Shown here piece after piece: positions 1-64,000 of a DNA stretch of 64,000 bases (within the stretch, counting starts at the first letter, position 1; the number at the start of each line of letters is the position of its first letter). Where the stretch lies: NCBI GenBank assembly GCA_035574275.1, contig DATLYY010000064.1, positions 6,516 through 70,515 of the forward strand, written 5' to 3'. Under the pieces are notes generated by a model that saw only the letters and a list, made by a program, of their open reading frames with translations, searched no databases and was not told the DNA's origin. Made by a program: the position numbers and the translations under genes. This stretch comes from Verrucomicrobiia bacterium. Lineage in GTDB: Bacteria > Zixibacteria > MSB-5A5 > DSPP01.

Positions 1-297
1 GACCGTGGAGCGGGGGTTTTTGGCCGAGCTTCGCTGCTCAATCGAGATGGCCGGGGAGAGGCCGTCGATTAAATCGACATCCGGCTTTTCCATCAGCCCC
101 AAGAACTGGCGGGCGTAGGCGGAGAGGGATTCCACATAGCGGCGCTGGCCTTCGGCGTAGATGGTGTCGAACGCCAAGCTGGACTTGCCCGACCCGGATA
201 ACCCCGTGAACACTACCAGCTTATCGCGAGGGATTTCCAGCGAAATGTTCTTTAAGTTATGCTCTCTGGCGCCCTGAATTCGGATGGTCTCTATCAC
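1..297 (-). CDS. uvrA: UvrA (excinuclease ABC subunit A), N-terminal fragment; the gene runs off the window at position 1
   Basis: Hand translation of the minus strand from GTG 297-295 gives [99 protein letters not shown]. This is the canonical UvrA N-terminus, including the Walker [10 protein letters not shown]. An in-frame stop lies upstream at 321-319, and GGGGAG sits about 9 nt upstream of the GTG. The ORF is absent from the track because it is open at the window edge. Confidence 0.9.
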
Positions 298-312
298 CGG
301 TATGTGCTCCCC

Positions 313-328
313 GACCCGTTAACGGGTC
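313..328. promoter_or_regulatory. Perfect 16-bp palindrome GACCCGTTAACGGGTC just upstream of the uvrA start (operator or 5'-UTR hairpin)
   Basis: Read directly from the sequence. The 3' arm abuts the SD-like GGGGAG of uvrA. Function is unknown. Confidence 0.25.
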
Positions 329-471
329 TTTAAGGCAAGCCCGTAAAATACCAAAAAGTTGAGGCGGGGGCAATGGGTAATTGGTGGGACGTGGTGGGTA
401 TGAAAGCTTGACTTCCAGAGCATCTTCCGCTACCTTTTACCCGAAAGGGCACGGAAAAGAACATCCCGATT

Positions 472-1047
472 ATGAAAGTTTACAGCGAAAGGGTTGCAGC
501 TGTTTGGGAGGTTACTCCAGCGACTGAAATCTTATTTTACCACGATTTCTACAAGGGTAAAGTATGGGCAAATATTAGAAAATTCTCGAAAAGCGATAGG
601 TATACGGGCCCCACAAGAGCTGGCATAAAGTTTCCTCCAGAATTTCTTCCGAAGATTATTGAATCCTTAGAGAAAGCAGAAAAGAGAAAAGACTCTCTTG
701 GTGATGAAGAGCTTCTCAGGTTAACTAAAAACAATTTTTCAGATTTAGTCATACAGGCTTCAATTTATAAAGGAACTTTTGGGATTGATATCAGAGAATG
801 GCAAAAAAGTAAGCAGTACACAGGATGGACTAAGAAAGGGATTCGTCTTCCCATAGAGTACACGGCTAAATTTTTGGATTGCCTGAAAAAAATGATCAGA
901 GCGTCAGAAGGGTTATCGGAAACCAGTTTCTCGGATAGCGCTGAACAGGCGGCAAAGGATGTAAACATTTCCGACACTACCGGCATTCCGAAAAAATTTG
1001 AAGGTCTATTTGCAACGGAGGAGCAGGATGAAAACGAGACTAATTGA
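472..1047 (+). CDS. Tandem PC4/Sub1/YdbC-like ssDNA-binding protein (two repeats in one chain) with an acidic C-terminal tail
   Basis: 191-aa ORF with two internal repeats: FYKGKVWANIRKFSKSDRYTGPTRAGIKFPPEFLPKIIESLEKA and IYKGTFGIDIREWQKSKQYTGWTKKGIRLPIEYTAKFLDCLKKM. Both fit the PC4 core pattern (FKGK..IDIREY...KKGIsL..eqw..L). The tail is EEQDENETN. Composition is AT-rich relative to the flanks. Confidence 0.7.
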   Translation: MKVYSERVAAVWEVTPATEILFYHDFYKGKVWANIRKFSKSDRYTGPTRAGIKFPPEFLPKIIESLEKAEKRKDSLGDEELLRLTKNNFSDLVIQASIYKGTFGIDIREWQKSKQYTGWTKKGIRLPIEYTAKFLDCLKKMIRASEGLSETSFSDSAEQAAKDVNISDTTGIPKKFEGLFATEEQDENETN

Positions 1048-2518
1048 TATCACGCCCGACAAAAGTCTTTTACCAAAGATGGGGTTTGCTGGGTACTCCA
1101 TTCCACAAGCCATAGCCGAATTAGTTGATAATTCAATTGACGCAATGCTCGAAGGGCAAAAATTGAAAATCGCTATACATATTGAAAAAGATTCAATAAT
1201 CATAGCCGATAACGCATCTGGAATGGACGAAAAACATATTACAAAAGCTTTAGTTCTTGCACACTCCGAAAAGAAGGGAAAACTCGGTGAGTTTGGACTT
1301 GGGATGAAAGTTGCATGTCTGAACCTTGGCGATCAATTTTCGGTTACCACAAAGCCTTTTAACGAGGAGCGAGAATTTACGATCGATTATGATTCAACAG
1401 ATTGGGCTAACAATCCAAAAGATTGGGAAATTCCTCTTAAGGAAACAGAAACAGGGAACGGCGATCATTATACAGTGGTTAAAATTTCAAAATTAAGAAA
1501 GTTTCATCCTAACCTTGCAAATTATATCAGATCTGACCTTCAGAGAAGGTTTGCGCCATATATCAATAATCACGATGTGGAGATAATTGTTAACAAGAAA
1601 AAGTGCATTCCAGAGAAGGTTGAATTAATTGATGACCAGAAAACTAATTTTGAAATTGAGTTAAAATCCGGGAATATCGTTAGAGGATGGTATGGCCTTT
1701 TAAAGCAAGGGTCACAAAAAGGTTGGTACGGGTTTAGTACCTTTCGTCGAGGCAGGATGATAACCGCTTTTGATAAGATTGGTATTGGAGAACATCCCAC
1801 AATTGCAAGGATAGTAGGTGAAATACATATGGACCACGTTCCTGTTACAACAACAAAGAGAGAGTTTGAAAAAGAATCCCCAGAATACCGTGAGGTAGAG
1901 GAAGCTTTAAAGAAAGAATTTAGGGAGATTGTTAAGTTAGCTCGACAAAAAGCTGGAGAAGAGAAAGTTACGAAGGATATCATAGAAGAAATTAATATAT
2001 GGAAGGAAAATATATCTGAAGCGGTGAATTCCAAGGAATTCCACACTTACACTTCCAAGTTTGAGGGATTAAAAATTCGCCGTGATGAAAAATCTCAAGA
2101 CATTGAGCAGATTGATGTCGAGCAGCGTAATGAAAAAGAAGACACGTCAACAACGCCAGAGGAAAAACCAAAATCTGAGAAAGACAGAACTCCGACCGAG
2201 ACTCACAAAAAGAAAAGGCATGTTGTTAGAATTAAAGGCAAGAACGTGGAATTTGAGCATCAGTTTGCCCATCTTGGAGAAGAGGAAAGTTGGAAAAAAT
2301 GGAAGTATGATCCCGGTAAAGTAATTGAAATTTTCACTAATACAGATTTTCCAGCTTTTCACGCTACTAAGGATAGGGTATTCTATGCTGTTATCCATAT
2401 TGCAGAGTCCATATCTGAATTGCTGGTACATCAAGCCGAAGAAGACCCATCCAATATAGATGAGATTAAAGAACTTATTTTGAGAATATCTTCAAAGATC
2501 AAATATGAATTGAACTGA
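1028..2518 (+). CDS. MORC/paraMORC-like GHKL ATPase (HATPase_c_3 type) with a Lys/Glu-rich linker and a C-terminal helical domain
   Basis: Bergerat-fold motifs are present: N-box ELVDNSIDA, G1 DNASGMD and G2 GEFGLGMK, followed by an S5-like region (RGWYGLL...FRRGRMI...IVGEIHMDHVP). ATG 1028 has GGAGG at 1017-1021. The gene overlaps the upstream stop by 20 nt. The TTG 998 start in the track is less likely. Confidence 0.8.
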   Translation: MKTRLIDITPDKSLLPKMGFAGYSIPQAIAELVDNSIDAMLEGQKLKIAIHIEKDSIIIADNASGMDEKHITKALVLAHSEKKGKLGEFGLGMKVACLNLGDQFSVTTKPFNEEREFTIDYDSTDWANNPKDWEIPLKETETGNGDHYTVVKISKLRKFHPNLANYIRSDLQRRFAPYINNHDVEIIVNKKKCIPEKVELIDDQKTNFEIELKSGNIVRGWYGLLKQGSQKGWYGFSTFRRGRMITAFDKIGIGEHPTIARIVGEIHMDHVPVTTTKREFEKESPEYREVEEALKKEFREIVKLARQKAGEEKVTKDIIEEINIWKENISEAVNSKEFHTYTSKFEGLKIRRDEKSQDIEQIDVEQRNEKEDTSTTPEEKPKSEKDRTPTETHKKKRHVVRIKGKNVEFEHQFAHLGEEESWKKWKYDPGKVIEIFTNTDFPAFHATKDRVFYAVIHIAESISELLVHQAEEDPSNIDEIKELILRISSKIKYELN

Positions 2519-2543
2519 TTTGCCTTTTAGTCACTTAGGCAAA
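2519..2543 (+). terminator. Weak hairpin after the GHKL gene (TTTGCCT-N11-AGGCAAA), with no U-tract
   Basis: A 7-bp stem read from the sequence. It lies in the 70-nt convergent gap. Confidence 0.2.
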
Positions 2544-2588
2544 CTTAGTAAGTGCCAAACTCCCCGGCCGTTCTTTGACCGGGACAGT

Positions 2589-3020
2589 TTACTTGGAAGT
2601 GTCGGCTTTGGCGGCGGGCCAGAATTCGAGTTTGCCTTCGATGCCCAAAAAGGCGAGCGCCTCGCTCATTGTGCGGAAGACGGCCACGTCCTTGGTGCTG
2701 CGGGGTTCCAGCCGCCGGTAGGCCTCGTACAGTTCCCCCAAGGCAAAGGCCAAATCCTGCGTGGCCACAATGGCAAAGCGCGTCCAGGTGGGAGGAGTAT
2801 CCATAGAAGCGGAAAGCGCGGCCAGTTCCCGCATCCTGTCGGGTGAAGGAGAAACAATCCCCTTCGTTTGGGTCATATCCACGAGTTCGTTGTAACCAAC
2901 GACATCCGAGCTTGACCAAACCTCCCGCTGGTAATCGAAGAGATCCTCGGCGGAGACCATTCCAACCCCCCGGGCGGCCACCAGCCGGAGGTGATGGAGG
3001 ATGCGATGCTCAATCGGCAT
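2589..3020 (-). CDS. Hypothetical protein (143 aa), possibly a SpoIIAA/STAS-like fold
   Basis: The ORF is GC-rich like the host and has a non-repetitive sequence (…VAVFRTMSEALAFLGIEG). It has no motif I can assign firmly, and it competes with shadow ORFs. Confidence 0.4.
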   Translation of the reverse strand: MPIEHRILHHLRLVAARGVGMVSAEDLFDYQREVWSSSDVVGYNELVDMTQTKGIVSPSPDRMRELAALSASMDTPPTWTRFAIVATQDLAFALGELYEAYRRLEPRSTKDVAVFRTMSEALAFLGIEGKLEFWPAAKADTSK

Positions 3021-3057
3021 AGAGCATTACCCAGAGATTCATTGCAAAGCGGTTCCG

Positions 3058-3918
3058 TTAGAACGCAAGCATAACACCCACTTCCGGGGCGAAGTCGGTG
3101 GCGTTGGTGGTCAGTCCCCAGCCGTTGTTCAATTTGAGATAGTAGCGGGGGTGGAAGTGCCACTGGGCTTCGGTGATGAAGGTCACCTCGTCCAACTGGT
3201 TTCCTTCAATGGCCCCGACGACCCGCCAGCCCGGCGATAAACGCCGCAAGTATTCGAGGGCGTATTCCCCGGCCTCAAATTTCCGCTCGGCGCGGTTGTA
3301 TTCCGCCGCGGCCCGGAAGGTGATTGTTCCCCAGCCAAATCCCCGGATGAACCCGGCCCCCAGCTTGAACTCCCAGTCGCTCGTGCCTATCAAGTTTCGA
3401 CTTTTCTGCAAAGGAAAAACCGTTTCGAAGTAGGTGAAAAATTCCGGGCGGCTTTCATTTTCGCGCAAGAAACGCCAGCGGATTTGCCCTTCCACGTCCC
3501 CCAGGCCGGATTCCTCCACCTCGGAGGGCATGGCGGAAGTGTCGTTGGCGGATTTGGTGAGCTGGGCGCCGATGACGGCGGCTTCCAACTCCATCACGAG
3601 GTCGGGCGTGATGCCGTAGCCGACGAAAAGAAGCCCTTCGGAGGCGCGGTAGCGTCCGCGGTAGTCGGTTCCCAGCCCGTAGCCCAATTCGCTCGGCTTG
3701 TACTCGAGGTTTTCATCGGCATAAAACTCGTAGAACGGATAGACGAGCCATTCCCCTTTTTGCAAATAGGTGCCGAACATCGAGGTGGAAACACCGGGAC
3801 CGCGGTCGCGCAGGTAGGAGGGAAGTTCCTGGGCTTTTAAATCTTGAACGATGAGGAAAAGAACGAAAGCGAGGAAAAGAGCGAAAGCGCTTGCGGTTTT
3901 TTTGCCGGTCTGAAGCAT
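3058..3918 (-). CDS. Outer-membrane beta-barrel protein (hypothetical)
   Basis: ATG 3918 is preceded by AAGGAGG 5 nt upstream. The signal peptide is MLQTGKKTASAFALFLAFVLFLIV. The sequence shows an alternating beta-strand pattern with aromatic girdle residues and a C-terminal ...VMLAF. Confidence 0.65.
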   Translation of the reverse strand: MLQTGKKTASAFALFLAFVLFLIVQDLKAQELPSYLRDRGPGVSTSMFGTYLQKGEWLVYPFYEFYADENLEYKPSELGYGLGTDYRGRYRASEGLLFVGYGITPDLVMELEAAVIGAQLTKSANDTSAMPSEVEESGLGDVEGQIRWRFLRENESRPEFFTYFETVFPLQKSRNLIGTSDWEFKLGAGFIRGFGWGTITFRAAAEYNRAERKFEAGEYALEYLRRLSPGWRVVGAIEGNQLDEVTFITEAQWHFHPRYYLKLNNGWGLTTNATDFAPEVGVMLAF

Positions 3919-4008
3919 GTTAACCTCCTTCTGCACGGTTTATCGTGCGTTTTGGAAAGCTGCTTAAATTCGTTAACTATGCCTTCAGATACTCCTTTCG
4001 CTTTTGTT

Positions 4009-4036
4009 AAAATAACACCCCTTCAAGGCGAGTCAA
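4009..4036 (-). promoter_or_regulatory. Sigma70-like promoter for the OMP gene (TTGACT-16-TATTTT)
   Basis: The -35 is at 4036-4031 and the -10 at 4014-4009 on the minus strand. Confidence 0.3.
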
Positions 4037-4050
4037 GAATTTTTAATGCT

Positions 4051-4800
4051 TTAACCCAGGGCCAAGCTTGCCGGCAGTTGTTTCCAGACCCCCTGCACCA
4101 AGAGGAAATCCTTCAAGAACTCGGACAGCTCTTTGACCAGTTTGGGGGGGACTTCGAGTTGAGAAGATTTTTCGAAGTCGGAATGGGCAAGCGTTTGGGC
4201 TAAAATCTTCAGTTCAGCGGAGAGTTTTAAATAGCGTTCGCTTTCGCGGGCGTCTTCGGCGCAGACCAGGCCCCCTTTTTCGGGATGGAAGAGATAGGAC
4301 TTCCTGTTCTCTTTCTTCCCACAACGGAAGCAGGCCTCCAGATTGGGGCGGAAACCGAGGATGGAAGCGCCGTAATAGACGAAAAGCCAGAATAAGAACG
4401 GCGATTGAGTTGACGTAGAAGTTTCCAAGCGGTTGAGAAAGCCGGTCAGAAGCTGAAAGTAGGCGGGGTTTTGCTCTTCGCCTTTAATCCATTCATCCGT
4501 TATTTCGCAAGCGGCGGCGGCGAAGGGGAAAATTTCGGCTTTGTCCGCCAAGCGCAGGTGGGATTTCAGGAGCGTGGCCTGGGAAAGCAGATGCAATTCG
4601 GTCGTCGTCTTGTGATAAAAGACCAGTTCGCTTTCGGAAAAAGTTTCCAAGGCGGAAAGGAATTTGCTTTTGGGGGCGAGGGCGCCTTTGGCCAGCAAAT
4701 GCACTTTGCCGAACTCGCTGGTGTAGGCGGAGATGATTTTGGAGGAGTCGCCGAAGCGGCGGCCGCCCAGAATGACGGCGTTAGTTTTGCACAGGGGCAT
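4051..4800 (-). CDS. recO: DNA repair protein RecO
   Basis: The N-terminal OB region is [42 protein letters not shown]-terminal Zn motif is CFRCGKK...GLVCAEDA. ATG 4800 is preferred over TTG 4815. Confidence 0.8.
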   Translation of the reverse strand: MPLCKTNAVILGGRRFGDSSKIISAYTSEFGKVHLLAKGALAPKSKFLSALETFSESELVFYHKTTTELHLLSQATLLKSHLRLADKAEIFPFAAAACEITDEWIKGEEQNPAYFQLLTGFLNRLETSTSTQSPFLFWLFVYYGASILGFRPNLEACFRCGKKENRKSYLFHPEKGGLVCAEDARESERYLKLSAELKILAQTLAHSDFEKSSQLEVPPKLVKELSEFLKDFLLVQGVWKQLPASLALG

Positions 4801-5173
4801 AAGCCCCGTCTTCAAACTTCGGGGGGGAGTCCTTGGGGGGGATTATCTTGTACAGAATCTCCCCTTTTTTGGCCAAGCCGAGCTTTTCGCGGGCCACTTT
4901 TTCCACCAGTGCCGGGTTTTTGGCGAGCTCCCGCTTGCGCCATTCCAAATCGGCCTGCACCACGGTCAGATAGCGGTTTTCGCGAATCAGATTCTCCCGT
5001 TTTTCGTAGAGGGAGAGAATGCGCAGAAAACCGAAGTTGCCGGTGGCGAAAAGGTAAAGGAGAACAATGGAGCCGGCCATCCAGAGAAATAAGCGGAAGG
5101 ATTTTCTGGAACCCAAGGCGCGGTCGCGAATCCGGCTGACAAAGGAACTTTCCTTTTCGCGCGGCTTATACAT
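4781..5173 (-). CDS. ftsB: Septum formation initiator (FtsB/DivIC family)
   Basis: A single TM ([17 protein letters not shown]) is followed by a coiled coil and ...[16 protein letters not shown]. The conserved eno-ftsB order is present, and the gene overlaps the eno stop by 8 nt. Confidence 0.65.
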
Positions 5174-6518
5174 TTTTGCTCCGGTAGTTTTCCAGAATCT
5201 TGGGCCCGGCCCAGCGGGCTTGTCCTCTCAATTCGTCCTCGATGGCCAAAAGGCGGTTGTACTTCGATACCCGCTCGCCACGGCAGGGGGCGCCGGTTTT
5301 GATTTGTCCGGTCTGCCAGGCGACGGCCAAATCGGCGATATAGTTATCGGCCGTTTCGCCGGAGCGGTGGGAAATCACGGAGGCGTAGCCGGCGTCCCGC
5401 GCGGCCTGCACGCATTGAAAGGTCTCCGAAAGCGTGCCAATCTGGTTCGGTTTGATTAAAACGGCGTTGGCGACTTTGCGTTGAATTCCCAGTGACAATC
5501 GCTTGGGGTTGGTGACGAACAAATCGTCGCCGACGAGCTGCACTTTTTTCCCCAGCCGCTCGGTCAACAAATTCCAGCCGTCCCAGTCATCTTCCGCCAT
5601 GCCGTCCTCAATGGAGTAAATGGGATAGCTTTTGCACAGGTCCACATAATACGCCACCATCTCCTCCGGGGAAAGCTCTTTTTTCTCCCCTTTCAAAACG
5701 TAGCGATTTTTGCCGGCGTCGAAAAACTCGCTGGCGGCGGGGTCCAGAGCGAATAAAACGTCTTCGCCCAGATTGTAACCCGCTTTTTTGACCGCCCCGG
5801 AAATCAAGTCCAGTGCCTCGCGGTTGGAGCGCAAATTGGGGGCAAAGCCCCCTTCATCACCCACACCGGTGGAAAGGTTTTTTTCCTTCAGCACGGCCTT
5901 CAAGGCCCACAAAATTTCCGAACCCATTCGCAAGGCCTCGCGGAAATTCGGCGTTCCGACGGGGGCGACCATAAACTCCTGCAAGTCGACATTCGAATCG
6001 GCGTGGCGGCCGCCGTTCAAAATGTTCATCATCGGCACGGGGAGCAACGAGGCGTAAACGCCGCCCAGATACTGGTAGAGGGGCTGCATCAAACTGCGGG
6101 CGGCGAGGCGGGCGCAGGCGATGGAGACGCCCAGAATGGCGTTGGCCCCTAACTTGCCCTTGTTTTCGGTGCCGTCCAGCTCGCAAAGAAAGCCGTCGAC
6201 GCTCCCCTGATTGAAAATGTCCGGCTGGCTTTTCAGAAAGGCGGGGGCAATCTGACGTTCCACGTTTTCGATGGCTTTTTTGACACCCATGCCGCGGAAG
6301 CGTTTGGGATCCTTGTCGCGAAGTTCCAATGCTTCGTGGGTGCCGGTTGAGGCTCCCGAAGGGACGGAGGCGGAGGAGATGACGCCATCAGCGGTGCCGG
6401 CAAGAACTTCCAAGGTCGGATTGCCGCGGGAGTCCAGAATTTCCCGCCCCTTCAAAAATGCCAGCTCCACGGGCGCAAAAGTATGCGAAAAAAATTTTTG
6501 GGCAAGGGGTTTTTGCAT
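5166..6518 (-). CDS. eno: Enolase (phosphopyruvate hydratase)
   Basis: [14 protein letters not shown] lies near the N-terminus, with SHRSGETAD and [19 protein letters not shown] motifs further on. I chose ATG 6518. An internal GTG (VELAFLKG) is an alternative start. The 534-aa track ORF is over-extended. Confidence 0.9.
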
Positions 6519-6576
6519 TGGCGACCGGAACAACTCCTGACGCAACACCTGCGGGTTTTTTGTATATTGAGGGCAA

Positions 6577-7224
6577 ATGGCCGTCAAAGAAGACCGGTTT
6601 TTGAAAATCCGTGAACAAATGGTAGCCCGGCAAATTGAAGCAAGAGGGGTCAAGGACCAGCGGGTTTTGGCGGCGATGCGGAAAATTCCAAGGCATCTTT
6701 TCGTGCCGGAGGAATATGCCGAGGAATCGTACGGCGATGAGCCGCTGCCCATCGGCTTGGAGCAGACCATTTCGCAGCCCTACATCGTGGCGGTGATGAC
6801 AGAGCTATTAAATCTTTCCCCCAAAGACCGCGTCCTTGAAGTCGGCACCGGCTCCGGATACCAGACGGCGATTCTGGCGGAACTGGCCGGGGAGGTTTAT
6901 TCGCTCGAGATCGTGCCGGAGCTGGGGAAACGGGCCGCGGAACTGCTCATTTCGCTCGGCTACAAAAACGTCTGGATAAAAATTTCCGACGGATTCAACG
7001 GCTGGCCGGAGATGGCGCCGTTTGACGCCATCATTGCCACGGCCTGCGCGGAGGAGCTGCCGCCGCCGCTTTTGGCGCAGTTGAAAACGGGAGGGCGGCT
7101 GGTGGCCCCTTTGGGGACGGAACGGGAGCAGTACCTCTACTTGTTCATCCGGACGGAAGAGGGGGTCATTAAAAAACGGGGGGCGCCGGTGCGGTTTGTG
7201 CCGTTTACCCGCCACGAGGATTGA
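6577..7224 (+). CDS. pcm: Protein-L-isoaspartate O-methyltransferase
   Basis: Contains [15 protein letters not shown] and the SAM-binding motif [16 protein letters not shown]. Confidence 0.85.
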
Positions 7225-7305
7225 TCCGTCCCAATTTTCGATTGACAGCCTAAAATTCCCCCCTTTCTTGATAGCAGGGGATGCCTTAAAAAGCGGAGGT
7301 TTTGG

Positions 7306-8841
7306 TTGCGTTTTGAGAGTTATTGGGTTTTTGTTTTTGCCGTCGGCCTGCTCTCTTTCGGAACGGTTTCGGCCCATCACCGGGAGGATACGGTCTGGAC
7401 CTCCCGATTTGACGGCGGGGGGGATGATTTTCCCAAGGGGTGCGTTTTGGATGCGCAGGACAATCTTCTGGTCACCGGCTACAGCGCGGGTGCGGGCACG
7501 GGCACGGGATTCGACTTTCTAACCGTCAAGTACGGCTCGACCGGGAATATCATCTGGAGCCGGCGGTTCAACGGGCCGGGGAACGGGGATGATTTTGCTT
7601 CCGGCCTTGCCATCGACACGGCCGGCTATATCTACGTAGCCGGGCAAAGCTATACCGGCTCGGCAACGGGGCTTGACATCTCGCTTTTGAAATACTCGCC
7701 TGCCGGGCAGATTCTGTGGCAGCGGACTTACGGTGCTCCCGGGAACGGACCGGAAGAAGCCCGGGGGGTTGCCTTGGACTTAAGCGGCAACATTTACATC
7801 ACCGGAACGAGCCAGAACGATTTCGTCACGCTTAAATTTTTGCCCAATGGGGACACGGCTTGGGTGCGACGTTTCGGCGACACTGGAATTGATGGATCTG
7901 TGGGGTTGGCCGTTGATGGTTCCGGAAACGTCTATGTCGGGGGTACTGTAAATTACGGCGGTTCCACGGCTGATTTTGCCGTCATAAAATATTCGCCTAA
8001 CGGGGATCCGCTCTGGAATCAAAACTACGACGGGCCGGATGGTCTGGCGGATGAGGCCACGGCGCTGGTCGTCGACCGGCAGAATCGGGCGCTAATTTCC
8101 GGCTCAAGCATGGGGAACGGGTCGGGGATGGATTTTGCGCTGGCGGTTTTTGATTCTGCCGGCAATTTTTTGTGGGACTTTCGTTACAACGGGCCGGGGA
8201 ATTCAACCGATTTGGTCCTTTCTTTGGCGGTGGACGATTCCGGCTTTGCCCAGTTGGCCGGGCAGAGCATGGGGGCGGGTTCGGGACCCGACTTCGCCGC
8301 GATGCGGCTGACTCCAAACGGAGACACTGTCTGGTGCCAAAGATACAACGGGCCGGCCAACTCCGCCGATGCCGCTTATGCCGCGGCCATTGACAAGGCC
8401 GGACGAATCTACGGGGGAGGGCCGAGCGTGCAGGATGGAACGGATTTTGATTTTATCGCGTTCAGGCACCACCCGGACGGGCGGGAGCTCTGGAACGAAC
8501 ATTACGGCGGATCGGCGGGGGGGAACGATATCATCCGCACCGTGGAGGCGGACGACTCTGGATACGTTTTTGCCGTGGGGGAAAGTTTTGGCACGGGCGG
8601 CAACTACGATTATATCGCGGTCAAATTCGCCCCCTGTCTTTCGATGCAGGGGGATATGAACGAGGACGGGGTTTATACGCCGTCCGATGTCGTTTTGCAC
8701 CTGCAGCGGGTGTTTTTGGGGTTCGGCGGTTCGACCGTATGCATGGCGGATTTGAACTGCGACGGGAGCTTGACTCCGGCGGATGTTGTCGGGCTTTTGC
8801 GGACGGTTTTCCAAGGACTGCCCACCCCTTGTTTGAAGTAA
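7306..8841 (+). CDS. Secreted SBBP (beta-propeller) repeat protein with C-terminal dockerin-like EF-hand pair
   Basis: TTG 7306 has GGAGG 5 nt upstream, and a signal peptide is present. The repeated unit is D.a.....D..GN.Y..G.......DF...KY...G...W. The C-terminus contains [18 protein letters not shown] and [18 protein letters not shown]. Confidence 0.7.
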
Positions 8842-8936
8842 TCCGGAACATTCGGGAACCGGCGATTGTTAATGGGTACGGCTTGCGTTTTTCGGCCCGT
8901 TTGACTATTCTAACCATTCTGAAGGGAGTTATTACA

Positions 8937-9176
8937 ATGAAAGAAAAGATACATCCGGCCTATTACGACACAACCATCACCTGCGCCTGCGGGAACGTCA
9001 TCCAGACCCGCTCGACCGTGCGAAACATCCATGTTGAAATCTGCTCAAACTGCCACCCGTTTTTTACCGGCAAGCAAAAGCTGATTGACACGGCGGGGCG
9101 GGTGGAAAAATTCCGCCAGCGCTACGAGAAGAAAGTCGAAAATAAGCCGAAAGCGTCCGAGCGGGCCGCCTCTTAG
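8937..9176 (+). CDS. rpmE: 50S ribosomal protein L31
   Basis: The sequence reads [27 protein letters not shown]...[24 protein letters not shown] lies upstream of ATG 8937. Confidence 0.9.
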
Positions 9177-9218
9177 ATTCTGCACGCCTCCGCCGGTTTC
9201 GGTTTGAAGTTTCCCAAT

Positions 9219-10196
9219 ATGCCTCTCTGCTTTTGCGCCTCCTCCAACCCGGAAAAAAACGTGGGGGGACAGGCGGTCATCGAAGGAGTGATGATCCGCT
9301 CCTGGGCCAAGGTGGCCACCGCCGTACGGCGGCCGGACGGACAGATTGTTTCCACCGACCGGGAATTTCTGCCCATCGTCAAGCGAATCAAGTGGCTGAA
9401 CATCCCCATCGTGCGGGGGGTCATCGGGCTTTTTGAGATGCTTTACATCGGCTCCAAAAGCTTGAATTTCTCCGCGGAAGTGGCGATTGCCGCAGAGGAG
9501 GAGCAAAAGAGAAAGGAAAAACCGGAGCAAGAACCAAAGCCGGCCAAGAAGCAGTCCGACTGGATGCTCGGTTTGACCACTGTAATGGCTTTGGGGTTGG
9601 GGGTTCTGCTTTTCTTTTTCGTTCCGATCTGGCTTTCCAACCTGTTTGGCATCCAGCGCAACGCGGTGGCTTTCAATTTTCTGGCGGGAGGCTTTCGCGT
9701 GGCCATCTTTCTGGCCTATCTATTCGTGCTTTCGCGTTTCAAGGATTTTCAGCGGATTTTCCAGTACCACGGCGCGGAGCATATGACCATTTACGCCTTT
9801 GAAGCAGGGGATCCTTTGGATGTTTCTGCCATCCGCAAATACCCGACCATGCACCCCCGCTGCGGGACTTCTTTTCTCATTCTGGTGGCGCTTTTGGCCA
9901 TCTTCATCTACTCCGTTTCGGACGCAGTTTATCTTCTGGTCAGCGGAATCCCCCCCAATGTCTTGGAGCGGTTCGGCTATCATCTTTTGCTTTTGCCTTT
10001 GGTGGCCGGCGGAAGCTACGAAGTTTTGAAGTGGTCGGCCAAAATCCGGGAAAACTGGCTGGGGCGGGCGGTGGTGGCCCCCGGCATCTGGCTGCAGAAA
10101 ATCACCACCCAGCCCCCCTCCGACGACCAGATTGAAGTGGCGATTGCCGCACTCAGGGGGGCTTTGCCGGAAGCCGTTCCGGCGGCCGCCTCTTAG
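9219..10196 (+). CDS. DUF1385 (YqhQ-like) membrane protein
   Basis: Contains GGQAVIEGVMIRS, HGAEHMTI and HPRCGTSFL motifs. The conserved position between rpmE and prfA fits. The start is 9204 or 9219. Confidence 0.75.
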   Translation: MPLCFCASSNPEKNVGGQAVIEGVMIRSWAKVATAVRRPDGQIVSTDREFLPIVKRIKWLNIPIVRGVIGLFEMLYIGSKSLNFSAEVAIAAEEEQKRKEKPEQEPKPAKKQSDWMLGLTTVMALGLGVLLFFFVPIWLSNLFGIQRNAVAFNFLAGGFRVAIFLAYLFVLSRFKDFQRIFQYHGAEHMTIYAFEAGDPLDVSAIRKYPTMHPRCGTSFLILVALLAIFIYSVSDAVYLLVSGIPPNVLERFGYHLLLLPLVAGGSYEVLKWSAKIRENWLGRAVVAPGIWLQKITTQPPSDDQIEVAIAALRGALPEAVPAAAS

Positions 10197-10268
10197 CTTC
10201 TTTCACCCTTTCGGCGTTTTTGCTTAATGACTTTCTATTTTGTTGGCGAATTCATATTTTGAGGATAT

Positions 10269-11336
10269 ATGCTGGAGCTTTTGGAAAAAGTTGAAAATAA
10301 ATATAAAGAGCTGACCGAGCTTTTGTCCGACCCGGCAGTTCTGGCCGAGCCCCCCCGGCTGCAGAAAATCGCCCGGGAGCGGGCCGGGCTGGAGGAGACC
10401 GTGCAGGCGGCCGCCCGATACCGACAGGTGTTGTCCCAAATCGAGGAGGATGAAAAGCTGAAGGGGGCCGCCGATCGGGAGCTGGCAGAGATGGCCAAGG
10501 CGGAGCTGGAGGAGCTGAAACCGGAAAAGGAGCGGCTGGAGGAGGAATTGAAGCTGCTTTTGGCCCCGCGCGACCCGAACGACACGAAAAACGTAATCGT
10601 GGAAATCCGGGCCGGCACCGGCGGGGAGGAAGCAGCCCTGTTTGCCTCCGAGCTGTATCGGATGTATCTGCGTTTTGCCGAGCGGCAAAAGTGGAAAGTG
10701 GAGCTTCTGTCCTCCCATCCGACCGGTCTGGGCGGCTTCAAGGAGGTGGTATTTCTCATCGAAGGAAACGGGGCGTTCGGTAAGTTAAAACATGAGTCCG
10801 GCGTGCACCGGGTCCAGCGCGTTCCGGCGACGGAGGCCTCCGGCCGGATTCACACTTCGGCCGCTTCCGTCGCGGTTTTGCCGGAGGCGGAGGATGTGGA
10901 TATCCAAATCAATCCGGCCGATTTGCGCATCGATGTCTTCCGGGCGGGGGGGCCGGGGGGACAAGGAGTGAACACCACGGACTCGGCCGTGCGGATCACG
11001 CACATCCCGACCGGTTTGGTGGTAAGCTGCCAGGATGAGCGCTCGCAGATTAAGAACCGGGCCAAGGCGATGAAAGTGCTCCAGGCACGGCTATTGGACC
11101 GGGCCCAGAGCGAGCAAAAGGAAAAAATCGACACGGCCCGGCGCTCGATGGTCGGCTCCGGCGACCGCTCGGAAAAAATCCGCACCTACAACTTTCCCCA
11201 AAACCGGGTGACGGACCACCGCATCGGGTTGACGCTTCATTCCCTCGACCGGATTTTGGAGGGGGAGATCGGCGCCATCGTGGAGGCGCTGCGGAACAAG
11301 GAACAGGAAGAGCGGCTGAAGAATACGAATGTTTGA
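10269..11336 (+). CDS. prfA: Peptide chain release factor 1
   Basis: Contains the PAT tripeptide (RVPATE) and the GGQ motif ([23 protein letters not shown]). Confidence 0.95.
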
Positions 11337-12234
11337 CGGGAAAAGGTACGCCCGCGAGAAAACTTTTGCAATTACCTACGCGCAGCTTTTGAAGGAGACA
11401 TCCGCCGAGCTGGAACGGTTCGGAGTTTCCAACTTTGAACAGGAGGCGTGGTGGATTCTGACCTCCTCCACCGGCCGGGAAAGCCCCCAATTGGCGGCGG
11501 AACTGGCCCAGCCGGTCCCCGCCGCGGTGGAAGAGAAAGTTGCGCAAGTCGTCCGTGAGCGCCGGTGCGGAAAGCCCTTGGTTTACGTCACCGGCGAGAC
11601 GGAGTTTTACGGCTTACGTTTAAAAATAAACCCGGCGGTTTTGATTCCCCGGCCGGAAACGGAAGTTTTGGTAGCGGAAATCTTGAAAGCCCTTGACTCT
11701 ACCGCCGGCCGCAATCATTCTTTTTCGATTCTTGACATCGGCACCGGTTCGGGCTGCATCCCCTTGGCTTTGCTTTCCCAATTGCCGAATTCCTTTGCCG
11801 TGGCGACCGATATATCCAAAAACGCCCTGTTTTTGGCGTCGAAGAATGCGCATCTGCTCGGCTTGTCAGGAAGAGTACAATTTATTTTGGGGAACGTTTT
11901 GGAGCCGATTAGAACGGAGGAAAAATTTGACGTGATTGTTTCCAATCCCCCGTACATCGACCCCTCCGAAATGGAGTCTTTGGATGACTCCGTCCGCCGT
12001 TTTGAACCGAACCTTGCCATCGAGAGCCATAAAGGAGGGACCTGGTTTCATCGTGAAATTGCCCGGCTTGGGGCGCCCCGGCTGCGGCCGGGGGGAATTC
12101 TGGCGTTTGAGGTGGGGAACCGCCAGGCCGAAATGGTGGCGCGTTTCATCAAAAAAACCGGTTTTTATGCAAAACCGCAGATTTTTTCCGACCTGTTCGG
12201 ATACGAGCGGGTGGTTCTGGCGCGGAAGATTTGA
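11329..12234 (+). CDS. prmC: Release-factor glutamine N5-methyltransferase
   Basis: Contains the SAM motif [11 protein letters not shown] and the NPPY motif (VSNPPYI). It overlaps the prfA stop. Confidence 0.85.
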
Positions 12235-12273
12235 CTTTTGCTCTGTTTCGGTTTAAAAATTAAAAGGAAAGGG

Positions 12274-13872
12274 ATGAAGTTTTTCGGGAACCCAATGGTT
12301 TGGCGGAAGCGTCTGGCCCTGCTTTGGGCCGGCGTTGCGGTTTTTCTTCTTTCCGGATGCGCTTCGCAAAAGGGAAAGGTAAGCGTGGAAAAACCCTCCA
12401 ACGTCAAAATCGTCTTCAGCCAGGAGGCGTACGAGCATTACGTCAACGGGGATTTGTACCGCCATTCGGGGGATTTCCGCCGGGCTGCGGAAGAGTTTCG
12501 CCGGGCGCTGGAATTCGACCCGGAGTCGTACGAAATCCGGCTGGCTTTGGCGCAAAGCTACTATTCGCTCGGGGATTATGTTTCGGCCCGGCGGGAGGGG
12601 GAGAAGCTGACCATCAAGACTTTGGAGCGGGAGCAGCTTTTGGCGGACTGCGCGCGCAACGCCAACGACTGGGGGGAGGCCAAGAAGCGCTACTTGTCGG
12701 TTTTGAGCCTCGATTCCGGGAACACCTCGGCTTGGTGGTACGTGGCGCGCATTTCGGAACAGATGAAGGATTCCGCCACGGCGATTCGCGCCCAGCGGCG
12801 GCTGTCCCAGCTTTCCCCCTCCTATTCCAACTACTACCAGCTCGTGCAGATGCTCTGGGGGGCCGGGCGACACGCCGAGGCGGCGCGCGAGGCGGAGAGT
12901 TTTCTGGAGTCCGATTCCAGCGACCTGCGGGCCTATTTGCTTTTGGGGGAGAGTTTGGAGCGGGCTGGTGAGGCCATGCGGGCGGCGGAAGTTTATCATC
13001 GGCTTTTGGATCGGGACTCCACCGAGCGGGGGGTGGCGCTGCATTTGGGAGATTTGTATTTCGAAATGGAGGCGTATGCCTCGGCGGAGTCCGTTTTGGT
13101 GCGGCTGGCGAACGATTCGGCCGACTACGTGCCGCTTTTTTACCTGGCGCGCATCGCCTATCTGCAAAAAAATTATTCCCGGGCCGAGAGCCTGTACCAA
13201 AAGGTCATCCAGCGGGCGGATACGATACCGCAGGGGTTCACGGGGCTGGCTTTGACCTATCTTGCCTGGGAAAAACCGGAAAAGACCCTGGAGACCGCCC
13301 GGCGGGGGCTTGAAAAGTTCCCCAAAAGCCCGGATCTGCGCTTTTGGCGGGGGCAGGCGTTCGCGGCGCAAAAGGAAAACGATTCGGCCCGCGCAATTTT
13401 CGGCGGCCTGGTTGCCGAGGAACCGGGAAACGTCAATTTCCTTTTCGCCTACGCGGCGGCCCTGGAGCGTTCCAACCGGGTCGACTCCTCCGTTGCGGTT
13501 TTCCGGAAGGTGTTGACCTTGGAGCCGGAGCATGCCCAGGCGTTGAATTACCTGGGATACACCTGGGCCGACCGGAACGAAAATCTGGAGGAGGCCAAGA
13601 AAATGATTGAGCGCGCGCTCAAAGCCGAGCCGGAGAACGGGGCTTTTTTGGACAGCTATGGCTGGGTGCTTTTCCGGATGGGTAAACTGAAAGAGGCGGA
13701 GCAATACATCAAGAAAGCTCTGGATAAAAACGAAAAGGACGCGGTCATCTTCGAGCATCTCGGGGATATTTACTGGGCGCAGGGGAGAAAGGAGGCGGCC
13801 CGGGAGCAGTACCGCAGGGCCTCGGAGATGGACCCGAAAAACGAGGCTTTGAAGGAAAAGCTTTCCCGTTGA
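12274..13872 (+). CDS. TPR-repeat lipoprotein
   Basis: ATG 12274 follows AAAGGAAAGGG. The lipobox is FLLSGC. There are multiple TPR units (A..Y..AL..dP....A...LG). Confidence 0.7.
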   Translation: MKFFGNPMVWRKRLALLWAGVAVFLLSGCASQKGKVSVEKPSNVKIVFSQEAYEHYVNGDLYRHSGDFRRAAEEFRRALEFDPESYEIRLALAQSYYSLGDYVSARREGEKLTIKTLEREQLLADCARNANDWGEAKKRYLSVLSLDSGNTSAWWYVARISEQMKDSATAIRAQRRLSQLSPSYSNYYQLVQMLWGAGRHAEAAREAESFLESDSSDLRAYLLLGESLERAGEAMRAAEVYHRLLDRDSTERGVALHLGDLYFEMEAYASAESVLVRLANDSADYVPLFYLARIAYLQKNYSRAESLYQKVIQRADTIPQGFTGLALTYLAWEKPEKTLETARRGLEKFPKSPDLRFWRGQAFAAQKENDSARAIFGGLVAEEPGNVNFLFAYAAALERSNRVDSSVAVFRKVLTLEPEHAQALNYLGYTWADRNENLEEAKKMIERALKAEPENGAFLDSYGWVLFRMGKLKEAEQYIKKALDKNEKDAVIFEHLGDIYWAQGRKEAAREQYRRASEMDPKNEALKEKLSR

Positions 13873-15479
13873 GAGGACTTCTCCTTTTTTTTCTTCTGTT
13901 TTTAAGCTGCGCCAAGTTCGGCGCCCCGCCCGGCGGGCCGGAGGATAAGGCGCCGCCGGAGGTGGTCTCCGCTTCCCCCCCGTCCGGCTCCATCCGGGTG
14001 GACAGCGGCGCTTTCCTGGAGTTCGTTTTTTCGGAAAAGGTGGCGCGGGCCACGCTCGCCGCCAACGTATTCATCTCGCCGGAGTTGCCCGACTCCTTCC
14101 GCGACGAGCTGAAGGGAAAAACCTACCGCGTCCATCCGAACCGGTATTTGAAGAAGGGGGTCACCTACGTGGTGACCTTGGGAACCGGCATCCGGGATTT
14201 GCGCGGCAATCCGCTGGCGCAGGCCCAAAGCTTCGCTTTTTCCACCGGAGAAACGATTGACTCCGGCGAAATTGGCGGCCAGGTTTTCGACCAGGGGGCG
14301 CCGGTTTTTCAAGCGTCCGTTAAAATCTACCGCCTCAGCGACACGGCCGCCGCCGCGGACTGGCAAAAGCCGGATTATCAGACCTCCAGCGGCAAGGAGG
14401 GGCTTTTCAAGTTTTCTTTTTTGCCGGCCGGACGCTACCGAATCCTGGCCTCTTTGGGGCAGAAAACCGGGTTGTATCACCGGGATGTTCGGACTTCCAA
14501 AGTGGGGGAGGGGGCTTTCCCGGTCCAAATTTCCCTTGCGCCGTTGGATACATCCGCTTTGGAACTCTTGGATGCCCGCTTCAACGCCGACCGGCTTCTG
14601 GCTTTGACTTTCAACCGCCCGCTTGATTTTTCAGATACGCCGGCGGCCGGATTTTCAGTCATCACTCGTTCGCCGGTTGAACGGATTCCGCTCCGTCCGG
14701 TCTTTTTGAACCCCAACCAGAAGGAGCGGCTGTTTGTTGCCGGGGATTTTCCATCCGCGGAACGGGAGGCGGTCGTCCGTTTTCCGGCACTGGCGGCCCG
14801 CTATGGAAGGGGAGGCGCCGACAGTGCGGTGTTTCTAATCGGCGCCAAGCAGGATGGGGTTCCGCCTAAACTTGTTTTTTCCGAACCGCCCAACCGGCGG
14901 GAGCGAATAGGTTTTTCAGACACGCTCAAATTTTATTTTTCCGAGCCGGTTCGGCACAATTTTGAGGTGAACGCGCCCGGATTGTTCGATTCTTCAGGAA
15001 CCCCCGTGCCGATGGCGTGGTCCCAGCCGCAGGCAAACGCGTATTCCTTTGCACCCCAGCGGGAATTGCGCCCTGGAGAATGGTACCGCTTCAGCTTCCC
15101 CGCCGGAGCCGTGAAAGATGGTGCCGGGAATCTTTCCACCGATTCGGCCTCACTTTTCTTTCGCACCTATTTTCCGGATTCGCTTGGAACGGTGAGCGGA
15201 GGGATTATTGGAAAGGCGGCGGGACGGATTTATCTGGAATTTCGCGAAGTGCGCTCGGGTTGGAGCAGGACGGAGGCGGTCGAGGATTCCTCTTTTTCGA
15301 TACCGATGTTGTCCGGGAAATACTTTCTTTCCGGCTTTGTGGATGAAAACGGCGACCGCAAACGGGAGAGTGGGTCGCTGGCCCCCTTCCGGTTCCCCGA
15401 ACCGGCCTTCTTTTATCAGGACACGGTTTTCGTCCGGGCGCGGTTTGAAACCGAAGGGATTGAGATTAATATTCCTTGA
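13869..15479 (+). CDS. Lipoprotein with an SbsA-type Ig-like (Big_5) N-terminal domain
   Basis: The lipobox is FLSC. APPEVVSASPPSGSIRVD...FVFSEKV is typical of Big_5 domains. The start overlaps the upstream stop. Confidence 0.6.
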   Translation: MRGLLLFFLLFLSCAKFGAPPGGPEDKAPPEVVSASPPSGSIRVDSGAFLEFVFSEKVARATLAANVFISPELPDSFRDELKGKTYRVHPNRYLKKGVTYVVTLGTGIRDLRGNPLAQAQSFAFSTGETIDSGEIGGQVFDQGAPVFQASVKIYRLSDTAAAADWQKPDYQTSSGKEGLFKFSFLPAGRYRILASLGQKTGLYHRDVRTSKVGEGAFPVQISLAPLDTSALELLDARFNADRLLALTFNRPLDFSDTPAAGFSVITRSPVERIPLRPVFLNPNQKERLFVAGDFPSAEREAVVRFPALAARYGRGGADSAVFLIGAKQDGVPPKLVFSEPPNRRERIGFSDTLKFYFSEPVRHNFEVNAPGLFDSSGTPVPMAWSQPQANAYSFAPQRELRPGEWYRFSFPAGAVKDGAGNLSTDSASLFFRTYFPDSLGTVSGGIIGKAAGRIYLEFREVRSGWSRTEAVEDSSFSIPMLSGKYFLSGFVDENGDRKRESGSLAPFRFPEPAFFYQDTVFVRARFETEGIEINIP

Positions 15480-15485
15480 TTATTT

Positions 15486-15513
15486 GCAGGGGCGTATGGC
15501 CATACGACCCTGC
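15486..15513. repeat. REP-like palindrome, copy 1 (GCAGGGGCGTATGG/CCATACGACCCTGC)
   Basis: 14-nt arms with 1 mismatch, lying between two convergent stops (15479 and 15520). It shares the core GGGCGTAT..ATACGCCC (one substitution in this copy, ATACGACC) with 44611-44637 and 62268-62289. Confidence 0.6.
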
Positions 15514-15519
15514 GGGGGG

Positions 15520-18483
15520 TTATGCTTTCCCCTTCAACCGTTCCAGCCGCACTTTGGCGTCGGCGATTTCCGGCGAATTGAAGTCCGCATCCTTCCAGAT
15601 TTCCAGAAACGTTTCGTATTCCTTGCGAGCCCGTTCCTTGTCCCCTTTTTGCTCGTAGGCCACCCCCAGCCAATAATGAGCTTTAACCGAAGTTACCGAC
15701 CAATGTCCCGTAACTGGAAGAAAATTAAAGTTTAGGTTGTCTGTGGAAATAAACGTCCACCAAGTCATTCGTTCAAATTCGGCAATTGCTTCCCGGAGAC
15801 GACCGGTTTTCAACAGACACACAGCATAAGGGTATTGGGGGGCTCCCATTGGGAAAAGGGGTTTTAGGGCTTTCTGGAACTGCTCCACCGCAAGTGCATA
15901 TTTCCCTTCCTCAAACGCCAAAACCCCCGAAAGATAATCATAACTCGGCTGCCAACGCCGCTGGTTTTTGGGGAGGTCCTTTTTGAGATCTTCCATAATC
16001 TTGTAGGCCGCCTTGGAGTCACCATTTTTTACATAGGCCAAAGCCAAAACATCTCTCCAATGCATAAAGCCGGTCGGATTTTCCTCTTTCCGCTCCGCCG
16101 CACGCTTTTTGGCATATTTCAACATGGCCGCATAATCTCCCGTTTCAGCCGCCAAGGTGGCCAGGGCATAATGCGTCTCGTTGGCGGGCTCCGGAAGTTT
16201 CTGCGCCTGGAAGGAGGATAATAGTTCCAAAAGCTGCTTCTGCGCTTGTTTGAGCTGTCCGCGATGGACGGTGATAAGCACAAAGTCCCCCTCCGCCCAG
16301 GCCTTTTGGGCCTTGTCCGGTGTGGAGCTAAACTGCTGAAAATATTTTTCCGCCTCGGCATAGTTTCCCTGCCGAACGGCGTCAAACCCCAGCTTTTCGA
16401 TCGTGACAAAATCGGTGCGGAAGGAAACGGCCTTCCGATACCAGTATAAGGCGGAGTCGATTTCGCCAAAAACAAAGTGAATTTCCCCTTTGCTGTCGTA
16501 CGGGTTCGGTTCCCCCGGGGCTATTCGCAAATACCGGCCGACCGCCTCCATCGCTTCCGTTCGCTTGCCCAACCCGGCATATAGATAAGCCAAGGAGTTC
16601 CATAGAGCTTTATCCAGGGAATCGTTTTTCAATCCCGCCCGGTAAATTTGCTCGGCCTTTTCAAAGTCAAACAATCTTTGGTACATGCCGCCCGCTTCTT
16701 GATAAATATCCTGTTCGTGGGGATATTTTTGCAAAAGCTCTTCCAGTATTTTCGTCCTTTTGGCAAAGTTGTTCTCGACATCCGAGGCATAGGCCGCTTC
16801 GATTTGCAAACGCTCTTTTTCCGTGACGTTTTTTCTCAACTGCCAGGCTTTCTGCAGGGCCTTCCTTAGACCGACATTGTCACCAAAGCTGCCCCGGGAT
16901 TGAGCCAGTCCAAAATAAGCCATAGCAAAATTGCTGTCTAACTCTATGGCCCGTTTGATAGCGGCATCGGCCTCGGAATAATAAAATTTCTTGGCAAGTT
17001 CTGTTGCTTCGAGATAGGAACGGTACGCTTCCGGCGAGCTGGTGGTCACTTCCGCTACTGATTTGGTTTCCGCCGCGGGCGCCGGAGAAACATTCAGCCC
17101 GCTTCGGACCAGCGCGGCTAAGCTGTCCACCATCGGGAACATCTGGGCCGTTGAAAATCCCGTTATTCTTTGGGAATTCAATATCTTACCCGATTTTACG
17201 TCAATCAGACGGGAAGTCACTGCCAATTGGGGCTCTTTTTGCAATATGCTCCCCAGCAACATCGTTTTGACTCCCGCCCGCTGGGCGATTTGGGTCGCCA
17301 GCGACGGGGTTATCCGTTCCTCCCTTGCGTTTCCCAGTTCCGTTTGAATGTCATACAGCCGCTCCCGGCTGATGACTTCCAGCCCGGGTACTTGCGAAAG
17401 CGACGTAATTAGTAAATTGACCAGCATCTCGCCGGTATGATCCTTATCCTCCGGGTCGGGGATGTTTTCAAAATACATCACGGCCAAGGAATTCTGCGAA
17501 CCGCCAGCTTCCGTTTGCTGGCGGGAGACTTCGACCTTGAACGGATTAAAAATGAAAAACAGGAGAGCCAAAAGGGCTGCGGCCGAAGTGGGAACTAAAA
17601 TCTTAAGAATGTTTTTCTTTGGTTTATGAATGGCCTCCGGATGGGGCACCACCGGTGCTTTGGCATATTCCAGGGCTTTCCGCTCCCGCCGCAAGTCGGC
17701 GGCCATGTCGTCGATATGCTGGTAACGCTCGCTTCTGTCTTTGGCCAGCGCTTTGGAGACGACGCGCTGCAGCTCGGGCGTCGCCTTGTCGTTAAAACGG
17801 GCCAGGGGCGGTGGTTCTTCGTTCAGAATCGAGTAGGCCAGGCCCCCCGCATGTTCCCCCCGGAAAGGGAGCTTGCCGGTCAAAAGTTCGTACAAAACCA
17901 CACCAAAGGAAAAGATGTCCGAGCGGTGATCCACATCCTCACCGGCGGCTTGTTCCGGCGACATGTAGGCCGCCGTCCCAACCGTGGAGCCAGCTTGTGT
18001 CAGCTGTCCGGCTCCTTTGAATTTGGCCAGCCCGAAGTCCATTATTTTTATTTGGTTTTTAGGGGTCAAAAGTATGTTGTCCGATTTGATGTCCCGGTGG
18101 ACAACCCCTTTTTCCGCCGCCGCCGTCAGCCCCTCGCACACCTGAACGGCAATGTCCAAAACTTTTTTAATGGGCAACGTCTCGGACTTGACCAGCTCCT
18201 TGAGCGATTTCCCTTCCACCAGCTCCATCGCCAAGAAAATCTGATCGTAGTATTCATCTATTTCAAAAACGGTGGCGATGTTGGGATGATTCAAAGCGGA
18301 GGCGGTCCGGGCTTCCCGCAGGAAGCGTTCCTTTTCCAGTGGGTCGGTGGCCAGATGGGGGGGCAAAAACTTCAGGGCCACGTCTCGATCCAGCTTGGTG
18401 TCGTGGGCGCGGTAAACGATGCCCATCCCGCCTTCGCCCAATTTTTCAACAATTTTATAGTGGGAAATGGTTTGTCCAATCAT
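15520..18483 (-). CDS. Ser/Thr protein kinase with a TM segment, periplasmic region and C-terminal TPR array
   Basis: Contains MIGQTISHYKIVEKLGEGGMGIVY, VALKFL, HRDIKSDN, DFGLAK and SPEQ motifs. A TM segment (AAALLALLFFIF) is followed by many TPRs. ATG 18483 is preferred over TTG 18495. Confidence 0.9.
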   Translation of the reverse strand: MIGQTISHYKIVEKLGEGGMGIVYRAHDTKLDRDVALKFLPPHLATDPLEKERFLREARTASALNHPNIATVFEIDEYYDQIFLAMELVEGKSLKELVKSETLPIKKVLDIAVQVCEGLTAAAEKGVVHRDIKSDNILLTPKNQIKIMDFGLAKFKGAGQLTQAGSTVGTAAYMSPEQAAGEDVDHRSDIFSFGVVLYELLTGKLPFRGEHAGGLAYSILNEEPPPLARFNDKATPELQRVVSKALAKDRSERYQHIDDMAADLRRERKALEYAKAPVVPHPEAIHKPKKNILKILVPTSAAALLALLFFIFNPFKVEVSRQQTEAGGSQNSLAVMYFENIPDPEDKDHTGEMLVNLLITSLSQVPGLEVISRERLYDIQTELGNAREERITPSLATQIAQRAGVKTMLLGSILQKEPQLAVTSRLIDVKSGKILNSQRITGFSTAQMFPMVDSLAALVRSGLNVSPAPAAETKSVAEVTTSSPEAYRSYLEATELAKKFYYSEADAAIKRAIELDSNFAMAYFGLAQSRGSFGDNVGLRKALQKAWQLRKNVTEKERLQIEAAYASDVENNFAKRTKILEELLQKYPHEQDIYQEAGGMYQRLFDFEKAEQIYRAGLKNDSLDKALWNSLAYLYAGLGKRTEAMEAVGRYLRIAPGEPNPYDSKGEIHFVFGEIDSALYWYRKAVSFRTDFVTIEKLGFDAVRQGNYAEAEKYFQQFSSTPDKAQKAWAEGDFVLITVHRGQLKQAQKQLLELLSSFQAQKLPEPANETHYALATLAAETGDYAAMLKYAKKRAAERKEENPTGFMHWRDVLALAYVKNGDSKAAYKIMEDLKKDLPKNQRRWQPSYDYLSGVLAFEEGKYALAVEQFQKALKPLFPMGAPQYPYAVCLLKTGRLREAIAEFERMTWWTFISTDNLNFNFLPVTGHWSVTSVKAHYWLGVAYEQKGDKERARKEYETFLEIWKDADFNSPEIADAKVRLERLKGKA

Positions 18484-18634
18484 TTTCGCACCCAATTATG
18501 CTTTTTTTACGCCAAAAGTAAAGCCAGGATTCACTTTTTTTCGAGTTCAAAAAAAGCAGCCCCTACTTTTTCTTGCCTTCGGTGGCCCCCCGGCGTATCT
18601 TGGGCCGCGAGCGGGGAGGAGCAGCGTGAGCTAA

Positions 18635-19687
18635 ATGCCGGTATGGTTTAGGGAAATACTCATCGGTCTTCTCATTCTCGGGTCCGCCTTTGTTGTGGGG
18701 GCGGCCGCGAACTTTTTTTTGCGTTTGCTCCGCACCCAAATTTTTCTGAAACGGGGCAAAACACTGGCGGACGAGCTGCTTTTCGCCGCCCGCTGGCCGG
18801 TTTTTCACCTGATTGTCGCCACCGGGCTGGTCGTGATTTTCAGCCGGCTGAAAGCCAATTATCCCAACCAGGTCGCGAGCTGGATTTTCAACGGTTTGGA
18901 TGCCTTTGTATTCATCGCTGCCGTGGCCCTCTTCGTCTATTTGCTCTATCGTCTTTCGGCCGCCGGGCTCGTCTGGTATTCCCAACTTTTGGCCGACCGA
19001 AGCCAAACGCGCGTAGACACCCAGTTCATCGTTTTGATTAACCGGCTGTTGAAAGGGGTCATTTTCTTTCTGGCCGTGCTCGTAATTTTGGATCATTTCA
19101 AAATCGACATCAAAGGGCTTTTGGCGGTGGCCGGCATTTCGTCTCTGGCTTTCGCCCTGGCCGCGCAGGATACGCTTTCCAACATGATTTCCGGCTTCAT
19201 TCTGATGGCCGACCGGCCCTTCCGGGTCGGGGACCGGGTGGCTTTGGCCACCGGAGAGGCGGGCGTGGCGGTGGAGATTGGGCTGCGTTCCAGCCGGTTT
19301 TTGACGGACGACGGCTCGATCCTGGTGGTGCCGAACGTGGAGCTGGTGCGCACGCGCCTCACCAACCACTCGTTTCCCGACGCCCGCGTGCGGGTGGCTT
19401 TGAAATTCGTTTTATCCCACGACTCGCCGGTGGAGCGGGCCAAGGGAATCTTTGAGCGGGCGCTTTCGGCCACGCCGGGGATTTTGAAGGAGCCGGAGCC
19501 GGCCCTCCTGCTTTCCGACTTGACCGAAACCGGTCTGGAATTTTCGCTTTTTTTCTGGGTTCCCAGTCTGGAGCAGAAAGGGAGGGCCGCCGAGGGAGTG
19601 CGGCTGCGTGCGTTTCAACTATTGAAGGAATCCAAGATTCGTTTTGCCCAACGGGAGGTTTGGCTTAAAGACAACGGGAGGCCATGA
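18635..19687 (+). CDS. Small-conductance mechanosensitive channel (MscS family)
   Basis: Several TM helices are followed by GISSLAFALAAQDTLSNMISGFILMADRPFRVGDRV. Confidence 0.8.
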   Translation: MPVWFREILIGLLILGSAFVVGAAANFFLRLLRTQIFLKRGKTLADELLFAARWPVFHLIVATGLVVIFSRLKANYPNQVASWIFNGLDAFVFIAAVALFVYLLYRLSAAGLVWYSQLLADRSQTRVDTQFIVLINRLLKGVIFFLAVLVILDHFKIDIKGLLAVAGISSLAFALAAQDTLSNMISGFILMADRPFRVGDRVALATGEAGVAVEIGLRSSRFLTDDGSILVVPNVELVRTRLTNHSFPDARVRVALKFVLSHDSPVERAKGIFERALSATPGILKEPEPALLLSDLTETGLEFSLFFWVPSLEQKGRAAEGVRLRAFQLLKESKIRFAQREVWLKDNGRP

Positions 19688-22600
19688 AAAAGGGGTTTTG
19701 GGGTTTTTGGTTTGTGCTCTTTGGCGGGTGGCTTCCGCTGGCCGCCGAGGTTGCCGTATTGCCTGCCAGCGGCGTTGTTGACCGCGCCGAGGTGCATCGG
19801 ATTTTGGTTTCCAACACCCCTTTCCCGGCGGCGGGGAAAGTGGTTTTCGAATTTCCCGATGCGTTCACGCTGACGACGCTACGCTCGGTGAAAGCGCGGA
19901 CACCCGACGGCTCCCCCGCTGCTTTTAAGCTTGAAGGATTAAAGGTCGCCGGAGGAAAAGTCGAAGCGGATTTCAAAAACAGCGTTTCTCTTTCGACTTC
20001 AAGTTTCGTATTCGAACTGAACAAACTGCAAAACCCCCGCCGGGCGAAGCGTTTTATCGCCACAGTTATTGTTCTAAATGAAAATGGTGATACCGTCATC
20101 AAAACGTCTGCTCCATTTTCCGTTGTGCCTGACAAGCTGGAAAAACTTTTGATCATCAGCCCGCCTGACAGTACCGTTCGTGCGGGTCAGTTGATGGAAC
20201 TATACGCGCGAGCCGAAGACCGTTTCGGCAATGCGGTTGAAGGAGCGCCGGTAGAATGGAAAATTGCACGCGGCTCGGAAGGCGGCGGCACGTTCCTCGA
20301 CAACCGTTTCTTCGCCGCGCGGGCCGGAGAGATTGTAGTTGCGGCATCCAGCGGCGGTCTGGCCAGCCAGCCCCTGCGGCTCAACATCGTTGCCGGTTCA
20401 CTGGACACTTTTGAAATAATCGGAACCCCGGAATCCACGGTGGCCGGTGTACCCTTTCCGGGGTCGGCCGGGGATAGTATTGTGGTCACGGCCAAAGACC
20501 AGTTCGGCAACAGCGTGACCGATTTTTCCGGCACGGTTTCGTTCTCTTCCGACGACCCGCTGGCGGTTCTGCCCGCGCCATACACTTTCACCGTCGGCAG
20601 CGGGCAGGATAACGGGCGGCACGCTTTTCCCGGAAGCCAGTTTGTTTTGAAAAGAGCGGGGGAAATGAAAATTTCCGTTTCATCCGGCGGCAAAGCCGGA
20701 AGTTCGCTGCCGATTCAAGTGGCGGCGAACTATCTGGCGGATTTCTTTTTTTTCGCCCCGCCGGAGGCAATCGCCGGAAAGGCGTTTGATGTCACCGTGG
20801 CCGGGGGCATAGACCTTTACGGCAATCCGGCTTCCGGAACGGTCAACATGATTCCCGTTCTGGGGGGCGGCGCTTCCCCCAGCGGGGCGGTGCCGGCTTT
20901 CAGTTCGGTGACGGTGGTTTCAGGCACGGGCCGGTCGCAGCAGACGCTGGTTGCCACCACGCCCACCGTTTTGCGCGGATCGAACGGCATTTTCACCTCT
21001 TTCAGCGACACGATTCAGGTTCGGCCTGCGGTGTTGGGAGGTTTTTCGCTTTTGCTTTTGCCGGATACTTTGAGCGCCGGCGATTCGGTTGCCACTTTTT
21101 CGGTGGAAGCGAAAGACCGTTTCGGCAATTTGAAAACCGATTTTACCGGCGGCGGGTATTTTGCCAGTTCCGATGCGAGGGCCATCCTGCAATATTCCGC
21201 CGGCAATCCCTACTCGTTTACTTCCGCCGATGCCGGGCGGCATACCTTCCCCGGCTCTTTTGTGCGGTTTTTAAACAAGGGGACGCAGAGTTTGACTTTC
21301 GGCGACGATTCGCTCCGTTCCCCCGCTGTTTTCTTTTCGATTCTGCCCGGCGCCGCGGCCAGTTTTTCGGTTTCCGCTCCTTCAAATGTTACAGCGGGCG
21401 CGCCGTTTAACGTTTCGGTGCAAGACGCCGTGGACGGTTTTGGTAACAGCGTTTCTTTATCCGTGCAGGTCGGCTTAAAATCCGGCAGCGGGACTTCCCC
21501 CTCTGGTGACGGCCCCGTGCTTCCGACGATTGCCGTCGCCGATGGATTTGGGCAGGGGCAGGCGGTTTTGCCCAAGGCGGAGAAGGCGGTATTGGAAGGG
21601 GTTGCCGGGGCGCTGCGATTTTCCACCGATACTACAGCTGTTGCTGCGGCTGGCTTGGAGAAATTTGAATGGAACTTGGGTTCTCCACAGACCTCCGGCG
21701 TACCATTTTCCGCACCCGCCACGCTTTCCGCCAAAGACCGGTTCGGAAATCTGAAAGACAATTTTGACGCCTCGGCCGACAGCGTGGTGCTCGGTTCCCA
21801 GCCCTCGGGCAATTGGGAGAAAAACATTTTGAAAAGTCAGGCCGACTTTGTTTTGGGCGTCGCCAATCTTTCAGCGCTGGGCGTCCGTTTCTTCGGCCCG
21901 GCCAATACGTATGTTTTTTCGGCGACCAGCGGCAGCGGAAAGACGGGAAGTTCTTCGCCTGTCGAGGTTCGTTCGGTTTTCGTCGATTCCTTCTCGCTTG
22001 TTCCCTCCAACATCATTCGTGGCCAGAATTTTTCCGTGGGTTTTCGAATTACCAATCAATCCCCCGCCCCGTTTGTTTTGGAAGGGGTCACCCTGCGAGC
22101 GGGGGGAGAGATGTTGATACTTTCTCTGCCCGCCCTGCCGGACAGTTTGGCCCCCTCCGGAAAAAGCGGTTATTCCGCCACAAGCTTGATTCCGGGGGAT
22201 TTTCCAGTGGGGAAATTCGGGGTGCAACTGGAACTGTCGGGGCGTTTCGGCGCCAATTTCACCACCATTCGGACGCCCGTTTTGGATTCGCTGGCAGTTG
22301 TCGATTCGCTTTTTTTGCGCCCGTCGGCCGAAGGGTTGAATTTTGAGCGGGTCTCCAAGAGCCGGTTGTATCCTTTCGCCGTAAAGCTGGTCAACCAGTC
22401 CAATTTTGACGTGGTTTTGGATCCGGCCACGCGGCTCGTTTTCAGCCGCGGCGCCACATCCCGATCGTTTTTCATTGCGAACACGACTCTTTTGCCGCGA
22501 AGCGGGGAGGGGATTGTAAACTTCCGGTCGGACAGTTTTCCTTTGGAAAGCGTTTCCGGCGCGTACGCCGGTTCACTTATTCTGTTTGGACGGCGGGACG

Positions 22601-24483
22601 GCATCAGCCACACCGATTCATTTACTCTCGGCGATTCCATCCTCCTAGAAGATCCTTCCCGGATTTACTATGTTGCCGGTTCCCTTTCACCCACCGCGGC
22701 GCTTCTCGAAACTCCTCTGAATTTCCATTTGCGACTGGGGAACGACGGCCAGGCGGTTTTAAAAGCGGATACCCTTTCGCAACTTGTTTTAGTTCACGGC
22801 AGTGACTCCATTTTCGGATACCTCCAGCCGACCGTGCCGATTGCCCCCGGGCCGCCGAGCGAACTCAACTTCCGGGTTACCCGGCTCCCCACTCCCCCGC
22901 CGAAGGGAATTTTCAACTGGAAACCATCTGTTAAACTTTCCGGGACTGAAAACGGACTGGCGGTCGACTCTCTTTTGGCCCTGCCGGATTCCGTCACCCT
23001 TTACCCGCAGCCCGCTTTGATACTGGATTCGCTTTGGGCCGTGACCTCCTCCCGCAACCGGGTCAACAGCGACCGGACTTTTCCCATCCGGGTACGGTTG
23101 TCCAACCCTTCGGCGGAAACGCTTTCGGCAACCTGGCTTTACCTAAAAGAGGGGAATACGCAGGTGGCTTCGCTCGTCGTTCCCGTTCTGGCGCCACAGG
23201 AGACGGCGGAGAGAAACCTTGTCGTCCCGGCCGATTCCAACAAACTGGGGACGTTTACCTACGAGATGGAGGTTCTTCCCGGATACGGCACCGTTTCTGC
23301 CGCCCCCGCCGAGTTGACGGTGAAAATGAATCAAGTCACCATTCAGCGTCAGCGGAAGGCGGTTCTGGAACTTTCACCGGAGGTTGCCGCCCCTCCCTCC
23401 GCCCGCGGGGGAATTCTGCCCGCCGGTCAGACGATGACTTTGGCCGTGGCGCTCGGCAATTTGGGAGAAGCGCCGGTCGGCACGGGGCAGGTACGAATCA
23501 AAGTTGCCCCACCCATTTTGACGTTCATTTCCGATTCGAGTGCTGCAATTTCTGCCACCCAGCCGGCTGTCTTCCAGCTTTTGGCGCAGGAGACCATCGA
23601 TTCCGGCCGGATTGTGGCGTACTGGCATCAAATTCCGAACGATTCCAACACCGCCTCCCCAGCGGAAGTTTTTTCCGACTCGGTTGAACTTTTCTTCCGA
23701 ATCATTCCCGCCCGGATTGCCCTTTTGATTTCGGCCGTGGAAAAACCCTCGCCGCTTTTGTACGCCGGTGAGCCGGCCACCCCCTTCGAGCTTGGCTTTT
23801 CCAATCCGGACGCATCCGGCAGCCATCATTTTCTGGTGAAAAAAGTTTCGATAAGGATAGGCGGGCTGCGCATGGCGGCGGAGCTTTCCGCCTTCCAGTC
23901 CGCCGTTCTTTCGGGCGGCGGCAGTTCCTCTCCCGCAACCATTGAAGATGGCCGCTTGTCGTTCGAATTTACTCCGCCGGTGCTGATCGGCCCGGAGGAG
24001 ACCCGGACTCTTGCACTGACCGTCCGGCCGGAAATGCAGATTTCCCAGTCACTCCGGTTCTACTCCAGCGCAACGCTGATTGAAGCGTTAGATTCCGTTT
24101 CGGGGGCTCCTCCCGTGCCGGCTTTGCTTTTAAATCCAAACGGCCAGCCGTTCGACTACACCTCCTCGGTTTTCACCACGGCCTCCGGCGCGGGGCTGGC
24201 CGCTTCGCTTGTCACTTATCCCAACCCGTTTTCGCCGCCGGCCGAAAAAATTCAAATTTCCTACCGGCTTTCCGCCGCCTCCGAGGTGGATTTGAAAATT
24301 TACACGCTGGCAGGCGAACTGGTGATGCAAAAAGCGTACGCCAGCAGTGCAGGGGTCAACCAAATTGAATGGGACGGTTGCAACGGAAAAGGGGAGATGG
24401 TCAAAAACGGGGTGTACCTTGCCGTTATCCGCTCAACGGCCACGGGGGAAACGGTCAAACAGAAACTGGCGGTGGTGAAATGA
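19684..24483 (+). CDS. Giant (1599 aa) surface protein with repeated Ig-like modules and a T9SS-type (FlgD-Ig-like) C-terminal sorting domain
   Basis: A signal peptide is present. Recurrent modules are marked by A(E/K)D(R/Q)FGN. The C-terminus reads TYPNPFSP...IYTLAGELV...WDGCNGKGEMVKNGVYLAVI...KLAVVK. Confidence 0.8.
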   Translation: MKKGFWGFWFVLFGGWLPLAAEVAVLPASGVVDRAEVHRILVSNTPFPAAGKVVFEFPDAFTLTTLRSVKARTPDGSPAAFKLEGLKVAGGKVEADFKNSVSLSTSSFVFELNKLQNPRRAKRFIATVIVLNENGDTVIKTSAPFSVVPDKLEKLLIISPPDSTVRAGQLMELYARAEDRFGNAVEGAPVEWKIARGSEGGGTFLDNRFFAARAGEIVVAASSGGLASQPLRLNIVAGSLDTFEIIGTPESTVAGVPFPGSAGDSIVVTAKDQFGNSVTDFSGTVSFSSDDPLAVLPAPYTFTVGSGQDNGRHAFPGSQFVLKRAGEMKISVSSGGKAGSSLPIQVAANYLADFFFFAPPEAIAGKAFDVTVAGGIDLYGNPASGTVNMIPVLGGGASPSGAVPAFSSVTVVSGTGRSQQTLVATTPTVLRGSNGIFTSFSDTIQVRPAVLGGFSLLLLPDTLSAGDSVATFSVEAKDRFGNLKTDFTGGGYFASSDARAILQYSAGNPYSFTSADAGRHTFPGSFVRFLNKGTQSLTFGDDSLRSPAVFFSILPGAAASFSVSAPSNVTAGAPFNVSVQDAVDGFGNSVSLSVQVGLKSGSGTSPSGDGPVLPTIAVADGFGQGQAVLPKAEKAVLEGVAGALRFSTDTTAVAAAGLEKFEWNLGSPQTSGVPFSAPATLSAKDRFGNLKDNFDASADSVVLGSQPSGNWEKNILKSQADFVLGVANLSALGVRFFGPANTYVFSATSGSGKTGSSSPVEVRSVFVDSFSLVPSNIIRGQNFSVGFRITNQSPAPFVLEGVTLRAGGEMLILSLPALPDSLAPSGKSGYSATSLIPGDFPVGKFGVQLELSGRFGANFTTIRTPVLDSLAVVDSLFLRPSAEGLNFERVSKSRLYPFAVKLVNQSNFDVVLDPATRLVFSRGATSRSFFIANTTLLPRSGEGIVNFRSDSFPLESVSGAYAGSLILFGRRDGISHTDSFTLGDSILLEDPSRIYYVAGSLSPTAALLETPLNFHLRLGNDGQAVLKADTLSQLVLVHGSDSIFGYLQPTVPIAPGPPSELNFRVTRLPTPPPKGIFNWKPSVKLSGTENGLAVDSLLALPDSVTLYPQPALILDSLWAVTSSRNRVNSDRTFPIRVRLSNPSAETLSATWLYLKEGNTQVASLVVPVLAPQETAERNLVVPADSNKLGTFTYEMEVLPGYGTVSAAPAELTVKMNQVTIQRQRKAVLELSPEVAAPPSARGGILPAGQTMTLAVALGNLGEAPVGTGQVRIKVAPPILTFISDSSAAISATQPAVFQLLAQETIDSGRIVAYWHQIPNDSNTASPAEVFSDSVELFFRIIPARIALLISAVEKPSPLLYAGEPATPFELGFSNPDASGSHHFLVKKVSIRIGGLRMAAELSAFQSAVLSGGGSSSPATIEDGRLSFEFTPPVLIGPEETRTLALTVRPEMQISQSLRFYSSATLIEALDSVSGAPPVPALLLNPNGQPFDYTSSVFTTASGAGLAASLVTYPNPFSPPAEKIQISYRLSAASEVDLKIYTLAGELVMQKAYASSAGVNQIEWDGCNGKGEMVKNGVYLAVIRSTATGETVKQKLAVVK

Positions 24484-26285
24484 AAAGAATCGGGCCGGTC
24501 TTCCTGCTTGCCGTTCTTTTGCTACGTTCAATCGCTTTTGGCCTGGAAGGGAGTTCCGGCACTTCTTCTCTTTTCCTGCTTGGAGCCGGGACGCGGGCGG
24601 TGGGGATGGGGGGGAGCTTTGTTTCCATCGCGGACGACGCTTCGGCCGTTTTCTGGAACCCGGCGGGTTTGGCGCGGCTGCCTTTCAGCGAACTCGATTT
24701 CTCCCACGTCACGCTGCCGGAAGGGAGCGAGTTTGACTTTGCCGGACTCGCTTATCCCACCGTTGGGCATGGTTCTTTTGCTCTGGGGTTTTTGCGGGTC
24801 GGGACGGACGGCATTTTCTCCCGCGATTCCCGGGCCGCCGAGTTGGGTTCCACCTCCTTTTCCGAAACGGAAATTCTGTTGGCATACGGCTATCCTTTGT
24901 TTAAGTTTCTATCCGTGGGAGGAACTTTTAAAGCGTACAACCAGTCGCTGGCCGGCTATTCGGCCAACGCGGCCGGCGCGGATTTCGGCCTTCTTATCGA
25001 GCCGTACGAAAATCTCTTTTTGGGCCTGAACGCCCAGGATGCCGTCTCCTCCGATTTGAAATTGAACAGCAGCAAGGAATCGATCCCCAGAAATTTCAAA
25101 GCGGGGGCGTCGTATCTTCTGCCGCTCGGCCAAAGTTTCTGGGGGGTGCGGACGGCGGTGGATGCCGAGAAATCGGAAAACGCGCCGGTGGCCTGGCATG
25201 CCGGCGCGGAGGTGTCGTATCGAAGCTCTGTTTTTGTCCGAGGCGGCTATGACCGAGAGAGGGTAACTTTTGGCTTCGGGCTGGCTTTCCAAAGACTCGG
25301 CTTGGATTACGCCTTCAAGCCGCAGCCGGAGGGGTTTTCCGCCAGCCACCGCTTCGGTTTTTCGTTCCGCTTCGGCCCGTCCGTCCAAGAGCGGAAACAA
25401 GGCGGTTTGGAAAGGCGGCAACGAGTGGAGCGGGAAAATTTCCTGCGGGCCAATCGCGACCGCCTGGAGGCCTACCGCTCGCAGGCGGAAAGTTTCGGCA
25501 CTTCCGGTCAAAATGATTCAGCTTTGGCCTACGTGCGGTTGGCTTTGGGAATCGACCCGGAAAATGAGATTTTAATGAAGGAGGCCGTCCGGCTGGAAAA
25601 TCTGGTGCGGACGGAAAAGGAGACAAAAGAAGAAGAGGCGTTGACTCTCCGGCTGCAGCAGGAAGGGCTGGAGTCCGCCCAGCGGGAGTATTCGGCCGGA
25701 AACTTCAAAAAAGCGCTGGGACATTTGGAAGAGCGGGCAGGGTTGGGGGACGGGGAGTTCGCAGCACTGGCGGGACGGATTCGGGCCAGTTTGGACTCGG
25801 CCAAAGGCAGTTTGGATTCCGCCGGCTGGCGGGCCTTCCGCGAGAAACGATTCGAGGCAGCGTTGGCCGCCTGGGAGAAGATGGCCGCTTTGGATCCGGC
25901 GGATACTTTGGCCTCCGGGCGGTTCCGTCTTGTGGCGGAAGAAATAAAAATTTCCGATTTGCTTAAAAAGGGGATCGCCGATTTTGAAGCAGGGCGGCTT
26001 TTTTCCGCCCAGCAAAACTTCGAAGAGATATTGAAACTGCGCCCGGGGGAGCCGACCGCCTCTGCGTACCTGCAAAAAATACGCTCTACGGCTGCGCGCC
26101 CCACGACGCTGGAGGATTTGCAAAAAGACCCGGAGGCCTGGCGGCTCTACAACGAAGGGCTTTCGGCCTATACGGCGCGCGATTATCAAAAAGCGCTCGA
26201 AATCTGGCAGGGGCTTCTTTTGCGCTATCCCAACAACGAGGCGCTTTTGCGCAACGTGGCGGATGCCCGGAAACGGCTGCAATGA
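24480..26285 (+). CDS. PorV/PorQ-like outer-membrane barrel fused to a C-terminal coiled-coil/TPR region
   Basis: ATG 24480 overlaps the upstream stop (ATGA), and a signal peptide is present. The motif GTRAVGMGGSFVSIADDASAVFWNPAGLA matches the family. The barrel ends at ...HRFGFSFRF, and about 270 aa of TPR-like helices follow. Confidence 0.65.
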   Translation: MKRIGPVFLLAVLLLRSIAFGLEGSSGTSSLFLLGAGTRAVGMGGSFVSIADDASAVFWNPAGLARLPFSELDFSHVTLPEGSEFDFAGLAYPTVGHGSFALGFLRVGTDGIFSRDSRAAELGSTSFSETEILLAYGYPLFKFLSVGGTFKAYNQSLAGYSANAAGADFGLLIEPYENLFLGLNAQDAVSSDLKLNSSKESIPRNFKAGASYLLPLGQSFWGVRTAVDAEKSENAPVAWHAGAEVSYRSSVFVRGGYDRERVTFGFGLAFQRLGLDYAFKPQPEGFSASHRFGFSFRFGPSVQERKQGGLERRQRVERENFLRANRDRLEAYRSQAESFGTSGQNDSALAYVRLALGIDPENEILMKEAVRLENLVRTEKETKEEEALTLRLQQEGLESAQREYSAGNFKKALGHLEERAGLGDGEFAALAGRIRASLDSAKGSLDSAGWRAFREKRFEAALAAWEKMAALDPADTLASGRFRLVAEEIKISDLLKKGIADFEAGRLFSAQQNFEEILKLRPGEPTASAYLQKIRSTAARPTTLEDLQKDPEAWRLYNEGLSAYTARDYQKALEIWQGLLLRYPNNEALLRNVADARKRLQ

Positions 26286-28369
26286 GCCGGGCGTTAAAAG
26301 AGAGCACCGCTTTTTTCCAAGCCAAGCCGGAAGCGCTGGAGGAACTGCACCGGTTTTTGATTTCGGCCTTGTGGGAGCTTTCGCTTTCCACCAAGGACCA
26401 AAGCGCCTTTTGGCTGGCGGTGGAGGAGGCAGCCACCAACGTCATCCGCCACGCCTATTTGTACGCCGAAGGGCCCCTGCGACTCACCGTCCGCACGGCC
26501 AGGGATTACGTGGAGTTTTCCCTTTACGACCGTGGCCGGCGGCTGGAAATCAAGGAGGGGGAAAAATTGGATTTGTCCCGTTTGGTTGAGACCGGCCGCA
26601 AAGGGGGACTGGGGCTATATCTCATTGAAAAAATCATGGACGAGGTGGGGTATTTGTCGCGCGGGGAGGAGAACGAATTCCGGATGCGCAAGTACCTCAA
26701 AAATTCCCCCCTCCCCCAGCTCGTCCGCTTTTCCTTGCGCACCAAAGTGGCCCTCTTCGGAACCATTATTCTCGGCGGGCTGGTCGCAGGCAGTTTTTTT
26801 GCCGCCCAGCGAAAAATCACAGAAACCGTGACCGCCAATTTTGAGCAAAAACTTCTGGATCTGGCCGGCGGGCTGGCTTCCGCCGCTACAGACGGGCTTT
26901 TCAACCAGAACGACTTGATGCTTTCCAGTTTGGCTTCCAAAACCCGGGAGGACCATCCGGAACTCGCGTCGCTTGTGATCGTGGATAAAGAAAACAAGAT
27001 ATGGGCAGACGCCTTTGGTCCGTGGCAGCTGCTTTCGGTCTACCAACCCCCATCCGGCGTTTCGGCGGAGCCGGCCGGCATTCCCCAGCGCTTCGAGGTT
27101 GCGGAAAACAGGGGGGGGTCGAAAACCGGCCATCCGGCGGATGTTCGATATTACCTGGCGCAGGAAATTTATTCCGGTGCCAAACCGCTCGGGCGTGTGC
27201 ATCTTTCCGTCTCCACGGCCGGTCTGGAGGCGGAACTGGCGCAGGCCCGCTCCTTTCTTGTCCAAATCTGCCTTTCCGTTTTTTTATTCGGCACCCTGGC
27301 AATCTGGCTGCTGTCCGCCTATCTTTCCCGCCCCTTCCGGCGGCTGGCAGAGGGGCTGCGCCGGGTTAAGGAGGGGGAAGCGGGTGTACCCGTCACCGGC
27401 CGGGATGAATTCGGCCAAATTGCCCGCAGCGTTAACGAAATCACGGCGCATTTCAAAAAATCGCAGAAAGAGCTTTTGGAACAGGAGAAAATGCGCCGGG
27501 AAATGGAGCTGGCCCAGGAAGTACAGCACGCACTTTTGCCGGCGGAGTTCCCGAAAATCGAAGGAATGGAAGTGGCTGCCTGGTACCAGTCGGCCCGGGA
27601 AGTCGGGGGGGATTTTTTCGACTTCTTTCCGGCCGGACGGGGGCTTTTGGGGATCGCCGTGGCGGACGTTTCCGGCAAGGGGGTGCCGGGGGCTTTGGGG
27701 ATGGCGATGGTGCGAACGGCCTTGCGGTTGGAAGCCAAAGGGGCCTCCTCTCCGGCCGAGATTCTGTGCCGCGTCAACCGGCTGGCCGCCGAAGGGATTG
27801 CCCGGAACATGTTCGTAACCGTTTTCTTGGTGCTTTTGGATGTCAAAATGAGAAAGCTTTACTACTCGTCGGCCGGACACTTGCCGATGCTTTTGTACCG
27901 GGCGGCGGAAGGGAAGGTTTTGCGTTTCAATCCCGGCGGGCTGCCGGTGGGGTTGACTCTGCCGGAGGGAGCGAGTTTCGAAGAGCGAATCAAAGTGGAG
28001 GAACTGACCTTGGGCAAAGGGGATTTCTTTTTGCTTTATACCGACGGCATTGTTGAAGCGGCCAACGACCGCGGGGAACGATTTGGCACGGATCGTCTCG
28101 CCGGTTTGGTCGGGAACTGCGTCGAGCTTTCGGCCGAAGGACTCGTGGATAGATTGAAAACCGAACTGGCCGGCTTTGTCGGTCCGGCTGGTTGGGGGGA
28201 CGACGTTACCGCATTGGTGGTGAAAGATAAGGCCCCGGCCGCCGAGAATAGTAAAGAAGGTTTGGCAAAAGGAGTCGACGGCGTGAAGGTCGCAAGCAAG
28301 AGACCCTGGGCGGAGGCCGCCGGGCTGGAATATACCATCGAAGGGCCGAAAGGGAATGCCGGAAATTAA
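26282..28369 (+). CDS. Membrane partner-switching enzyme: N-terminal RsbW-type kinase domain, 2 TM sensor loop, HAMP and PP2C (SpoIIE/RsbU-type) phosphatase
   Basis: AVEEAATNVIRHAY and GGLGLYLIEKIMDEV indicate HATPase_c_2. Two TM helices are present. DEFGQIARSVNEI indicates HAMP. EVQHALLP, VGGDFFDFF, VADVSGKGVPGAL and LLYTDGIVEA indicate SpoIIE. Confidence 0.8.
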   Translation: MSRALKESTAFFQAKPEALEELHRFLISALWELSLSTKDQSAFWLAVEEAATNVIRHAYLYAEGPLRLTVRTARDYVEFSLYDRGRRLEIKEGEKLDLSRLVETGRKGGLGLYLIEKIMDEVGYLSRGEENEFRMRKYLKNSPLPQLVRFSLRTKVALFGTIILGGLVAGSFFAAQRKITETVTANFEQKLLDLAGGLASAATDGLFNQNDLMLSSLASKTREDHPELASLVIVDKENKIWADAFGPWQLLSVYQPPSGVSAEPAGIPQRFEVAENRGGSKTGHPADVRYYLAQEIYSGAKPLGRVHLSVSTAGLEAELAQARSFLVQICLSVFLFGTLAIWLLSAYLSRPFRRLAEGLRRVKEGEAGVPVTGRDEFGQIARSVNEITAHFKKSQKELLEQEKMRREMELAQEVQHALLPAEFPKIEGMEVAAWYQSAREVGGDFFDFFPAGRGLLGIAVADVSGKGVPGALGMAMVRTALRLEAKGASSPAEILCRVNRLAAEGIARNMFVTVFLVLLDVKMRKLYYSSAGHLPMLLYRAAEGKVLRFNPGGLPVGLTLPEGASFEERIKVEELTLGKGDFFLLYTDGIVEAANDRGERFGTDRLAGLVGNCVELSAEGLVDRLKTELAGFVGPAGWGDDVTALVVKDKAPAAENSKEGLAKGVDGVKVASKRPWAEAAGLEYTIEGPKGNAGN

Positions 28370-29000
28370 AATCTCGCTCGAGGCGGCCAACGGCGGAGGG
28401 CTTTCCATCCTGCGAGTGGACGGGGTGGTGGATACGATGACCGCCTCCGAACTGGAAAAGGTGATGAACTCCCTTCTTTCACAAAAACAGTACCGCATCG
28501 TGGTGGATTTGGGGGGGGTGGATTACATCTCCTCGGCCGGCTGGGGGATTTTCGTCTCCAACATCCGGGAGGTGCGCGCCAACCGGGGGGACATCAAGCT
28601 GGCGCGGATGATGCCATCCGTATACGAGGTGTTCGAGCTTCTGGAATTTGATTCCATTCTGCGGGCTTTTGACTCCATCGACCGGGCGCGGGAGGATTTC
28701 GGCACGGAGTTGCCGGCCGGCAGCTTCAAGGCCGCGCCAGCACCCCCCCTCGTTTCCCCGGGGGGGATTGCGGTTCCCCCTCCGATTAAAGCGGAAGGTT
28801 TGGAGGAGACGCTTCTGCGGTTGGTGGCGGACGATCCGTTTTATTCCATCGGGGAGCTGAAATCGGAGCTGGTGCGGCGCGGCTATGCCATCGGTTTTTG
28901 GGGGCTGGTCCGGCTGCTTTGGAGAAAGAAGCTTTTTTCAACCAAAAGCCGCTACCGCTACGCCCGCTCGGCCGCCCGGCGGGGCTTGCGAATCCCATAG
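28356..29000 (+). CDS. STAS-domain anti-sigma-factor antagonist (SpoIIAA/RsbV-like) with a ~100-aa C-terminal extension
   Basis: The STAS region reads LRVDGVVDTMTASELEKVM...VVDLGGVDYISSAGWGIFVS...LEFDSIL. It overlaps the upstream gene by 14 nt. Confidence 0.75.
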   Translation: MPEIKISLEAANGGGLSILRVDGVVDTMTASELEKVMNSLLSQKQYRIVVDLGGVDYISSAGWGIFVSNIREVRANRGDIKLARMMPSVYEVFELLEFDSILRAFDSIDRAREDFGTELPAGSFKAAPAPPLVSPGGIAVPPPIKAEGLEETLLRLVADDPFYSIGELKSELVRRGYAIGFWGLVRLLWRKKLFSTKSRYRYARSAARRGLRIP

Positions 29001-29126
29001 CTTCCCCTTTTTCCATTCTCAAGAAGCGCTCCGGGCGCGCCGATACCCTCTACGGGGGGAATTTTTACGGAGCGCGCCGAAACAACCGAGAAAATCGCCG
29101 GAAGGCCGGTTTTTTCCGACCTGGTT

Positions 29127-30167
29127 TTGCGGGATGATTTTTCCTTTGACGGGGCCACCTACCGGGTGGAGACCGCCTATGACGAGTTGGAGGGGGCCTG
29201 GGTGGTCAACTTTTTCCGCAACAACCGGCTGGTGTCGGCCCGGTTGTACCGTTCCGAGGGAGCCGAGAATGAGCGACTGGAGGCAGGCCGGGCCCACAGT
29301 TCGGAGGTCTCGGTACTGCTCTTGGCCCTGCAGCTGCGCACCAAGCTTTCCGGGGCCAAGGATCCCCAGGCGCGGATGAAGCTGGGATATTTTTTCTTCG
29401 TCTATCAGTTCTATACCGAGGCGGAACTGGAGCTCAAGGCGGCGTTGGCCGCCTTTCCCGACTTTGCCGAGGCGCTTTTTTACCTGGGAAGCGTTTGCCA
29501 TCGGCAGGGGAAGTTCAACCAGGCGGCGGCCTGCTTCGAGAAGGCGGCCGCCCTCGACTCCCGCTACGCCGATTACTCCAACGCGCTGGGGCAGGTGTAC
29601 CTCGAAGAGGGACGGATCGAAGAGGCGGAAAAAGCGCTTTTGGCGGCCCTTGAAACCAATCCCAAATATCTGGATGCCCGCCTGAACTTGGCTCAATTGT
29701 ACTTGGACCGGGCCGGGCGGCAGGGGGAAAGTTATCTGGGACGGGCCGAAGAGCTTTTGAAAGAGGCGTTTACCCTCCTGGACCCGAAGTCCCCTTTTCC
29801 CCCCATCAATCCGACCATTCATTACGATTCCCTCTGCCGCATTTTTTTGGACTTGAAGGCGAAGTGCGGCTCGCAGGTGGACAAGTCCAACCTCAAGGCC
29901 TGGTGTTACCTCTACAATCTGGCCTTCCGCAGCGGGCCGGAGTTGCTTTCCCGCATCCAACTGGAGCGCTACATCGAGCGGCTATATCTGGAAAACCGGT
30001 TCGGTTTCTCGGATTTGTCCAATTTTTTGGGAATCGCCTACCTGTTTTACGCCCGGTTTTTCCTGGCCGCCGCGGAGGAGGACTGCGGGGAGGAGAAGGA
30101 AAGCCTGCAACTGGTGAAAAAAATATCCGGCAAGCAAACTGTACTTTTGGGGGGGCTGGAGTTTTGA
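29127..30167 (+). CDS. TPR-repeat protein with a ~90-aa non-TPR N-terminal module
   Basis: TPR units include AELELKAALAAFPDFAEALFYLGSV, AAACFEKAAALDSRYADYSNALGQVY and AEKALLAALETNPKYLDA. The start (TTG 29127) is uncertain. Confidence 0.6.
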   Translation: MRDDFSFDGATYRVETAYDELEGAWVVNFFRNNRLVSARLYRSEGAENERLEAGRAHSSEVSVLLLALQLRTKLSGAKDPQARMKLGYFFFVYQFYTEAELELKAALAAFPDFAEALFYLGSVCHRQGKFNQAAACFEKAAALDSRYADYSNALGQVYLEEGRIEEAEKALLAALETNPKYLDARLNLAQLYLDRAGRQGESYLGRAEELLKEAFTLLDPKSPFPPINPTIHYDSLCRIFLDLKAKCGSQVDKSNLKAWCYLYNLAFRSGPELLSRIQLERYIERLYLENRFGFSDLSNFLGIAYLFYARFFLAAAEEDCGEEKESLQLVKKISGKQTVLLGGLEF

Positions 30168-31024
30168 CGGACGGCAGGGAGTTTGTAGTCGAAAAAATCA
30201 ACCGCTCGGAGGCGGCCGAAAAGCCCGAGGTGGCCGCGCTTCTGGGGCTTTGGAATTTCTGGAGAAAGCGGTATCCGGCGGCCTTTTTTAATTTCTCCAT
30301 AGCCGTCCCAATCGATTACCGGTTCGGTTTTCTGGCCGTGGCCGCATGGCGGGCCGAATGGGGGGCCAAGCCGCTGCCGGATGACTTTGAAGCAAAGGCC
30401 CCTCTGGCTTCCAGCTGTTTTTGGGCTTGGGCCGGCAAAGGGGAGGAGGGGCTGGCAGCCTTGAAAAAAACGGGGGCGGCCGCCAGCCGCGAACAGTCGT
30501 TTTTGGAGGTTTATTTAAAACTCCTGACACTCCCCCCCGGGCCGTCCAACCGACCGGCCGAATTCCGGGTGCGGCTCGAAGAGGCGGTGCGGGCCGAGTA
30601 CGGGGTCAGTTCCGACATGACCCGTCATCTTCTGGCGCTCTACGACTCCGGAGATCTGGCCGGCACGGCGACGGGGCTTCGGCCCGTTTTGGAGCAATTT
30701 TTAAACGTCCCCCCTTTCAGTTCCGTGGATTTTCTCTGGCTTTTGTTTTTGTCCGGCGTGGGGAACCTGGATTTCGGCTCCCTCTCCACCGCCCTTGCGG
30801 AAATAGAAGGGTATCCTTCCGGCGTCCCTTCCCATTGGAAGGAGCGGAAGCGGGCGGCTGGCCAACTTTTGCTTTATTTCTTTCTTGTGCGGGCCGGGCT
30901 GGAAAGTTTTGAAAAATCGTTGAGGATCAACCCCAACTTTGCCAAAGCGGCCAAAAACGCCCAGCTGGTGAAAAGGGAAAAACCGGAACTGGTGGAGCTG
31001 ATCAAGCAGTTCCCCTTTTTTTAG
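30164..31024 (+). CDS. Hypothetical helical protein
   Basis: The frame stays open downstream of the TPR gene. The TTG 30164 start overlapping the upstream stop is a guess, and no motif was recognised. Confidence 0.4.
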   Translation: MTDGREFVVEKINRSEAAEKPEVAALLGLWNFWRKRYPAAFFNFSIAVPIDYRFGFLAVAAWRAEWGAKPLPDDFEAKAPLASSCFWAWAGKGEEGLAALKKTGAAASREQSFLEVYLKLLTLPPGPSNRPAEFRVRLEEAVRAEYGVSSDMTRHLLALYDSGDLAGTATGLRPVLEQFLNVPPFSSVDFLWLLFLSGVGNLDFGSLSTALAEIEGYPSGVPSHWKERKRAAGQLLLYFFLVRAGLESFEKSLRINPNFAKAAKNAQLVKREKPELVELIKQFPFF

Positions 31025-31165
31025 ATTAAAGTCCCCATTACCCAGCAGGTTCCGTTATAATGGTTTTAAAACCACCCGCCCCGTCCCCTGCATAACCGGC
31101 CGGTTTTGCCGAAATAAGATAAAGGGGGACCGGCGCCCGAGGGGTGCTGGGTTTCCTGAAAAACC

Positions 31166-31765
31166 ATGTACACGCCGACCGGCAAGCTGGGAAAAGTGGT
31201 CTGGGAGGATAAGGAATTCCAGATTCAAACCGAATTTCTGCACACCCCCCGGCCGCACATCGTCACCACCGTTTTTATGGGGGGAGAGGTGGTCCACAAA
31301 GCGGACCAACCTTGGATTGGGGGGGTGGAAACCGACGAGGACAAGCGAGCCTTGGACCGGCAGCTCGTCCTCCAGCATCGGGAGACCACGGAATATCTCG
31401 AAGCCAAAATCCGCCGGAAGGCGGAGACCAAGAAAATTTTTGAACTTGAAGATTTGCAGAGGCTGGCCGCCCATCCCGCCGCGGTCGGTTACATCACGGC
31501 CAACCCGGAGGGGGTTTTGCAAATGGAGGCCGAGCTTTCCGAGGAGTTGAAGGAAAGCGCCTTCCTTTTTTCCGAACTGGTGGTTTTGCTCGCCTTTCTG
31601 GAAAAAAACACCAAGCTGGGGCGCTTTCGCAAAGGGGAGGGGATTTTGGGAGCGGGGGAACTTTTTCTGGGGCAGGTGCCGGAGCTTTTTGTCGGCCTGG
31701 CTGTGAAGGGGGAGGCGGCTTCCTTAAAAGATGAGTTTGAAAAACTTCTGCCGCTCGGAATGTAG
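31166..31765 (+). CDS. Hypothetical protein with a C-terminal Roadblock/LC7-like region
   Basis: The C-terminal half (LQRLAAHPAAVGYITANPEGVLQME...LFLGQVPELFVGLAV) fits the Roadblock pattern. The N-terminal part of about 90 aa is unassigned. Confidence 0.5.
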   Translation: MYTPTGKLGKVVWEDKEFQIQTEFLHTPRPHIVTTVFMGGEVVHKADQPWIGGVETDEDKRALDRQLVLQHRETTEYLEAKIRRKAETKKIFELEDLQRLAAHPAAVGYITANPEGVLQMEAELSEELKESAFLFSELVVLLAFLEKNTKLGRFRKGEGILGAGELFLGQVPELFVGLAVKGEAASLKDEFEKLLPLGM

Positions 31766-31767
31766 GG

Positions 31768-32508
31768 ATGAACAAGGTTCTGGAGGATTTGAAGGCGGTG
31801 CCGGGGGTTTCCGGCGTTTTGCTTTTGAACAAAACGGAGGAGACCACCTACCAGCTTCTGCCCGCCAGTTTTTCCATCGAGACCATCAAATCGATTGCCA
31901 TCCGGCTTTTGCAGGTCAGCTACTACTTGAAGCCGGAGGCCCGCTTTAATTTTTCGTTTTCTTCCGGCACGGCTATTTTGCAGAATCTGGAAAAGGCGGC
32001 CCTTTTGGTTTTCACCAAGGGGCCCATCGACGAGGCGATTTTTGATTTGGTGATGAAGAACTCCATCCGTGCCCTGGAGCGCTGGATGGAACGGTACGAG
32101 ACCGTGCGGGAAAAGCTCTCCGGGGAGGCCCTGCTTTCCGAGGAGGAGGCATTGAATCTGTTCTTGCACACGGCCAATTTGATTTCCGGCCACTTCAAGC
32201 AATCCCTGGGGGCCTACCAAGTGACCCAGAACTGGCGCAAATCCCGCGAGGAGCTGGCGGGGGATTTTCCGTTTCATCACCGTCTTTTTGTGGAGACGGG
32301 GGGGAATCTTTCCTTCAAGCCGGCGGAGGAAAAGATTTCCGTGCCGAGTTTGACCGAGTTTTTCGCACGGCTTGTCCACCAATTCATCAAGGGGGCGGTG
32401 GTGGACGGAAGCCGGGAGACGTCGGTTGAAAACCTGACGGCCGAGTTGCGACCCTCGCTGGAAAAAACCAGCTTTTATCGATCGCTGGCGCTTTTGGAAA
32501 GGCGTTAA
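31768..32508 (+). CDS. Roadblock/LC7 (MglB-like) domain protein with an extra C-terminal domain
   Basis: VLEDLKAVPGVSGVLLLNKTEETTYQLLPASFSIETIKSIAIRLLQV...ALLVFTKGPID matches the Robl_LC7 pattern. Confidence 0.55.
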   Translation: MNKVLEDLKAVPGVSGVLLLNKTEETTYQLLPASFSIETIKSIAIRLLQVSYYLKPEARFNFSFSSGTAILQNLEKAALLVFTKGPIDEAIFDLVMKNSIRALERWMERYETVREKLSGEALLSEEEALNLFLHTANLISGHFKQSLGAYQVTQNWRKSREELAGDFPFHHRLFVETGGNLSFKPAEEKISVPSLTEFFARLVHQFIKGAVVDGSRETSVENLTAELRPSLEKTSFYRSLALLERR

Positions 32509-32536
32509 ACGCTCCGAAATCCATTAAAGCCGAGTT

Positions 32537-32563
32537 GCCCGGAGCGGGGGCTCCGGGCCACCC
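32537..32563 (+). repeat. GC-rich hairpin motif, copy 1 (GCCCGGAGC-GGGG-GCTCCGGGC, then CACCC)
   Basis: A 9-bp stem lies 29 nt after the stop at 32508, with no U-tract. 21 of 23 nt are identical to 62199-62221. Confidence 0.5.
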
Positions 32564-32640
32564 CCTGTAAGAAGCTTTCCTCTCTTGGAGGGAGGATTAA
32601 GGCGGGGTTGTTCCGATTTAAAGATCAAGGGTTAGCACCA

Positions 32641-32673
32641 AATAAAAACCCCGCCGTCTTTTGGACAGCGGGG
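32641..32673 (-). terminator. Rho-independent terminator (CCCCGCUGUC-caaaa-GACGGCGGGG-UUUUUAUUU on the minus strand)
   Basis: A 10-bp stem with one G.U pair, followed by a U-tract. It is directional: the plus-strand reading lacks a U-tract. Confidence 0.6.
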
Positions 32674-32879
32674 TGAAAAGAGGAAAGATTCTATTGGAAA
32701 AAAACCTCTCCAAATAGAACGTTAAAGGCGTTTTAAAGCCGCCGTTGGTATTTTGCTGTCGCTACCCAATATCTTCTTGTAGAACAAGAACTTACTGGGG
32801 TCTCGGCGTACGCTCAACCGTCGGGAGCAGCCTTCATCAGTGAATTGTAAGAGGTTTTTCACTATTCTCTCCTCTCGCC
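32641..32879 (-). ncRNA. Candidate structured sRNA of about 240 nt (rod-like, possibly 6S-like) with its own promoter and intrinsic terminator
   Basis: The 600-nt gap has no credible ORF. On the minus strand a promoter (TTGCTT-17-TATACT) ends 5-7 nt before a 5' strand GAGAGGAGAGA (32876-32866). That strand pairs with UCUUUCCUCUU (32688-32678). A second 10-bp helix is AAAAACCUCU (32859-32850) with AGAGGUUUUU (32709-32700). The apical hairpin is at 32799-32765, followed by a 10-bp terminator stem plus UUUUUAUUU. Confidence 0.4.
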
Positions 32880-32883
32880 ATTA

Positions 32884-32912
32884 AGTATAGGGGGGTGGGG
32901 GAGCCAAAGCAA
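32884..32912 (-). promoter_or_regulatory. Sigma70-like promoter: -35 TTGCTT (32912-32907), 17-nt spacer, -10 TATACT (32889-32884)
   Basis: Read from the minus strand. There is no protein gene downstream on this strand. Confidence 0.4.
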
Positions 32913-33120
32913 GGGAAATTATTGGCAAGTTTTTCGCCCGGGGCGGCTTTGACAGCACCACAGGCCGCCTCTATATTCGCCTGCGCCATGATTCAAAATT
33001 CCACCCCGAAAAAAATCATCCCCGCACCGTGCAAAAAATTGAGATTCATGCGACAGGGGACCCCGGAATCATCCAGGAGGACAAACCGATCTTTTACAAA
33101 TCTCTCGAAAAGGAAGCCAG

Positions 33121-34563
33121 ATGCCTGAATACCGAATAGAAAAGGATTCACTCGGAGAATTGAAAGTTCCCGCCAACGCCTACTACGGCATTTTTACCGA
33201 GCGGGCGCGAAAGAACTTCAAACTGACCGGAGAAACGACCCATCCGGTCCTTATCAAATCCTACGCCATCATCAAACAGGCGGCGGCGGAGGCGAATCTC
33301 AAATTAGGACTTCTCCAACCGAAGATAGCCAAGGCCATCATTCAAGCCGCCAAGGAAGTACAGAACGGAAAGTTCAACAACCAGTTTTTAATCGATATGA
33401 TTCAAGCGGGGGCGGGCACCCCGCACCATATGAACACGAACGAGGTCATCGCCAACCGGGCTATCGAGATTTTGGGCGGAAAAAAGGGAGACTATTCGCT
33501 GGTCAATCCCAACGACCATGTCAATTTGGGGCAATCCTCCAACGACGTGACGCCGACCGCCGTGCGCATTGCCTGCCGGATTATGCTGGCCGATTTCATC
33601 AAGGAATTGAAACTGCTGGAAGATGCTTTTGACCTCAAGGCCAAACAGTTTGCCAACATCGTCAAGGTGGGACGCACCCACCTGCAGGATGCCGTTCCCA
33701 TCCGGCTGGGACAGGAGTTCGGCGCGTTTGCCGAAACGGTGCACCGCGGGCGGATGCTCATCGAACTGGCGGCCGACGGGCTTTTGGAACTGGGGTTGGG
33801 GGGCACGGCCATCGGCACGGGCATCAACTCGGACAAACGCTATCCCGACTTGGCGGCGAAAAACATCGCCCGCATCACCGGTTTTAATTTTTACGCCTCG
33901 AAAAATCTGGTTTACATGTGCCAATCGGTGTCCGCCTTCGGAATTCTGGCGGCACGGATGAAGCTGCATGCTTTGGAGATGATAAAGGTTGCCAACGATT
34001 TGATGTACATGTCCGGCGGGCCAAAGGCGGGGCTGAAGGAAATCGACTTAATCGACGTGGAACCGGGGAGCTCCATTATGCCGGGGAAAATCAACCCTTC
34101 CATCGTAGAGCCGTACAAAATGGTCTGTTTGCAGCTTTCCGGCCTTTCGGACGTGGTTTTGTCCACCGTCTCGGAGGGAAATTTTCAACTCAACGTCTGG
34201 ACCCCTTTGATTGCCTACGATTTCATCAAAGGGATCCCGCTTTTGACTAATGGCACCAAAATGTTCCGCACCTTATGCGTATCCGGCATCAAGGCGAACA
34301 AAAAGCGGATTGCCGAACTTTTGGATAACTCGCTGGTCACCGCCACGGCTCTGACCCCCTACATCGGCTACTTGAGCACGGCCCTCTTGGTCAAAGAGTC
34401 CTTGGCCACCGACAAGCCGCTCAAGGTTCTGGCGTTGGAGAAGGGGCTTTTGGAGAAATCGGAATTGGACAAAATCCTTCGCCCCGCCGCACTGACCGAG
34501 CCGGTGCCGGCTGACAAACAACTGCAGAAAAAAATTCAGGAGCGGCTGAAGAGGAAGAAGTAA
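33121..34563 (+). CDS. aspA: Aspartate ammonia-lyase (class II fumarase/aspartase family)
   Basis: The N-terminus is YRIEKDSLGELKVPANAYYGIFTERA. QAGAGTPHHMNTNEV is aspartase-like rather than the FumC QTGSGTQ. The signature GSSIMPGKINP is present. Confidence 0.8.
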   Translation: MPEYRIEKDSLGELKVPANAYYGIFTERARKNFKLTGETTHPVLIKSYAIIKQAAAEANLKLGLLQPKIAKAIIQAAKEVQNGKFNNQFLIDMIQAGAGTPHHMNTNEVIANRAIEILGGKKGDYSLVNPNDHVNLGQSSNDVTPTAVRIACRIMLADFIKELKLLEDAFDLKAKQFANIVKVGRTHLQDAVPIRLGQEFGAFAETVHRGRMLIELAADGLLELGLGGTAIGTGINSDKRYPDLAAKNIARITGFNFYASKNLVYMCQSVSAFGILAARMKLHALEMIKVANDLMYMSGGPKAGLKEIDLIDVEPGSSIMPGKINPSIVEPYKMVCLQLSGLSDVVLSTVSEGNFQLNVWTPLIAYDFIKGIPLLTNGTKMFRTLCVSGIKANKKRIAELLDNSLVTATALTPYIGYLSTALLVKESLATDKPLKVLALEKGLLEKSELDKILRPAALTEPVPADKQLQKKIQERLKRKK

Positions 34564-34575
34564 TATATTGGTTCC

Positions 34576-35637
34576 GTGAAGGTCGCGTATCCAAAAAAAG
34601 TTTCGCTCGTTGCCGGCCCTACGCCGATTGAGCCGTTCAAGCCGCCGCCCGGCTGGCCAGCGGGTTTGAAAATTCTCCTTAAACGGGATGATTTGACTTC
34701 TCTTCTCTTATCCGGCAACAAGGCGCGAAAGCTGGAATTCATCGCCACCGAGGTCATCAAAAAGAAAGCCGATACGCTCATCACCTGCGGCGGCATCCAG
34801 TCCAACCATGCCCGGGCCACGGCCGTTCTGGCCGCGCAGATGGGCCTGAAGTCCCATCTTATTCTGAGAGGGAAACCGGATACGGAGGCGCAGGGGAATC
34901 TTTTTCTGGATAAGTTAGTAGGTGCGGAAATCAAGCACATCACCCCGGCGGAATACGAATACGTGGACCGTTTAATGGAGGAGGAAGCGGAAAAACTTCG
35001 AGAAGCCGGCCGAAATCCGTACATCATTCCCGAAGGGGCTTCCAGCGAGCTGGGGGTTTGGGGTTACATCAAGGCCACCCTCGAAATTCTGTCCCAGTTG
35101 AAAAAATCGAAAATCAAGGTGGACCGGGTGGTTTGCGCCATCGGCTCCGGCGGGACGTACGCCGGGCTTTTTTTGGGCTCCAAGGCGTTCGGTTGGAAGG
35201 TGAAAATCACGGGCCTCAACGTCTGCTACACGGCAGACTATTTCAAAAACCGCATCGGGAACTTGATTTCCGCTTTTTTGCGGAAGTATCGCTGGAAGCT
35301 GAAGGTCAATCTGGACGAGTTGGACATCATCGACGGTTACGTCGGGGACGGCTATGCCCGTTCCCGCCCGGTAGAACGGGAGCTGATTTCCGCCGTGGCC
35401 AAAAGCTCCGGCATCGTTCTGGACCCGGTTTACACCGGCAAGGGAATGCTGGGACTTCTCGAGGAAACGCGGAAGGGGACCTTTGGCCCGAAAGAACGGA
35501 TTTTGTTCCTGCATTCCGGAGGAATCTACGGCCTTTTTCCGATTGCCCATCTTTTTTATCCGCCGGTTGCGGAGAGGAAAACCAAACCGGAAAGGGAAGA
35601 ACTCGAAAAACTGGATTTGTTTTCCGGCAAGCCGTAA
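34576..35637 (+). CDS. PLP-dependent D-cysteine desulfhydrase / ACC deaminase family enzyme
   Basis: Contains LLSGNKARKLEFI (PLP lysine) and CGGIQSNHARATA. The start is a GTG. Confidence 0.75.
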   Translation: MKVAYPKKVSLVAGPTPIEPFKPPPGWPAGLKILLKRDDLTSLLLSGNKARKLEFIATEVIKKKADTLITCGGIQSNHARATAVLAAQMGLKSHLILRGKPDTEAQGNLFLDKLVGAEIKHITPAEYEYVDRLMEEEAEKLREAGRNPYIIPEGASSELGVWGYIKATLEILSQLKKSKIKVDRVVCAIGSGGTYAGLFLGSKAFGWKVKITGLNVCYTADYFKNRIGNLISAFLRKYRWKLKVNLDELDIIDGYVGDGYARSRPVERELISAVAKSSGIVLDPVYTGKGMLGLLEETRKGTFGPKERILFLHSGGIYGLFPIAHLFYPPVAERKTKPEREELEKLDLFSGKP

Positions 35638-35643
35638 GCCCGG

Positions 35644-36387
35644 ATGGAAACACTTGTGAAAACCCTCTCCCCCGAACTGGTTTCACGCTTGAAATCAGCC
35701 AAGCGGGTGGTGGCGCTGACTGGCGCGGGGATTTCCGCCGGGTCCGGTCTGCCGACCTTTCGCGGCGACGGAGGATTGTGGAAAAAATACAAGGCGGAGG
35801 ATTTGGCCTCCATTGACGGTTTTTTGCATCGGCCGCAGGTGGTGTGGGAGTGGTATGAATACCGCCGCTCGATTTACGCCAACGCCCAACCCAATCCCGG
35901 ACACATGGCTTTGGTCGAGCTGGAAAAGTTTTATACAGAGTTTACGCTGATTACCCAGAACACAGATGGGCTACATTTTGCCGCCGGCAGCGAAAATATT
36001 CTTGAACTGCATGGCAACATTCGCCGTAACCGGTGCCATTCCTGCGGCAAGCTTTATCCCGAAAAAGTTGAGTCCAACGGTCAGGTTCCCCCGCGTTGCG
36101 GCTGCGGAGGAATGCTGCGGCCGGACGTGGTCTGGTTCGGCGAGGCGCTTTCATCCTCCGTCTTGGATTCCGCGCTGCAGGCGGCCTGCAAGGCCGAGCT
36201 GTTTTTTTCTATCGGAACGTCCGCCTTGGTCCAGCCGGCCGCCTCGCTCCCCTTGGCCGCCAGGCGAAACGGGGCAATTCTGGTTGAAATCAATCTTGAA
36301 CCGACGCCGCTCACACCGGAGGCGGATTTCTTTCTTTCCGGAAAGGCCTCGGAGTGGCTTGTCATGATAAAGGAGGAATTGCTGTGA
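35644..36387 (+). CDS. cobB: NAD-dependent protein deacylase (sirtuin, CobB family)
   Basis: Contains GAGISAGSGLPTFRG, QNTDGLH, ELHGN and the Zn site CHSCGK...CGCGG. Confidence 0.85.
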   Translation: METLVKTLSPELVSRLKSAKRVVALTGAGISAGSGLPTFRGDGGLWKKYKAEDLASIDGFLHRPQVVWEWYEYRRSIYANAQPNPGHMALVELEKFYTEFTLITQNTDGLHFAAGSENILELHGNIRRNRCHSCGKLYPEKVESNGQVPPRCGCGGMLRPDVVWFGEALSSSVLDSALQAACKAELFFSIGTSALVQPAASLPLAARRNGAILVEINLEPTPLTPEADFFLSGKASEWLVMIKEELL

Positions 36388-37142
36388 ACAAACCGACGGT
36401 TTTGGAAGGGGTGCAGCTTCCCAACGTGGAGGCGGACGTTCCCGAAAAATTGGGGTGCTTCGTTGAAAAAGTGAGAGCCGCCTACGCCGAGCGGCTTCTC
36501 GGAATCATGGTTTACGGTTCGACGGCGCGGGGGGCCTATGTTCCCAAGCGTTCGAACGTAAATTTGCTGGTCGCTCTGGACGGAGTGGGGCCGGAGGAGC
36601 TTGCGGATTACCGTAAAATCCGCTCGGAGGTGGAGAAGCCGCCCTTGGCCACCCCTCTTTTTCTGGACCCGACCTACGTCCGCTTTTCCACCGACACCTT
36701 CCCCTTGGAATTCTTGGACATCCGCTCCTTCCACATCCTTTTGCACGGGCACAACATTCTCGAAGGAACAACCGTCGACCCCAAGCATTTGCGGCTGGAA
36801 CTGGAGCGGGAAATCAAGGGAAAACTGCTTTTGGCCCGGCAGGCCTATCTGGAGTCGGACGGGGACGAGGCGCGGCTTTTGTCCATTCTCTCCCGATCGT
36901 TCAACTCGCTCCGGGTCATCTTTTTCGGTATCGTCTATCTGCGAGAAAAACGGGTCGTGCGGGACGTACGGGAACTGGTGGAACGGGTATGCGAGCATTT
37001 TGGTCTGGACCCCACCGTGCTTCTGGAAATCGGACGGGCGCGGGCCGGGGAAATAAAGGTGTCTAAGACCGACATGGAGAAGCTTTTCTTCGACTATCTG
37101 GAGGAACTGGCGCGAATGGCGGAAAAGGTGGACACGATATAA
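36384..37142 (+). CDS. Nucleotidyltransferase-fold protein (KNTase/MNT-like N-domain plus a helical C-domain)
   Basis: GTG 36384 has AGGAGGA 6 nt upstream and overlaps the cobB stop (GTGA). Contains the motif VYGSTARG...SNVNLLV. Confidence 0.6.
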   Translation: MNKPTVLEGVQLPNVEADVPEKLGCFVEKVRAAYAERLLGIMVYGSTARGAYVPKRSNVNLLVALDGVGPEELADYRKIRSEVEKPPLATPLFLDPTYVRFSTDTFPLEFLDIRSFHILLHGHNILEGTTVDPKHLRLELEREIKGKLLLARQAYLESDGDEARLLSILSRSFNSLRVIFFGIVYLREKRVVRDVRELVERVCEHFGLDPTVLLEIGRARAGEIKVSKTDMEKLFFDYLEELARMAEKVDTI

Positions 37143-37257
37143 AAAGGGGTTGGAAAGCGTCTTTTCGGGTGTATATTACATAGAGACAAAGCCCGGTCGC
37201 GGGCGCATGACAATACTCTGAACGAAAGGAGAAAAACCGGGGAAAATTTGCGAATGA

Positions 37258-39468
37258 ATGGTTGACCGTTTAAAAAAGAAATCGATACATAAAGGCCTTT
37301 TGGCAAAACTTGGTGTTTTTCTGTTTTTGGGCCTTTTTGTTTTCTCCGGCTGTGTCTATTTCAACACGTTCTACTTGGCCAAGAAAAGCTATTCCAAGGC
37401 AGAGAAAGCGCAAAAAAAATCGGGCCGCGAAACGGCAGACGGGGCCACCTCCGCCGACTATCAGGCCGCCATCAAGTGGGCCTCCAAGGTTTTGACCTTC
37501 CACCCCAAGTCCGGCTGGGTGGATGACGCGCTTTTTCTAATCGGCCGTTCCTACTACAACATGGGGGAGCATTTCAAAGCCCAGGGGAAGTTTGAGGAGC
37601 TTCTGGCCGGGTTTCCCAATTCCAAATTCACCCCGGAGGCAAAAGTGTATCTGGCCCGTTCGATTTTGAAGTCCGGCCGGCCGGAGGCGGCGCGGGATTT
37701 GGCCAACCGTTCCATCGACGAGGTCAAATCAAAAGACATAAAAGGGGAACTGGCACTGGTAGCCGCCGAAAGCTATTTTGCGCTTGGGGATTATCCCTCC
37801 GCCGCTTCCGCCTACGAAAAAGTTTTAGGTTTTCCCATCAAAAAGGAAAGCAAGGCCTACCTGTATTCCCGTCAGGGGGCCGCTTTTTTCCAGCAGGAAA
37901 AGTACGTGGAGGCCTACGGCGCCTATTCCAAAGTTCCGGAAAATTCCCCGTCCGCCGAACTTTCCTACAACGCTGCCCTGGCCGCCGCGGATTGCGCCTA
38001 TAAAATCGGCCGCACGCGGGAGGCGATTTCGCTCCTTAACAAACTCTCCAAAGATCCCCGCTATCACAGCAATTTAGGGGAGTTGAAACTCAAGATGGCC
38101 CAGGGGTACGTGGTTTTGGATTCTGTTTCGGAGGCTTTGAACATATTGCGCTGGACGACTGACTTTTTCAAGGGGCAACGGGTCTCCGCCCAAGCGTATT
38201 TGGAGATGGGGAAAATTCATCAAGAAAAGCTGGGGGATTTATCCAAAGCCAAGGAAAATTACGAGCAAGTTTCCAAGGAAAGCCCCACGCCCAACATTCT
38301 TCAGGAGGCGTTGTCCCGTTCGCAGGAAATTGCCCGCTTTGAAAGCTTCCAGAAGGAACTGGCCTTGGTTCCGGACTCCTCTTTGGATTCAGCAAGGCCG
38401 GATACGGCCAAACAATACGCATCCTTATCCGATTCCACCAAACCGGTCCCTTCTCCGGCCGCCGCCGATTCCAACCGTCTGGCCAATTCCTGGTATCTGT
38501 TGGCGGAGGTGTACCGGCTTTCGCTAAAAAAACCGGATTCAGCCCTGTGGGCTTACCGGACCATTTTCGAAAAGTTTTCGCGGACGCCTACAGCACCCAA
38601 GGCACTATTGGCGTACGGCTTTTTGAGGCAGGATGGTTTCGGAGATACGGTTTCGGCCCATTCGGTCTATCGAAAACTTTTGAGCAATTATCCTTACTCC
38701 GATTATGCCAAAGAGGCGCTTTCGCGGTTGGGGCTTTTGGGCTCACCGGCCGATACGGGTTATCCGGAGGCGGTCTACCGCCGGGCGGAACGATTGTGGG
38801 AAAACGGCCAGATGGACAGCGCCAAGGATGTTTTCTCCTCCATTCCAAACCGGTTTCCCCAATCGGCGTACGCTCCCAAAGCGCTTTTGAGTCTGGCGTT
38901 ACTTTCGGAAGCGAGCCGGTCCTCGGAAGCCGATTCGGGGGCGATTTTTGCGTACCAGGAAGTTCTTCAAAAATATCCGGATACGGAATATGCCCAACGG
39001 GCGAAGGAGAAAGTCGGGCTGGCTCGTCCGGAAGTCTTGCGGCCCGATACGGCAGCCGCCGTTCCCCCGCCCAGCCCGGCCCCGAGCGACACAACCCGCC
39101 GGTCCGATACAACGGAAGTGAATTTTTCGCCCGAAGATTCGCTGAAGATGGGGTTCCGCCAGCATCCCTTGGCGCCGCCGGTGAAAAAGGACGGCGGATT
39201 CGTATATCCAATATCGGAAATCGATGCCAACATCCGCACGCGCCTGGTATTCCGGGTGCTTTTAGACTTTGAAGGCAAGGTGCGCCGGGCGGAGCTGCAG
39301 AACCCGACCCGCCGGGATGCCATCGACCGGGAAGCGATTCGCGCCGTGGAGCAGACCGAGTTCGACATGGTGCGGATACCACCCAACCAGTATAACGCCT
39401 ATTTTATTTACGAACTGCGCATTGCCCCCCGCATTTCCGATCCGAACGCCCCTCCGGCCTTCCGCTAG
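37258..39468 (+). CDS. TPR-repeat lipoprotein with a TonB-C-like C-terminal domain
   Basis: The lipobox is FVFSGC. A long TPR array is followed by a Pro-rich linker. The C-terminus (GGFVYPISEI...RVLLDFEGKVRRAEL) resembles a TonB C-terminal domain. Confidence 0.6.
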   Translation: MVDRLKKKSIHKGLLAKLGVFLFLGLFVFSGCVYFNTFYLAKKSYSKAEKAQKKSGRETADGATSADYQAAIKWASKVLTFHPKSGWVDDALFLIGRSYYNMGEHFKAQGKFEELLAGFPNSKFTPEAKVYLARSILKSGRPEAARDLANRSIDEVKSKDIKGELALVAAESYFALGDYPSAASAYEKVLGFPIKKESKAYLYSRQGAAFFQQEKYVEAYGAYSKVPENSPSAELSYNAALAAADCAYKIGRTREAISLLNKLSKDPRYHSNLGELKLKMAQGYVVLDSVSEALNILRWTTDFFKGQRVSAQAYLEMGKIHQEKLGDLSKAKENYEQVSKESPTPNILQEALSRSQEIARFESFQKELALVPDSSLDSARPDTAKQYASLSDSTKPVPSPAAADSNRLANSWYLLAEVYRLSLKKPDSALWAYRTIFEKFSRTPTAPKALLAYGFLRQDGFGDTVSAHSVYRKLLSNYPYSDYAKEALSRLGLLGSPADTGYPEAVYRRAERLWENGQMDSAKDVFSSIPNRFPQSAYAPKALLSLALLSEASRSSEADSGAIFAYQEVLQKYPDTEYAQRAKEKVGLARPEVLRPDTAAAVPPPSPAPSDTTRRSDTTEVNFSPEDSLKMGFRQHPLAPPVKKDGGFVYPISEIDANIRTRLVFRVLLDFEGKVRRAELQNPTRRDAIDREAIRAVEQTEFDMVRIPPNQYNAYFIYELRIAPRISDPNAPPAFR

Positions 39469-39531
39469 CTTGGGTACCTTCGAAAACCAATCTTTCTTGA
39501 CCGCAGGACGGATTTTATTTAGTATGAAAAA

Positions 39532-40851
39532 ATGGAGAAAGACGGTTCTTCCAGACCGGCTGACACCGTTCCGCTTCAAGGACAGAGACCATCGTTCGGG
39601 GAGGCGACCGAACATTGCCAGCGGAATTTCTGGCTGGGGGTGACCAACGGCGTCATCTTCAACGCCTCCAGCGCCTTTTTAAACGCCAACACCATCCTGC
39701 CGCTTTTTGTTTCGCGACTTACCGAATCCCGTTTTCTGGTCGGAACCGCCTCGGCTTTGCACGAGGTGGGCTGGTTCGTGCCGCAGCTTTTCGTGGCGGC
39801 GGCGACCGCCCACCGGGAGCGCCAGAAACCGTTCTACATCCGCGCCGCCTTTTTCCGCTTGGCGGTTTTCACGGCTCTTTTGGCCTCCTTCTTTTTCTCT
39901 TCCTATCAAAAACCGGAGCAGGTCTTGTTTTTTTTCTTTCTTTTTTACGGCCTCTATTCCATCGGCGGCGGTTTTGCCGGAGTGGCCTTTATGGAAATCG
40001 TTTCGAAAACGGTGCCACCGGAACGGCGCGGTAGCTTCTGGGGACTGCGGATGTCGGTCGGCGGCCTTTTGGCCGCCGCCTTCGGGCGACTGGTGGCCGA
40101 AATTCTGGACAACAATCCCTTTCCCCGCAATTACGAAATTCTCTTTTTGTTCGCTTTTTTTTTCATTTTTGCGGGGCTTTTTTCATTTGTCTGGGTCAAA
40201 GAGCCGGTTTTGCCAAACCTTCTTCCAAAAGTGCCCTACCGGCAGCGGCTGCAAGAGGCGTTTTCGCTTTTAAAAACGGATCCTCATTTTTTCCGGCTGT
40301 ACTGCACGCGGCTGCTCATCGGCACCTATACGGTCGCGGCGCCGTTTTACGTTCTGTTCGGCCGCTTTGAGCTTGGATTCCCGGTGGGCTTTGCCGGGCT
40401 TTTTGTTTCGGCGGAGGTTTTGGGACTGGCGGTTTCCAACCTGTGGTGGAGCGCCTTTTCCAACCGCGGAAAAGACGGGCTGGTTTTGGTCGGTTCGGCG
40501 GGGTTGGCGGTTTTTGCGCCGGTTTGGGCGCTTGCTTCCGGCTGGTTCGGTTTCGGGCCGTATCTTTTTGCCCTCATTTTCTTTGCCCTCGGGGCCACCA
40601 ATTCAGGGCTGGCGGTCGGATATTTGAATCACCTTTTAAAAATCGCCCCCGAAAGTTCCCGCACGCTCTACATTGGACTTTTGCACACGCTTTTGTTCCC
40701 CATTCTGTTTTTTCCGGGTTTGGGGGGGGTGATTTTGCAAAACCTTTCATATCTCGCCCTCTTTTCCTTCGCATTTGCAGTGGCCCTGGCCGGTGCCTTT
40801 TTGGCCTGGCGGATTTTTCAATTACAGCGGAAGGTGTCGGCTAAAACGTAA
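39532..40851 (+). CDS. MFS-type transporter (about 12 TM)
   Basis: The hydrophobic periodicity is consistent with 12 helices. No specific signature was recognised. Confidence 0.55.
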   Translation: MEKDGSSRPADTVPLQGQRPSFGEATEHCQRNFWLGVTNGVIFNASSAFLNANTILPLFVSRLTESRFLVGTASALHEVGWFVPQLFVAAATAHRERQKPFYIRAAFFRLAVFTALLASFFFSSYQKPEQVLFFFFLFYGLYSIGGGFAGVAFMEIVSKTVPPERRGSFWGLRMSVGGLLAAAFGRLVAEILDNNPFPRNYEILFLFAFFFIFAGLFSFVWVKEPVLPNLLPKVPYRQRLQEAFSLLKTDPHFFRLYCTRLLIGTYTVAAPFYVLFGRFELGFPVGFAGLFVSAEVLGLAVSNLWWSAFSNRGKDGLVLVGSAGLAVFAPVWALASGWFGFGPYLFALIFFALGATNSGLAVGYLNHLLKIAPESSRTLYIGLLHTLLFPILFFPGLGGVILQNLSYLALFSFAFAVALAGAFLAWRIFQLQRKVSAKT

Positions 40852-40889
40852 GGGGTTATGCTGCAGTTGGGCAAGAAAAGTAAAACGAT

Positions 40890-42125
40890 TTACTCGCCGC
40901 GGATTAAGTCGGCGTAACTTTCGCGCCGGCGGATGACTCGAAAGGCCGTACCGTCTACCAGCACCTCGGGAGGCCGGGGGCGGGAATTGTAGTTGGAGGC
41001 CATGCACATTCCGTAGGCGCCGGCGCTCATTACGGCCAGCAAGTCGTCCCGTTCGGGTAACACCATCCGGCGGTTGTCGGCCAAAACGTCACTGGATTCG
41101 CAAAGCGGGCCGACTATTGAAACGAGCGTATTTTTTCCAAAGCGGCGGAGGACCGGAAGGACTTCGTGGTGCGCTTCGTACAGGGCCGGACGCAGGAGGT
41201 CGTTCGAGCCGGCATCGACGATAACCCAGGTTTTCCCGGCCGTTTTCTTCCGGTAGAGGACGCGGTTCAAAAGCAGGCCGGAATTTCCCATTAAAATCCG
41301 TCCCGGCTCCAGCAGGATCGTGGCGCCCGTTTTTTGGGCGGTTTCGCGAACCATCCGGGCGTAATCAGTTATAGAAGGCGGTTTTTCATTTCTATAAGTG
41401 ATGCCCAGTCCACCACCGACGTCGATATAGCGCAGATCAAAACCCCGAGCACGGAGATTCTGATACAAATCCGCCATCTGGCGAAAAGCGGTTTTGATCG
41501 GCCCCGGTTCGGTTATTTGCGAGCCGATGTGGCAATCAATGCCGCAGGGAATGAGGCCGCTCATCCGGCGGCTTTTCTCAAAAAGAGCATCGGCTTCGTG
41601 AAACGGGACGCCGAACTTGTGCTTTTTCATTCCGGTGGCGATATGGCGGTGGGTTTTGGCGTCCACGTCCGGATTGACCCGCAAGGCGAAGGGTGCCTGT
41701 CTTCCCAACCGCTTTGCCACGCGGTCGAGCGCTTCCAGTTCTTCGCCGCTTTCGACGTTGAAAAGCAAGATGCCTGCTTTCAAGGCCTGGGCCATTTCTG
41801 CTTCGGTCTTTCCCACGCCGGAGAAGACAACTTTATTTACTTGTCCGCCTGCTTTTTGCACCCGGAACAGCTCGCCGCCGGAGACAATGTCAAAACCGGA
41901 GTTTAGGCGGGCCAGTGTTCGCAGCAACGCAAGGTTGGAATTGGCTTTTACCGAGTAGCAGATAAGATGCGGTACTTCGCGAAGCGAATGAGTCAGATTC
42001 CGGAAGTTTTCCATCAGGGCCGTGGCAGAATAGACGTAGCACGGCGTTCCGACTTTCCGCGCGAGCTTTTCGAGCGGGACTTTTTCGGCCTGCAGACGGC
42101 CGTTTTTGTACGCGAACGGATTCAT
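40890..42125 (-). CDS. lysA: Diaminopimelate decarboxylase
   Basis: Contains GTPCYVYS, YSVKANSNLALL (PLP lysine), GGGLGI and CESSD motifs. Confidence 0.9.
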   Translation of the reverse strand: MNPFAYKNGRLQAEKVPLEKLARKVGTPCYVYSATALMENFRNLTHSLREVPHLICYSVKANSNLALLRTLARLNSGFDIVSGGELFRVQKAGGQVNKVVFSGVGKTEAEMAQALKAGILLFNVESGEELEALDRVAKRLGRQAPFALRVNPDVDAKTHRHIATGMKKHKFGVPFHEADALFEKSRRMSGLIPCGIDCHIGSQITEPGPIKTAFRQMADLYQNLRARGFDLRYIDVGGGLGITYRNEKPPSITDYARMVRETAQKTGATILLEPGRILMGNSGLLLNRVLYRKKTAGKTWVIVDAGSNDLLRPALYEAHHEVLPVLRRFGKNTLVSIVGPLCESSDVLADNRRMVLPERDDLLAVMSAGAYGMCMASNYNSRPRPPEVLVDGTAFRVIRRRESYADLIRGE

Positions 42126-42258
42126 AAGTGCACCCGCTTTTTTAGAGCAGGAACGGGGTCAAGTTATTAGTGAAATTTGCGAAGTCAAACGTTGGGGCGG
42201 GTGAATCCCTCCATTTCTTCCCGGAACGGAAGGGGAACAAATGTGGAAATTGACAGGA

Positions 42259-42441
42259 TTATGAACGGTTCGATTTTGAGACAGCGGGGGTGTTGGAGAG
42301 CGGGATGCAATCACCCGCGCAGGACGGGCAGGATTTGCCTTTTTTGCGCAATTTTTTATGGAGCAGAAAGCCCGCCGCCGCGGCGAAGAGGGTAACAATA
42401 ATTCCATCCTGTACGACTATGGGGACTTCGAGGGGGAACAT
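42259..42441 (-). CDS. FeoB-associated Cys-rich small membrane protein
   Basis: One TM (IIVTLFAAAAGFLL) is followed by a basic patch and CPSCAGDC. It starts 7-10 nt after the feoB stop. Confidence 0.55.
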   Translation of the reverse strand: MFPLEVPIVVQDGIIVTLFAAAAGFLLHKKLRKKGKSCPSCAGDCIPLSNTPAVSKSNRS

Positions 42442-42450
42442 CACGTGCTC

Positions 42451-44604
42451 CTAAAAGAAAGTTTGTCCGAGCCAGCGGGTCAGAAGCGCGCCACCGTAGG
42501 CCAGTATAGTCATGTAAGCGAAGGCGAAAGCGGGCCAGCGCCAACTGTTTGTTTCCCGTTTCATTACGGCAATCGTGGAAACACACTGCAAGGCGAAGGC
42601 GTAGAAAACCAAAAGAGTCAGCGCCACCAAGGGGGTCCAGACCGGAGCGCCGGTTTGGGGATTGACGTCTCCCTTCAGCTCTTCCGTCAAACTCTTGTCA
42701 TCCGCCGATGAACCGACGCCGTACACCACGCCCATCGTGGAAACGAAAACCTCCCGGGCGGCAAAGGAGCCCAGAATGCCGACGCCGATTTTCCAGTCAA
42801 AACCCAACGGTTCCAGCACCGGCTCGAAGAGCCGTCCCATCATACCGGCAAAGGAGTGACGCAGCCGTTCGGCGGACACTTTCTGCTCCAGTTTCTCAAG
42901 AGCCGCAACCCGTTCAGGGCCATCCAGTTGACTGGTGACAGAAGCGCGTTCGGCGTTGAACTGGTTTTCGTTATTGCTCCAGCGCGGGTAGCTGGAAAGC
43001 CCCCAGAGGAGTATGGAAACGGCGAAAATAATCGTTCCGGCTGAAACCAGAAAAAGTTTGGCGCGTTCAATAAGAGTCAGCGCCAGGTTTTTCAATCGAG
43101 GCAGCCGGTAGGGGGGGAGTTCAAGCAGAAGCGGAGGCGTAGGTCCTCGTAAAATTGTTTTGCGGAAAAGAAAAGCCACGCCGGCGGCGGCGAAGATGCC
43201 AAGCAGATAGAGCCCCAAAAGAGAGGTGCCCTGCAGGTCAAAAGGTCCCCAAACTTTCACGTTTGGCACAAAAGAGGCAATCAAAAGCGTATAAACCACC
43301 AGCCGTGCGGAACAGGTCATCAGCGGCGCAACCAAAATAGTTGCGAGCCGGTCGCGGCGGTTGGGAATCGTGCGGGTGGCCATAATCCCCGGAATGGCGC
43401 AGGCAAAGGAGGAAAGCAGGGGAATAAAGCTGCGGCCGGAAAGGCCGACTTTGGACATCAGCCGGTCGAGTAGAAAGGCGGCACGGGCCATATAACCGGA
43501 GTCCTCCAGAAGCGTCAAGAAAAAGAAAAGCAGAAGAATCTGCGGCAGAAAGGTGACAACCGCACCGACACCGGCGAAGATGCCGTCGTTAATCAAACTC
43601 TGCAGGGGGCCAGGGGCGAGAATCTTGTTGGTCAAGGAAGGAAACAGCCAGCCGGTGACTGACTCGATGGCGTTCATTGCCGGCTCGGCCCATTTGAAGA
43701 TGGATTGGAAAACCAAAGTCAAGGTCGCCAGAAGAATCAGGGGGCCCAAAACCGGATGAAGCAAGAATTTGTCGATTGTATGCGTCCATCCGGATTTCGA
43801 ATTTGGGTTCTTCTCCACCACTTCGCGACTTATTTCCTGTTGCCATTTAAAGCGGGCTTCGGCAATGAAGCGGCGGACGGTTTCCTCGTTCACCCCGAGT
43901 TCGCCGCGAACGGTGGCGGCGACTTTTTCCAGCTTTTCCGTGCAAACCGGGGTATGCTGGCCGGCGACGCACAGCAGGGTCTGCAGCTCGGTGGCATCGG
44001 CCTCTGGTGCGTAGGCCTTCAGCCGGTTTTCAAGCGCAGGCGGAAGTTGGTATTTGCGGGATGGTACCGTCCAGCTTTTAGCCAGCGTCCTTTCCATCGC
44101 CTCGCCTAATTTTCTTAATCCGATACCCTTCGCCGCCACCACTTCCACGACCGGAACGCCGAGGTGGGCGGAGAGTTTTTGAACGTTAACCGAAAGTCCC
44201 AGCCGTTCGGCCTCGTCGGTCATCGTCAAGGCCACCACCACCGGACGGCCGAGTTCGATAATCTGCCCGACCAGATAAAGATGGCGGGAAAGATTGGTGA
44301 CATCCACCACGCAGAGCGCCCCGTCAGGCGGGTTATCGCCGTTGCCGGAAAGTAGGTCACGCACCAAGGCCTCATCCGGGGAGCGGGAAATCAACGAATA
44401 GGAGCCGGGGAGATCGATGACTTCGAAAACCGCACTTCCGGTTTCCCAAAGGCCGGTTTTTTTTTCCACCGTGACGCCGGGGTAGTTGGCGACCTTCTGG
44501 TGCAGGCCGGTCAACGCATTAAAAAGGGTGGTTTTGCCGCTGTTCGGATTTCCGACCAGGGCAATACGGAAGGTTCTCTTTTGAGTTGGAAATTCAGTTG
44601 CCAT
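42451..44604 (-). CDS. feoB: Ferrous iron transporter FeoB
   Basis: The G-domain reads IALVGNPNSGKTTLFNALTG and DLPG, followed by a polytopic membrane domain. I chose ATG 44604; the track ORF is over-extended. Confidence 0.9.
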   Translation of the reverse strand: MATEFPTQKRTFRIALVGNPNSGKTTLFNALTGLHQKVANYPGVTVEKKTGLWETGSAVFEVIDLPGSYSLISRSPDEALVRDLLSGNGDNPPDGALCVVDVTNLSRHLYLVGQIIELGRPVVVALTMTDEAERLGLSVNVQKLSAHLGVPVVEVVAAKGIGLRKLGEAMERTLAKSWTVPSRKYQLPPALENRLKAYAPEADATELQTLLCVAGQHTPVCTEKLEKVAATVRGELGVNEETVRRFIAEARFKWQQEISREVVEKNPNSKSGWTHTIDKFLLHPVLGPLILLATLTLVFQSIFKWAEPAMNAIESVTGWLFPSLTNKILAPGPLQSLINDGIFAGVGAVVTFLPQILLLFFFLTLLEDSGYMARAAFLLDRLMSKVGLSGRSFIPLLSSFACAIPGIMATRTIPNRRDRLATILVAPLMTCSARLVVYTLLIASFVPNVKVWGPFDLQGTSLLGLYLLGIFAAAGVAFLFRKTILRGPTPPLLLELPPYRLPRLKNLALTLIERAKLFLVSAGTIIFAVSILLWGLSSYPRWSNNENQFNAERASVTSQLDGPERVAALEKLEQKVSAERLRHSFAGMMGRLFEPVLEPLGFDWKIGVGILGSFAAREVFVSTMGVVYGVGSSADDKSLTEELKGDVNPQTGAPVWTPLVALTLLVFYAFALQCVSTIAVMKRETNSWRWPAFAFAYMTILAYGGALLTRWLGQTFF

Positions 44605-44610
44605 TTGCTT

Positions 44611-44637
44611 AAGGGGCGTATCCCCAATACGCCCTTT
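44611..44637. repeat. REP-like palindrome, copy 2 (GGGGCGTAT-ccccA-ATACGCCC), in the feoA-feoB gap
   Basis: Read from the sequence. It lies immediately upstream of the feoB ATG. Confidence 0.6.
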
Positions 44638-44641
44638 ACCG

Positions 44642-44920
44642 TCAGCTGCCGGTTTCCACCAAAACCGCTTCCGCCTCGCTTTTGCGGAGGGAAAGCAGAA
44701 AGCCGTCCACTTCAATTTGAATCGGGTCCCCCAGCGGGGCGGAACGGAGAAAACGCACGCGGGCACCCGTCACCAATCCGATTTCAAGGATGTGCAAGGC
44801 CAACGGTTCTCCAGCACACACCCCCACCACCCGGCCGGACTGACCCGGTTCCAAGTCGGCCAAAGTTTTAATTCCGATAGAAGCTTTCGAATTGGCCGCG
44901 GGAAAAAGAAAGGAAAACAT
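44642..44920 (-). CDS. feoA: FeoA family protein
   Basis: LADLEPGQSGRVVGV...ILEIGLVTGARVRFLRSAPLGDPIQIEVDGFLLSLRKSEAEAVLV matches the FeoA SH3-like pattern. Confidence 0.8.
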   Translation of the reverse strand: MFSFLFPAANSKASIGIKTLADLEPGQSGRVVGVCAGEPLALHILEIGLVTGARVRFLRSAPLGDPIQIEVDGFLLSLRKSEAEAVLVETGS

Positions 44921-44921
44921 A

Positions 44922-45437
44922 TTAATGGATATCCGTTTTTTTGATTTTGGACGCCTCCAAAAGCGGGGAGGCGGCCTGCCAATTTTTGACCGTGCCGCTT
45001 ACGATGAGGGTACTGCCGTCTTCGTAACCTTCAATGTCTCCGCCCGCGAGTTCGAAAAGCTGGCCGGTTTGGGCTATTTTCAAATAGGCGTGGTTGTTTT
45101 CGGTCACCTTGATGCCGGAGATGGAAAGCTGGATTTTTTCGACTGTGAAGCGGTGGGAGGCGGTGGCCTCCAGACTTTTGGCAATCCGTGCGATGGGGAG
45201 CGGGGCGGCCTCATCAAACGTGGCGTTCAAGGTCATTCCATTCAGTTTAATTCTCGAGGCGTTGATTTCTCCCTGCACCACCTGGCGCATCGCCGTGCGG
45301 CAACCCTCGCAGGAGGCGCAGCCCTCCAGTTTCAGCGACAACAAGGCAAAGGGGGCAACCGGTTTTTGGGTTTCGCCGATTGTCTGGGTGGCGAAAGCGG
45401 TGATTAAAAGGGTTGCGAACAAGGTCTTTTTCATCAT
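44922..45437 (-). CDS. Secreted protein with an HMA-like CxxCxxC segment (hypothetical)
   Basis: The signal peptide is MMKKTLFATLLITAFA. It contains KLEGCASCEGCRTAM and a beta-rich C-terminal half. Confidence 0.5.
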   Translation of the reverse strand: MMKKTLFATLLITAFATQTIGETQKPVAPFALLSLKLEGCASCEGCRTAMRQVVQGEINASRIKLNGMTLNATFDEAAPLPIARIAKSLEATASHRFTVEKIQLSISGIKVTENNHAYLKIAQTGQLFELAGGDIEGYEDGSTLIVSGTVKNWQAASPLLEASKIKKTDIH

Positions 45438-45448
45438 TCTTCCGTAAT

Positions 45449-46570
45449 TTAGAACATAAAGCCGGCGCCGAGATTCAGCCGCTCCACTGTGTCGTCCGTG
45501 CCATCCTTCCAGAATTCCCCGTCTGCTTTCAAGACAACGGAAGATAATGGATAAAAAGCCAGTCCGGTAGTCCAAATCCGGCGGAAGGCCCGCCGGACCG
45601 CGGCATATCCCGTCGGCACTTCATGGTTGGTGTTGAAGCGCTCAAAACGGGCAAAGAGGGCCAAATCGGCCGGACTGCCTTCCGGAAAGAGCAGTTTTTT
45701 TAAGCGGTAGGCCGTTTCAACGTACCCTCCCTGCATCGCACTGCCGACCGTCTGGCCAGCAGCCGCGCTTACCTGTTCGGCGCCGTTTATCTCCGTGCGC
45801 ATCAACGTGCCGGAGAACTCGAGCTCTTCGTGGCGAAACTTGATGTCCCCTTCCCAGATTTTCACCAGCACGTAACCCAACGCCGGGTTCGATTGGTCCG
45901 CGCCGCCGATATAGCCGGAGGTGGCAATGGTGAGGTATTTATTGGGGGAAACTTCGACCCGCCCCACACCAGCCCAGTCCTCTATTTTTGATTTCACGCT
46001 TTTGCTCCGGCCACTGCGCAGCCCGTTTAGCGTATTGAACTTGGAGGCGTCCAGCCCGGCCGTGGCATAAGCCCGGAAGGCCACTTTCCCCTGCATCAAG
46101 CGCCCAATCAAGCCGGCGCCGTTTTCCTGCCAGGTGGTGGGAATCATGCTCGTTTCCGTATAGGGCCGCTCGACGGAGTAAAAGAGGGGGGGTTCGTGGA
46201 ATTCATTCAACTGTCCCACCGGCATCAGAACCGAACCGACCCGGGCGGAGACAGTTTTGGTCAAATCAAATTCGAGAAAGCCATATTCAAATTCCGGTTC
46301 GTTGAAGGCATGCTCGAAATCCAGTTCCATATCCATGCGAATCCGGTCGGAAAACTCGTAGGCCAGGCCGATGACCCAGCGGTGAATGTCGATTTCATCC
46401 CCGGCGGATTGTGACATGGCGCCGGCTTTGGGATGGTTAAAGTGCAGTTCGCCATAGCCGTGCAGACGCCAAGGGGGCGTTTGAGCTTCCTCCTCCTGAG
46501 CATACGCAGGGAGGGCCAAAAAAGAACTGAAAACCAGCGCAACGGCGTATTTATATCGAAAAGAAACCAT
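45449..46570 (-). CDS. Outer-membrane porin-like beta-barrel
   Basis: The signal peptide ends ...ALPAYAQ. The sequence shows alternating strands and a C-terminal GAGFMF. Confidence 0.65.
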   Translation of the reverse strand: MVSFRYKYAVALVFSSFLALPAYAQEEEAQTPPWRLHGYGELHFNHPKAGAMSQSAGDEIDIHRWVIGLAYEFSDRIRMDMELDFEHAFNEPEFEYGFLEFDLTKTVSARVGSVLMPVGQLNEFHEPPLFYSVERPYTETSMIPTTWQENGAGLIGRLMQGKVAFRAYATAGLDASKFNTLNGLRSGRSKSVKSKIEDWAGVGRVEVSPNKYLTIATSGYIGGADQSNPALGYVLVKIWEGDIKFRHEELEFSGTLMRTEINGAEQVSAAAGQTVGSAMQGGYVETAYRLKKLLFPEGSPADLALFARFERFNTNHEVPTGYAAVRRAFRRIWTTGLAFYPLSSVVLKADGEFWKDGTDDTVERLNLGAGFMF

Positions 46571-46590
46571 TCAAACTATTCTGGTGAAGT

Positions 46591-46779
46591 TTATAGTCCA
46601 GCCAGCCCCTTGATTGCCAAATAGGGAAGAATGATGTAAAGAATGGAGTCGCGCACGGCGTAGAAGGCGATAATCACCACCAGCCAGCGCCAGCCCTTTT
46701 TCTTGAAATGGGCGATTGTTTCTTTGCGCCCAAGCTTTCCTTCCGGCAACAGCCCCCAGCGAACCAGAAATCTCTTCAA
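46591..46779 (-). CDS. Small membrane protein (hypothetical, 62 aa)
   Basis: It has one clear TM (WLVVIIAFYAV...ILYIILPYLAI). Its start abuts the ABM gene stop. Confidence 0.4.
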   Translation of the reverse strand: MKRFLVRWGLLPEGKLGRKETIAHFKKKGWRWLVVIIAFYAVRDSILYIILPYLAIKGLAGL

Positions 46780-47078
46780 GTCGCCAGAACCTCGAAAATT
46801 TCCACTTTGGAGGTCAGAATCGATTTCCCGTTTTCCGTAAACTCCTTGACCCGCTGGTGGCCCTCCCGGTATTCGGAACTCCCGACCCAGGCCTCAAAAT
46901 CCTCTTTTTTTTCCCAGTGGGTCATCACCAAATAGGCATCCCCTTCCAGCGGTTTCAAAATTTCGGCCTTGATAAAGCCCGGTCGGCGGTCCACCGCTTT
47001 TTTGCGGGTTTTGAAAACCTCCTCAAAGCGTCCCCGCCATTTTTCGGGAACGGTCATTCGGTTTATCATTACAAACAT
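46776..47078 (-). CDS. ABM-domain monooxygenase (IsdG/HmoA-like candidate)
   Basis: ATG 47078 follows GGGGAGG. MFVMINRMTVPEKWRGRFEEVF...AYLVMTHWEKKEDFEAWVGSSEY is an ABM ferredoxin-like pattern. Confidence 0.65.
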   Translation of the reverse strand: MFVMINRMTVPEKWRGRFEEVFKTRKKAVDRRPGFIKAEILKPLEGDAYLVMTHWEKKEDFEAWVGSSEYREGHQRVKEFTENGKSILTSKVEIFEVLAT

Positions 47079-47151
47079 TTCTTTATCTACCTCCCCTGCT
47101 GTATTGTTATTTGTTTCACAAGAAACAAGCCCAAGTCGCATACGGGTGGGA

Positions 47152-47180
47152 AATAAAGGATAAGCAAAATTCCTTGTCAA
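47152..47180 (-). promoter_or_regulatory. Sigma70-like promoter for the ABM-porin-feo gene string (TTGACA-17-TTTATT)
   Basis: The -35 is at 47180-47175 and the -10 at 47157-47152 on the minus strand. The leader contains the hairpin TTGTTTC-ttgt-GAAACAA. Confidence 0.35.
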
Positions 47181-47252
47181 GATAAATGTTAAATTGCAAG
47201 CCATTGTTATTCAGTGGCTTACATTGATTATGACAAATAGCATATTATTTGG

Positions 47253-47307
47253 CGACTGAATTAGTCGGTAATTTAATAATGACTACGACTATTTTAGTCG
47301 GTATTTT
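47253..47307. promoter_or_regulatory. Two copies of the inverted repeat CGACT-N5-AGTCG followed by GTA, spaced 33 bp apart (candidate operator pair)
   Basis: The copies are CGACTGAATTAGTCGGTA (47253-47270) and CGACTATTTTAGTCGGTA (47286-47303). They lie in the AT-rich region upstream of the iron-uptake locus. Confidence 0.4.
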
Positions 47308-47327
47308 TGGTATCGATTTTTCTGATC

Positions 47328-47921
47328 TTAACGAATCTTAATCAAGTTTTGGTACTTTTTCCAAATCGGCAACCAATCCTCCTTGAAAACTGCAATCAGG
47401 ATTTCATCGTGATATTTTCCGTTGCGGAAAATCTGTTTTTTGCGGACGCCCTCGACTTTGTAGCCGCATTTCAGGTTGTATTGCAAACTACGTTTGTTGA
47501 AAGCGTACACGGACGAATTAATTTTCCGGAGGTTCAAGGTGTTAAAGGCGTAGTTCAACAAGGTCATTTTGGCGTCCGTGCCGTACCCTTTTCCCCAGTA
47601 TTTCTTTTCTCCAATCAAAGCGCCGGTCGAAGCCGTCCGGTCTTTGGCATTGATGTGAACGAGCGCCATATTGCCAATCAGCTTTCCGTCCAGGGTTTCT
47701 ATCCCCAGAATGATTTCGTTTGGATTGTTGGCCATCCGGTCAAACCATTCCTCCTCCTTTTTTTCAGTAACGGGAAAATAAACGAGCAGATACTGGTTCA
47801 CCTCCGGGTCGTTTATCCAGCGCAGGCAAAGTTCGAAATCGGTTGCCTTCCGCAAGGGGCGGAGGATGGTCTTTTTCCCCTTCAAGAACACAAGTTTTGG
47901 TCTGTTGGTGGTTTTCCGCAT
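47328..47921 (-). CDS. GNAT family N-acetyltransferase (RimJ/RimL-like)
   Basis: Contains LRPLRKATDFELCLRWINDPEV...IGNMALVHI...GALIGEKKYWGKGYGTDA...N.RSL. I chose ATG 47921. The upstream 212 codons of the track ORF are antisense to mlaE. Confidence 0.75.
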   Translation of the reverse strand: MRKTTNRPKLVFLKGKKTILRPLRKATDFELCLRWINDPEVNQYLLVYFPVTEKKEEEWFDRMANNPNEIILGIETLDGKLIGNMALVHINAKDRTASTGALIGEKKYWGKGYGTDAKMTLLNYAFNTLNLRKINSSVYAFNKRSLQYNLKCGYKVEGVRKKQIFRNGKYHDEILIAVFKEDWLPIWKKYQNLIKIR

Positions 47922-48023
47922 TTGATTTCCAATTAGAGCCAAAGCATAAAAAGAAGCAAGAGGTCCGATTTCCCCTCTTTTCTTATTGCCAGCCAGAGTT
48001 GAAGCCGTTAATTTGACCGTTCG

Positions 48024-48809
48024 ATGCCTTCCTTTGCCGTGGCCGCCAACGAGCGGCTGAAAAAGATGGTTTTTGAGGCGCAGGGGATAACCGCCTTCGC
48101 CGGAAAGGTTCTTTCCAAGCTGTTTACGCCCCCTTTTTACTGGCGGGATTTGTACGAACAGATTCATTTTCTGGGGATCGGGTCGGTCTATCTTTGCATT
48201 TTCACCGGTGTTTTTGCCGGGCAGGCAATGGCTCTGCAATTTTCCAAGGAGATGGCGGAATTCGGGGCCAAGGATTACATGGGACGGATCGTCACTTTGG
48301 CCAACGTGCGGGCCTTGGGGCCGGTTTTGACCGGGCTGATGGTGGCGGCAAGGGTTTCCTCCGGCATCGCCGCCGAAATCGGTGCGATGAAGGCCTCCAA
48401 CCAGCTGGATGCTTTGGTCTCCTTCGGCACCGATCCCGTCAAGAAGCTGGCCGTGCCGCGGCTTTGGGCCCTTTTTTTGATGATGCCGATTCTGACTATT
48501 CTTACCGACACCATCGCCATAATCGGCGGCTGGATTGTTTCCCATTTCATCGTGCATGTTTCCGATGCTTTGTACTGGACGAACGTGAAGCAGAAGCTGA
48601 CCTACGGCAATCTATTGGTGGGAATGACCAAGCCGTTCGTTTTCGGCATCATCATCGCCATCGTCGGCTGCTATAAAGGTTTTTCGTCCGAAGGGGGAAC
48701 GCGGGGGGTCGGGCAGGCCACGCGCGAGGCCGTAGTGATTTCCTCGATTACGATTCTGGTGGCGGAGTTTATGATGACCAAAGGGCTTTTCGCCATTTTG
48801 GGTTGGTGA
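48024..48809 (+). CDS. mlaE: MlaE-type ABC transporter permease
   Basis: Contains GPVLTGLMVAARVSSGIAAEIGAMKASNQLDAL. Confidence 0.8.
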   Translation: MPSFAVAANERLKKMVFEAQGITAFAGKVLSKLFTPPFYWRDLYEQIHFLGIGSVYLCIFTGVFAGQAMALQFSKEMAEFGAKDYMGRIVTLANVRALGPVLTGLMVAARVSSGIAAEIGAMKASNQLDALVSFGTDPVKKLAVPRLWALFLMMPILTILTDTIAIIGGWIVSHFIVHVSDALYWTNVKQKLTYGNLLVGMTKPFVFGIIIAIVGCYKGFSSEGGTRGVGQATREAVVISSITILVAEFMMTKGLFAILGW

Positions 48810-48901
48810 TGAGGGCTGGCCGCAAAGCATAGGGTGCAACCGAGAGAAGTCGATATTTATAATGCAGGCCCGGTCTTCGTTCCGGACGGGCACAGGAGAA
48901 A

Positions 48902-49678
48902 ATGATCACGCTGAAAAATATCAATTTGTCGTTGGGGGGGCGGCTCATCCTGAAGAACATCAATTTTTCCGTGGCGAAAGGGGAAACGAAGGTTATTTTA
49001 GGCCCTTCCGGCTCCGGAAAGTCCTCGATTCTAAAGATTATACTGGGGCTCTGGCGGCCGGATTCGGGACGGGTAGTCATCGACGGCAAGGAGATGTCCG
49101 GCGCGACAAACGAAGAATGGGACGAAGCGCGGTACCATATTGGAATGATTTTTCAGGAAGGGGCGCTTTTCGATTCGCTTACCGTGGGGGAAAACGTCGG
49201 CTATTGGCTTTTTGAGCACACCAAAATGTCGGAAGAGGAGATTGAAGTGCGGGTGCGGCGGGCCTTGAGCGAGGTCGGTCTCGACCCGGAAATCATCGAC
49301 CGGATGCCGGACGAGCTTTCGGGCGGAATGCGTCGGCGGGTGGCCATCGCAAGAGCTTTGGCTTCGCTCGAACCGAAAATTATGCTTTACGATGAACCGA
49401 CCACCGGGCTGGACCCTTTGGCTGTTGATACCATTTTGGACCAGATCAATTCCCTACAGCAGCGCAAGGAGGTCACCTCGCTGGTGGTTACGCATGACAT
49501 CTCGGATGCTTTGAAGGTATCCGACCGTTTTATAATGATTGCCGACGGTGAGTTGATTTTTGAAGGAAACTCAAAGGAGTTACGGGATTCCGACCATCCC
49601 TTCGTTGCCGGCTTTCTGGCGCCATTCAAAAACACACTTTCGCGTGCTTTGGCCTCCTTTGGGGTGGAGAACGGATGA
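48902..49678 (+). CDS. mlaF: MlaF-type ABC transporter ATP-binding protein
   Basis: Contains Walker A GPSGSGKSS, the signature LSGGMRRRVAIARAL and Walker B MLYDEPT. Confidence 0.85.
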   Translation: MITLKNINLSLGGRLILKNINFSVAKGETKVILGPSGSGKSSILKIILGLWRPDSGRVVIDGKEMSGATNEEWDEARYHIGMIFQEGALFDSLTVGENVGYWLFEHTKMSEEEIEVRVRRALSEVGLDPEIIDRMPDELSGGMRRRVAIARALASLEPKIMLYDEPTTGLDPLAVDTILDQINSLQQRKEVTSLVVTHDISDALKVSDRFIMIADGELIFEGNSKELRDSDHPFVAGFLAPFKNTLSRALASFGVENG

Positions 49679-50550
49679 AGCGGACTGGAGATATTCGCTG
49701 GGGGAGTTTGAAGCTTGGAATCGTGGCGCTTGTCGCCATCGGGCTTCTGCTTTGGGCTTCGCTGATGGGCGGGGGAAGCTCGCTTCTGCGCCCCAAGAAC
49801 ACCGTCAAAACCTGGTTTCCCGCCCTGTCCGGTTTGGTTGTCGGCTCGCCGGTCTGGATAAACGGGGTGGAGGTGGGGCAGGTCTCCGATATCGGGCTGG
49901 ATAAACTGGTTTCCGAGGGGAGAATCGAGGTCTCAATGGCGATAAACCGAAAATACTGGAATTTGCTGCGGCAGGACAGCAAGGCCCGGCTGGGAACGGT
50001 CGGTCTCCTGGGAGATAAGTACGTGGAAATTATCGCCGGCACAGCCGGTTCGCCGGAGCTGAAATCAGAGGATTTCATTTTGGGGGAGCGTCCCGTCGAT
50101 TTGGCCTCCACCCTTTCCTCCACACCGGAGCTTTTGAAAAACGCCGACCGGCTTTTGGTTCGCTTGACCGCCATCGCGGATCAGATTGACGCCGGGCGGG
50201 GAAGCGTCGGAAAACTTTTCCGGGACGACCGGTTTTATGTGGAAAGCCGGGATGCGATGGCGCGAGTGAAGGAGCTTTCCGGCAGCTTGAACGAAACGCA
50301 GAAAAAAGTGGGAGACCGGCTGGTCTCCCTGGCGGCCAACTTGGACAGTCTGGCTTCAGCCATGAAGGGGACGGTGGAAAAGATGGATACTTTCTTTACC
50401 CGCGTGGAAGAAGGGGAGGGGAGCTTGGGGCTTTTGACGTCAGATGACAAGCTTTACCGCGAGGCGCAAGAGACCCTGACTGAAATGAAGCGGCTTTTGG
50501 CGGACATCCAAAAAAATCCGAAAAAGTACGTCAAACTAAGTATATTCTGA
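49675..50550 (+). CDS. mlaD: MlaD/MCE-domain protein
   Basis: An N-terminal TM is followed by the MCE pattern GSPVWINGVEVGQV...LLGDKYVEI. It overlaps the mlaF stop. Confidence 0.75.
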   Translation: MKRTGDIRWGSLKLGIVALVAIGLLLWASLMGGGSSLLRPKNTVKTWFPALSGLVVGSPVWINGVEVGQVSDIGLDKLVSEGRIEVSMAINRKYWNLLRQDSKARLGTVGLLGDKYVEIIAGTAGSPELKSEDFILGERPVDLASTLSSTPELLKNADRLLVRLTAIADQIDAGRGSVGKLFRDDRFYVESRDAMARVKELSGSLNETQKKVGDRLVSLAANLDSLASAMKGTVEKMDTFFTRVEEGEGSLGLLTSDDKLYREAQETLTEMKRLLADIQKNPKKYVKLSIF

Positions 50551-50556
50551 CCGGTT

Positions 50557-51741
50557 ATGCTGGGACTGGTTAAAACCAAACCGAACGGCTCCAAACCCTG
50601 GCCGAAGGGACTGCGGTTGGAGGAGCGTCCTTCCCCCAATTTGCTGGAACCAGACGAAGTCAAAATCGAGGTTCTGGCGGCGGGCATCTGCGGCACCGAC
50701 GTCGGGATTTATAACAACAAGGACTCCATTCGCACGGAGATGCGCCGGGCTTTTGTAGATCCGGTCATCGTCGGCCATGAATTCGCCGGGCGAGTGGTGG
50801 ACGCGGGATCCAAAGCCATCGAGTTTCTTTTGGCCTTCCCAGAGTTTAGGAATTTTACGTCAGACAAGATTCTTTCTAAACTGACTTCCGATTATTTTGC
50901 CTCGGCGGAGATGCACATCCCCTGCAACCGTTGCCGGACCTGCCGGATGGGGCAACAGCACGCTTGTCCGAATACAATCATCAAGGGGATTCACCAAAAC
51001 GGGGCGTTCACCAACTTTTTAACCGTACCGGTGGCCAATTTGCAGCTTTTTTCCAAAAAGGAGATTCCGATTGAAATCATCGCCTTTATGGATGCTTTGG
51101 GGAACGCCGTGCATACGGCCCAGGAAGAACCGCTGATGGGGAAAAGTGTGGCCGTTTTGGGCTGCGGAGTACAAGGACTGATGGCCACGGCCGTGGCGCG
51201 GCACTCCGGCGCTTCCACCATTTTCGTTACGGACGTTTCCAACCCGGAGAAGGGGTTGACTCCGGAAAAAGTGGAGAAGCGGCGGTTTGCCATGGCGCGT
51301 AAGTTCGGCGCCAATTTTACGTTTGATTTGGGACTGAAAGACGGACGCAAGGAAATGCTGGGAACCGTAATGCAGGAAACGGGAAGGGACGGCGTCGATC
51401 TGGTTTTTGAAATGTCCGGCAGCTATAAGGCGTATGCGGATGCCTTCGATTTGGTGCGGGCTGGCGGCACCGTGCTCCTTTTGGGGATTCCGGAAGGGGA
51501 GGTCAATTTGAACTTTTCCGACCGGGTGATTTTCCGCGGCGTTGTGGTCAAGGGAATCATCGGACGTAGGATGTTTGAGTCCTGGGAGACGATGAAGGAT
51601 TTGCTTAAAACCGGGCTGGCGGACTTGTTCGTGAAATCCGGTTTCGTTTCCCATCAATTGCCCCTCTCCCGTTTTGAAGAAGGGTTTGCGGCGATGCGCT
51701 CGGGGGAGGCGTTTAAAGTTTTACTCCTGCCAGAAAAATAA
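50557..51741 (+). CDS. tdh: L-threonine 3-dehydrogenase (Zn-dependent MDR family)
   Basis: Contains GICGTDVGIY and GHEFAG, and it is adjacent to kbl. Confidence 0.75.
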   Translation: MLGLVKTKPNGSKPWPKGLRLEERPSPNLLEPDEVKIEVLAAGICGTDVGIYNNKDSIRTEMRRAFVDPVIVGHEFAGRVVDAGSKAIEFLLAFPEFRNFTSDKILSKLTSDYFASAEMHIPCNRCRTCRMGQQHACPNTIIKGIHQNGAFTNFLTVPVANLQLFSKKEIPIEIIAFMDALGNAVHTAQEEPLMGKSVAVLGCGVQGLMATAVARHSGASTIFVTDVSNPEKGLTPEKVEKRRFAMARKFGANFTFDLGLKDGRKEMLGTVMQETGRDGVDLVFEMSGSYKAYADAFDLVRAGGTVLLLGIPEGEVNLNFSDRVIFRGVVVKGIIGRRMFESWETMKDLLKTGLADLFVKSGFVSHQLPLSRFEEGFAAMRSGEAFKVLLLPEK

Positions 51742-51759
51742 AACACCACCAGGCCGGGT

Positions 51760-53007
51760 TTGAAACCCTTCTCTATAAAAAACATAGAAGTGATATCCCA
51801 ATTAGACAAAATCGAAAAAGCCCTGGCGGATCTGCAGGCGGCCAAGACCTTCAAGTACGAAACGATTTTGGAAAGCGCACAGGGAGCCAGGGTCAAAGTG
51901 AGGGGGCGGGACATCATTATGCTGGCTTCCAACAATTATCTTGGTTTGGCTTCTCATCCGAAGATCCGAGAGGCCGCCATCCGCGGCATTCAGGAATACG
52001 GGTTTGGGATGTCTTCGGTCCGCTTCATCTGCGGCACGCAGGTTCTGCATCGCAAGCTGGAGGAAAAAATTGCCGCCTTTTGCGGGACGGAAGATGCCAT
52101 TCTTTATTTGTCCTGCTTTTCGGCCAACGAGGGATTTTTTGCCGGGCTTTTTTCCGATAAATTGGGCTACGACGCCTACAAAGACGTCATTTACTCCGAC
52201 CGGTTGAACCACGCTTCCATCATTGACGGCAACCGGCTGACCAAGCCAGAGACCACCGACCGGAAGATTTACGCCCACGGAGACGCCGAAGATTTGGCGC
52301 GCCAGTTGGAAGCGGACAAAAACCAGCCGTACCGCTTTCGCGTGGTGGCCACGGACGGTGTTTTCAGCATGGAAGGGGATTTGGCCCCTCTCCCGCGGCT
52401 GGTGGAGCTTTGCAACAAGTATCAAGCCATCTTGATGGTGGATGATTCCCACGCCATGGGGGTCATCGGCAAAACGGGCAAAGGGACGGCGGAGGAATTG
52501 GGTGTCTGGGGAAAAGTAGACGTTTTAACCGGCACGTTGGGCAAGGCCTTGGGCGGCGCGGCGGGCGGCTTTATCGCCTCTAAAAAATCATTGATTGAGT
52601 TTTTGCGCCAGAGTTCCCGCCCCTACATTTTCTCCAATTCGCTGCCGCCGCCGATACTGGCGGCCTCGCTGGAGGCATTTAACATTTTAGAATCCGATTA
52701 TTCCCTCGTGGAAAAACTGCACGCCAACACGGCTTATTTCCGCCGGGAAATCGTCAATCTGGGGTTCAAAATCATTCCCGGCACTCATCCCATCGTCCCC
52801 GTGATGTTAGGGGAAGCGGCCCTGGCGCAGGATGCCTCCGCCGAGCTATTGAAGGAAGGAGTGTACGTCAAGGGTCTTTGGTATCCGGTCGTGCCGAAAG
52901 GAGAAGCGCGTTTGCGGGTGCAAATCTCCGCCGCCCTCGACAAGCAGGATTTGGACGAGGCGTTGGCGGCGTTTAAAACGGTGGGGAAGCGGCTGAAAAT
53001 TATCTGA
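51760..53007 (+). CDS. kbl: Glycine C-acetyltransferase (2-amino-3-ketobutyrate CoA ligase)
   Basis: Contains NNYLGLASHP, DDSHAMG and the PLP lysine context TGTLGKALGG. The TTG start is uncertain. Confidence 0.85.
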   Translation: MKPFSIKNIEVISQLDKIEKALADLQAAKTFKYETILESAQGARVKVRGRDIIMLASNNYLGLASHPKIREAAIRGIQEYGFGMSSVRFICGTQVLHRKLEEKIAAFCGTEDAILYLSCFSANEGFFAGLFSDKLGYDAYKDVIYSDRLNHASIIDGNRLTKPETTDRKIYAHGDAEDLARQLEADKNQPYRFRVVATDGVFSMEGDLAPLPRLVELCNKYQAILMVDDSHAMGVIGKTGKGTAEELGVWGKVDVLTGTLGKALGGAAGGFIASKKSLIEFLRQSSRPYIFSNSLPPPILAASLEAFNILESDYSLVEKLHANTAYFRREIVNLGFKIIPGTHPIVPVMLGEAALAQDASAELLKEGVYVKGLWYPVVPKGEARLRVQISAALDKQDLDEALAAFKTVGKRLKII

Positions 53008-53034
53008 ACTTTACAAGTTAGAGCAACCGGATTT

Positions 53035-53059
53035 GAAAAGCCGCCTCCGGGCGGCTTTT
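53035..53059 (+). terminator. Rho-independent terminator after kbl (AAAAGCCGCC-tccg-GGCGGCTTTTT)
   Basis: A GC-rich 6-bp core stem (10 bp counting flanking A-T pairs), a 4-nt loop and a T5 tract. Confidence 0.7.
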
Positions 53060-53220
53060 TGCTGGCTTATGGTCACCCGGGACTTGATTTATATCATGTT
53101 TTTGCCCAGATTTTCCTGACCTTAATCATACCTACAAACAGCGTCAGTGGACATATTGAGTACGCTGATGGCGGCCCGACGGAAAGGGCCGACAGCACGG
53201 AAAACTTAGGGAAAGGTTGG

Positions 53221-55422
53221 ATGGCCATGCGCGCACAGAACAAGATTTTGGGGACGGTTTTGTTTTTGCTTTTGAGCGTTTGCCCGGTTTGGGCCCAGGA
53301 AGAAGCGTCCGAACCGGCGCAGAAGGATACCCTCGGCGGTGACGGGCTGCCGGTTTATCAAATGGACGAGCTGATTGTCACCGCCAACCGCTATGAGCGG
53401 GCGGCGTTTGAAGTGCCGTATTCCGTTTCGGTTTTCTCGGAACAGAAAGTTTGGAGTTCCGGGGCTTTCACCTTGAGCGGCGCGATGAAGGGACTTTCGG
53501 GCGTGGATATCTCTGATGCGGGGCCGTTCCGTGCCCGCCCGGTCGTGCGGGGGCTGGCGGGGAGCCGGGTTTTGGTTTTGGTGGACGGTCAGCGGCTGAA
53601 CGACACACGGGAAAACACCTTTTCCGGCGCGGAGCTGTCTTTGGTGTCACCCGCTACCGTGCAGCAAGTGGAGGTTCTGCGCGGATCGAACTCGGTTTTG
53701 TTCGGCTCCAACGCCATGGGGGGGGTGGTCAACATCCTGACCAAAAAGCCGGCAATTCCGGTCGGAACGTGGAAACTTTCCGGCGATTTCTCCAGCCGCT
53801 ACAGCACGAACGACCAGCAGCGCGCAGGCCGGCTGGGTTTGAATTTGGCCAACCACCGCTGGCGCGTGAAGGCGGGGGCGGATTACCGCCGGGCCAACAA
53901 CTACCACGGGCCGGGGAGCGGCGTTTTTGACTGGGGACGGGAGGTGGCGAATTCCAATTTAAAACGGGCGGTCGGGCTGGATTTGGCCGGCGATTATCAA
54001 CTGGCGGAAAAACATACCCTCTCCCTTGCCGCGCAAAGCTCGCTCAACTCCGGCATTGGGTTCCCGGAAACCCCCAATCCGACGTTTCCGGTGGGAATCT
54101 TTTTCCCCTACCACGACCGTTCCAAAATCGCCTTGAGCTACGAGGGAAAACAATTGACCTCCAAGATTGCGAGCTTCAAGGCGAGCGTGTACGGCCAGAA
54201 AAACAAAAAGGATTTGCGGACGGTCTTTTCGGCCGCCTTTCCGAACACGCCGTTTCCCGGCTCGACTTTGCGCATCAACGATACCAGCCACACCTACACC
54301 ACGGTTTTGACGGCCGGAACGAATTTGCAACAGGTATTAAGCTTATCGGGGAATCAGACCTTGACCTACGGGCTGGATTATTACCGGGAGATGATCGACG
54401 GGTTCACCCGCACCTTTTCCCATTCCTCCTCGCTGGTCTTCCAGAGCGATAAAATCACCCAGAGCGCGGCGGTGCCGGAAAATCATATGGATGCTTTGGG
54501 GCTTTTTGCCCAAAACGACATTCGTCCTTTCCGGCGGCTCTCCTTCCAATTGGGAACGCGCTTTGACTGGTACCGGCAGGCGGCGGAGAAAACGGAGGGG
54601 TACAACGACGTGCGCACCGGGCAGCCGTTGGAGCCGAAATCGGACATTTTGACCGCCCTTTCCGGCTCGGCGGGGTTTCAATATCAGTTGCTCGAGGGAC
54701 TTCGCTTAGGCGGTAACGTCGGCAGCGGGTTTAGAGTTCCCAATCTGGTGGAGAAATTTTTCTCCGGCACGCAGGATCAGCAAATCATCACCCCCAATCT
54801 TGATTTGGCGGCGGAGAAAAACGTTTCGGTGGATGCCGGCGTGAAATTCCGCTTCGCCCGCTTTTCGGGCGGAGTCACCGCCTTTTTGAACCAGCTGCGG
54901 GACTACATCGAGCTGCGGGCCACCGGCGATTCGGTCACGGTTTCCGGCCGGCGGCAGGCGGTCTGGAACTACGAGAACACAAGCCGGGTGCGCTTTGCCG
55001 GCATCGAAGGGGAATTCGAAGCCCATCTGCCGCAGGGGTTCACCAGCTTTTTGAACAGCTCCTACCAGAGCGGCGACAATCTCTCCGCCCACCGCGCCAT
55101 TTACGTGGCGCCGGCCAAAATCGTGATTGGCCTGGGGTGGAAAGAGGGGCGCGGGCGCTTTGATGCGGAACTTTCCAACCGTTACGTGTTCGAGCAGAAC
55201 CGGATTGATCCGGATCCCTCGTCCACCTTGCAATTGCCGACGCCGGCCTTCAACGTGGTGAACTTCCGCGCCGGCTACCACTGGCGGGTCTGGACGCTTA
55301 CGGCCAACATCAACAATTTGACCAACCAGACCTACCGGGAGCCGTTGAACGCCGCCTCGCCGTACAACCCGATTCTGGAGCCGGGGCGGAATTTCATCCT
55401 CGGGCTCTCGACCAAGTTTTAG
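53221..55422 (+). CDS. TonB-dependent outer-membrane receptor
   Basis: A signal peptide is present. The TonB-box-like segment is DELIVTANR. The plug reads RGLAGSRVLVLVDGQRLND...VEVLRG. The barrel ends LGLSTKF. Confidence 0.85.
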   Translation: MAMRAQNKILGTVLFLLLSVCPVWAQEEASEPAQKDTLGGDGLPVYQMDELIVTANRYERAAFEVPYSVSVFSEQKVWSSGAFTLSGAMKGLSGVDISDAGPFRARPVVRGLAGSRVLVLVDGQRLNDTRENTFSGAELSLVSPATVQQVEVLRGSNSVLFGSNAMGGVVNILTKKPAIPVGTWKLSGDFSSRYSTNDQQRAGRLGLNLANHRWRVKAGADYRRANNYHGPGSGVFDWGREVANSNLKRAVGLDLAGDYQLAEKHTLSLAAQSSLNSGIGFPETPNPTFPVGIFFPYHDRSKIALSYEGKQLTSKIASFKASVYGQKNKKDLRTVFSAAFPNTPFPGSTLRINDTSHTYTTVLTAGTNLQQVLSLSGNQTLTYGLDYYREMIDGFTRTFSHSSSLVFQSDKITQSAAVPENHMDALGLFAQNDIRPFRRLSFQLGTRFDWYRQAAEKTEGYNDVRTGQPLEPKSDILTALSGSAGFQYQLLEGLRLGGNVGSGFRVPNLVEKFFSGTQDQQIITPNLDLAAEKNVSVDAGVKFRFARFSGGVTAFLNQLRDYIELRATGDSVTVSGRRQAVWNYENTSRVRFAGIEGEFEAHLPQGFTSFLNSSYQSGDNLSAHRAIYVAPAKIVIGLGWKEGRGRFDAELSNRYVFEQNRIDPDPSSTLQLPTPAFNVVNFRAGYHWRVWTLTANINNLTNQTYREPLNAASPYNPILEPGRNFILGLSTKF

Positions 55423-55444
55423 TGCGGAACGAGTGGAGGAAGCG

Positions 55445-56188
55445 ATGAACGTGGTGTTGTATTTACCGATTCTGACCACCCTTTTTGCGGCCTACTTTTC
55501 CCACCGGATTTTTAGGCATTACCGGGAGCGGAGAAGCGGGCCGCATCTTTTGTGGTGGACCTTCGGCGTGGCGGCCTACGGCCTGGGAACGCTTCTTGAA
55601 AGTTTGGTCACCCTTTTCGGCTGGCAGCCGGTTCTGTTTCGGATGTGGTACATCTCCGGCGCGCTTTTGGGAGGGGTGCCCCTGGCGCAGGGGACGGTGT
55701 ATTTGCTCTTGAAGCGCAAGACCGCCAATATTCTTTCCTCCGTTCTGGTTCCTTATCTCGTTTTTGCGGCCGCCTGCGTGCTTTTGGCGCCTTTGAAGGA
55801 AGAACCATATGGCAGCCGGATTTTGACCGGCCGTATCATCGGTTCGCCAGATGGAAGCTGGACGTGGGTCCGGCTTTTGAGCCCTCTCATCAACACCTAC
55901 GCCGTGATTTTTCTTGTCGGCGGTGCCTTTCTGTCCGCTTACCGTTACAGCAAAAGTCCCGAGACCCGCCACCGTTTTTATGGCAATCTCCTGATCGCCG
56001 TCGGTGCCATCCTGCCCGGCATCGGCGGAAGTTTTTCCCGGATGGGTTACACCGAGGTGCTCTATGTCACCGAGTTTATCGGCCTGCTTCTGATTTACCG
56101 CGGATACCGGCTGTGCGTGCGGGTGCCAGCGGAAGCACAAACCCGCTCTCTCCATCCGGCTGTCTCCGCCAGCCGTCCGGCTTCGTAA
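55445..56188 (+). CDS. Polytopic membrane protein (hypothetical)
   Basis: ATG 55445 has GGAGG 6 nt upstream. There are about 6-7 hydrophobic helices. Confidence 0.5.
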   Translation: MNVVLYLPILTTLFAAYFSHRIFRHYRERRSGPHLLWWTFGVAAYGLGTLLESLVTLFGWQPVLFRMWYISGALLGGVPLAQGTVYLLLKRKTANILSSVLVPYLVFAAACVLLAPLKEEPYGSRILTGRIIGSPDGSWTWVRLLSPLINTYAVIFLVGGAFLSAYRYSKSPETRHRFYGNLLIAVGAILPGIGGSFSRMGYTEVLYVTEFIGLLLIYRGYRLCVRVPAEAQTRSLHPAVSASRPAS

Positions 56189-56225
56189 ATTTGCGAGCTT
56201 TTTCCGGAGGGCGCCCTTTCTTTTC

Positions 56226-56253
56226 TTGACAAAAGTTTTGTTTTGGATAAGTT
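56226..56253 (+). promoter_or_regulatory. Sigma70-like promoter upstream of metK (TTGACA-16-TAAGTT)
   Basis: Read from the sequence. It leaves a leader of roughly 45-50 nt. Confidence 0.4.
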
Positions 56254-56304
56254 AGCCCATTCGCATCGTTTGCAGCGGTATTCCAAGCGAAGCCAAAAGC
56301 CATT

Positions 56305-57477
56305 ATGCGCAAAGAAAACGGCAAGAATTTCTTTTTCACTTCCGAATCGGTCACAGAAGGACACCCGGACAAGGTGTGCGACCAGATTTCAGACGCCATT
56401 CTGGACGAAATTTTAAAGCGGGATAAACGGGCGCGGGTGGCCTGCGAGACCTTCATCACCGTGGGGCTGGTCATTGTCGGCGGAGAAATCACCACCCATA
56501 CCTACATAGATATTCCCCGGCTGGTGCGGGATTTGATCCGGGATATCGGGTACATACACTCCAAGTACGGGTTTAACTACACCACCTGCGCCATTTTGAA
56601 CGCAATCGGGCGACAGTCACCAGACATATCGCAGGGGGTGGACATCGGCGGCGCGGGGGATCAAGGGATGATGATCGGCTATGCCTGCCGCGATACCGAG
56701 GAATTGATGCCGTTGCCGATTCAGCTTTCCCACGAACTGACCCAAAGACTTTCGGCCGTCCGTAAGAAGAAGATTTTGCCCTATCTGGGGCCGGACGGGA
56801 AATCGCAGGTGACTATCGAGTACCGGGACGGCGCGCCGTACCGCGTGGACACGGTGGTCATCTCTTCACAGCATACCGAGGAGATTCTGGATAAAAGCGG
56901 GAGGAAAATCACTAACAAAGCCAAGGAAGAAATTATAGAAAAGGTCGTTCTTCCCGTTATTTCGAAAAGGTATTTGGACTCCAAAACCCGCTATCTGGTC
57001 AATCCCACCGGCAAGTTCGTGGTCGGCGGGCCGCAGTCAGACACCGGAATGACCGGGCGTAAAATCATCGTGGACACCTACGGCGGCTGGGCGGCGCATG
57101 GGGGGGGTGCTTTTTCCGGCAAGGATCCCACAAAAGTCGATCGGTCGGCCTGTTACCAGGCGCGGCACATCGCCAAAAACATCGTGGCCTCCGGCCTAGC
57201 GGACGAATGCACGGTGCAACTGGCGTATGCCATCGGGGTGGCGGAGCCGGTTTCCGTAATGATTGAAACCAACGGCACGGGACGGGTGCCAGATATCCGG
57301 TTGACCCAGCTCGTGCGCAAGCTTTTTCCGCTCAAACCGCGGGGAATTATCGATTATCTGAAGCTCTTGCGGCCGATTTATTTAAAAACGGCCGCCTATG
57401 GCCATTTCGGTCGGAACGAAGTGGAGTTCACTTGGGAGAAAACAAACCGCGCAAGCGAGCTTGCACGGCTGGCATAA
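56305..57477 (+). CDS. metK: S-adenosylmethionine synthetase
   Basis: Contains [32 protein letters not shown] and [16 protein letters not shown]. Confidence 0.95.
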
Positions 57478-57500
57478 TCGCCACCTTATTTGGAGAATAA

Positions 57501-58763
<1,263 letters not shown>

Positions 58764-58932
58764 TTTCAGATTTTGCCCGCTCTGCTCTTCGTTTTTTTCT
58801 GATGTCAAAAAGCTGACACTTTGTGTCAGAATTTAGACATTGACCGCTTGGAACTTTTTTCCTTCCATTGTCGTTTTCCTTGCTGAACGGGAAAAGTACA
58901 GTTGTGCAGCTTTCTCCCGATTTTTACTTCTA

Positions 58933-59011
58933 AGCTCTCCCGGCGGACCGTCGAAGGAGGCGTCGAGCCGGCCGCGAGGCCGGGCGCGCCAGTCCCCGGG
59001 GGAGCTTTTTT
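58933..59011 (+). terminator. Large terminator-like structure: 11-bp outer stem (AGCUCUCCCGG/CCGGGGGAGCU) enclosing a GC-rich inner hairpin, then U6
   Basis: The outer arms are at 58933-58943 and 58996-59006. The inner hairpin is GCCGGCC-gcga-GGCCGGGC. The T-tract runs to 59011. Confidence 0.5.
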
Positions 59012-59089
59012 AGCTTGACAAGTTTAATTAATGCGGATTAATTCTTTCCATTAAGTGGAATTAATTGCAAGAAACAGAAGGATGGAAGG

Positions 59090-60346
59090 GTGTTCGGAAA
59101 ACGCTTTGGGTTTTTGACCGGGCTTTTATACGGCTTTCTTTTGGCCTGCGGGGGGGCTTCCATTTTGGGCGGACTTTCCGGCTGTCAAAAACTTCTCACG
59201 GAAGCCCCCAAGCCGGAGGAGAGCCTGGACGCCCCCATCGACGGGCTCACCCCGGAGCAGGCCAAGATTTTCGCCCGGGGGGATGAGGCGTTTGGGGAGG
59301 TGTTCACCTTTGAGACCGGGCTGGGGCCGCTTTTCAACAACACCGCTTGCGAGCGCTGCCACGTCGGCGACGGCCGGGGGCACCCTTCCGTCAATCTGAA
59401 GCGCTTCGGCAAGAACTTGGGGGGCGGGCAGTTTGACGTTTTGGCCCAGTACGGCGGGCCGCAGCTTCAAGAAAGGAGCCTACCGGGGTATCCGGCGGAA
59501 AAAATTCCGCCCGAAGCGAACGCCGTTTCCGAACGAGGGGGGCCCTTGGTGGTGGGGCTGGGTTTGATTGAAGCGATACCGGACGCCACCATTCTGGCCA
59601 ACGTCGATTCGCTGGATGCCGACGGGGACGGGATTTCCGGGCGGCCGCAATTTCTCGACCCGCCGGAGTTTTTGAACCTGCCACCGGGGCCGTACAACGG
59701 GAAATATCTGGGTCGTTTTGGGCGCAAGGCCGGGGCCATCAATTTGCTGCAGCAGACCGTCAACGCCTACCATCAGGACATCGGCATCACCTCCGATTTC
59801 CGCCCGGAGGAGAATTTCAACCCGCTGGCGGGCGGCACGGGGGGCGATCCAGTGCCAGACCCGGAACTTACGGCGGGCACCATCAACGACGTCGTGTTTT
59901 ATTTGCAAACCCTGCGACCCCCTTTGCGACGCAATCCCGCCGACCCTCCGGTGAAACGGGGGGATTCCCTTTTTTCCGCCATCCTCTGCGGCCGTTGCCA
60001 TACTCCGGCCCTCGTCACCGGGCCGCATCCAATTGCCGCTTTGAGCAACAAGACAGCCAATCTGTATTCCGATTTGCTTCTGCACGATATGGGGCCGGAC
60101 TTGGCGGATAATTTTATCGAAGGGGAGGCCTCCGGCACCGAATGGCGCACCACGCCGCTCTGGGGGCTCGGCATCCTCGAGACGGTTTTAGGAGGGAAGC
60201 CGTTTTTTTTGCACGACGGGCGGACTTCCGATTTGCGGGATGTCATCAGCTTTCACAAAGGGGAGGCGGATTCGAGCCGAAAACTTTTTTTTCAGCTTTC
60301 GCCCGCCGACCAGGAGGCGCTTTTGAAATTCCTGAAATCGCTATGA
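59090..60346 (+). CDS. Di-haem c-type oxidoreductase/peroxidase-like lipoprotein (DUF1111 family)
   Basis: The lipobox is LLACGG. There are two CxxCH haem motifs (CERCH and CGRCH). GPLFN...GDGRG and LHDGRT segments are typical of the family. Confidence 0.7.
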
Positions 60347-60789
60347 TGACCCGGAAAGAGTTTTTGCAGAGCGCCGCGACCGCTTTGGCTGCCGCCAGCA
60401 TTTTTCCAATGTCCGCCTTGCTTGCGGGATGCGCCGTTAATTCACAAACCCTGCGGGTTTCCACAAAAGAAAATCGAGTCCGGTTGACACTTTCCGAACT
60501 GCCGAAACTTTCCGAGCCCGGGGGATACATCAAGCTATATCCCCTCGGCTTTGCCCATCCGATAGTTCTTTTTCAGGATGGAACGGGTGAGCTTTTTGCG
60601 GTTTCCACCACCTGCACGCATGCCGGATGCGAAGTGCGCAAAACCAAATCCAAATTCGAATGTCCCTGCCACGGCTCGCAGTACGATTTGAGCGGAAAAG
60701 TAATTCGCGGGCCGGCGCCGGCGGCCTTGACCCGTTTTCCGGTGAAAAAAGAGGGGGGGGTTATGGAAATCATTTTGAAGGAAGGATGA
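60343..60789 (+). CDS. Rieske [2Fe-2S] lipoprotein, possibly Tat-exported
   Basis: [10 protein letters not shown]...LLAGC is a Tat-like RK motif plus a lipobox. The Rieske boxes are CTHAGCEV and [11 protein letters not shown] 60343 overlaps the upstream stop (ATGA). Confidence 0.8.
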
Positions 60790-61958
60790 TGAAAGTTTTG
60801 GCTGCGATTGGCATCCTTGGGCTTGCGTTCACTTTTCCCGTTTTCTCTCAAGATGTGCCGGATACGGCTCAAAAGCCGTTCGTCAAAGGGGGGATTTATG
60901 ACAAACCATATCTGATACGCCCTTCTGGCCGGCTGGCGGTCGGCGGATATGCCGAAATGCTCGTCCGTTCCGATTATGAAGCGGGTATCCACGAAGGATA
61001 CTCCTTCGAGGCGCGGCGTTTCAACATCTTTCTTTTCTCCTCAGTTTCCGATTTGATAAAGCTTACCTCTGAGCTGGAGTTCGAGCACGGCACGGAGGAA
61101 ATCAAGCTGGAGATGGCGCTTGTAGATTTGCAGTTTCGGGAGGAGTTCAATCTTCGCGGAGGAATCTTGCTTTCTCCCGTGGGCAAGTTCAATCTGGCCC
61201 ACGACAGCCCGAGAAACGAGTTTGTTGACCGGCCTTTAGTTTCCACCCGCGTTATTCCGGCCACCCTGTCGGAAGCAGGGCTGGGGTTCTACGGCTCTTT
61301 TTATCCCTCTGGTGAAAACCGGGTAACCTATGAAAGCTATCTGGTCAACGGGCTGACGGACGGTATTTTGTTGGCCGGAGATGGAACATCCCTTCCGGAT
61401 GGCCGCCCGGAAGCGTTTGAAGAGGACAACAACGGCAGCCCGGCTTTTGTGGGACGGCTGGCCTTCAGTCCGCACTTCGGCGGCGAGTTGGGGTTTTCGA
61501 TTCACTCCGGCCGCTATAACACCTACAAACTTGAGGGCGTGGAGGTGGACGAACCGCGCACAGCCACGCTTCTGGCCCTCGATGCCGAATACGAAATCGG
61601 CCGTTTATCCCTGCAGGGGGAACTGGCACGGGTTTCGATTGCAATACCGCCTTCCCTGGTCGGGCTTTTTGCCGAAAAGCAGTGGGGGTTTTATGGGCAG
61701 GCGCTATACAATCTTTTTGATGGTATTCTACCGATGTTCCCGCAATCGGTTCTGGCCGTCGGGAGCCGGTACGACTACATCGATTTCGATGCGGACATCG
61801 AAGGGGCGGATTTGCACCGGGTAACTTTGGGTGTCAATCTGCGCCCTGTGCCGGAAACAGTTTTACGATTTAATTACCTGCACAACTGGGAATTCGACCG
61901 CATCAACAACGAAACCCGTTCGGCGGCCCTGCAGTTCGGGATTGCCACTTATTTTTAA
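60786..61958 (+). CDS. Outer-membrane beta-barrel protein (hypothetical)
   Basis: The signal peptide is [22 protein letters not shown]. The sequence shows an alternating strand pattern and a C-terminal GIATYF. ATG 60786 overlaps the Rieske stop. Confidence 0.65.
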
Positions 61959-62092
61959 TTACTCCCTTTGGAACCAGCTCCGCCATAGTTTCTGTGTCCT
62001 GGCAGGCTTGAGGTGTTTGATTTCGGTTCAGCATGGATTTCTGCATCCGCAGGTCGAGTTTTCCGTATAAGAGAGAAGGTGGGTGGTTCCCC

Positions 62093-62188
62093 GCCGGCAT
62101 CACCGATTGGCGCTACCAAGCGCGGCCGGGCAGTTCCCCAAACTCGAGCGTCTGCCCGGTGGAGGGAGGATGCCGGCTTTTATTTTAT
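62093..62188 (+). other. Structured intergenic element: 9-bp closing stem enclosing two hairpins, followed by a U-tract
   Basis: GCCGGCATC (62093-62101) pairs with GATGCCGGC (62169-77). The inner hairpins are GCGCT-acca-AGCGC (62110-23) and CCGGGCAG-N18-CTGCCCGG (62126-59). TTTTATTTTAT follows. Confidence 0.35.
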
Positions 62189-62198
62189 CCGTTTTCTC

Positions 62199-62221
62199 GG
62201 AGCTGGGGCTCCGGGCTACCC
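62199..62221 (+). repeat. GC-rich hairpin motif, copy 2 (GGAGCTGGGGCTCCGGGCTACCC)
   Basis: 21 of 23 nt are identical to 32541-32563. Confidence 0.5.
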
Positions 62222-62267
62222 ATAAAAGTGGCACTGAAGTGCCGCCTACGATGAGCGCCGGTAAGTA

Positions 62268-62289
62268 AGGGCGTATGGCAATACGCCCT
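62268..62289. repeat. REP-like palindrome, copy 3 (AGGGCGTAT-ggca-ATACGCCCT)
   Basis: A 9-bp stem that overlaps the stop of the DUF488 gene, in a convergent gap. Confidence 0.6.
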
Positions 62290-62629
62290 ACAAATCCTTT
62301 ATCAAGTCCTTCAAAATCGAGCGATGGCAAGTGGCTTCATCCCGGCAGGCGCAGAGGAGGGTGACTGTTTTTGTTTTGGCCAACATTCCGATTTCTGTCA
62401 AAAGCTCTTTTTGTCGGATCATCCCTTTTTTATACTCTTTTTTGAGGGCCGGCCATTCGATTTTGCCGGCTTTGTACTTCCGAATTAACTCAATCGGAGT
62501 GCCCAAAGATTTCTCCCAGCGGTCAAAACCTCCCTTTTTAAAACCGCGGGGCCAGAGCGTCATCACCAGAATCCGAACACCGTCCGATTTTTCAACCGGG
62601 TCGTAAATCGATTTGGTCAAAAGCGGCAT
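62288..62629 (-). CDS. DUF488 family protein
   Basis: MPLLTKSIYDPVEKSDGVRILVMTLWPRG...TLLCACRDEATCHRSIL is the typical DUF488 pattern. I chose ATG 62629. Confidence 0.7.
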   Translation of the reverse strand: MPLLTKSIYDPVEKSDGVRILVMTLWPRGFKKGGFDRWEKSLGTPIELIRKYKAGKIEWPALKKEYKKGMIRQKELLTEIGMLAKTKTVTLLCACRDEATCHRSILKDLIKDL

Positions 62630-62741
62630 CGCTACAATTCTCTTTCCAGACGCGAATATAAGCAAAAACCGGCATTCGAATCGGATGGAACAATTGGGCA
62701 ATAATTGACAACCATCTGCCGATAAACTACCTTGAGGGGAA

Positions 62742-64000
62742 ATGACAAGAGTTTTAATAGACGGAAAATACGAACTTATCCGCAAGCTTAAAGAAGGCGG
62801 CTTCGGCATCGTTTATTATGGCTGGGATTTGACTTTGGACAAACCGGTCGCCATCAAGGAAATCGCCCCATCTTTGGTCGGCGACCAGCAGTATATGGAC
62901 ATGTTCACCGACGAAGCGATGAACACCGCCAAACTGGCCCACTCCAACATTATCCAAGTCTTGGACTTGCGCAAAACGGACGAGGGGCGGGTCTTTTTGA
63001 TCATGGAATACATCGAGGGAATCGATTTGCGTTCGGCTCTCGAACGCTGCGAACGGGACCAGGTCTTTTTCCCGCGGGATTTGGGGGTGCATATCATTGC
63101 CGAGGTGTGCAAGGCATTGGATTACGCCCACCAGGCCAAGGACCGCCGCACGGGGCATCCCTTGAACATCATCCACCGGGACATTTCCCCCTCCAACGTC
63201 ATGATGTCGGTCTCCGGCGACGTTAAGCTCATCGACTTCGGCATCGCCAAGGCCCGCCAGCGGGTGGCCAAGGAGACCCGCACCGGAATCTTGAAAGGGA
63301 AAGTCAACTACATGTCCCCGGAGCAACTCGAAGGAAAGAAAATCGACGCCCGTTCGGACCTCTTCAGCCTGGGGATTGCACTCTATGAGGTTTTGACCAC
63401 CCGCCAGCTCTTTTCAGGAGAATCCGACTATTCCGTGATGAAAAATATTGTCTCCGCCCGCGTGGATACCGAACCGCTGCTGGAAAAGAACGTCCCGGTC
63501 CCCTTGCAACGGGTGGTCATGAAGGCATTGAAAAAGGACCCCCTGGAGCGTTACCAGTCGGCCGGAGAGATGTACGTCGACTTGTACAACTACCAGCGCA
63601 CCTCCCCGTTGGAATCGCCGCAGGCGGAGCTTGGCCGCTTCGTCAATTCCCTTTTGATGCTGCGCCCGGAGGAGCGGCCCCCCAAGGAAGACACCACGGA
63701 TACGCTCAAGCGGATTGCCGACAAATCCAAGGAGATTATCGCCACTAAAGAAGTTCAATTCCACGGCGTGAAAGATGTAGAGGAGGTGTCGGTCAAGGAC
63801 GTGGTGCAGGCGGCCGCAAGCGTTGATCCGGCTGCCTCGGCCATTGAAGTCAAGACCCAAGCCAAAAAACCTCCGGCGGAGGCGCCAACGATGCTCAAAG
63901 CCGCACCGGTTCCCCGTCCCATGAAGAAACCCCCGGAGGTGGCCGGGAAAAAGAAAAGCCCGATTCTTCCCATCGGCATCGCCGCCGGCGTCCTTCTGGC
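62742..64000 (+). CDS. Ser/Thr protein kinase, 5' part (runs off the window end)
   Basis: Hand translation from ATG 62742 (GAGGGGA upstream) gives MTRVLIDGKYELIRKLKEGGFGIVYYGWD...VAIKEI...IIHRDISPSNVMM...DFGIAKA...YMSPEQ. It is absent from the track because it is open at the window edge. Confidence 0.85.
   Translation, partial: MTRVLIDGKYELIRKLKEGGFGIVYYGWDLTLDKPVAIKEIAPSLVGDQQYMDMFTDEAMNTAKLAHSNIIQVLDLRKTDEGRVFLIMEYIEGIDLRSALERCERDQVFFPRDLGVHIIAEVCKALDYAHQAKDRRTGHPLNIIHRDISPSNVMMSVSGDVKLIDFGIAKARQRVAKETRTGILKGKVNYMSPEQLEGKKIDARSDLFSLGIALYEVLTTRQLFSGESDYSVMKNIVSARVDTEPLLEKNVPVPLQRVVMKALKKDPLERYQSAGEMYVDLYNYQRTSPLESPQAELGRFVNSLLMLRPEERPPKEDTTDTLKRIADKSKEIIATKEVQFHGVKDVEEVSVKDVVQAAASVDPAASAIEVKTQAKKPPAEAPTMLKAAPVPRPMKKPPEVAGKKKSPILPIGIAAGVLL

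Follow-up and report, generated by a model that had tools for sequence, protein, structure and literature searches.

The window, a stretch of 64,000 nucleotides, contains a cassette of two same-strand genes between uvrA and a convergent GC-rich gene (Table 1). To the left, the reverse strand of positions 1-297 encodes the N-terminus of UvrA, with a GTG start at 297; to the right lies a convergent 143-aa ORF, the stop of which is at 2589. In 300-nt windows, the block from approximately 450 to 2550 has a GC content of 0.35-0.42, against 0.55-0.61 on either side, and the value of 0.3845 in the 2-kb window from 501 is the lowest in the whole 64 kb (mean 0.554, standard deviation 0.032), approximately five standard deviations under the mean. 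The GC3 of gene 1 (0.39) and gene 2 (0.34) likewise departs from the 0.68-0.78 of uvrA, the 143-aa ORF, a 292-aa ORF, recO and the enolase gene. The original prediction of a compositional break here, marking a foreign block, is strongly borne out by both measures. The two-gene cassette at 472-2518 is horizontally acquired, and foreign composition is also seen in 7 of 14 non-redundant pairs. No integrase, transposase or element borders were found around the cassette; as had been stated from the sequence, the borders lack an integrase, tRNA or direct repeats, there being no tRNA in the window, no convincing border repeats and no integrase-sized ORF within positions 1-6000. Plasmid and phage collections contained no match to either gene, except for two distant MORC-like plasmid genes.

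A consensus scan of the + strand detected no sigma-70-like site in the region between the uvrA start and gene 1, and no terminator-like site was found on the + strand between the end of gene 2 and the convergent stop. The two reading frames overlap by 20 nt, and the ATG of gene 2 is consistent with the starts of its homologues. All coordinates originally proposed for this arrangement, in which GGAGG stands 6 nt upstream of the ATG at 1028 within an overlap ending at the stop at 1047, proved to be correct, and the two genes are translationally coupled.

Table 1. Features of the two-gene cassette and its borders (positions in the window).
Feature	Position	Strand	Basis or remarks
5' intergenic region, uvrA start to gene 1; presumed promoter region	298..471	+	GC 0.58 -> 0.46
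Gene 1, PC4x2 single-chain candidate ssDNA-binding adaptor, 191 aa	472..1047	+	Pfam, PDB profile search, AF2, Foldseek
PC4 repeat 1, aa ~6-71	487..684	+	strands 6-15, 18-27, 30-40, 45-54, then helix 56-71
PC4 repeat 2, aa ~79-145	706..906	+	strands 79-87, 90-99, 102-112, 117-127, then helix 128-145
Acidic low-confidence tail of gene 1, aa 146-191	907..1044	+	pLDDT 58-78; 12 D/E vs 3 K/R
Conserved C-terminal peptide GIPKKFEGLF, aa 171-180, proposed MORC-docking motif	982..1011	+	shared by MORC-linked adaptors
GGAGG ribosome-binding site for gene 2, inside gene 1	1017..1021	+	read from sequence; 6-nt spacer before ATG 1028
Gene 2, prokaryotic MORC ATPase, 496 aa	1028..2518	+	Pfam HATPase_c_3 + Morc6_S5, PDB profile search, AF2, Foldseek
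GHKL ATP-binding domain, aa ~1-182	1028..1573	+	family-invariant motif residues
S5-fold transducer domain, aa ~183-283	1574..1876	+	Morc6_S5 match, MORC3 alignment, MORC signature
Helical region, aa ~284-343	1877..2056	+	helices 285-297, 299-313, 316-333, 336-342 (AF2 model)
Disordered charged linker, aa ~344-391	2057..2200	+	pLDDT <50 over 351-393; 52% K/R/E/D
Family-specific C-terminal alpha/beta domain, aa ~392-496	2201..2515	+	pLDDT 86-96
3' intergenic region to stop of convergent GC-rich gene; right edge of AT-rich block	2519..2588	.	GC 0.35 -> 0.61

Gene 1 had been described as two PC4/Sub1/YdbC-type repeats with an acidic tail, and profile and structural comparisons agree with this. The expected match to the Pfam PC4 family (PF02229) was obtained in two stretches, above the gathering threshold of 25 bits (E = 8e-11, 41.7 bits), while a PDB profile search recovered BPSL1147 and human PC4. 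The AF2 model (pLDDT 88.6 overall) comprises two beta4-alpha units, themselves at pLDDT 93-98, such that a four-stranded antiparallel sheet with a C-terminal helix is predicted to be present twice; a single repeat of the predicted model superposes on BPSL1147 with a TM score of 0.85 at 1.7 Å (Foldseek). For the whole modelled chain, the best Foldseek matches are repeats I-II of Pur-alpha (E values of 4e-6 to 1e-4, target-normalised TM scores of 0.63-0.70). The model is that of a single-chain pseudo-dimer of two PC4 domains, similar to Pur-alpha. Assignment to the PUR family itself was rejected, as PurA is not among the Pfam matches at E values up to 1 and identity to PURA is only 8-14%, the likeness being one of architecture only.

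Invariant residues are R36, Y44, G46, P47, T48 and G51 in repeat 1, and D106, R108, G118 and G123 in repeat 2. The ssDNA-contact motif is kept in both, as ANIRKF...PTRAGIKF in the first and GIDIREW...WTKKGIRL in the second, and the stretch GIDIREW...YTGWTKKGIRL of repeat 2 aligns to IDIREY...KPGRKGISL of human PC4. R36, R108, G51 and G123, all invariant, lie within this motif, through which DNA is contacted in the PC4-ssDNA structure. From these alignments, the residues with which PC4 contacts ssDNA appear to be retained in gene 1.

For gene 2, the prediction of a full GHKL motif set of the MORC branch and no effector domain is supported alike by Pfam, PDB profile searches, Foldseek and the invariant motifs. 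The anticipated pairing of PF13589 with an S5-like domain was recovered as HATPase_c_3 (E = 1.8e-18) and Morc6_S5 (E = 1.4e-6, 28.8 bits against a cut-off of 26.2, residues 187-297), and Pfam revealed no recognisable effector domain. MORC3 (4.7e-21), MORC4 (1.7e-17) and MORC2 (1.8e-10) outrank all other GHKL proteins in the PDB profile search, the best topoisomerase or MutL match being at approximately 1e-4, and they are also the top Foldseek matches to the AF2 model (pLDDT 86.5). Identity to eukaryotic MORC2, MORC3 and MORC4 and to C. elegans MORC-1 is approximately 15-19%.

Across 117 homologues, the residues E31, D34, N35 and D38 (motif I), D61, G65 and M66 (motif II) and G87, G90 and G92 (motif III) of the GHKL domain are invariant, and T149 (motif IV) is conserved in at least 90%. 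The S5 domain aligns to residues 309-389 of MORC3, including YGIMMYHRNRLI and THNKQDF, with the invariant K277, a basic finger residue, placed opposite the lysine of THNK. The motif GhXhhpXXRhl is specific to the S5 domain of MORCs and distinguishes them from paraMORCs (PMC2292703); GFSTFRRGRMI (residues 235-245) of gene 2, which aligns to GIMMYHRNRLI of MORC3, fits it at 10 of 11 positions, the exception being T238 at a hydrophobic position. Two details of the C-terminal half require amendment. The linker is charged, disordered and rich in Lys, Glu and Asp, much as the Lys/Glu-rich segment of ~60 aa originally proposed, but spans only ~48 aa (residues ~345-392); it varies in length and sequence among homologues. 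The C-terminal domain was to have been helical and does end in two long helices, but in the AF2 model these are preceded by five or six strands. This domain has no Pfam match and no PDB sequence match, and matches only 54 of 1.84 billion representatives, nearly all at the C-terminus of MORCs of ~500 aa or in fragments. Its polar residues are unconserved in the wider family, and it probably serves dimerisation or partner binding. [quoted passage not shown]

Collecting homologues of both genes, as the original prediction suggested, revealed them to be immediate neighbours in 16 independent cases, from the Acidobacteriota, Actinomycetes, Coriobacteriia, Saccharibacteria, Lentisphaerae and metagenome contigs. 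Gene order is identical in all 16, with PC4x2 directly upstream of the MORC, and the spacing is always either an overlap of 17-44 nt or a gap of 10-13 nt. This arrangement is found at L001-L004, L011, L081, L092, L096, L104 and L133, and the pair is present in every look-up of P0009, P0017, P0023, P0030, P0039, P0041 and P0046; P0122 and P0123 lie on the same contigs as P0002 and P0003. The pair also occurs in a cultured isolate, Anaerosoma tenue. The distribution of the cassette is patchy (Acidobacteriota, Actinomycetes, Saccharibacteria, Lentisphaerae), and in an NJ tree, a quick distance tree without support values, the PC4-linked MORCs group together with an HTH-partner group nested inside them. 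PC4x2 and MORC are co-inherited as a unit in distant phyla.

The terminal peptide of every MORC-linked PC4 protein conforms to [GS][VI]Pxx[FYL]xx[FYL][FY], and the wider pattern [GSA][VIL]Pxx[FYLW]xx[FYLW][FYLW] ends 20 of 20 MORC-type PC4x2 proteins among database matches; the motif is present in 25 of 25 pairs (14 non-redundant). It is found at the C-terminus of seven out of 819 called genes, all seven directly upstream of a MORC, and of none of the other 812. Upstream of sister MORCs (L006, L007, L008 and L068), the same peptide ends a non-homologous DnaA_C/sigma70_r4 HTH protein that takes the place of PC4. Tandem or single PC4 proteins without the tail, namely a 152-aa Elusimicrobiota type beside STK and PP2C, a GLPWL type of ~315 aa and a PDY type of ~100 aa, are never beside a MORC. 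The terminal peptide of gene 1 probably docks onto the MORC.

Defence-type genes (type I, type IIG or type ISP-like R-M, GmrSD, AIPR, AbiE, MazE-PIN or Fic) lie adjacent to the pair or within ~5 kb in 10 of the 13 contexts with readable flanks, a raw count with no matched background; the surroundings of homologous pairs are rich in known defence genes, as the prediction anticipated. A type IIG/ISP-like R-M system with a Snf2/DrmD-like helicase is found at L002, L003 and L011, with GmrSD also at L003; type I HsdMSR with PDC-S06 at L172; HsdR with YgjP and PDC-M30A at L178; AIPR at L174; and MazE-PIN at L169 and L170, the latter also with Fic. L181 is a dense island of Abi_C, type IIG R-M, PDC-M26A-like, PDDEXK_7 and AbiEi/Eii genes. 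Defence genes are lacking beside the pair in three contexts, namely this window, L167 and L176. The organisation of an R-M operon, in which a helicase, methylase or restriction nuclease is clustered with the MORC, is seen in the relatives at L002, L003, L011, L172, L178 and L181; near gene 2 in the window there is no SF2 helicase, methylase or restriction nuclease, its neighbours being uvrA and hypothetical genes. Relatives with the C-terminal domain of gene 2 and no PC4 partner adjoin genes for a Shedu SduA_C nuclease, a trypsin-like protease, a metallo-beta-lactamase, an NTase or ParE-like proteins. PADLOC v2 matched the pair to no named system, consistent with its being undescribed, and MzaB was the only named match. 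The recurrence of the pair across distant phyla, usually with genes for restriction, abortive infection or toxin-antitoxin systems beside it, makes it a good candidate for an undescribed anti-invader module, its defence function being proposed through guilt by association.

The reading favoured on balance, though held with some reserve, is that the horizontally acquired cassette is a two-subunit machine, in which a DNA-binding adaptor and a MORC ATPase together serve an anti-invader role. The terminal peptide would attach the adaptor to the MORC dimer, in the way that the C-terminal tip of SSB recruits partners. The adaptor may recognise single-stranded or unwound DNA, candidate targets being intermediates of phage replication or recombination, ssDNA that enters by conjugation or transformation, and R-loops, and its binding would load or activate the MORC. 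On binding ATP, the MORC may then close and clamp or compact the bound DNA, in the manner of eukaryotic MORC-1 and MORC2; there is precedent in eukaryotic MORCs, which clamp and compact DNA in an ATP-dependent manner and are recruited to their targets by adaptor proteins (PMC12216690, PMC8277788). The protective step is speculative: clamping might block the replication or expression of the invader, or hold it for neighbouring restriction enzymes. Since no nuclease is encoded, the pair would not itself cleave the invader, but would silence it, trap it or act together with other systems. A more ambitious form of this proposal, put forward only tentatively, is of an adaptor-guided MORC system with interchangeable adaptors (PC4x2 for ssDNA, HTH for duplex DNA) and a common docking peptide, which would bring a MORC clamp to invading DNA and silence or immobilise it uncut, providing a nuclease-free immunity based on compaction and constituting a prokaryotic forerunner of the adaptor-guided silencing of transposons by eukaryotic MORCs.

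It is unlikely, though less so than the other alternatives, that the pair is an accessory to R-M systems rather than autonomous, aiding translocating type I, type ISP or type IIG enzymes through, for example, DNA superstructure or ssDNA handling, such that the copy in the window would be an orphan, idle or serving an unlinked R-M system. The pair lies directly downstream, on the same strand, of a helicase and type IIG/ISP-like enzyme at L002, L003, L011 and L181, and follows HsdR at L172 and L178, and Iyer et al. have published the operon logic and proposed a role for MORCs in assisting such enzymes (PMC2292703). However, the type of R-M partner differs between loci, and elsewhere the pair is accompanied by TA or Abi genes alone or by no defence gene at all (the window, L167, L169, L170, L174 and L176). 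Furthermore, both genes travel together as a cassette of distinct composition, and sister MORCs swap the adaptor gene while no R-M gene is conserved.

Less probable again is a selfish or regulatory role for the pair within a mobile element, whether as an addiction pair of toxic MORC and restraining adaptor or as a xenogeneic silencer of the AT-rich island. The tightly coupled, TA-like organisation with the small gene first, the adjacency of MazE-PIN, Fic, ParE-like and AbiE genes at other loci, the AT-rich foreign DNA and the silencing role of eukaryotic MORCs would all suit such a role, but the cassette is bounded by none of the hallmarks of an element and is absent from the plasmid and phage collections, and neither protein resembles a known toxin or antitoxin family. 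The idea of a host DNA-repair or replication accessory, in which an ssDNA binder and a MutL-like ATPase work alongside uvrA, recO and the like, draws on the flanking of the cassette by these two genes in the window, on recJ and a UvrD/PD-(D/E)xK helicase near the pair at L169 and polA at L167, and on the relatedness of MORCs to MutL, but is very improbable because the flanking repair genes are housekeeping genes of host composition that differ at every locus, the cassette is compositionally foreign (as its GC3 shows) and patchily distributed, most contexts consist of R-M, TA or Abi genes, and a repair gene in 3 of 13 contexts of approximately ten genes each is, by our own estimate, roughly what chance would give.

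Eukaryotic MORCs are central in transposon silencing and include disease genes; to our knowledge, no bacterial MORC has been studied experimentally. The biochemistry of bacterial MORCs was still described as 'poorly understood' in 2021 (PMC8011034). The cassette represents a minimal two-protein MORC system, with a candidate input module in the ssDNA binder and a ten-residue tail as a testable interface, and, because sister systems pair a different adaptor with the same tail, a natural control is on offer. Should the adaptor and MORC prove to be protective, they would bring defence through clamping or compaction into a field where nucleases, NADases and membrane effectors predominate, and would open the evolutionary origin of genome defence by MORCs to direct testing.

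The restriction contexts of prokaryotic MORC-like ATPases, to which the original prediction had alluded, have been in the literature since 2008 (Iyer, Abhiman & Aravind, PMC2292703), and hence only the pairing with PC4 and the docking tail are new; no description of either was found in the literature, in agreement with the original statement that no described system was known to pair a MORC with a PC4-fold protein. Gene 2 shares with the MORCs of R-M operons the GHKL and S5 domains, the MORC-specific S5 motif, a sporadic, laterally transferred distribution and, in its relatives, linkage to SF2 helicases, methylases and restriction genes. It differs in having PC4x2 with a docking-type tail as its partner, whereas PMC2292703 mentions no PC4 or ssDNA-binding partner, in its private C-terminal domain, and in that the cassette can also occur by itself, with neither a helicase nor a nuclease. 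GHKL-containing Shedu (paraMORC3, VcSduA; PMC12137116) and MZA (MzaB) are likewise anti-phage systems with a GHKL ATPase, and at L005 a relative of gene 2 is closely followed by a separate gene for an SduA_C nuclease. Nevertheless, gene 2 was rejected as a Shedu protein with a GHKL N-terminus (paraMORC3/type I-D), there being no DUF4263/SduA_C in the protein nor in its C-terminal 113 or 214 residues, and as MzaB, which it matches over residues 22-123 only, at 34.6 bits against an equivalog cut-off of 850 (NCBIfam) and 23.4 bits in PADLOC. The pair was also rejected as an MZA system, as the island holds only two genes, with no MzaA, MzaC, MzaD or MzaE. AcrIIA22 (PMC8545432), which is PC4-like and nicks supercoiled plasmids, similarly brings this fold into phage-host conflict, acting on DNA topology, but is a phage or plasmid anti-defence factor and a single small protein without an ATPase partner, and nothing points to gene 1 being a nickase.

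Each repeat of gene 1 has the beta4-alpha fold and the IDIRE[YW]...[KR]KGI motif of the PC4/Sub1/YdbC proteins (human PC4, BPSL1147 and the PC4-like protein of phage T5), and the modelled chain resembles the intramolecular dimer of Pur-alpha repeats I-II. However, classical PC4 and YdbC are one-domain homodimers, whereas gene 1 consists of two fused domains and an acidic tail with a conserved hydrophobic tip. Bacterial SSB has an acidic tail ending in ...DDDIPF, the tip of which recruits partner enzymes, and gene 1 would be analogous in that its ssDNA-binding core precedes a disordered acidic tail with a short conserved proline-plus-aromatic peptide at the end; the core of SSB is an OB fold rather than a PC4 fold, the peptide is different, and the presumed client of gene 1 is a single ATPase, dedicated to it and encoded alongside, where SSB serves a set of repair enzymes. 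Eukaryotic MORC2, MORC3 and MORC4 and C. elegans MORC-1 provide the best profile and structural matches to the GHKL and S5 domains of gene 2, which differs from them in its C-terminal domain and in lacking the CW zinc finger, coiled-coil insertion and chromatin-reader domains. Unlike theirs, its presumed recruiter is the product of the adjacent gene and belongs among the nucleic-acid binders, not the chromatin factors.

The pairing of a tandem PC4 protein (gene 1) with a MORC ATPase (gene 2) is real and is conserved well beyond the window. A word-index search recovered no more than five relatives for gene 1, the two nearest of which share short contigs with the two nearest relatives of gene 2. 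Run over one genome per GTDB species, an HMM of gene 1 matched, at each of the five closest loci, the ORF that directly precedes the MORC. Five further pairs came from a metagenome scan that started from the tandem PC4 alignment, and in seven of seven long-contig look-ups of MORC homologues (50-62% identity) a tandem PC4 gene was found directly upstream, one of which had been overlooked by the original gene caller. The pair is also present in an isolate, Anaerosoma tenue. Once duplicates are removed there are 16 independent pairs spread over several phyla, in agreement with the co-occurrence on which the original prediction depended; all share the same order and strand, the two genes either overlapping by 17-44 nt or lying 10-13 nt apart, and among their named hosts are members of Acidobacteriota, Actinomycetes, Gaiellales, Coriobacteriia, Saccharibacteria and Lentisphaerae. 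The PC4-linked MORCs cluster in an NJ tree. One metagenome-assembled genome, GCA_040961635.1, carries two diverged copies of the cassette on separate contigs (L167 and L170), with MORCs of 62% and 53% identity to that of the window and G+C far below the flanks in both copies.

Within the window, the arrangement originally read from the sequence, namely two same-strand genes overlapping by 20 nt between uvrA and a convergent ORF, was recovered exactly (see table), with uvrA running off the left edge. The G+C content of the block is 0.35-0.42, against 0.55-0.61 in the flanks, and is the lowest of the full 64 kb, lying approximately five standard deviations under the mean of 2 kb windows. GC3 is likewise 0.39 in gene 1 and 0.34 in gene 2, compared to 0.68-0.78 in five neighbouring genes. 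Both the proposed compositional break and the unmarked nature of its borders are therefore borne out: no tRNA genes occur in the window, no integrase-sized ORF lies around the cassette and no credible direct or inverted repeats were found at its edges. A promoter and terminator scan of the + strand gave no signal exceeding the shuffled expectation, and when the flanking 143-aa protein was looked up by exact match for an empty-site comparison, the only contig returned was that of the window. Elsewhere, the pair has a G+C content below that of its surroundings in seven of 14 non-redundant cases.

Positions of the cassette and of other features in the window
Feature	Position	Strand	Description
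uvrA	1-297	-	UvrA N-terminus; GTG start at 297
gene 1	472-1047	+	ORF, 191 aa
GGAGG	1017-1021	+	upstream of gene 2 ATG 1028
gene 2	1028-2518	+	ORF from ATG 1028, 496 aa
gene 2 after S5 domain	alpha/beta domain at residues ~392-496		in order: helical stretch; charged disordered linker of ~48 aa; alpha/beta domain (confident model)
convergent ORF	stop at 2589		143 aa
genes right of cassette	2589-3936		two, the 143-aa convergent ORF and one of 292 aa, without Pfam match
ORF	46776-47204	-	142 aa, adjoins the ORF at 47328-48557
second G+C dip	47000-48000		weaker; 0.427 vs ~0.55
ORF	47328-48557	-	C-terminal half lies in the dip

To the right of the cassette, the 292-aa protein begins with what resembles a signal peptide and is beta-rich in the manner of an outer-membrane protein; its gene is followed by recO, a DivIC-like gene and enolase. 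The C-terminal half of the larger ORF at the second dip has, by eye, the look of a GNAT-type acetyltransferase.

Gene 1 passes the Pfam threshold for PC4 (PF02229) in two stretches, and its family profile matches BPSL1147 (a Burkholderia PC4 homologue), human PC4, fungal Sub1 and the PC4-like protein of phage T5 in the PDB. The AlphaFold model (pLDDT 88.6) shows one beta4-alpha unit at residues 6-71 and another at 79-145, with an acidic low-confidence tail after the second; superposition of one modelled repeat on BPSL1147 gives a TM of 0.85. The top structural matches to the whole-chain model are repeats I-II of Pur-alpha, a known case of an intramolecular dimer formed from two PC4-like repeats. 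Both repeats of gene 1 retain the PC4 motif IDIREY...GRKGISL, with R36, R108, G51 and G123 invariant. The profile searches and the model thus uphold the two-repeat PC4 assignment.

The identification of gene 2 with the MORC branch of GHKL ATPases is equally well supported. Pfam matches are to HATPase_c_3 and Morc6_S5, and a profile search of the PDB places MORC3, MORC4 and MORC2 on top (5e-21 to 2e-10), aligned over both the GHKL and S5 regions, with topoisomerases and MutL far behind (~1e-4); Foldseek ranks matches to the model (pLDDT 86.5) in the same way. Across 117 homologues there is no variation in the GHKL motifs or in K277, the lysine of the S5 domain. Because the motif GhXhhpXXRhl, which divides MORCs from paraMORCs (Iyer et al., PMC2292703), is present as GFSTFRRGRMI, gene 2 is, judged by its sequence, a prokaryotic MORC proper.

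The C-terminal alpha/beta domain of gene 2 has just 54 matches among 1.84 billion representative proteins, nearly all of which are C-termini of its own MORC family, or fragments. A hidden nuclease was suggested by an HIAExxxE helix motif and by the conservation of H411, N438 and D440 in close homologues, which resembled a metal site and were reminiscent of the MutL endonuclease motif. This reading was rejected because the candidate polar residues vary once the broader set of family members with this domain is considered (K/D/Y, A/S and N/S take the places of H411, D440 and H457), and because the domain has no match in Pfam or, by sequence, in the PDB. Dimerisation or the docking of a partner is a more likely role, and the cassette encodes no nuclease gene.

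The MORC-linked tandem PC4 proteins are set apart by an extended C-terminus that closes with [GS][VI]Pxx[FYL]xx[FYL][FY], which in the window is GIPKKFEGLF (residues 171-180 of gene 1); all 20 database members bearing this tail fall into the MORC-type length class of 169-231 aa. Upstream of sister MORCs at L006, L007, L008 and L068 lies not a PC4 protein but a non-homologous protein of ~490 aa with DnaA_C and sigma70_r4 HTH domains, the C-terminus of which is GVPNEYEIFFK, GVPSEYKVFFN, GVPNEYNVFFE or GIPNEYKIFFQ. Across 75 genome loci, the motif is C-terminal in seven of 819 called genes, each of the seven being directly upstream of a MORC. Two unrelated DNA-binding proteins thus have both this terminal peptide and their place beside the ATPase in common, which is most simply explained if the tail acts as a handle joining an interchangeable adaptor to the MORC. 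A protein of ~80 aa without a Pfam match (cluster c13) precedes the HTH adaptor at L006-L008 and is found directly upstream of the MORC in L010 and L012, following an N6/N4 DNA methylase in L010; its role may be that of a third component or of a different adaptor type.

In the reverse test, no MORC was found near tandem or single PC4 proteins of three types that lack this C-terminal motif. The first, a tandem protein of 152 aa (L076-L080, L082-L103), is widespread in Elusimicrobiota, in a housekeeping-like conserved neighbourhood of AsmA/YhdP, the PC4 gene, a Ser/Thr kinase of ~790-830 aa, a PP2C phosphatase and GroES/GroEL. Such surroundings suggest a distinct, phosphorylation-linked role for this subfamily. 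The two further subfamilies are ~100-aa single-domain proteins (L122-L160), whose long tail, acidic or of low complexity, ends in (E/D)(L/I/M)PDY (e.g. ...ELPDY) and is reminiscent of the C-terminal tip of SSB, and ~315-aa tandem proteins (L107-L121), with an extra C-terminal region ending GLPW(L/I/V).

Other MORC operons were also met. One of four genes, conserved in 29 genomes of Clostridia, Saccharibacteria, other Patescibacteria and some Proteobacteria (L036, L039-L070; e.g. L043:6001-9928), combines a short MORC of ~420 aa, in which GHKL and Morc6_S5 are fused to a PEP-utilizers mobile domain, with ~377-aa and ~271-aa proteins without Pfam match and a PPDK_N (ATP-grasp) protein of ~250 aa; the set has the look of a split PEP-synthase or phosphotransferase-type relay with a MORC coupled to it. 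In Thaumarchaea, MORCs of ~620-655 aa that bear a C-terminal DUF6577 (L037, L038, L063, L065, L071-L073; e.g. L037:6001-9060) are always directly followed by an AbiEii-like nucleotidyltransferase gene. A Nanoarchaeia genome contains two tandem MORC paralogues overlapping by 8 nt (L013:5986-9055).

The anticipated defence-rich neighbourhoods are evident around many of the pairs. A Snf2/DrmD-like helicase and a type IIG/ISP-like restriction-methylase stand beside the pair in L002, L003 and L011, as do a complete type I system and a PDC-S06 ATPase in L172; nearby genes include HsdR, YgjP, PDC-M30A and a second GHKL protein in L178, AIPR in L174, MazE-PIN in L169 and L170, Fic in L170, and GmrSD with a PD-(D/E)xK protein in L003. 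The island of A. tenue contains Abi_C, UvrD, a type IIG R-M system, a PDC-M26A-like protein, DUF2357/PDDEXK_7 and AbiEi/AbiEii. As a raw count, uncorrected for background enrichment, R-M, Abi or TA-type genes adjoin the pair or lie within ~5 kb in ten of the 13 contexts with readable flanks, the window being one of the three without such neighbours. Distant MORCs that have the same C-terminal domain and lack a PC4 partner neighbour a Shedu SduA_C nuclease and methylase, a trypsin-like protease, or metallo-beta-lactamase, nucleotidyltransferase or ParE-like genes. By guilt by association, the neighbours of the pair and of these relatives point to a mobile conflict module, and a defence function is probable.

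Searches by tblastn found only two distant MORC-like genes when both proteins were compared with 72,556 plasmids, and no match to the MORC in 50,697 phages. In IMG/VR the MORC profile had zero matches and the PC4 profile detected only short single-domain phage genes without a MORC. In the actinobacterial and Coriobacteriia branch a downstream gene overlaps the MORC (L181:11148-15672; L002:7515-8036), encoding a 978-aa PDC-M26A-like protein followed by DUF2357 and PDDEXK_7 in A. tenue, and a 173-aa protein of unassigned function in L002; hence some versions of the system may have extra, possibly effector, subunits absent from the window.

Since the pair frequently sits after R-M genes, it is plausible that it is an R-M accessory without autonomous function, but the diversity of its partners and the existence of stand-alone copies tell against this. 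A further rival is that it serves as a selfish or silencing module of an island. A host repair factor is a weak proposition, as the flanking repair genes are not the same in any two loci and the cassette is compositionally foreign.

What the sequences show is co-translation and co-inheritance of an adaptor of ssDNA-binder type with an intact MORC ATPase, and a tail that the adaptors share; in the favoured defence reading, any mechanism past this coupling is speculative. The tail would dock on the MORC dimer, and the adaptor might recognise invader DNA that is single-stranded or unwound. By analogy with MORC-1 and MORC2, which provide a precedent for ATP closure and DNA clamping or compaction (PMC8277788, PMC12216690), the MORC could close on ATP and then clamp or compact the adaptor-bound DNA. 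Replication or expression of the invader would thereby be blocked, or its DNA handed to restriction enzymes.

Prokaryotic MORCs and paraMORCs were assigned to R-M contexts in 2008, with no mention there of a PC4 or ssDNA-binding partner (PMC2292703), in contrast to the tandem PC4 partner of the MORC described here. PADLOC v2, NCBIfam and PHROGs give the pair no system name, consistent with its original description as novel; the only candidates, rejected, were a weak N-terminal GHKL similarity to MzaB and PHROGs of unassigned function. Neither the pair nor the tail is described in the full-text literature covered, which excludes most subscription journals. The cassette lacks the defining features of both GHKL-Shedu (paraMORC3) and MZA. 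As far as can be told, the pair is a previously undescribed, probable conflict system built on a MORC, the adaptor architecture of which is new and defined; the tail offers a sharp, testable interface, and the systems with HTH adaptors are the natural comparison.

Follow-up and report, generated by a model that had tools for sequence, protein, structure and literature searches.

On the minus strand, positions 32641-32912 almost certainly form a stand-alone gene for an abundant, structured non-coding RNA of the Zixibacteria lineage, an uncultured phylum for which our literature search found no paper describing non-coding RNAs. Positions are those of the window, by which we mean the whole stretch of 64,000 nucleotides that was analysed. 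The boundaries of the gene, its transcription, its abundance, its helices and its non-coding nature are established here, and the RNA constitutes a new family, of moderate interest, that is not among the catalogued RNA families. A preliminary description of this region had proposed an independent small RNA on the minus strand with its own promoter, rod-like fold and terminator, and this proposal is strongly supported, given that conservation coincides with the transcription unit, the base pairs covary and metatranscriptome contigs cover the unit.

Homologues of the RNA were found at nine close loci and one distant locus (L023), all of them in Zixibacteria-like metagenome contigs, and the conserved unit occurs in four different gene contexts. 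Conservation among these homologues is confined to the stretch between the -35 box and the terminator, both included, and the flanking sequences do not align; accordingly, strain-level contigs show about one difference in 32640-32894 versus about 30 in 32895-33120. When synteny was followed through the aspartase gene (exact protein unrecorded), the upstream region was not homologous in the two closest genome records (L001 and L002). A degenerate core pattern gave three matches in viral contigs, which were discarded as chance matches without similarity.

The promoter previously recognised at 32912-32884, TTGCTT-17-TATACT, is present on the minus strand and conserved in the homologues. Its -35 box TTGCTT (32907-32912) is invariant in all nine close homologues and reads TTGCCT in L023, and its -10 box TATACT (32884-32889), located 17 nt past the -35 box, is invariant in 10 out of 10 homologues and also visible in the unmatched contig ends of runs X3 and X18. 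Both hexamers and their spacing are kept in the nine close homologues with a spacer of variable sequence, and the promoter of the distant homologue is TTGCCT-16-TATACT. The combination TTGCTT-17-TATACT is found at a single place in the window, and 100 shuffles contained no instance of it; a generic promoter scan made no call at this site because only 8 of the 12 consensus positions match. Transcription probably starts at 32877-32879, 5-7 nt past the -10 box and exactly where it had been predicted, since the 5' ends of metatranscriptome contigs fall at 32879 (X26) and 32877 (X27), and DNA contigs continue into the promoter.

At the other end of the unit, an intrinsic terminator (32641-32674), consisting of an 11-bp stem (32674-32648) followed by UUUUUAUUU, was called by the scan on the minus strand only, in agreement with the strand specificity attributed to it earlier. 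The terminator stem covaries among homologues, and in L023 there is no separate terminator hairpin, P1 being directly followed by U6AUUU. The gene is transcribed from a sigma-70-type promoter into a primary transcript of approximately 237 nt that ends at about 32641 at the intrinsic terminator. Conserved promoter boxes around a variable spacer, a 5' end just downstream and a stem-loop followed by a U run are together what is expected of an independent small-RNA gene. A mature 3' end located before the terminator is not established: although RNA contigs stop at 32672-32677, DNA contigs are also broken at this place; the RNA contig of X28 reaches 32663 and that of X26 runs through the terminator hairpin.

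Transcripts of this gene are present in five metatranscriptomes, from soil, sediment and freshwater-sediment sources, in which the RNA contigs cover the transcription unit only. In two small runs, X27 (81 Mb) and X28 (48 Mb), the RNA was the sole full-length match across 20 kb. Its abundance is well above that of the neighbouring mRNAs, which is typical of housekeeping RNAs; this estimate, derived from assembled contigs, is qualitative only, because contig depth measures expression poorly.

The minus strand has a predicted folding energy of -89.5 kcal/mol (z = -5.87), and none of 200 shuffles was as good, whereas the plus strand reaches -75.7 kcal/mol (z = -3.46). A reading on the plus strand was rejected on account of this weaker fold and because the G·U pairs would turn into C·A mismatches. 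The body of the RNA, about 200 nt long (32876-32678), forms a long, irregular hairpin that its 5' and 3' ends close. From its closed end it consists of P1, IL1, P2, a 12x12-nt internal loop (IL2), P3-P6 (about 19 positions), a 17x15-nt loop that is conserved and an apical stem that varies. In the MAFFT alignment 97.1% of the cells are paired in this rod model, and 10 pairs are changed on both sides, compared with 4.1±1.1 in shuffles (0 out of 500 reached 10) and 1-4 in slid controls. A manual alignment that also includes three metatranscriptome variants shows changes on both sides in 16 of the 59 pairs, versus 6.9±1.5. Every helix of the rod is backed by compensatory base changes, and the distant homologue has the full rod as its fold of minimum energy. 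The preliminary description had suggested that the helices be examined for covariation, and in the homologues they prove to be both conserved and covarying.

The rod is closed by P1, in which the 5' strand GAGAGGAGAGA (32866-32876) pairs over 11 bp with the 3' strand UCUUUCCUCUU (32678-32688), as had been deduced for 32876-32866/32688-32678. P1 covaries: in L023 it reads CUGGACGAGGGU/ACCCUCCUCCAG, and six of its pairs are changed on both sides in the manual alignment and three in the MAFFT alignment. The next helix, P2, is formed by GAAAAACCUCUU (32849-32860) and GAGAGGUUUUUU (32699-32710); it extends to 12 bp the 10-bp helix that had been noticed at 32859-32850/32709-32700, reaches 17 bp in L023 and shows there one compensatory change from C-G to U-A. 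Both strands of IL2, ACAAUUCACUGA on the 5' side (32837-32848) and ACGUUCUAUUUG on the 3' side (32711-32722), are unpaired in the rod model, the former being the candidate 5' side of a 6S-type bubble and also the place where the insertions and substitutions of L015 and L018 are located. Above IL2 lies P3, UGAAGGC (32830-32836) with GCCUUUA (32723-32729), which had been listed as a merely possible 7-bp helix and in which 100% of the cells are paired, with a C-G pair replaced by U-A in L023. The 3' side then carries an asymmetric bulge, UUUAAAAC (32730-32737), which is conserved and reads UGUAAAA in L023.

The centre of the molecule had been depicted as a mostly unpaired region of about 30 by 35 nt, and this picture stands only for its upper part. 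The lower part, 32828-32817/32749-32738, is a covarying helix (P4-P6) between GCUCCCGACGGU (32817-32828) and ACCAACGGCGGC (32738-32749), in which the pair 32819/32747 alternates among G-C, A-U and G-U in the homologues, an A/A mismatch becomes C-G or G-C in L015, L025 and L023, and the whole helix is an unbroken 12 bp in L023. The loop that remains measures about 17 by 15 nt (32816-32800/32764-32750). Its 5' strand, UGAGCGUACGCCGAGAC (32800-32816), is nearly invariant in the close homologues and identical to L023 at 12 of 17 positions, and its 3' strand, UAGCGACAGCAAAAU (32750-32764), is conserved. Weak internal pairs are predicted both in IL2 and in this upper loop, where they come from RNAalifold, and they are invariant among the homologues. 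A small hairpin formerly proposed on the 3' side of the centre, GGCG-N9-CGCC, must be abandoned, as it is at odds with the supported helices and is lost in L023. The two-part apical stem-loop at 32765-32799 is present as described before and consists of P7 (7 bp), a 2x2 loop, P8 (7 bp) and a 3-nt loop. It is the most covarying helix of the RNA, with exchanges between A-U and G-C, U-A and C-G, and C-G and A-U that were seen in the loci as well as in metagenome and metatranscriptome variants. The length of the apical stem ranges from 4 to 14 bp across the homologues, the shortest being the CCCC-ACCC-GGGG (4 bp) to which it has shrunk in L023, and the apical loops are not GNRA.

P2 faces competition from two local hairpins whose predicted energies are nearly the same. 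One of them is on the 5' side (32863-32858/32844-32839), and the other is a 13-bp hairpin on the 3' side (32719-32706 with 32701-32689), whose 5' arm includes the 3' strand of IL2. The predicted balance between P2 and the 13-bp 3' hairpin lies from -3.5 to +3.6 kcal/mol in 9 out of 9 close homologues. These alternative hairpins showed no covariation among the homologues and are lost in L023, where a different alternative structure appears when the 5' strand of P2 is blocked, and therefore the predicted two-state behaviour may be incidental.

As the best single mechanism we tentatively postulate, by analogy, that this RNA acts as a 6S-like decoy of RNA polymerase. In this scheme the rod, as a mimic of an open promoter, would occupy the housekeeping RNA polymerase holoenzyme, with an internal loop serving as the "central bubble", a role for which IL2 would be the best candidate by position. 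The 5' strands of IL2 and P2 would together template a short product RNA, whose synthesis would unwind P2, so that the freed 3' strand could refold into the alternative 3' hairpin and the polymerase would be released. Against such a decoy, the choice of the bubble is ambiguous, given that both IL2 (12x12 nt, 32848-32837/32722-32711) and the upper loop (17x15 nt) are candidates and both are conserved, the better conserved of the two being the upper one, which in L023 lies under an apical stem of only 4 bp. In addition, P2 is A/U-rich, and therefore the hybrid with the product RNA would be weak.

It is also conceivable, with a lower probability, that the molecule is no homologue of 6S RNA and founds a class of its own, made up of abundant housekeeping RNAs restricted to Zixibacteria. 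Such an RNA could be a rod with two states that binds a partner through its invariant upper loop, or else a polymerase decoy that arose independently of 6S, as Ms1 did.

Somewhat more doubtful is the explanation that this is an undescribed protein-binding or scaffold RNA unrelated to polymerase, for which the upper loop (32816-32800/32764-32750) and the apical hairpin would be the binding site and the rod a handle. Consistent with a binding site in this place, the upper loop is the part best conserved between the two deep lineages (12 out of 17 and about 14 out of 19 positions identical), while the helices around it covary and the length of the apical stem varies freely; the abundance of the RNA and the lack of a match to any known family also fit. 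However, no candidate partner protein is linked to the gene, its recurrent convergent neighbour being a Roadblock/LC7 protein, which is not an RNA-binding fold, and the conservation of IL1 and IL2 as well as the nearly equal energy of the alternative fold are left unexplained. A scaffold function is moreover a default hypothesis that is hard to test computationally.

A trans-acting regulator that pairs with the ribosome-binding sites of target mRNAs, through C/U-rich stretches resembling anti-Shine-Dalgarno sequences whose exposure is set by the fold, appears unlikely. Stretches of this kind do exist, AAAAACCUCUUAC at 32859-32847 and UCUUUCCUCUUUUC at 32688-32675, and in the fold with the two local hairpins the motif ACCUCUU, invariant in the close homologues, is presented in a 14-nt hairpin loop. 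As in classic small regulatory RNAs, the gene has its own promoter and a Rho-independent terminator, and genes of central metabolism are frequent neighbours, aconitase adjoining the RNA gene in L012, L015, L016 and L017 and aspartase in the window, L010 and L022. Nevertheless, the C/U-rich stretches are paired (P1 and P2) in the rod that covariation supports, and L023, with its P2 of 17 bp, has the rod as its minimum-energy fold. Conservation extends across the whole molecule instead of being confined to short seeds, a length of about 200 nt and an extended rod are atypical of seed-type RNAs, no target was identified, and the upstream neighbours are variable (aspA, aconitase, Rrf2 and ACPS).

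The only recurrent neighbour is a convergent gene encoding a 246-aa protein of the Roadblock/LC7 fold, and it is very improbable that the RNA is a cis-acting partner of this Roadblock-type operon, either through antisense read-through from the 246-aa gene or through an interaction between 3' ends. The two genes are convergent in the window, at six close loci (L010, L012, L014, L015, L022 and L025) and in the distant L023, but L016 and L018 carry the RNA next to other neighbours. Conversely, when distant relatives were searched through the 246-aa neighbour, no RNA was found beside it in L019-L021, L028 and L029, those that argue against a cis role being L019, L028 and L029. The spacer between the two genes is variable, from 130 to 380 nt, and even swapped between strains, and the transcripts do not overlap if both terminate as predicted. 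A functional link with this neighbour was rejected, as its Roadblock/LC7 fold gives no sign of RNA binding.

Least probable of all is a small protein encoded between the same promoter and terminator by an ORF of 46 codons (32862-32722), which has a GTG start preceded at 6 nt by a plausible ribosome-binding site (GGAG) and is uninterrupted in six of seven homologues that were examined: it is broken in L015 by a stop at codon 5 and a frameshift, shows no third-position bias (about 10, 5 and 6 substitutions at codon positions 1, 2 and 3), undergoes radical amino-acid changes in the apical-stem region where base pairing is preserved and loses 24 nt in the distant L023, and it was therefore rejected, in keeping with the earlier statement that there is no credible ORF here.

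To place the RNA among known families, Rfam 15 (4227 families) was searched at the gathering score on the window and eight loci, and at E ≤ 10 on three sub-regions (32300-33300, 32670-32882 and L023 5100-5350). None of the 4227 families matched, the only matches being weak and either driven by the terminator or due to chance. In particular, RF00013 and the other 6S-type models gave no match at E ≤ 10 with either the window copy or L023, and the same pipeline detected E. coli ssrS, used as a positive control, with 139.8 bits (E = 2e-30). At the gathering score, a 6S match was absent throughout the 64-kb window and about 60 kb of related loci, a result that is weakly informative. SRP RNA, tmRNA and RNase P RNA gave no Rfam match either, and ARAGORN found nothing in the window. 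The preliminary description had recommended such a comparison with Rfam; it assigned the region to no family, yet the region is well conserved.

The RNA may be the Zixibacteria counterpart of 6S RNA. As a true 6S analogue, it would bring the strategy of promoter mimicry to a lineage in which the standard model fails, and would stand alongside Ms1 as a second deep case of a 6S-like RNA that homology searches overlook. Otherwise it would be an abundant RNA of a new kind, with a conserved loop that points to a partner. In either case, a seed alignment for a new RNA family becomes available and the annotation of a seemingly "empty" gap of 612 bp (32509-33120) is corrected.

6S RNA is defined by a length of about 200 nt and by a rod that the 5' and 3' ends close, in which the helical arms are interrupted, internal loops are present and an apical stem forms the tip (PMC8876501). 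The Zixibacteria RNA resembles 6S RNA (SsrS; RF00013) in its length, independent gene and high abundance, and in having a rod that both ends close and that combines interrupted arms and internal loops with an apical hairpin. Its elements also parallel those of 6S RNA in order and size, since the Rfam 6S consensus comprises a closing stem, a 12/13-nt loop, a helix of about 10 bp, a 16/13-nt bubble, and an arm of about 17 bp that is followed by small conserved loops and capped by an apical hairpin, and the RNA described here comprises P1, IL1, a 12-bp P2, the 12/12 IL2, P3-P6 (16 pairs over about 19 positions), the conserved loop and the apical hairpin. Furthermore, the helix adjoining the internal loop, P2, has a predicted competing hairpin on its 3' side, and the refolding of a 3'-side hairpin is of the kind used in 6S release. 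IL2 is located about 30-45 nt from the 5' end, and in B. subtilis 6S-1 the product RNA starts at nt 40 (PMC8876501).

In contrast to 6S RNA, the Zixibacteria RNA gives no score with the 6S covariance model, even with E ≤ 10 as the limit, shares none of the sequence blocks that are conserved in 6S RNA, and is made as a primary transcript that carries its own intrinsic terminator. Where 6S RNA has one obvious central bubble, it has two loops of considerable size, the better conserved of which lies near the apex. Therefore, of the earlier suggestion that the RNA is possibly 6S-like, the size, the rod, the order of helices and loops and the abundance remain compatible, whereas no 6S-type model of Rfam supports it and the picture of a single very large bubble has been revised.

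Other rod-shaped, 6S-like RNAs escape the canonical model as well. PMC9130861 describes two such RNAs, each belonging to one phylum, Ms1 of Actinobacteria and 6S-Flavo (RF01685), states that some RNAs of this type are known or proposed to bind RNA polymerase, and reports that Ms1 binds the polymerase core and not the holoenzyme. The Zixibacteria RNA differs from these RNAs in having no sequence or model similarity to them, as no Rfam family matched, and would be a similar lineage-specific analogue. A further comparison is with orphan structured small-RNA motifs, that is, lineage-specific Rfam genes of unknown function that were found by comparative genomics. The RNA described here differs from them in standing outside the 4227 families of Rfam 15 and in coming from an uncultured phylum, and it is like them in being conserved, covarying and independently transcribed within one lineage, and in being found both in metagenomes and in metatranscriptomes.

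On the minus strand of the 612-bp gap between the gene for a 246-aa protein (31768-32508, plus strand) and an aspartate ammonia-lyase-type gene (33121-34563, plus strand; domains Lyase_1 and FumaraseC_C), all the elements listed in the preliminary description are present, and a real and expressed structured RNA gene (32641-32912) is confirmed. RNA sequence from this unit was found in five metatranscriptome runs, in contigs that cover the RNA alone, among them 32675-32877 (run X27), 32677-32879 (X26), 32672-32838 (X29) and 32673-32806 (X25). The predicted start agrees with two independent RNA contigs that begin at 32877 and 32879, 5-7 nt past the -10 box, whereas DNA contigs extend into the promoter. 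In the small runs X27 and X28 the RNA was the sole full-length match across 20 kb of the window, the remaining matches over these 20 kb being 34-57-nt pieces of conserved protein motifs. As for the 3' end, several RNA contigs stop at 32672-32677, where DNA contigs also break, the X28 contig reaches 32663 and an X26 contig passes through a terminator hairpin.

The promoter proposed for this RNA (TTGCTT, 17 nt, TATACT; 32912-32884, minus strand) has a single occurrence in the window, and 100 shuffles gave none; a generic promoter scan made no call at this site because only 8 of 12 consensus positions are matched. The terminator, described as strand-specific, was called by the same scan on the minus strand only, as a stem at 32674-32648 with a T run. 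The promoter scan also reported a strong sigma-70-like site on the plus strand (TTGACA-17-TATATT, 32949-32977, 11 of 12 positions), which lies 144 nt before the ATG of the aspartase-type gene (33121) and is directed away from the RNA promoter, with the -35 boxes of the two sites about 37 nt apart. From this position, the 5' UTR of the aspartase gene would be about 135 nt long.

By its flanking proteins the window is assigned to the candidate phylum Zixibacteria, its aspartase being 85-95% identical to proteins labelled Zixibacteria in their sources. A single pattern scan over metagenome contigs, together with contig look-ups via both neighbouring proteins, yielded nine close homologues, full or partial (L010, L012-L018, L022 and L025), and there is one distant homologue, L023 (nhmmer 52 bits), from a genome in which the 246-aa protein shares only about a third of its residues with the window's (33-34% identity). 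Near-identical copies of a 351-bp stretch are present in at least 20 metagenomes from soil, sediment, wetland, freshwater and hot-spring environments. Contigs of related strains differ from the window at about one position in 32640-32894 and at about 30 in the next 225 nt (32895-33120), and in them an unrelated 75-76 nt stands in place of the 124 nt past the terminator (32516-32639). In all homologues the conserved stretch opens at the -35 box and closes at the terminator, while variation is seen in the spacer of the promoter, in the 6-7 nt that separate the -10 box from GAGAGG and in both flanks, and the upstream neighbour is an aspartase, an aconitase, a Rrf2-like gene (so labelled from N-terminal sequence only) or ACPS, depending on the locus. 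Therefore, the RNA locus is an autonomous transcription unit, neither a leader nor a 3' UTR.

Eight loci, the distant L023 among them, have the RNA and the 246-aa gene in convergent orientation; five others do not. The 246-aa protein is without a Pfam match. In its AlphaFold model (mean pLDDT 81.8) an N-terminal Roadblock/LC7 fold (Foldseek best E = 5.9e-4; target-normalised TM-scores reaching 0.70) is followed by a helical C-terminal half, and the protein's family comprises only ~30 clusters, of which the labelled ones are Zixibacteria. Its gene is the last of a conserved row (SpoIIE/HATPase_c_2, STAS, TPR, and three genes without assigned function, of 287 aa, 202 aa and 246 aa) that looks like a partner-switching signalling module, and we see no functional link between protein and RNA past the conserved gene order. 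The downstream gap of three relatives of the 246-aa gene (L019, 4742-5098; L028, 3203-3391; L029, 1859-1999) has no RNA copy, and in L018, a contig likely from a relative of L019, the RNA lies between an Rrf2-like gene and a 625-aa gene; the location of the RNA gene thus shifts within the lineage. The window spacer 32516-32639 contains a perfect 9-bp GC hairpin without a T run (GCCCGGAGC-CCCC-GCUCCGGGC, 32558-32537), a possible stop signal for the 246-aa gene; the equivalent spacer of L023 is filled with similar GC-rich palindromes. Elsewhere in the window, the stretches 1-2000 and 46001-48000 are low in G+C (0.43 and 0.48, respectively; window average ~0.55).

The minus-strand RNA folds at -89.5 kcal/mol (z = -5.87), and none of 200 shuffles was equally good. 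A plus-strand reading was rejected, with a weaker fold (-75.7 kcal/mol, z = -3.46) and with the seven G·U pairs of the rod turned into C·A mismatches. From its ends inwards, the rod consists of the closing helix P1 (32876-32866/32688-32678), internal loop IL1, P2 (32860-32849/32710-32699), IL2, P3 (32836-32830/32729-32723), P4-P6 (32828-32817/32749-32738), an upper loop and an apical stem. RNAalifold with seven close sequences recovered the closing helix, the 7-bp helix, the segmented helix above it, the apical stem and the terminator, with compensatory changes at six pairs. For the rod helices we regard the comparison with L023 as decisive: P1 changes from GAGAGGAGAGA/UCUUUCCUCUU to CUGGACGAGGGU/ACCCUCCUCCAG, P2 changes from AAAAACCUCU/AGAGGUUUUU to AAAAACCUUUC/GAAAGG[GA]UUUUU and grows to 17 bp, the final pair of P3 from C-G to U-A, and the internal mismatches of P4-P6 become G-C and C-G pairs in a continuous 12-bp helix. 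Exchanges in the apical stem (A-U/G-C, U-A/C-G and C-G/A-U) are found among the loci and the metagenome and metatranscriptome variants. In a MAFFT alignment of 10 sequences (97.1% of cells paired), 10 of 53 pairs are changed on both sides, against 4.1±1.1 in shuffles (0/500 reached the observed value) and 1-4 in slid controls; a manual structural alignment of 13 rows (92.8% paired) gave 16 of 59, against 6.9±1.5 (again 0/500) and 0-7. L023 (5126-5321, minus strand) is without a separate terminator hairpin, and the P1 3' strand is directly followed by UUUUUUAUUU, so that this long-range helix may itself be the terminator stem.

The unpaired centre, previously estimated at 30 by 35 nt, is retained as a loop of ~17 by 15 nt (32816-32800/32764-32750), its lower part being the covarying helix P4-P6; the GGCG-N9-CGCC hairpin placed there clashes with P3-P5, is not kept in L023 and was discarded. 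The loop strand 32816-32800, invariant in close homologues, holds an 8-nt palindrome, GCGUACGC, which reads GCAGACGC in L023, so that conservation does not extend to the palindrome itself. A 46-codon ORF within the RNA unit (32862-32722, GTG start, GGAG upstream) was rejected as a protein gene: in L015 it is frameshifted and interrupted by a stop at codon 5, it is partly deleted in L023, its amino-acid changes are radical in the apical-stem region, where base pairing is kept, and third-position bias is absent among strain variants.

RNAfold favoured a four-way junction over the rod for the window copy and for the majority of close homologues; this junction replaces P2 by a 5' hairpin (32863-32858/32844-32839) and a 13-bp 3' hairpin (32719-32706/32701-32689). 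Forced-fold energies differ by -3.5 to +3.6 kcal/mol in 9/9 close homologues, and the window ensemble probabilities are ~0.36 for P2 and ~0.63 for the 5' hairpin. Since the alternative hairpins are invariant among close homologues, leaving no variation for covariation, and are not conserved in L023, where the full rod is the fold of minimum energy, P2 is the evolutionarily supported helix; a fold switch is predicted for the window's clade only.

In Rfam 15, no family reached its gathering score, either across the window or across 60 kb from related loci, and ARAGORN found nothing in the window. At E<=10, short sub-regions of the window copy and L023 produced weak chance or terminator-driven matches only, with no 6S, 6S-Flavo, Ms1, SRP RNA, tmRNA or RNase P RNA; in the same set-up E. 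coli ssrS, taken from an annotated E. coli collection, scored 139.8 bits on RF00013. A literature search returned no paper linking Zixibacteria to 6S or to structured non-coding RNAs. The Zixibacteria RNA is a new RNA family of an uncultured phylum, of moderate interest, which would be greater if a polymerase-decoy role or a new partner proved true.

We tentatively place first the possibility that this RNA is a 6S-like RNA polymerase decoy. The rod would then occupy RNA polymerase and template product RNA, and unwinding of P2 would free a strand and allow the alternative 3' hairpin to form. Against this, the 6S covariance model gives no match, the candidate bubble is ambiguous between loops, P2 is rich in A and U, the alternative hairpin lacks conservation and the apical stem of L023 is shrunk to 4 bp (CCCC-ACCC-GGGG), though 6S-1 RNAs truncated to short arms still work in vitro (PMC8876501). 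Another kind of protein-binding RNA, with its focus on the upper loop, where sequence is best conserved between the lineages of the window and L023, seems less likely, and a base-pairing regulator acting via its C/U-rich stretches slightly more so; minor options share the remainder.

Returning to the 6S-like decoy, 6S RNAs are rod-shaped, ~200 nt long, with an end-formed closing stem, interrupted arms, a central bubble and an apical stem; the housekeeping holoenzyme is their binding partner, and they serve as templates for short product RNAs, whose synthesis unwinds the bubble-adjacent helix and sets off a refolding of the 3' side (PMC8876501). That they form one family can be recognised solely via covariance models (PMC8876501), and the RF00013 model does not match the Zixibacteria RNA, which stays outside the formal family; the earlier wording, possibly 6S-like, holds for size, rod, abundance and element order, and to call the RNA 6S-like is a reasonable hypothesis. 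Along the Rfam 6S consensus, the closing stem corresponds to P1, the 12/13-nt loop to IL1, the ~10-bp helix to P2 (12 bp), the 16/13-nt bubble to IL2 (12/12 nt), the ~17-bp arm to P3-P6 (16 pairs over ~19 positions), the small conserved loops to the conserved upper loop and the apical hairpin to its counterpart, and the distance of IL2 from the 5' end, ~30-45 nt, is close to nt 40, where the B. subtilis 6S-1 product RNA starts (PMC8876501).
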